From Sminthopsis crassicaudata (taxonomy: Eukaryota): DNA of 64,000 nucleotides. Positions 1 to 64,000 of the stretch are shown here, in pieces (position 1 is the first letter of the stretch; each line of letters starts with the position of its first letter). Below the pieces are notes generated by a model, which saw nothing but the letters and a program-made list of their open reading frames with translations, ran no database searches and had not been told where the DNA came from. The stretch covers positions 56,572,066 to 56,636,065 of the forward strand of contig NC_133623.1 of assembly GCF_048593235.1 (NCBI RefSeq), given 5' to 3'. A program made the translations under genes and the position numbers.

Positions 1-12169: not shown

Positions 12170-12430
12170 GGGGGGGGAGACAGACACAGAGAGAAGGGGG
12201 GGGGGAAGAGAGACAGAGAGAGAGAAGAACAAGAGAGATAAAGAGAAACAGAGACGCAGAAAGACAGGGAGAGAAGAGACAGAGAGAGGGAAGGGGAGAG
12301 GAGAGAGAACAAGAACGACAGAGAGAGACAGATACAAGAAGAGAGGAGAGAAAGAGGACAGACAGGAGGAGAGAAGGGAGGGGAAAGACAGAGAGAGAGA
12401 AGGGAAGAGTGTGGGAGGGGGGAAGGAGGG
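12170..12430. repeat. GA-rich low-complexity (polypurine) tract
   Basis: agag/acagag-rich purine tract. Confidence 0.8.
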
Positions 12431-13019
12431 CGATGGAGACCGAGCACAAACAGCGGCAGCCTTGCAGGAGCCTGTTCAGAGCTTAAGACCCGGCCCAGCC
12501 CCCACAGATGTCCTTTATGACAGCTGAATCTCTCCATCCCTATTTCTCTTTGGCATTTCATGAAAAGACAGGTGTAATGTAAAATGAGGGAGTCGGAATA
12601 AATCAGGGGATTCTCCAGCAGAGGTTCGTGAATCTGGGGTTTTAAAAAACAATGTGATAGCTCTATTTCGACATAACGTTCCCTTTATGATTCCACTTAA
12701 TTTGTGGGCTTGACATTATTCCGGAAAGAATCCATAACCGTCATGGGACTAAGGGCCGGTAACACACACACAACCCTGAAGACTCCCTGTTCCCTCCCAG
12801 TTCTGCTCCGCTCCTCCCGGGTTATATTAGTGGATCGCGGCAATCCACCCAGGATGAAACTCCCACGCCGATTCAGACGCGGCAGCAAGGAAGGGAGAAA
12901 ACCCGAGTACAAACCAAATCAAAGCAATGGCGGGGGAGAGAAAAGGATGGAGGTCGGGTGGGATGCTTTCGCTCTGGAGAGGCTGAATTCTAATGGAGCC
13001 CCAGCCCGGGGCGGGGCGG

Positions 13020-15170
13020 GGCAGAAAGAGGGGGACTCGCCTAGATCCTGGAGCTGGGGGTCACCCTTTAATGGGAAGGGCTCACTGAGTAGGGAGACGG
13101 GAGCCTGGGGACCCCAGCACATGCACCTGTCTAGGCCCGGTTACTGGGGCTGGGGGGGAACCCCCCCCCCAGGAAGCCTGCAGCATACCCTCGGGCCCGG
13201 GAAGGAAGGCTGCCGCCCGAGGTCACCGTGGCTGGGCTCGCCGTAGTGCCGGGGGCCAAAGCGCCGTCAGGGACCCACGTCCAGCCCGAAGCTTGGGGGG
13301 AGGGGCGGGACAAAGGGACTCTCCGGAGGCTCGGTCTCCAGTCGAAAGGTCGCAGGATCTAGGGGTAGTCGGGCCGATGGATCGTCTAGCCTACTCGCCC
13401 CGCCCCCACTTTGCAGAGCCCGCAGGAAGCAGCGCAGTATAAGATCTCCTCTGGTAGGAAGATGGAAGACGGAGACGTGTTTTCTGCACCGAGACATGGC
13501 TGGCTACAGTCATTTTGGACGCTAGAGTGTGTTTCCTCCCCGCACCCCCTCAATCCGCAATCCCCCAGCTAGTCCCCTTCCCCACGCCCTTCGGCCAACC
13601 ACGTGACGCTCCCCCTCCCGATTCTCCAGTGCCTGTGGGCAGGTGATTGTGGCCTCGCCCTACCCCCTCTGCACAAAGGCACTAATCAACGTCGAGGATC
13701 TCCGGACAGGCAATGACCTTAACCAATGAGGAGAGAGAGGGGGGAAACCATATCACGGTCGCGGGAGGAAGATTGGTGGTCTGAAGCAATCAGCCTCGAG
13801 TACGGCTGAACTGACGAGGCAGTTAGCCAATGAACACAGAGAGAGGCGGGGCTCCACCTGCGCGCCGGGAGCACAGCAGGCTCGAACTCAAAGAGGGCCA
13901 TGGCCGGGCCCTATCAGACTTGACTTTGTTGCCAGGCGGCAAAGCGCCGGGAGCGCGCACAAGGGAGGAGGGGCAGGAGCGGTAGCCCAGCCAGAGCCAA
14001 TCAAGGTTCACCTCAGCGGGCGGGGGGGCGGAACTGGCTTCTGAGTGACATGTAGAAGAACCAATGAGAATGTTGAAGGGGCGGGGCGGGGTTGCTCCCC
14101 CTATCGGGAGGGGGCGGCGGGTGACGGGCGGGTCCCTCCCCCAATGAGAGGCGGGGGGAGGCGGGTTCGCGCCGCCATGTCGCGGAGGCTGCTGCCCCGG
14201 GCGGAGAAGCGGCGGCGGCGGCAAGAGCAGCGGCAGCAACTGGAGGAGCCGCAGGAGCATCAGGAACCACAGCAGCTGCAGCGGCGGCGCCGGCGGGCGG
14301 CGGGAGCCATGGTGAAGATGGCGGCGGCGGGTGGTGGCGGCGGCGGCGGCCGTTACTACGGTGGAGGCGGAGGAGGTGGTGGCGGCGGCAGCGAGGGCGG
14401 CCGGGCCCCAAAGCGGCTAAAGACGGACAACGCCGGCGAGCAGCACGGAGGCGGCGGGGGAGGAGCCGGGGCGGCAGGCGGAGGCGGCGGCGGTGGGGTG
14501 AGGCGGGGCTGGGCCGGGGCCTACCCGGGCTGGCGGGTGGGCTGACGAGCAGACTGAGAGCTTCATTTTGGGCCGGGCGGGCGCGCGCCGGCCTCGTGCC
14601 GTTGGGGCCGCGGGGAAGGGGGGAGGGGCGAACGTTTTCTTGGAGACTCGAGCCGGTCGGGCTCGCGCTGCGGGAGCCGCCACTGCGCGTGCGCGGGGCC
14701 GCCGAGGCGATTGCTCCTGGGGCGGGGGAGGGAGGACGGTCGGGGTGGCCGCTGGCGCTCGCCACCACAATTTGCGCTTGCGCGGCTCGCCCGCGTGGGT
14801 GGCAGTTGGGAGGCTGCGCGCGCAGGCTGTGAGGGGGGCGATGCTAATGTGCGGCTCGATGTTTGCGCCTGCGCAGTGGGTCTGCCATCCTTCTCCCGGT
14901 CCGTCTGTTGGTCACACGTGGTGGTACCTTTCTCTTTTTGTGGCTGACGCTTGTAGAGGCTGCTCGCGTTGCCATGGTCTTAAATATCCGCCGTCTAAGT
15001 AGCTAAAGCCTCCTTCCCCGGCCCGGGCTATATGCCCTCCCCACAGAGAGGGGCTGCTCCCCCCTCGACCCCACCCTTCCTGTAGTCAGGACCCAGAAGC
15101 CTCCAAGCCCCCACTTGGGGGGCCTTTTCTGCTGTTTCTGGGCGAGGGTCGCCCCCCCCCCCCCCGGGGG
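13020..15170. promoter_or_regulatory. HNRNPL CpG island promoter with CCAAT boxes and GC boxes
   Basis: CpG-dense. CCAAT at 13723, 13827, 13997, 14061, 14141 and ATTGG at 13772; GGGGCGGGGC near 14079; E-box CACGTGAC near 13601. Confidence 0.85.
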
Positions 15171-18100
15171 GCTGGGCTAGGCTGCTGCTCTGTGAAATTT
15201 GACTTTTCCTGCCTTCTAAGGAGCCCAGAAGACCCGTTCCAACCCCGCCCAGTCACTGCCCCTGAGGGACCCGGCAAGTTGGTTTGGCACTTTGAGCCTC
15301 CGCTTGTTCACCAGTAAAAGGACGGGTGCCCCCGATGGCCCGAGACCCCTGTGGCTCTCTGTTCTGTGACCTTAGCTGGCCTGAGCTGGGGGGGGGCGCG
15401 ACATTCCAGGAAGAGCTGGGGCTCCCATCCTGCCCCGTGTTTTTTAGCCACGAGACTCCATGGGAGCCCAGCCAAGGCAAACAGTCCCGAGCTTGGGCTG
15501 CAGCAGCAGAGCGCAGGGCTGTCCTTGTATGGGCTCTGCTTCCTCCTCCCTTTTCGGTGGTTAAGATCTAAGATCTCCCGAAGAGCTAGTTTCCTCTGGG
15601 GGCTCTGCCTTTGCTGCAGAAGCTTAGTGTTGCTGGGGAGGGGGGAGGGGGGCAGAGCCTCTTTCATCAGGGGCTTTGCCTCAGCTGTCCATTTTTCCAA
15701 ATTTGCTTTGTTGATGGCTTTTGTCTTTACGTCACAGTCATTTCTTGGCTGAGCTTTTGAATCTGAGGTATTTTGGATTCCCCGGTAGTTTCTGTAAGTG
15801 AGTAGTAGCTTAGAGGGAGAAAATGAAACAGGCCCTTGTTTCCTTTCCTCAGGAAAATTACGATGATCCCCACAAAACCCCAGCCTCCCCAGTCGTCCAC
15901 ATAAGGGGCCTGATTGATGGTGTGGTGGAAGCTGATCTTGTGGAGGCCTTGCAGGAATTTGGGCCTATCAGGTATGGTGGCTTTTGGGGGGGAGGGGGGC
16001 GCCCTGGAGAAACTTCCATATTTTCTTTCCTAGCCAAGTCTGTCTGAGGTGCTCTCCTTGTGCTCTAATAGTTTTCATCTAATCATTTGTCTGCTCTCAA
16101 GTACAGAATAGAGGAGAGTTCTGTATTTAAATAATTTTTTTTGCAATTAGCATATATGTCATAAATCTCCTTCATCTTTCTGCTCACCCTTCCAAAGTCC
16201 TGGTAATCCCTATTGCATAATCAACCAAAATCCTACTGACCACGTCCAGAAATTGTCGGCATAGCTCTAACTTGATTCTTTGATATCATGGCTGGCCATC
16301 ACATTGACTGCCATTCTTAAATCCTCCGAAGTTTGTTTTTATGTTATTGTTATTTTATGATTGTTCTCCTGACTCAGCTCACTTTGTCATTTTATCCAAG
16401 TTTTCTCAGAATTTTGAAAACATCCCCGTCATCCTTTCTCACAGTAGGTTGACGTGCCATAACTTGGTCAGCCATTCCCCAGTTGATGGGGAATCGTTTC
16501 CAATTCCATACCATCCCAAATAGCCATTTTCAATAATTTTAGACACAGAAACCCTTTCCTTCTTTCTTTGGACCCTCTGAGCTCTCAAAGTAATTTGTTT
16601 CAAAGGGTTTGCATGGTTGGATGACTTGGGGCGTTGGTCCAAATTGCTTCCCAGAAGGGCTGCACCAATTGAGTTTCACCAACATGGCATTCATGTGCCA
16701 TTCTCCCCTCCCCCCAAAAAAAAACAACACATATACACAACTTTGCAACATTTGTCATTGTCAACTTTGCCAGTCTGCTTTAACTAATATTTGGGGGCAG
16801 CTGGGAGGCTGGGTGAATTGAACTCGAGGCCTAGAGTCAGGAAGACCCAGCTTCACGAATCCAGATCTGTCTTTAGGCACTTCTTAGATGTACGATCCTG
16901 GGCAAATCACTTCAGATTTCCTCATTTTAAAATGAGCCGGAGGAGGAAATGACAAACCATCTCAGTGTCTTTGCCAAGAAAAAGCCCTAGAAATCCCCAT
17001 ACAACTGCATAAAATTAGTAGCTTGGATTTCTTCTTGAGTCTGTCTGTATCCTTTGATCATTTATCAGTTTTTCCCACCAAAGACTGGATGCCAGTATTC
17101 CATGCTTTTGCCTAGAGCTTCCACTTCAGTTGATGGGACTCTTGTCGTTTCATCCTGGTCTCAACCGTTCAGCTCACTTGTTTGCTTTATATCTTCTAAG
17201 AGAGATTTTTTCCGTTTTGTGCAGACCTTGACAAGTCTTTGTCGTCCACATTATCCCTCAAACCTCGAGTTTTCGTTTAGGCCTTTTTAGGAAAGGTTGG
17301 GCCTTCTTGGTTGGGGTCCCACATTTGTTGTATAGTGGGAGGTTCACTGGATTTCTGCCATCAAAAACTCAGGTTTAAATCTTAACCGAGCTGCTCCATT
17401 TATCTATTTATGTGATGTTGGGCAAATTATCTTAGCCCTCATAGGATTTCGTTTTCCATATTTGTAAGATTGCGAGCGTTGCACAGAATTCCTGAGGCCT
17501 CTCTGGCACTAATCTAAAATCCAGTGGTGTTTCTGGCCAGAATTAGCCATCACTCCGTCTTCCATTCAAAAATCCTGGCCTTTTGCTGCGGCATCAACAA
17601 AGCTGCCCTGGTGGGCTGCGGCCTCCTGCCCCTTAACTCTCCCCCATCGCCGCCTCTCCTAAGGGAGTCAGTCCTGTAATTCACTGCCGCAGTTGGGAAC
17701 TAGCTTGTCCTTTTATACACTGAAACCCGGAGGAGTTGGGCAGTGCTCAGTGGGTTCCTTCCGTGTATGTTTCGGCGCTCACATTCGTTCTGGGTCAAGA
17801 CGTGTCGGTCCTCGCCGTGCTGCTCCCTGGAGTGTTCTGGGAGTTCTGAAGACGCCTCCTTTCTCCTAGTTATGTGGTGGTGATGCCCAAAAAGAGGCAG
17901 GCTCTGGTGGAGTTCGAGGACATCCTGGGGGCCTGCAACGCTGTGAACTATGCAGCGGACAACCAGATCTACATTGCTGGCCACCCCGCCTTTGTCAACT
18001 ACTCGACCAGCCAGAAGATCTCCCGGCCCGGAGACACAGACGACTCGCGTAGTGTCAACAGCGTGCTGCTCTTCACTATCCTGAATCCCATCTACTCCAT

Positions 18101-20662
18101 TACAACGGTGAGCCGGGGGGCTGTCGGGGCTGTCGGGGGAGGCCGGGAGGAGTTTGGGGCGTTTGCTGACCATCTCTTGTCTCTGGTTCCTCAGGATGTC
18201 CTTTATACCATCTGCAACCCTTGTGGTCCTGTCCAGAGAATTGTCATCTTTCGAAAGAATGGCGTCCAGGCCATGGTAGAATATCCTTGGTGACTGGGGT
18301 GTGCGGAGCCCCCAGAAGTGGAGAGAGGCAGGTGGTTGGGATATGGCCGCCTTGGCTTGCCCAGGTGGCATTTTGGTGACGGCTGTAGTTTGCTGTTGGG
18401 AACAGGATGCTTTGGGTGTTGCTGTGGCGGGCACATCCCAAAGGCATTTAACCACAAAGACTGTTTCCCCATGTATAACGTGGGCACAGTTGGCCCTGCT
18501 GGTAGGCTGGTTTGTTTCTCTGAGGTGTTTGGGCTTAAGTGACTTGCCCAGTCACAGCTAGGAAGTGGCAAGCACTTGAGATTGCATTTGAACTCTGGTC
18601 CTCCTGACTCCAGGGCGGCGCTCTACACTCTGCGCCATTGCTGCCCAGGCTCTGCTGCTTTTTACAAGATGTGCTTTTCAGATCCATAAGGCATTACAGA
18701 CATGGGAGCCGTTACTTACTGTGGGTTGTTCACCCGGAGTCGGCCATTGTGGCTCTTGGTCCAGTCGGACACATGCCCCGGGGGAAGGCCGGGGTTGGTA
18801 CAGGCTGGCATGGTTTGTTTCTCTCTGAGGACCATTTCCTTAACTAGTGTTCACATTCGACTCCGTGCAGAGTGCTCAGCGAGCCAAAGCGTCCCTCAAT
18901 GGGGCGGACATCTATTCTGGCTGTTGTACCCTTAAGATTGAATATGCTAAGGTGAGTGAGCCTGCTGGCAGACTGGCTGCCCAGACCCCAAAAGGGGACC
19001 GGTGGTCTCTGGGCCCGGGGCGGGGCTGGCGCCAGAGCTCCCGACTGCCCGGCAGATGCTGCTGCCGTTCGAATGTCGCGCCAAGGTGGTGTCGCCTCCG
19101 ACCTGACGTTGTTTCTCTCTGTGTGTAGCCGACACGTCTGAATGTGTTCAAGAATGATCAGGATACCTGGGACTATACCAACCCCAACCTCAGTGGACAA
19201 GGTAACCTTGCTGCCTTCTTTGTCTTTCACTCCCCCCGCCCGCCATGCCTGTCGGGGAACTCGCACATTCCTAGGTCGGCCTCAGTGTTATGTAATGCCA
19301 TTGGACTTAGACAGGTCAGGGAGGGAGCAGGGGTCTTCTGTGGCGGCTGGCTCACGGCTTCTGCTTTGGCACCCGAGCGGGAAAAGAATGGGCTGTGGGA
19401 CCGGGTCTTGGGGTGAGGAGCTTGTCTGTAAGCTATTTCTTTGCCTGAGCTCCTGGCCCATGGGCTGGGTCGCCCCGCCCTTGGCCACTGGCCCTGGGGA
19501 TAGCCCCTCCCGGCCTTGAGGGCAGTTTGGTGACTGGAGCACAAGGACCTCAGAGGTTCTCTGGTCTGCCCCCCTAAGCTCATGTTGTTGACAGGGAGAC
19601 CAGGCCCAGAGAAGCGAAGTGCGTGCCGGGGCGGTACTGAGCCCCAGCCCTTGAAGTTCTTTTCTAAATTGTCCGCTGTGAGGGGACAAGGGGTCAGCCC
19701 AGTGACAGGTGCTCTAGGGCAGAAAGGCCCAAGGGCTGAAGGCAGGCAGAGTAGTGGGCTCGGAGCTCCGCACCAAGAGAAGTGAGGCCGGGGGGAGGGA
19801 GAGTCTGGACTGGAGCCTGAGGCTCAGGGCTGGGCCCTAGAAGAAGCCACAGGCAGGCCCGGGCCTCGTGCCAGGGCGGGAGGAGGACGATTTCTGTCCT
19901 CAGTCAGGGTAGGGGAGCGTCCTCCACCTTGTTGCTCGGCCAGTAGCACCCGCGGGGGACGTGAGCGGCCGGCCCTTCCCTCACCAAGACTTAGCTGGCT
20001 TCTTGGTTGGAGAAGGTGGGGAGTGGCGCTGCTGCCCTCGGGCTTGTGTAGAGAGGAAGACCCCCGGGGCTCCTCCCCTGACTCCCGCGGGGGGCGGAGG
20101 CTTGGGAAGTGGCAGGGCAGGGGGGCTTCTCCCCCACCGCTCCTCATCGTGCTGGGCCGTCCTCGGTTCCTGAGGCCAGCCCCACATTGGTGAATCCCAG
20201 GGAGAGCAATGGCATTACATGAGTTGTAACAGAAACATGGAAAGCCCAGCTTTCTTCTCCAAGGTACATAGTAGAACATGTGCAGAGCGGCAGGGGCAGG
20301 CCTCTGGTTTTGACGGCCCTTGCCTTTCCTGGCCCAAGGCTGGGGGACAAAAGCAGGGCGGGGAGCCGCCCTGGCGCTCGGAGCGAGCAGGGGTTCGGCG
20401 GCCCCCCTGGGGACCGTTCCCTTGGCGGCTCTGCCTCTGTACATCGCTCACCAACACACAGGGTAGGACCCCCTAGCTCTTCTTGGAGAGAACACGCAGC
20501 CTCCTTCAGGTACCAGAAACAGCCGCAGATTTGAGCTCACTACATCAAGAACACCACACCGCGCTCCAAGGAACAGCTACAAGCACAGAGACAGAGAGAG
20601 ACAGAGACAGAGAGACTCAACAGGGCGGCAGCCGCTGCTTTTTTTTTTATTATGGTGGTTTT

Positions 20663-20694
<32 letters not shown>

Positions 20695-23600
20695 AAAGTC
20701 AAAATCAAACTTTGAACCCACGAATGTACACAGAAGTAGGAAACACAGAACAGAGGTTTTCTCCTAACCAGCCCAGCGGCGCTCTTTTCGGAGAACGTTT
20801 CATAAGCCGAAGTAGATTCCAGTGGCCCTCCAAGACTGTAGGATCCTCCTCTCCATTCCTCGCCATATTGGTTAAGTTTTTTGGTTTGGGGAGGGCTTTT
20901 TTTCCTTTTTTCCGTTTTGGTTTTTCTCTGCAGTCATCGGCTGCCCACCTAATACGTACCAACTGGAGATCCAAACCCCAACCAACCCCAACAAGGGTCA
21001 AAACAGCTCAGAACACACAGCGATGTCCCGGCGCGTAGCTGGGGCGCGTCCCGAGGCACAAGGCGGGCATAGCGGGGCCATGGGCACACTCGCATAACAG
21101 AGTCGCCAGACACGTACACGGAGAGCCAGCTACACAGGCAGCAAGCCGCACCCCTCCACCGCACCCCACCGCAGCACACAAATGTTGAGGAGGCGCAAAC
21201 ACGGAGGAAGGAACACTTTCCACTTATACACCACTATTGGCCACTTTCTGATCTCTGCTGAGGACAGAACATCTGTGAGCCAGTTTTGTTTAATCAGAAA
21301 AATGACTTGAAAAGAAAAATAAATTGAAAAAAAAATTGTAGCGGATTTNNNNNNNNNNNNNNNNNNNNNNNNNNNNNNNNNNNNNNNNNNNNNNNNNNNN
21401 NNNNNNNNNNNNNNNNNNNNNNNNNNNNNNNNNNNNNNNNNNNNNNNNNNNNNNNNNNNNNNNNNNNNNNNNNNNNNNNNNNNNNNNNNNNNNNNNNNNN
21501 NNNNNNNNNNNNNNNNNNNNNNNNNNNNCCTTTTCCATCTTTGTAATGACTGACTGTTGGAATAAACCCAGTATGAAATGCAGCTGGCGGGACGGCAACA
21601 TTGTATGACTCCGGGAACGTTCACGCCTTGTCCATGATTGCTCATTTTAACGGATTCCTGCTTTTGTCAGCCTCCTCGGGGCTGGGGGGAGGGGGTGCCG
21701 GGACCTTGTGTTCTTAGCTTTTACTCCCTAGTGGCCACGTGAGGTGGATTCCGGGGACCATGCCCAAGGACCCGAGAAACGCAGACAGATTTGAGTGGGG
21801 TCGGGGGAGGCGAGGTAGGCCTTCCAGGGCGCCTCGGTTCCGTGCAGTTTGGACGTGTACGTTTTCTCCCGCACCTCTCCTACGGGCCCGTGGTTTCTTA
21901 GGTGACTGGAGGTCCATTAACCGTTTGGGATGAAGTTCCCTTTGTACCGTCCCTTAGCTTCCTGTAGTCTAGGATGGAGTTGGGGTTGGAGGTGTCTTGC
22001 AGAAGAAAGAGGGCAGAGACCCTCTCTTAAAATATAGGGTGTCTGGCCCTTTAGTAGGAAGAGGGACTGCATGACCCCCTCCCCTCCCTTCCCAAGGCTT
22101 CTCCAGCCTTTGGAAGAACCGAGTTTGTCTCTGTTATTAACAGACACTCAGGCTTCAGGCCTTTGCCCCTAGCCTCACGTGGCCTTAAGAGGAAGCTAGC
22201 TCCCAGCAGCCCCTGGGACAGCCGGCTCAGTATGGTTTGCCATACCTGGGGCTTGGAGAATTCTTACTACAGGTGCAGAGGCCCCTAGAGAGGGAAGGAA
22301 GTCTCCCCTTCCTCCAGGATGAGGCGCTGACATTTTTCTCTGTCCACAGGTGACCCCGGCAGCAATCCAAACAAGCGTCAGAGACAGCCTCCTCTCCTGG
22401 GAGATCATCCCGCAGAATATGGTGAGGGCAGGGGGTTCCCCTCCGTGGACTCCCGTGGCTCATGCGACCCTGCCCGCCGNNNNNNNNNNNNNNNNNNNNN
22501 NNNNNNNNNNNNNNNNNNNNNNNNNNNNNNNNNNNNNNNNNNNNNNNNNNNNNNNNNNNNNNNNNNNNNNNNNNNNNNNNNNNNNNNNNNNNNNNNNNNN
22601 NNNNNNNNNNNNNNNNNNNNNNNNNNNGGGGGCCATCGTCGGGGCCCAAGCCGATATGGCCCTCAGTATGGCCACCCCCCGCCCCCTCCCCCACCGCCTG
22701 AGTATGGCCCCCACGCAGACAGCCCTGTGCTGATGGTATATGGCCTTGACCAGTCCAAGATGAACTGTGACCGGGTCTTCAATGTCTTCTGTCTCTACGG
22801 CAATGTGGAGAAGGTGAGCCGGCAGGCCAGAACAAGCTTTGGGGTGCAAGGAAGCCCGGCCTCTGACCCTTGGCCTTTGGGCTGAGACCTTGGGCAGAAT
22901 TGCAATTCTCTGAAGTTGTCAGGGAGACCGACTCCTCGCGAACGAGTGGGGAGAAAGGACGGCCCTGGCCCATTGGGCGAAGCTTGCTGATGGGGGGGGG
23001 CCCTGCCTTTCTCTCTGAAGGTTAAATTCATGAAGAGCAAGCCAGGGGCGGCCATGGTGGAGATGGCGGACGGCTATGCAGTGGACAGAGCGATCACTCA
23101 CCTGAACAACAACTTCATGTTTGGACAGAAGCTGAACGTGTGGTAAGTACCTCCTTCCCCCAGCTCTGGCTCTGTTCCTTGGGGCTGGCCTGCGAGGGGT
23201 CAGAGGGGAAGGGGCAAAAGGAAGCCCGAGGAGGTCAACTCCCCGTGGCCTTGGCCTCCAAACAGCATTTTGGGGGACTGGATTTCTTACTGGGCATTTC
23301 ACCAAACTGCCAGGAAGAGAGTGGGAGGCCAGGGTAGCCAGGAAGGAGCCCGGGGCACAGAGTAACGGTCTTTTTGGTCTTCCCCATTACACACAGCGTT
23401 TCCAAGCAGCAGGCCATCATGCCCGGGCAGTCTTATGGGCTAGAGGACGGCTCGTGCAGCTACAAAGACTTCAGTGGCTCACGCAACAACCGTTTCTCGA
23501 CCCCGGAGCAGGCGGCCAAGAACAGAATCCAGCACCCCAGCAACGTGCTGCACTTCTTCAACGCGCCCTTGGAGGTGACCGAAGACAACTTCTTTGAGGT

Positions 23601-24270
23601 GAGCGTGGGGGCCGTCCCCCTCCTCCCCCTTCCCAGTCCCCTCAGCCTGGACCCCTCGCCACAGCTCTAAGCCTCGGTCTCCTTTCCCTGCTTTCCAGAT
23701 CTGCGATGAGCTCGGAGTGAAGCGGCCCGCTTCAGTGAAGGTGTTTTCAGGGAAAAGTAAGTAAGGGCAGACCCTGGGGGTGGGGGTGGGTGCCGACAGC
23801 TTTTACCTCTGGCCCCAGCTGTGACCTGGCCCTTCTCATGACCTCTGGGCACTTTGGTTGCAGGTGAAAGAAGTTCCTCTGGCCTGTTGGAGTGGGAGTC
23901 CAAGAGCGATGCCCTGGAGACCCTGGGCTTCCTGAACCATTACCAGATGAAGAATCCAAGTGAGTGGCCAGGGATCAGCCTCGGGAAGGGTGGGAGAGAG
24001 CTTGGGGCCCAGACCCAGGGTGTGTGCTGCCAAAGGGTGGTCGAGAGCCCCAAGTGGGGCCAGGGACGCCTGGGCAGGCGGTAGCGGTATTACTCATGGC
24101 CTGGGCTCTGGTTAGGGGAACCCAGGCTTTCAGGTCTCAGAACTGGGGGGCTGGGATCTGGAAAGTGGAAGAGGCTCCCCACCCTGACCTGCTGTGTCTT
24201 CTTCTCCCCAGACGGTCCGTACCCCTACACCCTGAAGCTGTGTTTTTCCACCGCCCAACACGCTTCCTAA
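14177..24270 (+). CDS. HNRNPL: Heterogeneous nuclear ribonucleoprotein L, 13 coding exons, ~607 aa (4 RRMs)
   Basis: Exons 14177-14497, 15853-15971, 17870-18107, 18195-18280, 18855-18951, 19129-19201, 22350-22421, ~22533-22813 (start inside N gap, inferred), 23021-23142, 23397-23598, 23699-23756, 23864-23959, 24212-24270. Sequence MSRRLLPRAEKRRRR...ENYDDPHKTPASPVVHIRGL...GPYPYTLKLCFSTAQHAS* is unmistakable. Confidence 0.98.
16793..16915 (+). mobile_element. Degenerate tRNA-derived marsupial SINE in HNRNPL intron 2
   Basis: ggggcagctggg...gagtcaggaagacc...cctgggcaaatcacttc resembles the intact SINE at 49732. Confidence 0.6.
18281..18854 (+). other. U12-type (minor spliceosome) AT-AC intron, HNRNPL intron 4 (574 nt)
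   Basis: 5' end ATATCCTT, branch point TTTCCTTAAC at 18835-18844, 3' end ...TCAC. Splicing restores VQAMVE-FDSVQSAQRAK in frame. Confidence 0.95.
18519..18646 (-). mobile_element. Marsupial tRNA-derived SINE inside the U12 intron
   Basis: The reverse complement matches the SINE at 49732 (gggcagc...ggcgcag...caggaggacc...gttcaaatg...tagctgtgac...gcaagtcacttaa). Confidence 0.75.
20440..21235 (+). promoter_or_regulatory. CA-rich clusters in HNRNPL intron 6 (hnRNP L autoregulatory region)
   Basis: Many ACAC/CACA motifs (e.g. ccaacacaca 20451, gaacacacag 21011, gcagcacaca 21171). Established: mammalian hnRNP L binds CA clusters in its intron 6 to promote the poison exon 6A. Confidence 0.65.
21349..21528. 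other. N gap, 180 nt
   Basis: Run of N. Confidence 0.99.
22480..22627. other. N gap, 148 nt, covering HNRNPL intron 7 / exon 8 start
   Basis: Run of N; the reading frame is preserved across it. Confidence 0.99.
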
Positions 24271-24529
24271 TTGCACCGCCAGGTCAAGGCCAAGCAGGAA
24301 GCCCACCCGCCTTTCCTTTCTGCCGTTTTTTGCAACAGTTCTTGTATTCCTTTTCTAATGCTAGTTTTAGTAGAGGCTTAACCATAATGGAAACCCTGCA
24401 AGTCTGGAGAAAGGGGAGTCTCCATCTCCAAGATTAACCTTCACTTTTTGAAATTATTGTACATGTGATTTTTTTTTTTTTCCTGTTCATACATTTGTGC
24501 TGCCTGCCCCTGTGCTTCCAGCACATTTC

Positions 24530-24552
24530 AATAAAATTGTTTGGAAAATAAA
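24530..24552 (+). terminator. HNRNPL tandem polyadenylation signals
   Basis: AATAAA at 24530-24535 and 24547-24552, followed by a U/GU-rich region. Confidence 0.85.
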
Positions 24553-26189
24553 CATTGTGGTTATATGATCAGAGAGTGTTTCTTGGTCCTTCCATCTGCA
24601 GTCTGTTCTCCTCATGGGGACTACCTTGGCTCCCCAATGCTGGCGGGAAATGTCTAATAATTAATTTGTGTTTGTGTAACGGCTCGGGCTGAGCAGACAC
24701 GGGGTAAAGGACAGTTCCCAACCCTGAGTAGCTTCACTTGTGGAAAAAAAGACCAAGAAGCTAGTGGGCACTTGGAACACAGAGGTTTTAATTAGGGCCT
24801 AAAGGAAGCAAGAGAGGAGACAGGTTGTGGAAGAGCCTGCAGCAGGACAGGAAGTGAGGGGTAAGGAGGCTGGAAATGGGACAGGCCGCATCTTGTATTT
24901 CCTCTTGGGAGGCAATGGGGAGGTGCTGGTGGGGAGGGGGGAGAGGTAGGTAGGACCAACCAATCCTGTGCCTTAGGAAATCCTTAGGGGGCTGAATGAG
25001 GACGGAGTGGGGGAGAGGCCAGGCTGGCCCCCTGACCTACAGGGGGAGTGAGCCCCGGGAAGACAGGGTATTCAGGGATGATATCAGGCCTTTTACAACA
25101 GCCTAGATACTGGGCTGAGGGTGAGGAGGACCAGAGAGAGGAGAAGCCAGAGGGTCCGGGAGCAAGGGTGTTACCCTGGCCATACATGGGCAAGCATGGG
25201 GGGGGGGGGGCTAGGACATGCAGATTTTAAATAAAAGTATTGGACACTTGCTCTTTCTGAAGGGCAGCAGGGAGGCTGGGACAGGAAAGGTAGAGTTGGA
25301 AAGAGTTAAAGTCAGGGGAAGGAGAGAGGCGGCGGCCGGGGCCAGAGTCCGAGGAGGGCAGCCGAGGAGACGGGAGCACCATGGGGTCAAAGGCTGCCCT
25401 GGGGACGGTGAGAAGTGGATGTGGCCCCTGGTCACTGGGGAGAGCGGCCGGGCCAGAAGCTGGACTTTAAGAGAGGGAGGTGCTCCTTGCAGATGGCTTT
25501 TGATGGCAAAGCCATTAGTGAGCCAGGAGAGGAGACTGAAAATGAATGAGGTGCAGAGAGGTGGCCTGAGGTCATTAAACGGCACCCCCCCCAAACTAAA
25601 GAGCGGGTATGAGGACAGTCCTGGGGTGTTTGAAGGAGAGAAAAGTTGTCTGAGGTCGTGCTCTGGGAACGTCTGCACAGCCAGGAAGGCCCCGAACCTC
25701 AAAGGAAGAGAAGGGGAACCTGAGGTGCCCGAGGGGGTGAGGGCAGCTGGCACTGGAGGGCACAGGGACCGAGGATGAAGGGACAGCGGCTGCCGGGGCC
25801 GGCACTGCAGGCTTCCCAGCCCAAGGGGATGAGAAATGGTGGCCATCCCCACAGTGTAGTGACCACGACAAAGGAAGCTGGAGATCAGACCGGGCAGGAA
25901 GAGCCCAAGCTGCAGGCCGGGTCACCGGGCTCGGCCCAAGCCCTCCTTCCTCTCCTTCCTTTAGCTCCGTTTTCCCTTCCTTCCTTTTCCTTCCTCTTTT
26001 TCCCTTCCATCCCTCCTTTTCCCCCTCCCTTTCTCCCTCCTTCCCCGACTGATGCAGTACCTTGGGGTGGGGGTGGGGGTGGGGCTCCCTTCCCCAGGCC
26101 CCGCCCACTGGGTATAGTGGATCCCTTCCAAACTGGCTACATAATTTTTTTCGTCCGCTCTGACATTCTCCGCTTTACCGATGGGTAAA

Positions 26190-26600
26190 CTGAGGCTTGG
26201 CTAGGGGAGGAGGGCGCCCCCGTCAGGCCGCGCTTCGTTCTCTAGCCCTTGGCCTACCGGCGCCCGAGGCCGGACAAGGGGTGGGGTCAGGGAGAGGCCA
26301 CGCCCCTCCGCCCTCATTCATCATGGCGGCAGGACGCCTTCAGGGCGCGCTGACGGCTGGGGAAACAAGATGGCGCTCTGATCTTTCTCAATATGGTCGC
26401 TGCGCACTGCCCCCTACCCCGCTGCCGAGCGCTGCCCTCACTCAAGATGGCGGCAGTCTCCAAAATGGCCGCGGGCCCTGCCCTCTTTAATATGGTGCTG
26501 TCCCGCCCCCGCCACTCCACTTTGCTCAGGATGGCGGCGGCAATCTCTGGCTCTCGCGGGCTCCGGAGCCTCCTGCTGCGGCGTGAGTCCCCTAGTCCGG
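26190..26600 (+). promoter_or_regulatory. ECH1 CpG island promoter with YY1-type motifs
   Basis: CpG-rich. AAGATGGCG near 26367 and 26444, AAAATGGCCGC at 26462, further ATGGCGGC near 26323 and 26531. Confidence 0.7.
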
Positions 26601-29600
26601 GGGTCCGGGGTGGAGGTCATGACCTCGGGGCGGCAGGGGACAGGGTAGCTCTCTCCCTGGCTCTGACCTCTGACCCATTGTACCCCAGCCCCCCAAGTTC
26701 TGAACCCCCAGTGTGGGCTCACTCTCGCCGGTGTCTCAACTGATGACCTCGCTCTGACACGATCCCACCCGCGTCCTCTCCTCTCCTTCAGCCACGATCC
26801 CCCAGACGCCCCCGCCTCCACCCCCAAATGATCTTTCACTCCACTTACGCCCCCGTCAGGCGCCTCCTCCCTCCTTTCCCCAGAGAAAGCGGCCAGCCCA
26901 CCCGTCCCCCAGCCCCCGCCACCCGCCCCTCCCCCAGCCCGGCTCTTCCTGACCTTTCTCCCACTTTTGTGCTCTGGACCTCCAGGCCCCATGACCTCTC
27001 ACCCACAAAATGGATCTTCGCCCAGACCAAAAGGCCCCCCCTCCCCGCCAATCGCCCTCCCTTTCTCTCCCTGGAGCCCCCTCCTCTTTCAGTCCTCCTC
27101 TCCTAATCTTGGAGCCCCCTCCCCCTTCGGTCTCCCTCCTCTTTCCTAGTCTCTTTGGAGCCCCCTCCCACAGCTTTCCTTGTTCAGCTCCGCCCCGCCC
27201 CACTTGTTTTCCTGAAATTCAGGGTAACTGACTGGGGTCTCTCTTTGCTTCCCCCCACCCCCAAACCAAGAACTGGTGGCCGGCCACAAGCCCCGGCTGG
27301 GCCCGCGCTCCATGAGCTCCGCTGAGGAGCTGGCGGCCTCCCAGGCCAAGGAGCACGACTACGAGTCCCTGCGAGTGACCGAAGCGGGCGCCCACGTCCT
27401 GCACGTGCAGCTAAACAGGCCCGAGAAGAGGAATGCCATGAACAGGGCCTTCTGGAGGTCTGCGCGGGGGAGGGGCTGGGGGCTTGAGGGGGCGGGGCCG
27501 GGGAGGGGAGTGGCCTCCTGGGCGATGGTTCTCCAGCCTGTAGCGGCGGAAGCCCCCGAGGCCCGCAGGGCCCGGCCCAGGGGGCTAGGGGGGGCGAGCT
27601 GGGGATACTAGGAGTGAGGGCCAGCCCAAGGAGTGCCATGGGGTGGGGGCGGGGAGGAGACTTTGGAGGATGGGTACGAATTGGGGCTGCCACTAAGAGG
27701 AGAGATCACAGGGCAACAGTTTGGGACAGCCCGAGCACAGAGAAGTGGGATAGCCCGAGCTCAGAGAGGTGGGATAGCCCGAGCACAGAGAGGTGGGATA
27801 GCCCGAGCACGGGGAGGTGGGACAGCCCGAGCTCAGAGAGGTGGGATAGCCCGAGCTCGGGGAGGTGGGATAGCCCGAGCTCGGGGAGGTGGGATAGCCC
27901 AAGCACAGAGAGGTGGGATAGCCCGAGCACGGGGAGGTGGGATAGCCCGAGCACGGGGAGGTGGGACAGCCCGAGCTCAGAGAGGTGGGATAGCCCGAGC
28001 TCGGGGAGGTGGGATAGCCCGAGCTCGGGGAGGTGGGATAGCCCGAGCACAGAGAAGTGGGATAGCCCGAGCACGGGAGGTGGGACAGCCCGAGCACGGG
28101 GAGGTGGGATAGCCCGAGCACGGGGAGGTGGGACAGCCCGAGCACGGGGAGGTGGGACAGCCCGAGCACGGGGAGGTGGGACAGCCCGAGCTCAGAGAGG
28201 TGGGACAGCCCGAGCACGGGGAGGTGGGACAGCCCGAGCACGGAGCACGGGGAGGTGGGACAGCCCGAGCACTGGGAGGTGGGACAGCCCGAGCACAGAG
28301 AGGTGGGATAGCCCGAGCACGGGGAGGTGGGACAGCCCGAGCTCAGGGAGGTGGGACAGCCCGAGCACGGGGAGGTGGGACAGCCCGAGCTCAGAGAGGT
28401 GGGACAGCCCGAGCACGGGGAGGTGGGACAGCCCGAGCTCAGAGAGGTGGGATAGCCCGAGCTCAGAGAGGTGGGATAGCCCGAGCACGGGGAGGTGGGA
28501 TAGCCCGAGCACGGGGAGGTGGGACAGCCCGAGCTCAGGGAGGTGGGACAGCCCGAGCACTGGGAGGTGGGATAGCCCGAGCTCGGGGAGGTGGGACAGC
28601 CCGAGCTCAGGGAGGTGGGACAGCCCGAGCTCGGGGAGGTGGGACAGCCCGAGCACGAGCACGGGGAGGTGGGACAGCCCGAGCACGAGCACGGGGAGGT
28701 GGGACAGCCCGAGCTCGGGGAGGTGGGACAGCCCGAGCACGGGGAGGTGGGACAGCCCGAGCACTGGGAGGTGGGACAGCCCGAGCACTGGGAGGTGGGA
28801 CAGCCCGAGCTCAGAGAGGTGGGACAGCCCGAGCTCAGAGAGGTGGGATAGCCCGAGCTCGGAGAGGTGGGATAGCCCGAGCACGGGGAGGTGGGACAGC
28901 CCGAGCACGGGGAGGTGGGACAGCCCGAGCTCGGGGAGGTGGGACAGCCCGAGCTCGGGGAGGTGGGACAGCCCGAGCACGGGGAGGTGGGACAGCCCGA
29001 GCACGGGGAGGTGGGACAGCCCGAGCTCGGGGAGGTGGGACAGCCCGAGCACTGGGAGGTGGGACAGCCAAAGCACAGAGAGGTGGGATAGCCCGAGCAC
29101 AGGGAGGTGGGACAGCCCGAGCTCAGGGAGGTGGGACAGCCCGAGCACGGGGAGGTGGGACAGCCCGAGCACGGGGAGGTGGGACAGCCCGAGCTCAGAG
29201 AGGTGGGATAGCCCGAGCTCAGAGAGGTGGGACAGCCCGAGCTCAGAGAGGTGGGACAGCCCGAGCTCAGAGAGGTGGGACAGCCCGAGCACGGGGAGGT
29301 GGGACAGCCCGAGCACGGGGAGGTGGGACAGCCCGAGCACGGGGAGGTGGGACAGCCCGAGCTCGGGGAGGTGGGACAGCCCGAGCACGGGGAGGTGGGA
29401 CAGCCCGAGCTCAGAGAGGTGGGATAGCCCGAGCTCAGAGAGGTGGGATAGCCCGAGCTCAGAGAGGTGGGACAGCCCGAGCTCAGAGAGGTGGGACAGC
29501 CCGAGCACGGGGAGGTGGGACAGCCCGAGCACGGGGAGGTGGGACAGCCCGAGCACTGGGAGGTGGGACAGCCCGAGCACGGGGAGGTGGGACAGCCCGA

Positions 29601-32600
29601 GCTCAGAGAGGTGGGACAGCCCGAGCACGGGGAGGTGGGACAGCCCGAGCTCAGAGAGGTGGGATAGCCCGAGCTCAGAGAGGTGGGATAGCCCGAGCAC
29701 GGGGAGGTGGGATAGCCCGAGCACGGGGAGGTGGGACAGCCCGAGCTCGGGGAGGTGGGACAGCCCGAGCACTGGGAGGTGGGATAGCCCGAGCTCGGGG
29801 AGGTGGGACAGCCCAAGCTCAGGGAGGTGGGACAGCCCGAGCTCGGGGAGGTGGGACAGCCCGAGCTCGGGGAGGTGGGACAGCCTGAGCTCGGGGAGGT
29901 GGGACAGCCCGAGCACGAGCACGGGGAGGTGGGACAGCCCGAGCACGGGGAGGTGGGACAGCCCGAGCACGGGGAGGTGGGACAGCCCGAGCACTGGGAG
30001 GTGGGACAGCCCGAGCACTGGGAGGTGGGACAGCCCGAGCTCAGAGAGGTGGGACAGCCCGAGCACGGGGAGGTGGGACAGCCCGAGCTCAGAGAGGTGG
30101 GATAGCCCGAGCACGGGGAGGTGGGATAGCCCGAGCACGGGGAGGTGGGACAGCCCGAGCTCGGGGAGGTGGGACAGCCCGAGCACTGGGAGGTGGGATA
30201 GCCCGAGCTCGGGGAGGTGGGACAGCCCAAGCTCAGGGAGGTGGGACAGCCCGAGCTCGGGGAGGTGGGACAGCCCGAGCTCGGGGAGGTGGGACAGCCT
30301 GAGCTCGGGGAGGTGGGACAGCCCGAGCACGAGCACGGGGAGGTGGGACAGCCCGAGCACGGGGAGGTGGGACAGCCCGAGCACGGGGAGGTGGGACAGC
30401 CCGAGCACTGGGAGGTGGGACAGCCCGAGCACTGGGAGGTGGGACAGCCCGAGCTCAGAGAGGTGGGACAGCCCGAGCTCAGAGAGGTGGGATAGCCCGA
30501 GCTCGGAGAGGTGGGATAGCCCGAGCTCGGAGAGGTGGGATAGCCCGAGCACGGGGAGGTGGGATAGCCCGAGCACGGGGAGGTGGGACAGCCCGAGCTC
30601 GGGGAGGTGGGACAGCCCGAGCTCGGGGAGGTGGGACAGCCCGAGCTCGGGGAGGTGGGACAGCCCGAGCACTGGGAGGTGGGACAGCCAAAGCACAGAG
30701 AGGTGGGACAGCCCGAGCACGGGGAGGTGGGACAGCCCGAGCTCAGAGAGGTGGGACAGCCCGAGCACGGGGAGGTGGGACAGCCCGAGCACGGGGAGGT
30801 GGGACAGCCCGAGCTCAGAGAGGTGGGATAGCCCGAGCTCAGAGAGGTGGGATAGCCCGAGCTCAGAGAGGTGGGACAGCCCGAGCTCAGAGAGGTGGGA
30901 CAGCCCGAGCACGGGGAGGTGGGATAGTCCGAGCTCGGGGAGGTGGGACAGCCCGAGCACGGGGAGGTGGGACAGCCCGAGCTCGGGGAGGTGGGACAGC
31001 CCGAGCTCAGAGAGGTGGGATAGCCCGAGCTCAGAGAGGTGGGACAGCCCGAGCACGGGGAGGTGGGACAGCCCGAGCTCGGGGAGGTGGGACAGCCCGA
31101 GCTCAGAGAGGTGGGATAGCCCGAGCTCAGAGAGGTGGGACAGCCCGAGCACGGGGAGGTGGGATAGTCCGAGCTCGGGGAGGTGGGACAGCCCGAGCAC
31201 GGGGAGGTGGGACAGCCCGAGCACTGGGAGGTGGGACAGCCCGAGCTCAGAGAGGTGGGACAGCCCGAGCTCAGAGAGGTGGGATAGCCCGAGCTCGGAG
31301 AGGTGGGATAGCCCGAGCACGGGGAGGTGGGATAGCCCGAGCACGGGGAGGTGGGACAGCCCGAGCTCGGGGAGGTGGGACAGCCCGAGCTCGGGGAGGT
31401 GGGACAGCCCGAGCACGGGGAGGTGGGACAGCCCGAGCACGGGGAGGTGGGACAGCCCGAGCTCGGGGAGGTGGGACAGCCCGAGCACTGGGAGGTGGGA
31501 CAGCCAAAGCACAGAGAGGTGGGATAGCCCGAGCACAGGGAGGTGGGACAGCCCGAGCTCAGGGAGGTGGGACAGCCCGAGCACGGGGAGGTGGGACAGC
31601 CCGAGCACGGGGAGGTGGGACAGCCCGAGCTCAGAGAGGTGGGATAGCCCGAGCTCAGAGAGGTGGGACAGCCCGAGCTCAGAGAGGTGGGACAGCCCGA
31701 GCTCAGAGAGGTGGGACAGCCCGAGCACGGGGAGGTGGGACAGCCCGAGCACGGGGAGGTGGGACAGCCCGAGCACGGGGAGGTGGGACAGCCCGAGCTC
31801 GGGGAGGTGGGACAGCCCGAGCACGGGGAGGTGGGACAGCCCGAGCTCAGGGAGGTGGGATAGCCCGAGCTCAGAGAGGTGGGATAGCCCGAGCTCAGAG
31901 AGGTGGGACAGCCCGAGCTCAGAGAGGTGGGACAGCCCGAGCACGGGGAGGTGGGACAGCCCGAGCACGGGGAGGTGGGACAGCCCGAGCACTGGGAGGT
32001 GGGACAGCCCGAGCACAGAGAGGTGGGATAGCCCGAGCACGGGGAGGTGGGACAGCCCGAGCTCAGGGAGGTGGGACAGCCCGAGCACGGGGAGGTGGGA
32101 CAGCCCGAGCTCAGAGAGGTGGGACAGCCGGAGCACGGGGAGGTGGGACAGCCCGAGCTCAGAGAGGTGGGATAGCCCGAGCTCAGAGAGGTGGGATAGC
32201 CCGAGCACGGGGAGGTGGGATAGCCCGAGCACGGGGAGGTGGGACAGCCCGAGCTCGGGGAGGTGGGACAGCCCGAGCACTGGGAGGTGGGATAGCCCGA
32301 GCTCGGGGAGGTGGGACAGCCCAAGCTCAGGGAGGTGGGACAGCCCGAGCTCGGGGAGGTGGGACAGCCCGAGCTCGGGGAGGTGGGACAGCCTGAGCTC
32401 GGGGAGGTGGGACAGCCCGAGCACGAGCACGGGGAGGTGGGACAGCCCGAGCACGGGGAGGTGGGACAGCCCGAGCACGGGGAGGTGGGACAGCCCGAGC
32501 ACTGGGAGGTGGGACAGCCCGAGCACTGGGAGGTGGGACAGCCCGAGCTCAGAGAGGTGGGACAGCCCGAGCTCAGAGAGGTGGGATAGCCCGAGCTCGG

Positions 32601-35600
32601 AGAGGTGGGATAGCCCGAGCTCGGAGAGGTGGGATAGCCCGAGCACGGGGAGGTGGGATAGCCCGAGCACGGGGAGGTGGGACAGCCCGAGCTCGGGGAG
32701 GTGGGACAGCCCGAGCTCGGGGAGGTGGGACAGCCCGAGCTCGGGGAGGTGGGACAGCCCGAGCACTGGGAGGTGGGACAGCCAAAGCACAGAGAGGTGG
32801 GATAGCCCGAGCACGGGGAGGTGGGACAGCCCGAGCTCAGAGAGGTGGGACAGCCCGAGCACGGGGAGGTGGGACAGCCCGAGCACGGGGAGGTGGGACA
32901 GCCCGAGCTCAGAGAGGTGGGATAGCCCGAGCTCAGAGAGGTGGGATAGCCCGAGCTCAGAGAGGTGGGACAGCCCGAGCTCAGAGAGGTGGGACAGCCC
33001 GAGCACGGGGAGGTGGGATAGTCCGAGCTCGGGGAGGTGGGACAGCCCGAGCACGGGGAGGTGGGACAGCCCGAGCTCGGGGAGGTGGGACAGCCCGAGC
33101 TCAGAGAGGTGGGACAGCCCGAGCTCGGAGAGGTGGGACAGCCCGAGCTCGGGGAGGTGGGACAGCCCGAGCTCAGAGAGGTGGGATAGCCCGAGCTCAG
33201 AGAGGTGGGATAGTCCGAGCTCGGGGAGGTGGGACAGCCCGAGCACGGGGAGGTGGGACAGCCCGAGCTCGGGGAGGTGGGACAGCCCGAGCTCGGGGAG
33301 GTGGGACAGCCCGAGCTCAGGGAGGTGGGACAGCCCGAGCTCAGAGAGGTGGGACAGCCCGAGCACGGGGAGGTGGGATAGTCAGAGCTCGGGGAGGTGG
33401 GACAGCCCGAGCACTGGGAGGTGGGACAGCCCGAGCACTGGGAGGTGGGACAGCCCGAGCACAGAGAGGTGGGACAGCCCGAGCACTGGGAGGTGGGACA
33501 GCCCGAGCACAGAGAGGTGGGACAGCCCGAGCACAGAGAGGTGGGATAGCCTGAGCACAGAGAGGTGGGACAGCCCGAGCACTGGGAGGTGGGACAGCCC
33601 GAGCACTGGGAGGTGGGACAGCCCGAGCACAGAGAGGTGGGACAGCCCGATCACGGGGAGGTGGGACAGCCCGAGCACAGAGAGGTGGGATAGCCCGAGC
33701 ACAGAGAGGTGGGACAGCCCGAGCACTGGGAGGTGGGACAGCCCGAGCACAGGGAGGTGGGATAGCCCGAGCTCAGAGAGGTGGGACAGCCCGAGCTCAG
33801 AGAGGTGGGACAGCCCGAGCACGGGGAGGTGGGATAGTCCGAGCTCGGGGAGGTGGGACAGCCCGAGCACTGGGAGGTGGGACAGCCCGAGCACAGAGAG
33901 GTGGGACAGCCCGAGCACTGGGAGGTGGGACAGCCCGAGCACAGAGAGGTGGGATAGCCTGAGCACAGAGAGGTGGGACAGCCCGAGCACTGGGAGGTGG
34001 GACAGCCCGAGCACAGAGAGGTGGGACAGCCCGATCACGGGGAGGTGGGACAGCCCGAGCACTGGGAGGTGGGACAGCCCGAGCACAGAGAGGTGGGATA
34101 GCCCGAGCACAGAGAGGTGGGACAGCCCGAGCACTGGGAGGTGGGACAGCCCGAGCACAGAGAGGTGGGATAGCCCGAGCACGGGGAGGTGGGACAGCCC
34201 GAGCACGGGGAGGTGGGACAGCCCGAGCTCGGGGAGGTGGGATAGCCCGAGCACGGGGAGGTGGGACAGCCCGAGCACGGGGAGGTGGGACAGCCCGAGC
34301 TCGGGGAGGTGGGACAGCCCGAGCACTGGGAGGTGGGACAGCCCGAGCACAGAGAGGTGGGACAGCCCGAGCTCAGAGAGGTGGGACAGCCCGAGCACGG
34401 GGAGGTGGGATAGTCCGAGCTCTGGGAGGTGGGACAGCCCGAGCACTGGGAGGTGGGACAGCCCGAGCACAGAGAGGTGGGACAGCCCGAGCACAGAGAG
34501 GTGGGACAGCCCGAGCACGGGGAGGTGGGACAGCCCGAGCACGGGGAGGTGGGACAGCCCGAGCACGGGGAGGTGGGACAGCCCGAGCTCGGGGAGGTGG
34601 GACAGCCCGAGCTCAGAGAGGTGGGATAGCCCGAGCACAGAGAGGTGGGACAGCCCGAGCACGGGGAGGTGGGATAGCCCGAGCACGGGGAGGTGGGACA
34701 GCCCGAGCACAGAGAGGTGGGATAGCCCGAGCACAGAGAGGTGGGATAGCCCGAGCACGGGGAGGTGGGACAGCCCGAGCACGGGGAGGTGGGACAGCCC
34801 GAGCTCGGGGAGGTGGGACAGCCCGAGCACAGAGAGGTGGGACAGCCCGAGCTCAGAGAGGTGGGATAGTCCGAGCTCAGAGAGGTGGGACAGCCCGAGC
34901 TCAGAGAGGTGGGATAGTCCGAGCACGGGGAGGTGGGACAGCCCGAGCACTGGGAGGTGGGATAGCCCGAGCACGGGGAGGTGGGACAGCCCGAGCTCAG
35001 AGAGGTGGGATAGCCGGAGCACGGGGAGGTGGGATAGCCCGAGCACGGGGAGGTGGGATAGTCCGAGCTCGGGGAGGTGGGATAGTCCGAGCACGGGGAG
35101 GTGGGACAGCCCGAGCACGGGGAGGTGGGATAGCCCGAGCACGGGGAGGTGGGATAGCCCGAGCTCGGGGAGGTGGGATAGTCCGAGCACGGGGAGGTGG
35201 GACAGCCCGAGCACGGGGAGGTGGGATAGTCCGAGCACGGGGAGGTGGGACAGCCCGAGCACGGGGAGGTGGGACAGCCCGAGCACGGGGAGGTGGGATA
35301 GCCCGAGCACGGGGAGGTGGGACAGCCCGAGCACGGGGAGGTGGGACAGCCCAGGCTTGAAGGGAGTTAGAGGATAGCCCAGGGAAAGAAGGGGAATGGG
35401 GGCGAGGCTCCCGTCCTGACCCGGCGCCCTTTTCTCAGGGAGATGGTGGAGTGTTTCAACAAGATCGGCCAGGACCCGCGCTGCAGGGCTGTGGTGATCT
35501 CGGGGGCCGGGAAGATGTTCTCGGCAGGTGCCTGCCGGGCCCCCTCCCCTTCCTCAGGCTGAGCCCCCTCTCCCACCTGCGGCAAGGAGCAGACACCTGT

Positions 35601-37830
35601 GGGCGGGCCTTTTCCGTAGCGGGAGACGGAGGCCCCAGGAGTCGAACCCCGGTCCTGTTCACAGGAGCCCCGCCCGGCCGGCAGCAGTGGAGCACCGGGT
35701 TTGGGGCCACGAGGCTGTAGTTGGGCTGGAGGGGACCCCACAAGGTGCCAGGGAGTGGCTTATGCTAGGGGGTCCCCGCTTTGCGCCATGAGGGGCTCCC
35801 CGTGTCACAGATAGCGGCCCAGATGGAGATGGGACTGGAGGGGGGTGTCGGGGGTAGAGGGGGGGACCCCAGCTCATCTCCGCCGCAGGGATCGACCTCA
35901 TGGACATGGCGGGAGACCTTCTCCAGCCCCGAGGGGATGATCCCGCCCGCGTCAGCTGGAACTTGCGCCAGCTCATCTCCAGATACCAGGAGACCTTCAC
36001 TGTCATCGAGAAGGTGGGGCTGCCCGCGGGGGGGGGGGGTGGGGGGGGGGCTGGGGGAGGGGCCTGGGCAGCTCCTAGAGCCCCTTTTCCTCGCAGTGCC
36101 CCAAGCCGGTCATCGCCGCGGTCCACGGTGGTTGCATCGGGGGAGGTGAGTCTGGGAGGCCCGGAGCTGGGGGCCGGGCCCTGTGCCCGCGGGCGGCCCA
36201 CTCACCTCCCGCCTGCACCCTGCAGGGGTGGACCTCATCTCGGCCTGTGACATCAGGTACTGCGCCCAGGACGCCTGGTTCCAGGTGAAGGTGAGAGCAG
36301 AGGCTCGGCAGGGCGGGGCTCCGGGGCGAGGGCAGCCCTGACCCTCCTGTCACCCGCAGGAGGTGGACATCGGGCTGGCTGCCGACGTGGGGACGCTGCA
36401 GCGCCTGCCCAGGATCCTAGGGAGCCAGAGGTGCCAAGCGCCAGGGGCTGGGGGCGGGGGGGGGGGGGCGGCCGGGCCAGGGTCTCCTCACCGCTCCGCC
36501 TCCCCTCCCCAGTCTGGTGAATGAGCTGGCCTTCACTGCCCGGAAGATGATGGCCGACGAAGCCCTGAGCAGCGGCCTGGTCAAGTAAGGCCCCTCCCCC
36601 GGGCTCCCCAGGCCCGGCCCTGACCCTGGGGGGATCCCGAGGCTCCTCCCCCTCCTTCCCTGGGCTCCCCAAACCATCCCCGAGGCCCCTCCCCCTCCTC
36701 GCCCGGGCTCCCCAGGCCCGGCCCCGGGGCTCCGCCTCCCTCCGGGCGCTGACCCGGGGCCTGTCCGCCGGCCCCCAGCCGCGTGTTTCAGGACCACGAG
36801 TCCCTGCTGGCCGCGGCCTTGGGTCTGGCGGGCGAGATCTCCAGCAAGAGCCCGGTGGCGGTGCAGGGCACCAAAATCAACCTGCTCTACTCGCGGGACC
36901 ACAGCGTGGCCGAAGGGCTCAACTTCATGGTGAGCCCGCCCTGCGGCCCCCTGCTGGGTGCTCCGCCCCTGCCTTGGGGAGGGAGACCCCAAGCAAACAG
37001 ACTCATGGGATGAAAGGAAATCCCCCGGGGGAGGGGGAGAGAGGGAGGGAGGAGCTTCGAGGAGGCAAGGAGGGCGGAAAATGGGAGCGGGCGCTCATCT
37101 CCTGGCCAGTACTGGGGAGAGCCCTTGGACTGCAGCCCATAAGCTGGTGGGGGCCGAGCTCAGCCTCAGCTGGAGGAGTGTGGGGGTGGGTGGGGCCAGA
37201 GGCTGCGGGGGGGGCGGGTTCGAGGTGGTCGTCCGGCCAGGTCGGACCCTCTGGGACCCTTTTCCTGGAGGGCCAGATCCCGGCGGGGCTCGTCCTTTCC
37301 TTCTCCAGCTTGTTTTACAGATGGGGAAGCTGAGGCTGTGCCAGCCAGGGCCCCCAATCAGGCCCATCTGAGGCCCGGCTGAGCTCAGGTTGGGCTCCCA
37401 GCACCCCCAGGGGTTGTTCAGGAGCGTCTCAGGGGCCCGGGATGGCAGTAAGGCTCAGGGAGGAAGGGCCAGGAGGAGCCTCTGCAGCCAGGCTCCTTCA
37501 TCTGGCTTTGGGTGGTCTCTGCAGGGGCATTGCCCAGGGAAAAATCTACCCCCAGTCGCATCCCAGCTGGGCACCCTGGGCAGGCCACTTCTCCCTGTCT
37601 GCCTCAGTTTCCTCATCTGTCAAATGAGCTGGAGAGGGAAATGGCAAGCTCCCCAGGAAACCCCAGATGGGTCCCAGAGCCAGCCACAAGTGAATGACCA
37701 GTGCCCCCCCTTTCTCTCTCCTTAGACTGCCTGGAACATGAGCATGCTGCAGACCGAGGACATAACCAAGTCCGTCCAGGCCTCCTTGGAGAAGAAGGAC
37801 CTGAAGAGCGTCACCTTCTCCAAACTCTGA
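26531..37830 (+). CDS. ECH1: Delta(3,5)-delta(2,4)-dienoyl-CoA isomerase (enoyl-CoA hydratase 1), 10 exons, 321 aa
   Basis: Exons 26531-26582, 27271-27457, 35439-35527, 35889-36013, 36097-36145, 36226-36290, 36360-36430, 36513-36584, 36779-36929, 37726-37830 join in frame (966 nt). It has an Arg/Leu-rich N-terminal MTS-like sequence, HVQLNRPEKRNAMN, CDIRYC and KEVDIGLAADVGTLQRL (acidic catalytic motifs), and C-terminal PTS1 SKL*. Confidence 0.97.
27722..35352 (+). repeat. Giant 24-bp minisatellite (~7.6 kb, ~318 units), consensus GAGCACGGGGAGGTGGGACAGCCC, in ECH1 intron 2
   Basis: Continuous tandem array. Variable positions gagc[a/t]c[g/a/t]g[g/a]gaggtggga[c/t]ag[c/t]cc, with occasional 6-bp GAGCAC insertions. 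Confidence 0.99.
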
Positions 37831-37978
37831 ATGCTCTTTGCCCCCACACACCCCCATTCCCACTGCCCTTTGACCCCCTGGAGGCCGGACCCCTCTCACG
37901 GAGGCCGTGGGTTCTCTCTCCTGACCCCCTCCACATCCCCGGATTCCCTGATGGGGTGTGGGGGTCACCTGTGTCACT

Positions 37979-37984
37979 AATAAA
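37979..37984 (+). terminator. ECH1 polyadenylation signal
   Basis: AATAAA ~150 nt after the stop. Confidence 0.85.
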
Positions 37985-38159
37985 GTCATTCTGTGAACCC
38001 AGTGACTCCAAGTGCACTTTATTCCTCCTGGGTGTGAGCTGGGGCGGGGAGGGGGGGGGGAACCAGATGGAAGAGGTCAAAGGCCCTGGTATTCTGCCTC
38101 ACACACCTGTTTGTTCTGGGCTGGGAACCTGCCCACTTCTCCAATAGCACTCCCAGCCT

Positions 38160-38430
38160 CTGCAGATAAGAATCTAGATAAGGCTTGGCTGTGGTCAAAG
38201 TTTGGGGGGTGCAGCTTCCTCTTCTGAGGAGCAGGGGAAGACTAGGAACCCCCAGACCCACTTGGAATGAGGAGAGGGTCCCCCTGAGGGGGGTGAGAGA
38301 GAGGCAAAATCCCCCCATAAAGGGAGCTGGTAGGAGGGGAGGGAAGGAAAGAAGGGATATTCATCCCCCCAGCCCTGCTGCCGTCACACCCAGGACACCC
38401 CTGCCCTGCCCTGCTGGGATATAAAAGGCA
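38160..38430 (+). promoter_or_regulatory. LGALS4 promoter: TATA box plus GATA, HNF4-like and CDX-like motifs
   Basis: TATAAAA 38420-38426; AGATAA at 38164 and 38176; GGTCAAAGTTTG 38193-38204; CCATAAA 38315-38321. Consistent with the known gut-epithelial expression of galectin-4. Confidence 0.7.
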
Positions 38431-38504
38431 TAGCGGGCACGCTCCTCGCCCCATTCCAGACACCAGCTTTTCCCTCTGCTGCCCAGAGCCCTCTCTGTGC
38501 CAAC

Positions 38505-41500
38505 ATGGCCTTTATGCCTGCTCCCGGCTACCAACCCAGCTATAACCCGGTGAGTGACCAGCCAGCGGACCCAGCCCCGAGCCCGGAGCCCCCAGCTCTG
38601 CTCTTCCCCAAATCTGATCTCCCATCCCCACGATGACCTTGGGTGGTGAGGAGAGCAAGCCGGGGACCACAGAGCCTCCCTCCCTCCCTCTCGTTGAGGG
38701 GACTTCATTCTGGACCTCTAACCCCCCCATCCTCTCCCCCACCCAGACTCTCCCGTACAACAGAGAGATCCCCGGGGGCCTTCGCTCAGGGATGTCCATC
38801 TACATCCAAGGGGTGGCCAGTGACCACATGAAGAGGTGAGGGCTGAAAAGGGATGGAGGAGAGGATGGGAGAATGGCTGGGGTCTCTGGACAGAGGAGGG
38901 TGGGAAAAATGCTGGCTCTGGCCCCTCACATATCCTGTGTGACCTGGAAGTCACTCACCTTCTCAGAGATCTCAATTACAATCTGAAATGAGGCTAAAAA
39001 ATAGTGGGAAGGAGAAAACCTGCATCTATTAATTGCCTACTGTGTGCCATGCACTATATTACAAATGTCTCATCTTAGACTTCTATCTTAGCTGGTCTCT
39101 AAGGTCAAAACGGCCTCTCATCTGGTGGTCCTGGCACAGGGGAGGGAGGATTAGAAGTGAGCGCCCACGGCCCCGCCCAGCCCCACCGTCAGATCTTCCT
39201 GGAGGAGGGAGTCGGTGGGGAGCCGGGAGGCTCGAAGGCCCGGGCTGCGGGGCCTGGGCTGCGGGGCCCTGATCTTCTTTTCGTCCCGTGGCTTCTCCCT
39301 GCCAGGTTTTATGTAAACTTTGTGTTGGGGGGCACGCCCGGCTGCGACGTGGCCTTCCACTTCAACCCGCGCTTCGACGGCTGGGACAAGGTGGTTTTCA
39401 ACACGATGCAGGGAGGCCGCTGGGGCAGCGAGGAGAGGAAGCGAAGCATGCCCTTCAAAAAGGGAGCCCCCTTTGAGATGGTCATCATGGTCATGGACGA
39501 GCATTACAAGGTCTGGGAGAGGCCCGGGCGTGGGGCGGGGCGGGGCGGGGTCCTTCCGAGGCGCTGCCCCTTAGAGCGATTTAGGAGAAACTTCCCAGAA
39601 GCGGGCAAGAGGACAGCGGCCGTGGGGCCCCAGGGCCAGCCCGAGGTTCAGGCCATCAAGAAGCACTTATTAGGCGCCTATGGTGGTGGGTTTCAGAAAA
39701 GGCGATTTAGTCTAATCTCAAAGATTTCTAGAAAAAAAAGCCACGGAGGTAGTGAGATCCCTGGCCCCGTGGGACTTCAAAATCTATTGGCTTGGCTGCC
39801 TCAGGTGAAAAAACTGGACAAAAAGTGTGTGAGGTCCGGGGCCGAGACAGACCTCGATCATGGAGTGCTCCCAGTCCTCTCTCCTGGGTACCTCCTCAGC
39901 TCTCCCCGGCTGCCAAAGTCCTCCCCGCGGGACGCGGCCGGGCGGATGCATCAAATAACGAATGCATGGACGCATTTATTAGCTTGGGAAGGAAGAGATC
40001 TGGGCCCAAATATTGCTCTGCGGTTGGCACCAAGTGCCCATTCCCGTTACCGGGACTCAGTTTCTTCCGCTGTCTTATAAGGGGCTTTCAATTCAACCTG
40101 GCCTCCAAGCTCTGAGCTTCCCGAAGGCTGCGCCCCCTCTGCTTGTACCTCCTCTCTCCTATGGCAGCGTATTTTCCTATTGTTCATCAGGAGCCGGGAA
40201 ATTGGGACAGTAGGACATTCCTAGATTTGGGATTCGCCCATGTAGAGCAGGGCAGCCAGGTGGCGCTATCGAGCCGGTCCTAGAATCCCGAGGGCCTGAA
40301 TTCAAATGCAGTCTTAGCTGCGTGATCCTGAGCCAGTCACTGACCCCCGTTCTCCCTGTTGGAGAAGGAAATGGCAAACTCTCTGCCGAGAAATTCCAGA
40401 TGGGGCCACCGAGAACCAGCAGGGCTCAGCGACAATCCCTCTACCAGAACGGGCACTTAGCAAGCTCTCCCGTGGTCAGTCGATGAGCATTTATTAAGTG
40501 CCCACTGTGTACCTGGAACTGTCCTGGTGGTCCTGGGGATGCAAATATAGACAAAAGATGATCCTTGACATCAGGGGGTTCACAGATAAACAGGGAAACG
40601 AGCTGCAGACTCATAAACTGGGAGTGGCGGGCAGGGAAAGCTTTAGCCCTGAGGGATCGGCAAAGACATCGTGATTTTTATTAAATTCATATGACATAAA
40701 ACCCCTGTGAGCACATGATTATCCAGATCTGGGGATTTACCTTTACCAAGGCAACCTAGAGGGTTGGAGCTCCTCTTGGGATGCACTTTGACCTGAAGTG
40801 TTAGCTAGTAGTTATTAGAGGCAGGATTTGAACCCTGGATCCAACCGGATGTTCTGAGAGGTCCCAGGAAGGGGAATGGTTAACGATGGGGGTGGGGGTG
40901 GGAAAGACTTGCTGGTTTTGGACTTGAGTCCTCCTAACTTCCTCCCTCCCCATCAGGTGGTGGTAAATGGCAGCCCCTTCTATGAGTATGGACACCGGGT
41001 ACCTATACAGATGGTCACTCATTTGCAAGTGGATGGAGACCTGGAGCTTCACTCCATCAACTTCCTTGGAGGAGGCCCTGACCCAGGCCAGGTAGAGAGT
41101 CTGGAGAGGGATGGGCCCACTGAGGCAGGGCTCGCCCGGGAGAGCAGGGCTGGGGACACGTTCCACTCTGTCCTGCTGGGGTGCTGCAGAAAGTTCGGGG
41201 GCCGCAGGGGCCCTAAGCGGGGAGCTCAGCACGGGAGGAGGAAACTCCGAAACGCTTCCTGGGAAGACGGGTGGGTAGCTGGACCACTGGCTCTTCTCCA
41301 ACTCCCGCCATCGGCCTCCCCCCTTCCCCAGTTTTAGAGAGGAGGGGAAATAGCTGGCCTAAGGTCATATGGCTAAAGAGCAAGCAAAAGAAATAGAATT
41401 CATCAACTCATATATAATTCATATAAGATCATTCTTAATTCATAAGCTATAATTCAAGCCCAGGCAGGCTCTCTACAGATGCAGCTCATGAAATTACGCC

Positions 41501-43783
41501 ATGGTTGCCCCATTGTTGTTCCGCCTTTGGGCACGAAGACAACCGCTTCTGCTGAGGCTGCTCAGGGAAAGGGCTGCATTCAGAGCCAGGGGCCTGGTTC
41601 CAATCTCAGATCCCCCTCCCCCCCGGGCCTCATGGCAGGGCGTGGGGCCTGCCTCGGTTTGTCTCCTCTGTGATGAGAAAGTTGGATGAAACGCCTCCCT
41701 CTGCTCTGAACACGGAGGCCTTCTGTCATTTCAGAGTTTTTCTTGTTTTGAGTCCCTTTCTGCAGACGTAGGGACAGGAAGAAATCTGGGAGAAGGTTGG
41801 GAGTCTATCCCTCCGACTAAAGATGGCCAAGGAGTGGGGCTTCCCGTCTCCCATCTGTGTCTGTGCGGGACAGCCCAGAATTTCCATTAGGAATGTTCGG
41901 GTGCTTGGTTCCCTTGTAGAACTCTGGTTGTGCAAAGGGTGAAGAAGGGGGCAACCCTCCATCCCCTTTTTACCCAAAGCTTTGGGGAAGCCCCGGAAAG
42001 ATACTTCATGCCTTTCTATTCTCTCCTCCAAGATTCCTGTGACAATCCCAGCGTATCCAGTAAGTACCCCCTGGGGGAGAGGGTCGGGGCACAGAATCAG
42101 GAAGTGGCTCCAGGAGGAAATTAAAGATGGTGGGGAAGCGGAAGGTCCCTTTCCTTACCTTCCTTCCTCCCTCATCCTCTAGGGCCCAGGAACCACTCAG
42201 ACGAAGCCGCCCTATGAATTGCCGGTGAGTAGGCTTTGGCTAGAGGAAGGCCTGGGTCCGCAGATGCTCACCCCTGGCTCCTGAGGTAATAGTCAATCAG
42301 CAGAGCGTCTGAGCTCTGGCAGAGACCCGGGTTTGAATCTCGCCTCTAACCCTGACCGCCTGAGTGACCAGGGAGAAATCATTTACCTTCTCTGAGACCC
42401 AACTGAAAAGTGCTTAATCCTGTATTCTGAAGGGTCCCCTAATCTCCTGCTCCTTTCCCCCCTTTGCAGACCATGGAAGGACCACCAATCTTCAATCCGG
42501 TACGGGATTAGTGTGGTAGGAGATTGGGCTCGTGGGGGGCGTCGGAGACGGAGTCCAGAGTCTCGGGTGGGGAGGGCCAGATTAACTTCAGTGGGAATCC
42601 AGGGGATCCCCCATCCTCCCTGCCCCCACAATGGAGCCAGAGGACTTGGGTTCAGATCTTAGGCCACGTGACACCTTCCCCAGGACTGGTTTGCCTTGTC
42701 TACATGCAATGGGGAGCTGGCGGGGGCCCCCAGTTAGATGGCATAGCAAAGGGGGCGTCAATGCCTCCAAGGCCCTGGTCGGCTCTCGATCCTGTCTGTG
42801 ACCCTTTGATCAACAGCCTGTGCCATACTGGGGGCGAATGCAGAGTGGTCTTACAGCCCGCAAAACCATTGTGATAAAGGGAATGGTGAATCAGCGGGCC
42901 AGCAGGTGAGAGACCTGGGATGTAGCCCACTAGCTCCCACCTTTCTGGGGGCCCATTTCTCCAGATTTCCAAACTCTTAGGACCCAGCTATCCAGTCTCC
43001 TCCATGGAATCCCTCCTGGGGACCCACAAGCCCCTCAGCCCTCTCCCAGGGTGGAAGCCATCGGATACCCTCCCCCATGCCCCTCTCAAGCTTTTGTCCC
43101 TTGGCAAGCCCCACTCCAAGTCCCCACTCAGGTCCCCCAGAGACCCAAATGTGGCTCTCAGCCCCGGAATTCTTCCTGGGGAGTCATAGGTATCTCAACC
43201 CCATCAAGGGACCGGTAGCCATCCCTTGCTATTTTCTCCCTCCCCCAGCAGTTCAGCTTTCTCCCTACAGCAGTCACTCCCCACCCACAGAGATCCCTAC
43301 ACTTTGGGGGTCCAAGGCCCTCAGGGGCCCAGGCCTAGGGGCCCGCCCTCAGCTCCTGCCCTCTACCTCTCTGTCCCCCAGTATCGTCATCAACTTCAAG
43401 GAGGCCGACTCAGAGAACGTGGCCCTGCACATTAACCCTCGGGTCTCCGAAGGGGTTGTGGTCCGCAACACCTTCATGGATGGGAAGTGGGGGAAAGAGG
43501 AGAGGACCATAAGCTTCAACCCATTTACCCAGGGCCAGTACTTTGATGTGAGTCTGGGGGCTCGGGGACCTGCCTCCTCCTCCCTTATTCTCACCACCCC
43601 TTCCTTCTCACTCTGCCTCTTTCCCACCCACTCTAGCTGTCTGTCCGCTGTGGCCACGACCGCTTCAAAGTCTTTGCCAACGGCCAACACCTCTTTGACT
43701 ACACCCACCGATTCTCCGACTTCCACAAGGTGAACATGGTGGAGATCAAGGGAGACCTGTCCCTGTCTTATGTGCAGATCTGA
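38505..43783 (+). CDS. LGALS4: Galectin-4 (tandem-repeat, two CRDs), 10 exons, 324 aa
   Basis: Exons 38505-38549, 38747-38835, 39306-39510, 40957-41091, 42033-42059, 42183-42224, 42470-42499, 42817-42905, 43382-43547, 43637-43783 (975 nt). [15 protein letters not shown] start; CRD motifs FHFNPRF/VFN/WGSEER and LHINPR/VRN/WGKEER. Confidence 0.97.
40250..40345 (+). mobile_element. Degenerate marsupial SINE in LGALS4 intron 3
   Basis: gggcagccaggtggcgc...gaattcaaat...gctgcgtgatcctgagccagtcact resembles the SINE consensus seen at 49732. Confidence 0.55.
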
Positions 43784-43929
43784 GCCCCAGCCCGGCCCCC
43801 AGAGGCTTGCCTCTCCATGTGTGCTGGATCTTGTGTCTGATGGAGCATTGGCCACTTTTCTTCTCAATCACTTGTCTGTGTATTCATTCGTTCTCTCGTT
43901 CGCTGGTTCCTTGATGTCCGTCTGATTTC

Positions 43930-44050
43930 ACAAACATATATTAAGTGCCTACTGTATACCAGGCACTTTCCTAGACCTGAGACAGACACAAATAAAACAG
44001 TCCCTGCCCTCATGAAGCTCCCACTTCACATGGAGGAAACAATGAGTATG
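43930..44050. mobile_element. L2-like LINE remnant downstream of LGALS4
   Basis: tattaagtgcctactgtataccaggcact...aaaacagtccctgccctcatgaagct is a typical L2-derived pattern; similar remnants occur near 5660, 40490 and 48635. Confidence 0.55.
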
Positions 44051-46239
44051 TGGATAGGGAAATTCAAAGTAATTTAGGGCCTAAAAGAGAATAATCAGGG
44101 GGTCAGGAAAGAACACAGTAACCAATACACTTCATAAATGTCGGTTGACTGAAATGCCTACTTTATGCATATTATTTCATTTGATCCTCATGACAACTCT
44201 GGGAGATAGGCGCTATTATTCCCATTTTACAATTTACAGAAATTAAATGACTTTCCCACAGTCACCCCACCAGTAAGCTAATAAGTGCCTAAGGATGGAT
44301 TTGAATTCATCTTTGTGACTCCAGAAAAACTCTTCCTAATTGTCTCTTGTAGGAAGCCCAGGAATTGCCCTTTCTTCCTATATATGGCATTTTGTTTCCA
44401 CTGTGATTTCCTTAACTTGTGGGAAATCCTCTCACCAATTCAGATCTCCGCCCGTCCTGTGACTTCCCCCCTAAGGGTCATCTGAAAGGAGGCTGTACTC
44501 TGAAATGTCGGTTACTACGTCCTAGTGGGACCCATGAGTACCTGGCAGTTGTGACACTCAGAATATTCCCAACACCTTTAACATGTCCAAATTAACTTAT
44601 TAACTTAAGCACACAGAAAAGGCGGTATGTCACTGTACTAATTATCCAGCAAGGGAGTACGATGCCGGAATTGGCCACCAGGTGGTGATCTTCTTGAACC
44701 ACTAGACCCGTAGCATTGACCCAGAAGGCCTCAGTTTCCTGGCCATAGCAAAGTATTACACCTGCTACCCCACTCCAGTCTTCAAGTCTCTCTGTAAGTG
44801 TGCTGGTTGGGTTCAGCATCGAATTGAAAGAGATAAAATATAATAACTATTACTCAATTCTATTGATAAATAATTCTATTAGTTCAATTCTATAGAGCTC
44901 TCAGGTTTGCAAAGCAATTTTTCAAATAATTCGTTTTATTTTCCCAATGAAATAAGTGCTATTGGGACCTTCAATTTACAGAAGAGGAAATGAAACAAAA
45001 AATGATTAAGTAATTTGCTCAAGGTTTACACACTTAGCAAATGGTTGGAACCAGTTGGAGCTTTGGTCTTCTTGGCTAGCTCCAATCCCACACCACACGA
45101 CGGCCTTCCCCTCCCCCAGTCATACGTCCCCTACTCCCAATTCTTGACATTCACACTCAAAGCTCTGATATCCAACATAGCAAAGTATGCTTATTGAATA
45201 TAGCAAAAATGGGAGAAAAATGTTACACATTTTGCAAGGGACCTATCCAAGCAGAAGATCCTAGATCTAGAGCTGTTAAGGGACATCAGAGGCCATCTAG
45301 CCCAGCCCCTCATTTTAAGCCCGATAACTCTCTAAATCTCCCTCTTTCTCTCTCCATTCTTCCCAGGGATGGTCAGGGAATTCCCAACCGATGAGCATTC
45401 ACTGCCTGGGAAAAGGGAGTAGGGGGAAGTGGGCTTGCAGAATCCTACGTCCGGGTCACAGACACATAAAAGAAATGATTTTTCTCTTTGGGGCACCAAC
45501 CTGGCGAGAATATCACAATCGCAAATCCCAGGGTTTGGGACGGACCCCCTTCTGTAGCCTGTCTTTACCAATGGGCTCCTGGAGTCGGTGTCAACAGTAA
45601 AAACCGCCCTATCGCTCCCCGAAACTGGGCGACTTGATCTCAAAGCCAGCTGCGGATAATTTGTAACAGAGAGTCCAGGTCCAGAGGTAACCAACAACCA
45701 GTGCAGTTCTCCATCCTTCTGCACAGCAGTCGGGAAGTATCAAAAGCCAAAGTGCTCAGAGGGAAAGAATCATATCGGCAACAATAATGATGATAAGGCA
45801 GCAAGGCCATGGAAGGAAACAGTGATTAAGTGATTTGTGGGGGATTCACACACTCAGCAAATGTCTGAAGCTAGAATGGAACTGGGTTTTCCTGAGCGCC
45901 CAACTGCCCAGCTCCAAGCCCACACTGCCCACAGCCTTTCCACTCCATAGTCACACTTCCCCTCTGCCCAATCCCCAACACCGCACCCACACACAGACAT
46001 TCACAAGACTCAACTATCCAATGTACCAAAGTGTTTATTGATCACAGCAAAAATGGGAGAAAAATCGTACACATTTTAAAATGGATCCATCCTAGCAGAG
46101 AATCTAGAGTTAAGAGACAATGGTGGCTATCTAACCCAGCCCTTTATACTTTACAAATATTGTTTCATTTGATTCTCATAGCAGCCCCAGGAAGATCTTT
46201 ATTCCCCATTTTTACTTTTTTAATATGATTTTTATTTTT

Positions 46240-46760
46240 TCCTATAATAATAGCTTTTTATTTTTCTCTTTTTCCAGTTGGTTTTTTTTATTATAGCTTT
46301 TTATTGACAAAACATATGCAAGGGTAATTTTTCAACATAGCTTTTTATTTTTATTTATTTTTTTTAAATTTTATTTAGCATTTTTTCCACAGTATATATG
46401 CATGAGTAATTTTTTTTATAATATTATCCCTTGTATTCATTTTTCCAAATTATCTCCCCCTCCCTTCACTCCCTCCCCCCGATGACAGGCAATCCCATAC
46501 ATTTTACATATGTTACAATATAACCCAGATACAATATATGTGTGTAAATACCATTTTCTTGTTGCACATTAAGTATTAGATTCCGAAGGTATAAGTAACC
46601 TGGGTAGATAGACAGTAGTATAGCTTTTTATTTTTCAAAGGACATGTAAAGATAGTTTTCAACATTCACCCTAACAAAACTTTGTGTCCCAAATTTTTCT
46701 CCCTTCCCACTTTCCCCCTCTCCTAGACAGCAAGTAATCCAATGTAGGTATATCCCATTT
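46240..46760 (-). mobile_element. Nested antisense L1-type 3' end fragments
   Basis: T-rich tails, recurring atagctttttatt, and a 16-bp direct repeat (46337-46352 / 46620-46635) flanking an inner 267-bp insert. Confidence 0.6.
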
Positions 46761-49039
46761 TTACATATGAAAAAAGAGAGATAAAATGACTTGTTCAGGG
46801 TCACACAGCTGGTAAGCTTCGGAAACAGTTACCAAAAGCCAGCCAATCTCGACCTGCTGAATACAAATTTCATGCTTCCTTATTCTGACTTGAGTTTACT
46901 GCCTCTGAGCATAAAGGCTGCCTAGCAGTTTCCCTGAATCTCGTGGAGTCTTGTCTCAGGGTAAACAAAGACAAAGTGAGACAGTCCTGACCTCAAGGGT
47001 TTACACTATATTGGAAGAGGAAAAGCATTCATGGGATGTTAAATACAAAATATAGTCAAGGTAATTTGGAGGGGATGGGGAACTGGAACAGGCTTCCTGC
47101 AGGAGGAGGCTCAAAGTAGAAGAGAGAAGAAAAATCAAGCATTTTTAGGGATGACAGAGCATGTGTTAAACCTAGAAAGGTAGGCTGGAACTAGATTGTG
47201 GAGAGCTGTAGAAAGCAAATTAATTTAAATTCTATCCTAGACTCCAAAGGGTATTTTAGTCTGAAGAAGAGAAGGCTTGGGGAACATAAGGGAGCTATCT
47301 GGGATTGATGCTGGGAGATCATTTGGTCAGTGGGTCAAGCTCAAACAGAGATAAATGCCTGCCCTGTTACATGTTGACTTAGAAAACCACAAATGAATAT
47401 TATCTATGTAATATCATAGGTCTATTTATTTTGTCACACATTTCCCAATTATATTTTAATATGCTTTGAGGGTGGGACACTTGGGAGTTTTGCAAGCCAT
47501 TTTCTGTCCACAGTGGAGTGTTACACCTCTGTTAATAACTCCCTAAGTTTTACAGTTGAAGAAACTGAGATCCAGAAGAGTGACTTACCTAAATTCAGAC
47601 ACATCATAAGTGGATGAATCCAGTTTTAATCTGGGTACAAATTCAGAGTGCCCTTCCTCCCTCCCCCTCCTTATTCCTTTTCCACTTCTTCTCTGTCTTA
47701 GTTCCTTTCTCTTTCCTTTTTTAAAATTTATTTTTTTAAGAATAAAAGGAAACACATTCTTTCTTTCTCCTCCACCCTCATACCCATTATAAAGGAAGAA
47801 ATTTTTTTTAAAAACCTTTTAACAAATATATATAATCAAGGAAAACAAGTTTCCTCATTGATTGTATCTCAATCTGCATCTAGAGTTCATCACCTTTCTG
47901 TCAGAGGTAGATAACATGAGTCTTGGGGAATCATTGTTGATCTTGGAATTAATTGAATTTCACAAATCTTTCAGAGCTATTTTTTTTTTGCAATATTGTT
48001 ATCATTGCATCGACTGTTCTGCTTCTGCTTACTTCACTCTGCATCAGTTTATACAGATCTTCCCAGACTTCTCTGAAACCATCCCCTTCCTCAGTTCTTG
48101 CACTATAAGGTAACACAATGAACACGATGATGTTATTCCGTCACATAAGTGGATTGCTGGTTCCTCTCGGAAGCTGGCTTCTTCTCAGTGTCTTTCTCTC
48201 TCTTTAGGGCTTCTGTAATGACCAGGATCTTACTTCTATGGATAAATGGACAATGAATCGGGCATTAAATTGAACAGGAAGAGAATAGCTTTAATTGAAA
48301 CTGAGCAGGGAAATTGCTCAGATTCTCTCTTCCCCACCCCAATAAATCAAATTTATTGATCATACATTGATTCTTAAAGTCAGAAAATGGAAAATTTTCC
48401 TATAGATTAGTGAAAGTCATGAGGACCCAATCTTTCTCAGATTCTTAACCATTTTTCACAGTGCTGTTTCATTTACTCTTTTCTATTTTTTGGTCTTTAT
48501 ATTGCTTTCCTTTCTGAATAAATCAGTCCCTCTTCCCTACCTAGGAAACCCCTATGACTAACAAAAGTTTAAAAACAAAGGAAAAAAGTTGTTCTGTAAA
48601 ATCATTCATCAACTGTGCCTTGAATAATATGAACCAATCAATAAGCATTTATTAAGAGATATATGCTGGGTAAAAATGGAGGGCCATCTCAGAGGAAGGA
48701 CACTAGCATTAAAGGGGAACAGGAGATAATTTTGGTAGGAGCTGGGACTTTAAATGTGACTTGAAGGAAACCAGAAAAGTCAACAGTCAGTGATGAGAAA
48801 GATGGGTGCTCCAAAATGGAGGATAGTCAATGAAAATTCTCTGGAGTTGGGAGATGTAATGTTGTCTGTGAAGAACATCAAGGAAGCTAGTGTCACTGAT
48901 TTGTCGAGTGTGAAGAGAGGAATAAGGTATAAGAAGACTGGAAAAGTAGAAGGGGATCAAATTATGAAAAGTTTTGAAATCCAAACAGAAAATCCAGAGA
49001 AATCTTAGAGTTTGTCTGTCAAGAAATGCACAGGAACTA

Positions 49040-50280
49040 TATACAAACATAATTTTAAAAACACTTTATACAAAGATTTAAATAATTTGAGAAAATTTTA
49101 ATTGCACATAGGTATGGATAGCCCTTATAATAAAATAAAAATAATATCTAAATGTATTTATTTATTTAGTGCTGTAGCAATCAAACTGCTAAATAATTTT
49201 TATAGAGCTAAAAAAACAAAACAAAACAAAACAAAATTCATCTGGAGAAAAAAAAAACCCTCAAGAATATCATGGGAATCATTGAAAAAATGGGAAGGAA
49301 GGGGAGCCAGCAGTATCAGATCTCAGACTATACTACCAAGCTATAATCATTAGAACAACTTGGTACCACGTAAGAAATAGAAAGGTTGGTCAGGGGAACG
49401 GCTCAGGTTCACAACATACAGAAGCAAGTAAGACAGTGATCTAGAGTTTGATCAACCCAACAGTTGGGGCAAGAACTCACTATCTGACAAAAACTGTTTA
49501 GAAAAAACTGAAAAGTAATTGCTAGCAGAAATTAGGCTTGGACCAACATCTCACACCATATAAAAAGACAAGTACATAATTTAGAAATAAAAAGGGGGTT
49601 ACCATAAACAATTTAGGGACGCATGCAAGAAAATATCTGTCAAACCTACAGCTAGAGGAAGAACTTGTGATTATTTTAAAATAAAATTTAATAAATTTAA
49701 ATTTAAAGATAAATTTAAAAGTTTGTGCATTGGGGCAGCTAGGTGGCGCAGTGGATAGAGCACCAGCCCTGAATTCAGGAGGACCCAAGTTCAAATGTGG
49801 TCTCAGACACTTAGCGCTTCCTAGCTGTGTGACCCTGGGCAAGTCACTTAACCCCAGCCTCAGGGAGGGGGGGGGGAAGTTTGTGCATGAAAAAACGAAT
49901 TCAGCTAATAATTAGAAGGGAACCAGGAGACTGGGAATAGCTGAACAAATGATGGAAGACTCTTGTGCTGGAAGAAATGAAAAAAGAGATGATTTCAGAG
50001 AAACCTGGGGAAGATCTGTATGAACTGAGACAAAGTGAAGTGAGCAGAAACACAGCAATTCCTACAACAAAAGAATATAAAGACAAACTAAAGATTTAAG
50101 ATTCAGGGACCAATCATGACACCAGAAGACCCATGTTGAAGCATGTTTCATGAGGGAATTTGTTTTGCTTTGCTTGACTATGTGTATTTGTTACTAAGTT
50201 ATTTTTTCCCCCAATGGTTGAGAGAGAAGATTGATTACTGTTAACTACAAAAATAAGATTTAGAAAATGAGTTGAAAAAG
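49040..50280 (+). mobile_element. Decayed LINE-1 (ORF2 C-terminal region + 3' UTR), interrupted by a SINE
   Basis: Translations KFIWRKKKPSRI and VSDLRLYYQAIIIRTTWYHVRNR match L1 ORF2 'FIW...RI' and 'PDFKLYYKA...TAWYW' motifs, with frameshifts. Confidence 0.8.
49732..49876 (+). mobile_element. Near-intact tRNA-derived marsupial SINE (WSINE1-like) with target-site duplication
   Basis: A box TGGCGCAGTGG, B box-like AAGTTCAAATG. TSD aagtttgtgcat at 49719-49730 and 49877-49888. Confidence 0.9.
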
Positions 50281-51309
50281 GAAATGTATGATTGAAAATG
50301 ATAGACTCGTGATGTGGGAAACTGATACTTGTCCTAAGTGCCAGTGCAGCCTGGGAGTGCCCAGAGAGGCTGAGGAGGTTCCAAGAAAAGCAGCTTATCA
50401 GATGGCAATGGACAGGATAGGGAGGGAGTGGATAGGGCTCCCTCTGCACCATTTCAGGGAGCACCCCCATTGATGGGGGTCACAGATCTACTGGTGTGTC
50501 TCAGAATGAGTTCTCAAATGGAAGAGGAATCGGTAGAAAAAAGGAATTTCTTTCACTGGCTCCCGGAGAAAGAAGTAGGAGCTGCAGGGGGATGCTGGGA
50601 AGAGGAGAGGGTCCCTAGAATGTGGCTGGGGAGCCGTGGTTTCCAGTTTCCCCTTCATTGGAGGTTTTTAATAGAGAGGAGACGACCCCTGCCCTCCTTT
50701 CCAGATCTGAGTTTCTGCTTACTCTCCTCCCCACATCCTGCTCCAAATGAGTCTGAGGATCTCAAAGCACCGGATGGAAGTGGGATTAATTCTAGAGACC
50801 TCTCTACAACCTCAGACTTCCCTCATGAACACATCCCCACTCCCCCTCTCTGTTGGGACTTTCAATCCCTTTCCCCAGTGCGGTACCCAGGGAGGAGGGC
50901 CTGAAAGTCAGAGCGGGGGATGGGCGGGGAGGGAGAGCACTGGGAGCCAGCACAGGCACTTGTCCCTGCTCTCCCGCCCAGCTCCCTGGGGCTCTGTGAC
51001 AGCTGGGAGATGTGTGCAGAGGGATGGATGTGTGGATGGATGAGGGTGTGTGAGCTGCCTCAACTTTCCCTGGCCATTCATTTCTGGAGAGTCTCAAAGC
51101 ACTTTCTGGCTCCTCCAGTGGGGTCTGCGATGTTTGGGGGCTTCCCCCATCTCCCAGGGGGGTGTATCTGTGCTAGGGGAAGCCTCGGTACCCAACTGGC
51201 AACGGGCTGGCTGGACCCCACCTCTCATATTCGGGACACCCGGCTGGGCCCGGCTCTCGCGGGCAGGGTGGGGTTCAGGAGCTGTTATCTGCCCGCTCTT
51301 CCCCCCCTT

Positions 51310-51400
51310 CCCTGGGCTGAGTCACTGAGCCCCCCGGGGCGGGCGGGATGGATGAGTCAGGGCCCTCCCCCCACACCCCCATAGTTATAAGACTTGTCCC
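51310..51400 (+). promoter_or_regulatory. LGALS7 proximal promoter: two AP-1 sites, TATA-like element, p53/p63 half-site
   Basis: TGAGTCA at 51318-51324 and 51353-51359; TTATAA 51385-51390; AGACTTGTCC (RRRCWWGYYY) 51390-51399. Confidence 0.65.
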
Positions 51401-51449
51401 AGCCGGCATTCACCTCCCACCACCAGCTAACACCTGCGCAGGCTACACC

Positions 51450-52974
51450 ATGGCCAGCTACGTGAGTGTGTGCCCTGGGGACGGACGGATGGATGGAAGG
51501 GGGGAACATGTGGCTCCCAGCTCTGCCCCCCTCGAGCTCTCCTCTCCCACCCCTTCTCCTTGGCTCTGTCTCCCCCCCCTCCCGTCGCAGGGCGCCCCTC
51601 CCTGAGCTTCGGGCTCACCTCCCATTGCCTGTGCCCCGCAGACCCTCCCTCACAAGGCCGCGCTCCAAGATGGGCTCAAGCCTGGCTCCGTGATCCGAGT
51701 CAGGGGCACCCTGCCGCCCGACGCTAACCGGTGAGTCTGGGGTGTGGAGGGCGGGGCCAAGAGGTGCTGGGGCCTGGGCCATTCACCCCGAGATCATTCC
51801 TGGGGGCGGTTTCGGGGTCCCCTGGGGGGCGAGTGTGTCTGGGGGACTTGGGGCTCCAGCTCCCCTCCTCCCCCCCAGAACTTCCACCTCCGGCCTCTGA
51901 CTCCAGAAGGTTTGGCAGCCGCGAGGTTTGGGCCCAGCGACCCCCTGGCCACCTCCCGCCCGGCCCAGGGGACCCCAGGCTGGACGCCATTCCGTGGCCA
52001 GCCCCGCCTCCGCTTGGGTTTGGGAATCTCGGGTCTGCCCCAGCCCCCCTCCCCCCCCCCCGCCCGCAGCCCCATGGAGGCCCCCAGGCCTCAGCCCACC
52101 CTCCCTGGGAGTCCCACCCAGAGCCTGCCCCATCCCGGTAAGAAGCCCCACCCCCACCCCCGTCCCTGATCCCCTAAAGCCCCCCCCCCGTGGGTGCTGA
52201 CGCCCCCTGCTCTGCCGCAGCTTCCACGTGAACTTGCTGTGCTCGGAGGGCGCGGGGGCGGACGCCGCCCTGCACTGCAACCCCCGCCTGGACTCGGGGG
52301 AGATGGTGTTTAACTCCTTCCAGAACGGCACCTGGGGCCGGGAGGAGCGCAGCCCCAGCCTTCCCTTCCAGAAAGGGCAGCCCTTCGACCTGCTGCTCAT
52401 CACCGCGGACGACGGCTTCAAGGTACCCGCGGGCCTCGGCTCCGGGCGGCCGGGGGGGGGGGGGGCGCTGCTGGGACCGCTGGCCAGCGCCGTCCGGGGG
52501 CAGGGCCGGGGGGGGGTGGGGGTGGGCTGCTGGGACCGCTGGCCAGCGCCGTCCGGGGACGGGGGGGGGCGGGGGCGCTGCTGGGACCGCTGGCCAGCGC
52601 CGTCCGGGGGCAGGGCCGGGGGGGGGCGGGGCGCTGCTGGGACCGCTGGCCAGCGCCGTCCGGGGGCAGGGCCGGGGGCGGCGCCCGGGGCGTCGGCAGG
52701 GACGCGGCCTCCCACGGAGGCTGGGGGATCGAAGGCCCGGGCGGCGGGTCCGGGCGTGCGAGGGGCGCAGGCGTGTCTCCCGCCCCCGGACTGGCCCAGG
52801 CCTCGGGGCTCGGAGCTCGGGTGCGGGAGGCCCGGCTGAGCCGCGCTGCCCCTTCCGCAGGCCGTGGCCGGAGACAGCGTGTTCCACCACTTCCCGCACC
52901 GCGTGCCCCTGCCCCTGGTCCGGCTCCTGGAGGTCGGCGGCGACGTGCAGCTGCAGAGCGTGTCCGTCCTGTGA
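51450..52974 (+). CDS. LGALS7: Galectin-7 (prototype single CRD), 4 exons, 138 aa
   Basis: Exons 51450-51461, 51642-51730, 52221-52422, 52861-52974 (417 nt): MASY-TLPHKAALQDGLKPGSVIRVRG...-FHVNLLCSEGAGADAALHCNPRLD...VFN...WGREER...-AVAGDSVFHHFPHRVPL...EVGGDVQLQSVSVL*. Position next to LGALS4 fits synteny. Confidence 0.93.
52462..52680 (+). repeat. 4-copy GC-rich tandem repeat (~50-60 bp; core GCTGCTGGGACCGCTGGCCAGCGCCGTCCGGGG) in LGALS7 intron 3
   Basis: Core identical in four copies separated by variable G runs. Confidence 0.9.
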
Positions 52975-53056
52975 ACGTCCGGGCCGTCCGGGCCGCGGGG
53001 GGTGGGGGTTTTACTGGGAACGCGAGGCCGGGGAGGGAGGGGGGGCCTCGACACCT

Positions 53057-53062
53057 AATAAA
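53057..53062 (+). terminator. LGALS7 polyadenylation signal (second AATAAA at 53218)
   Basis: AATAAA ~80 nt after the stop. Confidence 0.8.
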
Positions 53063-53539
53063 GTCTTTGTCCCCTCCCACCCCGCTCGTGGCTCTCGTGT
53101 CTGCCTTTCCACCGAGGGATGGGGGGATCAAGGCGCCCCCTTTCCAGGCCTTCCCCTCCCTGCCTAGAGCATCCCGGGACGCCCCCCCACTCCCTCTGCG
53201 CCTGGGAAAAAGATGCCAATAAAAAACCGGGCAAGGGAAGGGGGGTGGGGAGGGGGAACATGGCGGCTGAGGAGCTGGAGACTCTGAGCAGTGTGCCGTT
53301 TCTGCAGCCCCCTGAGGTTTCCGAGCCCTTATACATCGTCTCACATAGTCCCCACAGCAACCCCTTGAGGGGGTCACATTTTACCGCTGGGGAAACTGAG
53401 GCTCAGAGAGTGACCTTTCGGGGTCACACAAACTAGCAGGTGCAGTGAGGGGGGTCAAGCCGAGGTCTAAGCTCCAACTCTGAACAATGACCCCCTTTCT
53501 CCCCCCCCCCTTCCATGGCCGCTTTCTCCAGCAGGGCTG

Positions 53540-53800
53540 TTAGACAGACCGTTAGAGCTGAAAGGGACCTCAAGGGGCTTCTGCTCCAACCTTAGTTTTA
53601 CAGATGAGGAAACTGAGGCAGAGGGAAGGGACTGACCCAGGGTCACACAGCTAGGGGTTTGCCGTTTCCTGCTCAGATTCATTTCACAGATGAGGAAGCT
53701 AAGGTAAACCAGCTTAGGTGACGTGCCCAGGGTCACAAGGCTACTCCGAGGCATCGGCGGAATTTGAACCCAGGACCTGAGACTCTTGCTCTTGCTCTGC
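53540..53800 (-). mobile_element. CORE-SINE (MIR/Mar1-like) fragments
   Basis: ttttacagatgaggaaactgaggc...cccagggtcacacagcta core, twice. Confidence 0.65.
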
Positions 53801-56049
53801 CCACTCTGCCAGTCGGCAGTCCGCTCTGCCTCTGATTTATTTTGTTCTGTGTAAATGCCTGCGTGTTTGTGGGCCTGGAGACCGAGCTCCGCTTCTTGCT
53901 TCTTCCACTGGGCATCAGAACCCCAATGCTTGGGGCACACGGGGAGAACCTAGGAGCAGCAGAGGCTCCAGACCGCCTTGTGCTCCCCGGGAGGAAGCGG
54001 AAGGGCAGAAAGCAAACATCTCAAGTGAAATCCCCACAGGGTCTCCCTGCCCCCTTTTGAGACCCTGAGCCTGGAGGCTCCCAGAATCCTGCTGGGTGAT
54101 GGGGAGAGGGGCAGGGCCAAGCTCTGGAGGGTCTACAAGCATTTCCACTAATGCTTCCATGGAAGAAGAGGGCAGAGGGAGGGATCATCACCTGGGAGAG
54201 TGACATCTCCCCATCCCCACCCCTGGGAACTGTGAGGTTCCGTCGCCAGATCCCCAAGGGGGCAGCAGGGCAGGAAGACCCGGTTCCTGCGCCCAGATCA
54301 CCTGGACTTGCTGCCCCCACACATTCCCAGGCTGAGGACCTTGAGGCCATTGGAGTTTCCCAACAGTGTCTGTCCCTCCCTCAGAGGGAGCTGGCTGCCA
54401 CCCTCCTGCCCGGCTTTCTGCTCAGGTCACCCTCTAGAGCTGAGGAGCAGAACTCGAGGGGACAGTCCCCCCACCCCCACCCCCAGGGCCCTGGCACAAG
54501 GTGGTAGTGGTGGCTGGGTGGCAAGGACAGTCAGAGTCTGCTCAGATGCCAGCCGGGGCCAGGAGGAGGAGGAGGAGGAGGAGTGTGTGGAGAATGAAGG
54601 TTTCCCTAGTTGGGATTGCAGCAGACAGCCAAGTTTCCCGTGGGAAACTGTGGGTTAGCACGGTCTCAGATCTCTCTGATGGCTCTGATGGGCTGGAACG
54701 GACGGAGTGCGGCAGGGCCCTCCGTGGCCTGCGTGGAGCATGGCACCACCAGGCCTTCTGGAGTGGGAATGGGACATGTGGGGGAACCCCGGGAACAGCC
54801 CCCCTTTTCCCAGCTCCCCTCGGGCCCGTTGCCAGGGCTGATCCTCCAAGCTCTGGCACTCCCCAGCCAAAGGCAGGGAAGCGATGCCCAGCCCCCATTC
54901 TGCCTTCTATCCATTCTTGGGCTTTTATGGGGAATTGAGGGCCATCACGGCCACCCTCACCCCCTATATATATCTTCTGGGGAGCCAGGGACAGGAGACT
55001 GGGACACCCACATCCCCCAGAGCTAGCATGGCTGGAAGCTGAGTGCTGCCCCATCCCACTGGTCTGCCCTTGGCTGCCCCCTCCCCTCGGGCTGCCTCAC
55101 AGGCTCCTCTCCTGGGGAGAAGCCCCTTCTCCCTTTCTCTCGGTGCCCCAGCCCATCCTGAACTGGAGATCAGATAACCCTGGCCACACTCAGCCCCTAA
55201 TCAATATCCTCCATGTGCTCCCTCTACTATGTCCTCTGGGACTCTGTTCTGTGTGGGTTTGTTATCATTAAATACATCTTATTGCACTCTTTTGTTTTTA
55301 GGTCACCTATATTTCTCCCATATTCCTCTCCTAGCTTCTTTTTAATTCCTTTTAATGTTTTTTTTTAAGACAAAAGTCCCATAAAACCAACATATAAAAC
55401 CCTATTCCCTATTCCACAGCCATGGGGCCCCACTTCTATCCTCATCTGTTAAGTCATTCTAGAGTTCTTTCTATTGTCTAGATCTCCTTCCACATTCTGT
55501 GGCTCACCGAGATCCACCTTTCTCCTTAATCTACTACACCTCTTGGCTTCCACTCCCAAGCCGGCTGTTGCTGTTCTTGCAGGCTCCTGCACTCAGGGCC
55601 AAGGGAAACTGGGCCGCTCTGGGCTTACCACCCTCTCCCTCTGATCCCACTGGCTTTAGTTACCCCCTCTCTTCCGTTAAAGCCCCCTTCATCCTGTTCA
55701 CGTTCCTAGTGCTGGCAGCCATGGACTCCCCCAGTCACTCTGGCTTCTCCCTGAGCAGTTCAGTTATTTGTGACTCCCAGAGAGCCGGGGCTACCCAGTC
55801 CTGGAGAGCTGGCCAGGAAGCTGGAATTTAGGGCCCAGTCCAGACACGTACTCCTTGCGTTTCTCTGCACATTTAATTGCTCAATTCTCCCATTTCCTAG
55901 TCTTTCCTTGTCCGTGAAATGCTGTGTCTCTGTGTCTGTGTCTGTGTCTGTGTCTGTTTCTCTTTTTACTTCTATTAACTTCTTTCAAAACTCAGCTCAA
56001 ATTCCATTTTTTTTAACCTGTCTCCCTTACAGCTTCCTCCCCTCTGAGC

Positions 56050-56930
56050 AAATTAAAACAAAACAAAGCAAAACTTTTAACATAGAGACACACAGATCAA
56101 TGTTTTGTAGTTTTTTAAGTCCTGCGTTGGCAATATCCAAAAACAAGCGTTTCTTTTTGCATCTTTAAGTTCACCACCTTTCTAGCTGGGGGTTGGGCTT
56201 TCATTTTCCATCTTTTGGACTCGAGGGTTATTACCATGTTTTTCAGAGTTCTGAAGTCTTTCGGCGTCGTTTTCCTGGGCAACTTTGTTTGTGTTTACGT
56301 CAACTTCCTGTTCTGCTTCCTTTGTATCAAGACATTCCAGTCTTCCCAGTTCCCTTTGAAATGATCCATTTCATCATTTCTGATGACACAATAATTTTAC
56401 ATTACATTAACATACCATAATTTCTTTTTTTATGAAAGCTTTTTATTTACAAAGCATATGCATGGGTAATCTTTCAACATTGGCAAAACCTTCGGTTCCA
56501 ATTTTCCCCCTCCTTCCCCTTCCCCCCTAGATGGCAGCTAATCCAATATATGTTAAATATGTTGAAATACATGAAATCTAATACATGTAAACATAGTTAT
56601 ACAATTCTCTTACTGAACAAGAAAAATCAGATCAAAATGGCAAGTAATTGAGTAAGAAAACAAAATGCAAGAGAACAACAACAGAAAGAGTAAGAATGCT
56701 GTGTCCCCACGGTGCTCTCTGGGTGTAGGTGGCTCTCTTCATTACAAAACCATTGGAACCGGTTTGAATCATCTCGATGTTGAGAAGAGCCACGTCCAAT
56801 AGAATTGATCATCGTATAGTCTTATTGTTGCCTTGTACAATGATGGTTCTGCTCATTTCACTCAGCATCAGTTACTATTAATTTCTTTCCAATTTTTAGC
56901 AGCTGCTATAAATAATTTGGCACAAATAAT
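56050..56930 (-). mobile_element. Antisense L1-type 3' fragments
   Basis: T-rich tails followed by segments similar to those at 46300-46750, 47700-48110 and 59450-60210. Confidence 0.55.
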
Positions 56931-56964
56931 TCTTTTCCCTCCTTCTTTAATTTTTTTGGGGAAA

Positions 56965-57210
56965 ACACACATATATGTATGTATGTCTACACAAACACAC
57001 ACATAGACATATATCCTATATATATATATATATACTTACACATAGCATTTATAGTATAATGTATATATTCTATATATACACATACACACAGAATACTATA
57101 ATGTGTATATATATATATTTGTTATATTCCATAAAACATATTATATATGTATTAGGCCTATTATATTAAATACAATACACATGTACAACATACACACACA
57201 CACACACAAA
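56965..57210. repeat. (TA)n/(CA)n compound microsatellite and low complexity
   Basis: tatatata and acacacac runs. Confidence 0.85.
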
Positions 57211-57599
57211 CTCTAGCAGCTAGTGTTACTGCTGGTTATGATCATGCTAACCAGAGTGATTTAAGGTTGACGATATATCATCTCATTTGATCCTCATCTA
57301 ACAACAGCTCTCAGAGGTCAGTGTTGCTATCATACCCATTTTATAGGTGAGGATGTGAAAACTGACAAAGAAATATCTGATCTAAAATAAGTATCAAGAA
57401 CTTAGATGTTCTGACTGCAAGGTCCAAGCTCCGTTCAGTGGATCCCATTTGGAGACTGCCCCAAAGAAGATCATTGTCTTCTGGGGCTTATTGACCACCC
57501 AGGCAGTTCAGATGGTATTGAGAAGCCAAGAGCATCTGTTTTCTTTTCATCATCGGGAAACCATTCCCCCCCCCCCACTCCATACAGCTTAGGATGAAT

Positions 57600-57965
57600 T
57601 GATCAAATATTAAATAAATATTAATATTTATTCTTTATTAATAAGTATATTTATTATATTATTATAGAATTTATTTTATTATTATTAATAATAAATTACT
57701 ATTCTTATTTAAGATAAATAAGAATATTAATAATAAAGCATGACATTTATTAAACATTCTGTTTTTGACACACACCCCTGTAGCTTAGAGGTAGTTCACT
57801 TCCTCAGGCTCAGGTCTCTTCCCTTGGTACCCAGAACCTCAGACATTTTCTGAATTGAAATCACTATTTATGAAATAAAATTTATTTAATAAAAATACAT
57901 AATAAATAATAAAAAATAAAAGTAAAATTTATTTAATAAATACAAATTAATACACATTAATTCCC
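57600..57965. repeat. AT-rich low-complexity tract
   Basis: Two nearly pure A/T blocks (about 57605-57755 and 57865-57960). Confidence 0.75.
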
Positions 57966-58559
57966 TTCCCCATTGTGCAAACTGGCTTCCCAGAGTTTCA
58001 GGAAGGATGAGAAGATTTCCTGAACTTACACAGAGCAGGGACATTTACTCCCATTTACTGCCACTGGATAAAAGTTAAATGGGGCAGATGGAAAGCTTCC
58101 TGGCTGAGCAATCCCTCCCATTCAGAGTAGCTGATTTGATTGCGTCATGGCTTAAAGTCTGCTCCCACGTTTTCTGCATCCCACACTCTTGCTCACACTG
58201 CTCTGGCCCTGACATCTCCCTTCAAGAAATCCATAGTAGAGGGAGAGAGGGAATTATAGAGCAGGTGAAGAGGAAAAAATAAATTCGGGGCAGATTTCCT
58301 CCTGTCTTATTCTTGCAAAAAGGACCTGACACAGGGCCCTTCCTGCACTAGAAAATTGGAATTTGCTCTGCAGTTTGGTTCAGAATTGTTCCAGACTTCT
58401 GGGGGAGAACCGTTCAAAGGGGTAATGAAAATAAAGGCAATCACACACTATTCATGTGGAAAAGATGAAAAGGTATCGCTTAAATCACAGTGCACAACCC
58501 GGGGAGTTCAGACTTAGCTGGATAGCACTAATCAATGGGGTGGCAGCTCAACTAGATCC

Positions 58560-58900
58560 AGAAAGCAGTCTCCGGCGGAGCATCCCAGGGAGCTGCTCTC
58601 AACCCTGTCCTGTTAAACATTTTTCTAGCAGCGTCTTGGATAAAGTCATGGATGACTTGCTTATCAGATTTCCCTATGGTCCAAAGCTCGAAGGGTTAGT
58701 TGACACACAGAGTTTGGATTCAAAAAGATCTTGGCAGGCTAGAGCATCAGCCAGAAATGGGTAACTGAATTTAATCAGGTAAGAAGTCTTAAGTTTAGGC
58801 CAGAAAAATCATTTTTGTAAATACAAGACGACTAGACATGAACAGACAGAAGCTTATCTGAAAAAGATTTGAGGGTCTTAGTGGATTCGAAGTTCTCCAG
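58560..58900 (+). mobile_element. Ancient CR1/L3 LINE reverse-transcriptase remnant
   Basis: Frameshifted translations GASQGAALNPVLLNIF, LDKVMDDLLIRFPYGPKLEG and IQKDLGRLEH correspond to CR1 RT motifs GVPQGSVLGPVLFNIF, ...KFADDTKLGG and IQRDLDRLEHW. Confidence 0.85.
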
Positions 58901-59449
58901 TTTGGGAGCATGTTTTGTGTGTGGACCTGGTGGGATATGCAGAAAGGCAGTGTGTCGTAGTGGTTAGGGTTCAACAATCCCACCTCTGATACTCATTGTC
59001 TGTGGGACCTGGAAATTTAACAAGATTTTCTGAGTCTTAGTTTTCTCATCTGAAAAATGAGCTGGGAGGAGATAGATGATCTCGAGGTTCCTTTCATCTC
59101 CAAATCTTTGATCTCATAGAATGATGGGTGGGCCCCCAGATAGCTGAACAAAATAGTTAGATACATGGCAGGATTACAAACTCACCTGCCTTGAAGGGAG
59201 GACTTCCTTCTCCCTCCCTCCCCTTATTGTGCCCCAAATCCTCAGAACCCCCTATTCCTCCCTTCGGCTTCTCTTTTAACCATTGTCCGATTGGGAGTCT
59301 CGGAACAAGACATTGTGTAAATACAATAACCGACAAAGCTTGTACATCACAAAAGACATTTTTGTCAAACAAGATGCATTATTTGTGTGGCAGAAGATGT
59401 GCAGTATTTATCCAAGAGATCCAACATTTGTTTTTTGTTTTGTTTTATT

Positions 59450-60210
59450 TTATTTTATTTTATTTTTATTTACCAGATATATGCATGGGTAATTTCACAA
59501 CATTGACAATTGCCAAACCTTTTGTTCTAATTTTTCCCCTCCACCCTCCGCAAAGGCACGTTGACTAATACATGTTAAATATGTGAAAGTATAAGTTAAA
59601 TACAATAGATGTCTACATGTCTAAACAGTTGTTTTGCTGTACAAAAGGAATCGGACTTTGAAACAGTGAACAATTAGCCTGTGAAGGAAATCCAAGATGC
59701 AGGTGGACAAAAATAGAGGGATTGGGAATTCTATGTAGTGGTTCATAATCATCTCCCGGAGTTCTTTCACCAGGTGTAGCTGGTTCAGTTCATTACTGCT
59801 CTATTGGAACTGATTTGGTTCATCTCATTGTTGAAGAGGGCCTCGTCCATGAGAATTGATCCTTATATAGTGTTGTTGTTGAAGTGTATAATCCCCTGGT
59901 CCTGCTCATTTCATTCAGCATCAGTTCCTGTGAGTTCTTCAGGCTTTTGTGAATTCATCCTGTTGGTCATTTCTTACAGAACAATAATATTCCATAATCT
60001 TCATATTCCACAATTTATTCATCTATTCTCCAATTGATGGCATCCACTCAGTTTCCAGTTTCTGCACTACAAAGAGGGCTGCCACAAACATTCTTGGTCC
60101 CTTTCCCTTCTTTAAGATCTCTTTGGGATATAAGCCTAGTCGTCTGTATCCTTGTATCCCTGTACCATAGCTGGGTCAAAGGATACGCACAGTTTGATAA
60201 CTTTTTGAGC
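59450..60210 (-). mobile_element. Antisense marsupial L1 3' region
   Basis: Long T-rich tail (59425-59470) followed by sequence homologous to 56430-56900. Confidence 0.6.
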
Positions 60211-60789
60211 ATAGTTCCAAACTGCTCTCCAGGAGATCCAGCATTTGTAACAAGGCATTCCCGGTATGGTCCCTACCCTCCCATCTCCCAGCTTCGTGCT
60301 TTGGCTCTGATCTTAGATGGGTCCCATTACCTGGTTTTCAAGCCCAGCCCCCAGGAATCCTCCTGTCCCCACCCCTCACTCCAGCGGCAGGCCAGGAAAG
60401 AGCTCTTGGGGACCTCCAGAGCTTTAGAAGCTCCCTCCAGCTCTCTTAAGGTTCTCCAAATCTTTGGTTTGAAGCTGCCCAGGTGGGTTCCCCGAGGGCA
60501 GGGCTGGCAGCCAGTGCAGAAGAACTCTGCCCAGACATAACTACTGGGACATTGGAAAGAACCCCGATTCTGGGAGGAGAGGCCCCTGGCTCCAGGCCAG
60601 GCTCTCAGCTTAGACAGGCTGCCTCAGCCAAAATGCTTCCTTTCCCAGCCTCAGTTTCCTCATTTGTAGAATGGATTGTCCTCTGAGGTCCCTTCGGGGT
60701 CTGTTTCCCTTCTTAGGTTTGTCTTCCCTCTCAGAGTAATCCACGTACAGGGAGCATCTGGGGAGTCCACTCTCTCTTCTTCCCTAGGA

Positions 60790-60792
60790 GTG

Positions 60793-60836
<44 letters not shown>
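60790..60836. repeat. (TG)n microsatellite
   Basis: About 23 TG units with one CG interruption. Confidence 0.95.
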
Positions 60837-60839
<3 letters not shown>

Positions 60840-62488
60840 ACCCACACATGGCAACAGAGACCCACCTGGATGTGCATGTATGTACATGTGCATGTTCATG
60901 TAAGTGTGTGCACACACACTGTGCATGTATGTGTATGTGCACTGTGAGTTGGAGTGAAGGCTACACGTCCTCCTCTGGTTGTTTTGTGGCCAGGATGAAG
61001 TGGAGCTCCAGGTCTCCCAGCTCCCTGCCTTCCACTCCTCCTGTTGTGTCCTCCCCCGCCGGCCTGCTTGGGGGCTCACTTCTCATGGCCGAGGGGCACT
61101 GGACGGAGGCTGAGTGCTTTAGCTCCTGAGCCACAGGGTAGCACCATTATGCCGGGAAGCCGGGGACCTGGGATGGGGGAGCCCTTCCTTGGACCCTGAG
61201 AAGGAGCTGAGGGACCACCAAGGCAAGCCCTTCATGGGGCAAGCATTCTCCTGCCGACAGAAAGAAGCAAGTTAGTGAGAGAATCAGAGCTCCAGCTCAG
61301 GGGGAGCTGGTCTGGGCAGCTAAGCTCAGGCCTGGGGGTTCTGAACATCCCTGGGAGAGCCACTACTCCAACTCCCAAGAGGTCTTGAAAGGTAGCTCCA
61401 CCAACCCAGCCCGGGCAGGGGAGATAGACAAGTTAGCATCTTTTGCCACTGGGAACATCCCCTCCCAAAGGAGGTCAGCCTTCTGGGACACCCAGCTTGG
61501 GAGGGGACGGGCTCCCACTCTCCCCTTTCAGTGTCTGATGAGTAGAAGAAATGGGCATTTCTAATCTGCCCTTCCCCAGGAGTTCAGAGCCAGAGAGGAT
61601 CTGAGAGGAGACTCCAAGCCATATCCTGGGAAGGGGATCTTTGGACAGAAGAATGAGATATAGGGCTCGGAGATTTACTGTCCCCAGGTCATCTCCAGAA
61701 AGAGGGAGGAAGATGTGTTTAGTGTGACTCAATTATTTCAACATTCTTTAATCTTTAAAAAAAATACATTTGTTTTGCCATCACCTTATTTCCAAACACA
61801 TTTAAAATTTATCTAAATATCTTATTTATAATTTATCTGATTTATTTATAAATTTATTATATAATATTATTACAATTAATATTATGCAATGATTATTATA
61901 ATTTATTGAAATACTTTATTTCTTTTAAAATAAACTTCTCTCTCATCCAGACGCCCATCTCTTGCAACAACAGCAATAATAAAATGCAGCTTTAGTGAGA
62001 CTAAAATATCCCCTGAATGTCTGTAATATTCCACATCTATTGCCCCCCACCTCTGTGAGGAAGAGAGGATCATGCATTTTCTCCCTCTGTTTGGTCATTA
62101 AAAATACATGGTGTCCAGTTTCAAAGTTTTGATTCTTTCTGTTTCCATTTTTGTGGTTTTTATGTACTTTGTTGTATACGCTTCTTATCTTGTTCTTGTA
62201 CTTGTGACCATCGCCTCCCCCTCCTTCAAGTCAGCATAAATACATTTTAAAGTAGCTAGTCTAAAGGGACAATAGCAGGAAATAAGATTGGCAAGGGGAC
62301 CCTGGAAGTTACATACAAATCTTCCCAAAGATCAAAGGAGCAGAACTTACAAAATGCACCCAATATTAAGCAGAATCAGTGGAAGGCCATAGGGGCTGCT
62401 CATGAGGTTCTAGGTTCTGTAATGTGTAAATCACAGACAAATTGCAGACTTCCACAATTCTAGACCAATAGAAGTTCAAAAGGTATTT

Positions 62489-62625
62489 GGGGGCACTAGG
62501 TGGTGCAGTACCAGCCCTGAAGTCAGGAGGACCCAAGTTCAAACCTGACCTCAGACACTTAACATTTCCTGGCTGTGTGACCCTGGGCAAGTCACTTAAC
62601 CCAATTGCCTCAGGGAAAAAAAAAA
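62489..62625 (+). mobile_element. Marsupial tRNA-derived SINE with A-rich tail
   Basis: ggggcactaggtggtgcagt...caggaggacccaagttcaaa...gtgaccctgggcaagtcacttaaccc...cagggaaaaaaaaaa; same family as 49732, with a short deletion after the A box. Confidence 0.85.
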
Positions 62626-63685
62626 GTTCTTTGGGATGACAAGTGTGGGATGGCTTGGGGATGATTTGGAAATGTTCGTTAACAAGATAATTCTTGTCTT
62701 TCCCCCACCCCTATAAAATTAGACCTCAAGCCCCTGCCCCCCCCCCCCCCAGCTCTCCATCAGGGTCCAGGCTGCCCCTTTTCCATGGCTGGAAGAATGA
62801 TATACTCTGCCCTCTGCCCCATCCTCCCCTCCAACGCCACCCACCTTCCTTCAATGTCTGCTCCCTCCACATTCTGCCTCCATGTTTCCTTTGTGGCTCG
62901 TCCCTGCCTGTCATAACCATGTCCTCTGTGCTTAATTAAAATGGGATTGCCAACCTGGATGCCAGTCGTAGTCCCAAAGTACTGGTTGTACCTGCCCTCG
63001 TTTCATAATTTCATAAATTAAGCATTAATCTAGTTGTTGTCTTGATTCATTCTGCCCACGCTTTTTTTTTTTTTAAACAAAAAATCATTTTTATTGACAT
63101 GTCGCCTACAATTTAACAATGTGTTTCTCTTCCTCCTCCCCCAATCTTGTCTCCCAGAGCCTTCTCTTCTAACCCAAAATAAGACAGGAAAAGCACTTGT
63201 GCAAAATCACCAATAGACTGAGAGAATCCAAGATGATGGAGAGTGTTGCAGTGGGGTTAGCACCCAGCCCCCTTGTGGGGCTGGGGGGCTGGGGTGCGCC
63301 ACCTTCTTTGGAAACTCTGGGCCCGGCCTAATCACTCATTATCATTTAATTTTCTCTAAGCTCAGTAGCCATGCTGTTGGCATTCTTCAGTGTTTCTCTG
63401 CCAGAAGTTTTTATTCAGTATGGACTTTGTTCCAGGTTCTGGGGGAGGCTCAAGGGTGAAGGACATGAAGTCCCGGCCCCACAGAGTCCAGCCAAGGTTG
63501 GAACACACATGGGACGTGGGAGCTGCCGGGAAGCCGATTTTATTTCCATATCATCAAGAACGTTTTAAAAACCCAAAATTACTACCATGGTACAGTCTGT
63601 CTCTTCAGATAGTAAGTTTCTCCTCCGAAGTACCAAAATAACAAAGTTTTTGCTTTTGTTTTTGTTTTTTTTTAAGAGTTGGGGG

Positions 63686-63982
63686 NNNNNNNNNNNNNNN
63701 NNNNNNNNNNNNNNNNNNNNNNNNNNNNNNNNNNNNNNNNNNNNNNNNNNNNNNNNNNNNNNNNNNNNNNNNNNNNNNNNNNNNNNNNNNNNNNNNNNNN
63801 NNNNNNNNNNNNNNNNNNNNNNNNNNNNNNNNNNNNNNNNNNNNNNNNNNNNNNNNNNNNNNNNNNNNNNNNNNNNNNNNNNNNNNNNNNNNNNNNNNNN
63901 NNNNNNNNNNNNNNNNNNNNNNNNNNNNNNNNNNNNNNNNNNNNNNNNNNNNNNNNNNNNNNNNNNNNNNNNNNNNNNNNNN
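63686..63982. other. N gap, 297 nt
   Basis: Run of N. Confidence 0.99.
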
Positions 63983-64000
63983 AAAGGGAGAGGAAAGAAA

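Follow-up and report, generated by a model that had tools for sequence, protein, structure and literature searches.

Several described repeats bear comparison with the tandem array found in intron 2 of the ECH1 gene of the dunnart Sminthopsis crassicaudata. Jeffreys-type minisatellites, which have the core GGAGGTGGGCAGGARG (PMC9069542), resemble it as kilobase-sized, head-to-tail arrays of a GC-rich, purine-skewed unit (24 bp here) with interspersed variants and with ends that are older than the interior. When this core was compared with the dunnart unit junction, GGAGGTGGG plus an extra A and CAG, the first 9 bases matched exactly and 13 of 16 matched with one gap, although in sequence this G-rich the similarity could be compositional. 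Unlike the 'transient' primate loci of Jeffreys type, the dunnart site is far older, with the same period and position in Dromiciops, bilby and dasyurids. Intronic VNTRs with a 25-bp unit are documented in intron 18 of ABCA7, where alleles range from 315 bp to 9.7 kb (PMC5954066), and an earlier note on this DNA therefore overstated the case in calling an intronic array of such size unusual. The ABCA7 and dunnart arrays have near-equal unit sizes and array size ranges, and both are GC-rich, intronic, close to an exon and supplied with a GT donor-like motif in each unit. The ABCA7 array, however, starts at and copies the exon's own donor, while that of the dunnart begins inside the intron, 264 nt from its start, and carries GAG/GTGGGA against a real donor of GAG/GTCTGC; the ABCA7 unit is described as C-rich on the reference strand and the dunnart unit is G-rich on the sense strand.

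Immunoglobulin class-switch regions and other R-loop- or G-loop-forming repeats (PMC3630100) are likewise multi-kilobase, intronic, G-rich on the non-template strand, situated downstream of a promoter and rich in AGCT, of which the dunnart array has 137. The dunnart array differs in lying within ECH1, between an HNRNPL-like gene and LGALS4, rather than upstream of an immunoglobulin constant gene, and in having no internal G-cluster initiation zones and a low G-quadruplex (G4) potential. The ATRX-bound VNTR near alpha-globin (PMC3630100, PMC9203812) is also G-rich, CpG-containing and near expressed genes, and its length can matter for the expression of a neighbour, but it is a strong G4 motif, which the dunnart array is not. 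Effects on splicing and expression have been shown for the ABCA7 VNTR. A literature search combining ECH1 with minisatellite or VNTR turned up no relevant report.

The window analysed is a stretch of 64,000 nucleotides, and the array length, copy number and block duplication reported below are all taken from one dunnart assembly (GCA_048593235.1); the dunnart locus retrieved from it has the same sequence as positions 28505-53783 of the window. The gene was called with ECH_1/ECH_2 and spans approximately 26465-37830 (+ strand), with the HNRNPL-like gene and the galectin-4 gene (LGALS4) as neighbours. Exon 8 (36783-36929) matched the dienoyl-CoA isomerase structures 8sk6, 2vre and 1dci at an E value of 1e-16, and exon 2 gave 87-88% protein identity with dasyurid exon 2. 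Exons were treated individually rather than as a joined spliced model. The features surrounding the array are as follows.

27271 to 27457, + strand: ECH1 exon 2; its 3' boundary, 27457, is secure (donor GAG/GTCTGC), and the acceptor is placed near 27270/27271 from a pyrimidine tract and AG.
27458 to 35438, + strand: ECH1 intron 2, 7981 nt, between the exon 2 end at 27457 and the exon 3 start at 35439.
27458 to 27721, + strand: left non-repeat part of intron 2, rich in G clusters and ending in the anchor GGAGAGATCACAGGGCAAC, which is common to other marsupials.
27722 to 35352, + strand: 24-bp minisatellite of 317 units with consensus TGGGACAGCCCGAGCACGGGGAGG; the G-rich strand is the ECH1 sense strand.
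35353 to 35438, + strand: right non-repeat part of intron 2, with a decayed extra unit (35370-35393), a likely branch site (cctgac), a pyrimidine tract and the acceptor AG.
35439 to 35527, + strand: ECH1 exon 3, 89 nt, beginning 86 nt downstream of the array.
39157 to 40077: LGALS4 open reading frame.

Tandem Repeats Finder reported the array at 27722-35352 (+ strand) with a period of 24, 316.5 copies, 91% matches and 0% indels. When the array was split at each anchor TGGGA[CT]AG, 317 head-to-tail units over 7631 bp were obtained: 309 of 24 nt, five of 30 nt, one of 31 nt, one of 23 nt and a terminal stub of 11 nt. At up to 3 mismatches the consensus had 285 matches, compared with 0 in 100 shuffles, and at up to 4 mismatches it had 315, every one on the + strand and within the array. 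The array makes up roughly 67% of the span of the gene and 95.6% of intron 2, of which it leaves 264 nt on the left and 86 nt on the right. This bears out, with a correction to the intron coordinates, the 24-bp G-rich minisatellite that the earlier note had placed in this intron. The strand asymmetry and the one to two CpGs per unit described there were also recovered: GC skew is +0.33 and AT skew +0.48, the sense strand is 46% G overall (44-47% throughout) and 68% purine, and the 480 CpGs correspond to 1.51 per unit. Against island thresholds of GC at least 0.5 and CpG observed/expected at least 0.6 across more than 200 bp, the array has a GC content of 0.70 and an observed/expected ratio of 0.574 (0.51-0.62 in 1-kb windows), with 0.58 in the promoter region. 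A ratio of 0.57, at the level of the promoter island, might point not to youth but to hypomethylation in the germline, as is characteristic of functional islands.

Neither a polyadenylation signal nor an acceptor-like pyrimidine tract was found in the array. The donor-like motif GAG/GTGGGA occurs 314 times, always at least 86 nt upstream of exon 3. An origin of the array from the exon's own splice donor was considered and rejected, as the real donor, GAG/GTCTGC, differs from the unit motif and the seed units of outgroups already sit at the same internal position of the intron. A coding reading was also rejected: an open reading frame of 2587 codons runs through the array because the unit equals eight codons, but it lies wholly in an annotated intron of the 349-aa ECH1 model, and the other frames contain stops. 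For annotation the array is a large, non-coding intronic repeat.

Internally the array is divided into four parts.

27722 to 28771, + strand: 5' domain, units 1-43; 63% of the first 20 units have the ancestral GATAG.
28772 to 31135, + strand: first super-block copy, units 44-141, including a 17-unit tandem duplication (29684-30097 and 30098-30511).
31208 to 33229, + strand: second super-block copy, units 145-228, matching the first in every unit apart from 5 unit substitutions and 3 unit-indels.
33230 to 35352, + strand: 3' domain, units 229-317, with a different variant mix and more CACTGGG and CACAGAG units; 58% of the last 20 units have GATAG.

The super-blocks share exact duplicates of 606 bp (30098-30703 and 32192-32797) and 480 bp (28916-29395 and 31352-31831); they form a recent, near-identical internal duplication of 2.0-2.4 kb. 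The ends are more ancestral than the interior, with the GATAG state at 58-63% compared with 22-26%. Variant units are shuffled within the array: 33 unit types are interspersed, 17 of the 24 positions are invariant, variation is concentrated at positions 6, 16, 18 and 20, and the main variable sites associate almost freely. Neighbouring units are identical at a frequency of 0.19, against an expected 0.106.

The orthologous site was compared at seven other loci, from two devil assemblies, antechinus, bilby, opossum, brushtail possum and Dromiciops; a look-up of koala LGALS4 returned no record. At the same intron 2 anchor the 24-bp repeat is present in 44 copies in Dromiciops and 4.5 copies in bilby, while the Tasmanian devil and antechinus, the closest relatives examined, have 2-3 decayed copies. 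The opossum has one copy of the unit and the brushtail possum has 0, since there the anchor directly abuts the right flank. Intron 2 measures 317 nt in antechinus, 361 in both devil assemblies, 592 in bilby, 695 in opossum, 715 in brushtail possum and 1852 in Dromiciops; at 7981 nt the dunnart intron is 22 to 25 times as long as in the other two dasyurids. The range of 0 to 317 copies at one orthologous position supports instability of the site on an evolutionary scale and therefore points to an old, unstable minisatellite site that was hugely expanded in the dunnart lineage. Dromiciops, bilby and the dasyurids diverged roughly 55-70 million years ago. A stretch that appears MIR-like follows the array site in Dromiciops and brushtail possum, and an origin of the repeat from a MIR-type element was considered but not adopted. 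That a repeat site should last over tens of millions of years might alternatively reflect weak constraint.

At the position of the dunnart CCCGAG, bilby, Dromiciops and copy 1 of the devil read CCCAAG, and this dunnart CpG is therefore a gain that was subsequently amplified. The proposal in the earlier note that variants reflect CpG-transition decay consequently holds for some rare variants, which are CpG transitions, but not for the CCCGAG CpG.

The array is an intronic GC-rich VNTR, and so belongs to a known class. The reading that we prefer, with a probability of about 0.8, is that it represents a dunnart-lineage hyper-expansion, to approximately 317 units and 7.6 kb, of an old 24-bp repeat of the non-coding minisatellite (VNTR) type, without a selected function. 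The repeat would already have been at this site of ECH1 intron 2 in the common ancestor of Dromiciops and the Australian marsupials, if not earlier, and would grow and shrink by replication slippage and by unequal exchange or gene conversion among units. The self-complementary 12-mer of the unit (CCCGAGCTCGGG) would aid slippage and exchange, because it allows single strands to fold on themselves whatever the register. Weak-to-strong changes (T>C, A>G) spreading through the interior would have raised the GC content and given about 1.5 CpGs per unit. The array is presumably transcribed with ECH1 and removed along with the intron, and any effects would be by-products: an intron lengthened 22 to 25 times relative to the other two dasyurids, a long purine-rich non-template tract that should extend R-loops begun among the G clusters of the left flank, a group of 480 CpGs beside the promoter island and the possible influence of 314 donor-like motifs at least 86 nt before exon 3.

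A wrong assembled length for an otherwise real array is unlikely; the size could be too great or too small, for instance if the 2.0-2.4 kb block (units 44-141 and 145-228) had been falsely duplicated in tandem. Two near-identical blocks with exact duplicates of 606 and 480 bp are a pattern that an assembler can create or collapse, and the dunnart array is known from one assembly; however, with 5 unit substitutions and 3 unit-indels between them, the blocks are not a simple copy. In addition, 97.5% of the units have a length of precisely 24 nt, and the few of 30 nt reappear at equivalent positions in the two blocks, which favours high base accuracy and a real structure. The runs of N in the window (21349-21528, 22480-22627 and 63686-63982) all lie away from the array, with none inside or adjoining it, and 7.6 kb can be spanned by ordinary long reads. 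Less probable still is a G4-forming minisatellite of the CEB1 type, with instability and effects arising from G4 DNA or RNA, for which the expected signature is four tracts of at least three G with short loops, or a G4Hunter score of at least 1.2-1.5. Each unit can carry GGGG, GG and GGG runs on one strand and 90 four-tract motifs appear if loops of up to 15 nt are allowed, but the canonical (G3+N1-7)x4 motif is absent from the array, as are motifs with loops extended to N1-12, and about one third of the units (the CAGAG variants) lack the GGGG run. The G4Hunter mean of the array is 0.63 and its maximum 1.32, with values of at least 1.2 at 0.7% of positions and of at least 1.5 at none; scores are higher in the rest of the window. 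ViennaRNA with the G4 option always preferred hairpins, dominated by inter-unit pairing, and no minimum-energy fold contained a G4, as the G runs are taken up in pairing with the C run of each unit. The G4 formation suggested by the earlier note is thus poorly supported.

Its suggestion of R-loops is more plausible as a prediction. In the QmRLFS-type model a G-cluster initiation zone must have, no more than 50 nt after it, a stretch whose non-template strand is at least 40% G; our own regex version found three initiation zones in the 264-nt left flank (27466-27508, 27568-27604 and 27640-27654), none inside the array, and the array itself follows at 44-47% G and 68% purine on the sense strand for 7.6 kb. 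This arrangement is among the points that speak for the array as a functional co-transcriptional element: a switch-region-like R-loop tract, an unmethylated extension of the CpG island tuning ECH1 or LGALS4, or a length-dependent modulator of exon 3 inclusion in the manner of the ABCA7 VNTR. The CpG observed/expected ratio equals that of the promoter, and the array ends 86 nt before an 89-nt exon whose skipping would shift the ECH1 frame. Elsewhere, the length of the ABCA7 VNTR is associated with reduced expression and with skipping of the exon that follows (PMC5954066), and that of a G-rich VNTR modifies alpha-globin expression if ATRX is lacking (PMC3630100). Against this, ECH1 is annotated as intact in all species compared, at every copy number from 0 to 317, and the closest relatives examined carry only the 2-3 decayed copies, so a functional role appears improbable. 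The array looks like an ordinary self-expanding repeat rather than a functional element.

As such, the array changes nothing in the known workings of repeats of this type. For dunnart studies it is likely to be a length-polymorphic marker, and short-read mapping, methylation calls and expression studies of ECH1 or LGALS4 may be misled at this position. There is some chance, though a rather small one, that ECH1 intron 2 is among the longest-lived minisatellite sites yet described, now of switch-region size in a constitutively transcribed gene of the laboratory-bred dunnart. The locus provides a clear, dated series in which a single orthologous site holds 0, 1, 2-3, 4.5, 44 or 317 copies, showing that a minisatellite seed can survive over tens of millions of years before it expands in a single lineage, with a rise in CpGs and GC. 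If the array is polymorphic in length, and if R-loops form or exon 3 inclusion shifts, it would offer a tractable natural system for learning how a housekeeping gene copes with an 8-kb intron that is R-loop-prone, hairpin-prone and dense in CpGs.

The minisatellite in ECH1 intron 2 was recovered by Tandem Repeats Finder as a single array at 27722-35352, with a period of 24, 316.5 copies, 91% matches and no indels. Cutting the array at a fixed anchor gave 317 units, 309 of them exactly 24 nt long, with five of 30 nt, one of 31 nt, one of 23 nt and an 11-nt terminal stub. The unit consensus, TGGGACAGCCCGAGCACGGGGAGG, was matched with up to three mismatches 285 times, compared to 0 in 100 shuffles, and with up to four mismatches 315 times, every one on the + strand and within the array. 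Composition is flat from end to end (GC 0.70, GC skew +0.33, AT skew about +0.48, 44-47% G, 68% purine), and the 480 CpGs (1.51 per unit) correspond to an observed/expected ratio of 0.574. The length of the array is known from one dunnart assembly; the S. crassicaudata galectin-4 locus (GCA_048593235.1) is identical to window 28505-53783.

ECH1 is on the + strand of the window, and its exons were treated one by one. The end of exon 2 and the start of exon 3 define intron 2 as follows.

Features of ECH1 that enclose the array
27457, + strand: 3' end of exon 2, coding ...AFWR, donor GAG|GTCTGC
27458-35438, + strand: intron 2, 7981 nt
35439, + strand: start of exon 3, preceded by a pyrimidine tract and CAG

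The array takes up 95.6% of the intron, with 264 nt remaining to its left and 86 nt to its right. The gene spans about 26465-37830, in agreement with the proposal of the earlier note that the repeat makes up about two-thirds of ECH1. A later exon (36783-36929) matched the dienoyl-CoA isomerase structures 8sk6, 2vre and 1dci with an E of 1e-16, and the public gene call at the locus carries the families ECH_1 and ECH_2 in a product of 349 aa. The sense strand of the promoter, exon 1 and intron 1 (window 26000-27499) is C-rich, with a GC skew of -0.1 to -0.33, and the skew changes from negative to positive (+0.33) exactly at the start of intron 2. G10-11 blocks with a 12-13 bp period, in about 3 copies, were seen in an ECH1 intron at 36028-36068, and the Tasmanian devil ECH1 region has a 28-nt poly-G farther downstream (L001:8607-8634). 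A public canid model named galectin-4-like (P0081, 508 aa, Canis lupus baileyi) contains ECH_1 and galectin domains together and represents a read-through or fusion of ECH1 and LGALS4.

The ECH1-LGALS4 regions of other marsupials were retrieved via the neighbouring gene LGALS4, and the number of repeat copies in intron 2 was compared.

Length of ECH1 intron 2 and copies of the 24-bp repeat in marsupials
Dunnart: 7981 nt, 317 copies
Dromiciops: 1852 nt, 44 copies (1057 bp)
Bilby: 592 nt, 4.5 copies
Tasmanian devil (two assemblies): 361 nt, 2-3 decayed copies
Antechinus: 317 nt, 2-3 decayed copies
Opossum: 695 nt, 1 copy
Brushtail possum: 715 nt, 0 copies

The left edge of the repeat site is a conserved anchor in all species compared, with the dunnart form GGAGAGATCACAGGGCAAC. 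In Dromiciops the 44 copies (L007:4405-5461, GCA_019393635.1; GC skew +0.45) follow this anchor, and their unit, for example TGGGATAGCCCAAGCAGAGGAAGG, is plainly the same as that of the dunnart; the bilby copies are also of this unit. The dasyurid introns align with both flanks of the dunnart intron, and the last decayed devil and antechinus copy survives in the dunnart as the right flank of the array, at 35370-35393. The brushtail possum is scored as 0 copies because its anchor joins directly to the sequence found 3' of the array in Dromiciops. Because the same repeat recurs at the orthologous position across marsupials, the site is old: the last common ancestor of Dromiciops and the Australian marsupials, if not an earlier one, already had it. 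In the other lineages the number of copies has drifted between 0 and 44, and the rise to 317 copies took place on the dunnart branch, once it had separated from the lineage of devil and antechinus. At every copy number compared ECH1 carries an intact annotation, and this is what weighs most against a selected function of the array. Between the repeat site and exon 3, Dromiciops (L007:5600-5660) and the brushtail possum (equivalent part of L008) have a stretch that resembles the core of a MIR-type element and is missing in the dasyurid introns.

Within the dunnart array 17 of the 24 unit positions never vary, and nearly all variation falls at positions 6 (C/T), 16 (A/T), 18 (G/A/T) and 20 (G/A). 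Variants at these main sites associate almost freely, the pattern that sequence exchange between units would produce. The outgroup state GATAG accounts for 58-63% of the first and last 20 units compared to 22-26% of the interior; old edges around a homogenised core are what such arrays usually show. This core consists of two super-block copies of about 85-100 units each, at 28772-31135 and 31208-33229, which are equal unit for unit except for five unit substitutions and three unit-indels and share exact duplicates of 606 bp and 480 bp; the first copy also contains a local 17-unit duplication. The duplication reflects a recent unequal exchange or, with lower probability, a mistake in the assembly. 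Real structure is favoured by the near-perfect register of 24 nt and by the rare 30-nt units, which reappear at corresponding positions.

The earlier note had read the cacg>caca and cccg>ccca variants as CpG decay, an account that holds only in part. The dunnart CCCGAG corresponds to CCCAAG in bilby, Dromiciops and devil copy 1, and the arrays of Dromiciops and bilby contain one CpG (in 1057 bp) and none, respectively. Since the outgroups read CCCAAG, the dunnart unit gained the CpG at positions 11-12, with amplification afterwards. The derived states that are common replace a weak base by a strong one (T>C at position 6, A>G at position 12), which would fit GC-biased conversion. CACGG is already present in copy 2 of devil and antechinus, so positions 18 and 20 are not polarisable. 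Several of the rare variants are indeed CpG transitions: C>T at position 11, and G>A at 12 and at 18. By a rough count they are more frequent than the four CpG positions would lead one to expect, and some methylation-driven decay is plausible. The first CpG is retained in 95% of units and the array observed/expected ratio of 0.57 is that of the promoter region; such retention may reflect either youth or low germline methylation.

Of the structures proposed for the G-rich strand, G-quadruplexes have low predicted potential. The array contains no motif of four G tracts joined by loops of at most 12 nt, about a third of units are without a GGGG run, and G4Hunter gave a mean of 0.63 and a maximum of 1.32, with 0.7% of array positions at ≥1.2, less than in the rest of the window, and none at ≥1.5. 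ViennaRNA folds with quadruplexes allowed never used one; the predicted folds pair units through CCCGAGCWCGGG, a 12-mer that is a perfect palindrome in 44 units, and fold-back in any register through this sequence would be a plausible driver of slippage. The predicted R-loop potential has better support: in a scan with our own regex version of the QmRLFS model, the 264-nt left flank held three G-cluster initiation zones and the array itself had none. The 40% G elongation threshold was reached over the whole array on the non-template strand.

The unit junctions read GAG|GTGGGA in 314 copies and, by a rough position-weight table, score approximately 4 bits above GAG|GTCTGC, the real donor. The exon 2 donor (window 27455-27463) is weak by consensus, as are its orthologs in the other Australidelphian species compared, GTCTGG in devil, antechinus, bilby and brushtail possum and GTGTGG in Dromiciops; the opossum donor is GTTGGC. 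The first 50 nt of intron 2 are packed with G runs. The array contains no acceptor-like pyrimidine tract and no polyadenylation signal, and read-through from exon 2 ends at 27609, ahead of the array. A splice-donor minisatellite of the ABCA7 kind was considered and rejected because the array starts away from the exon donor. In ABCA7, a 25-bp intronic VNTR (0.3-9.7 kb) is associated with reduced expression and with skipping of the exon that follows (PMC5954066), and by analogy an effect of array length on the 89-nt exon 3 is conceivable.

Other tandem repeats were seen nearby. A different, C-rich 54-bp minisatellite lies in a later ECH1 intron of the devil (L001:7769-8329 and L006:8038-8472). 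Its copies number 10.5 in one devil assembly and about 7-8, less regular, in the second, which reflects either polymorphism or a difference in assembly. The bilby has a G-rich array of 39 15-bp copies upstream of ECH1 (L003:3896-4492) and a C-rich 47/54-bp array just upstream of exon 2 (L003:5414-5851). In several marsupials, ECH1 and the sequence around it are prone to repeats. In the dunnart window, a G-rich tandem repeat with a period of 51-56 bp and about 4 copies (also read as 110 bp x 2) lies downstream of LGALS4 at 52444-52681, and Tandem Repeats Finder reported a GTGAGT-containing 26-30 bp repeat of about 13 copies, a RINL VNTR, at 2890-3261.

A literature search returned no paper tying ECH1 to a minisatellite. 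GC-rich minisatellites have the core GGAGGTGGGCAGGARG (PMC9069542), the first nine bases of which are matched by the dunnart unit junction, and G-rich repeats that give R-loops or G-loops when transcribed are also a known kind (PMC3630100). Large intronic VNTRs are likewise well known, and the array belongs to the intronic GC-rich class. It is real and very large, yet an ordinary kind of element, one whose deep history is unusually well resolved.
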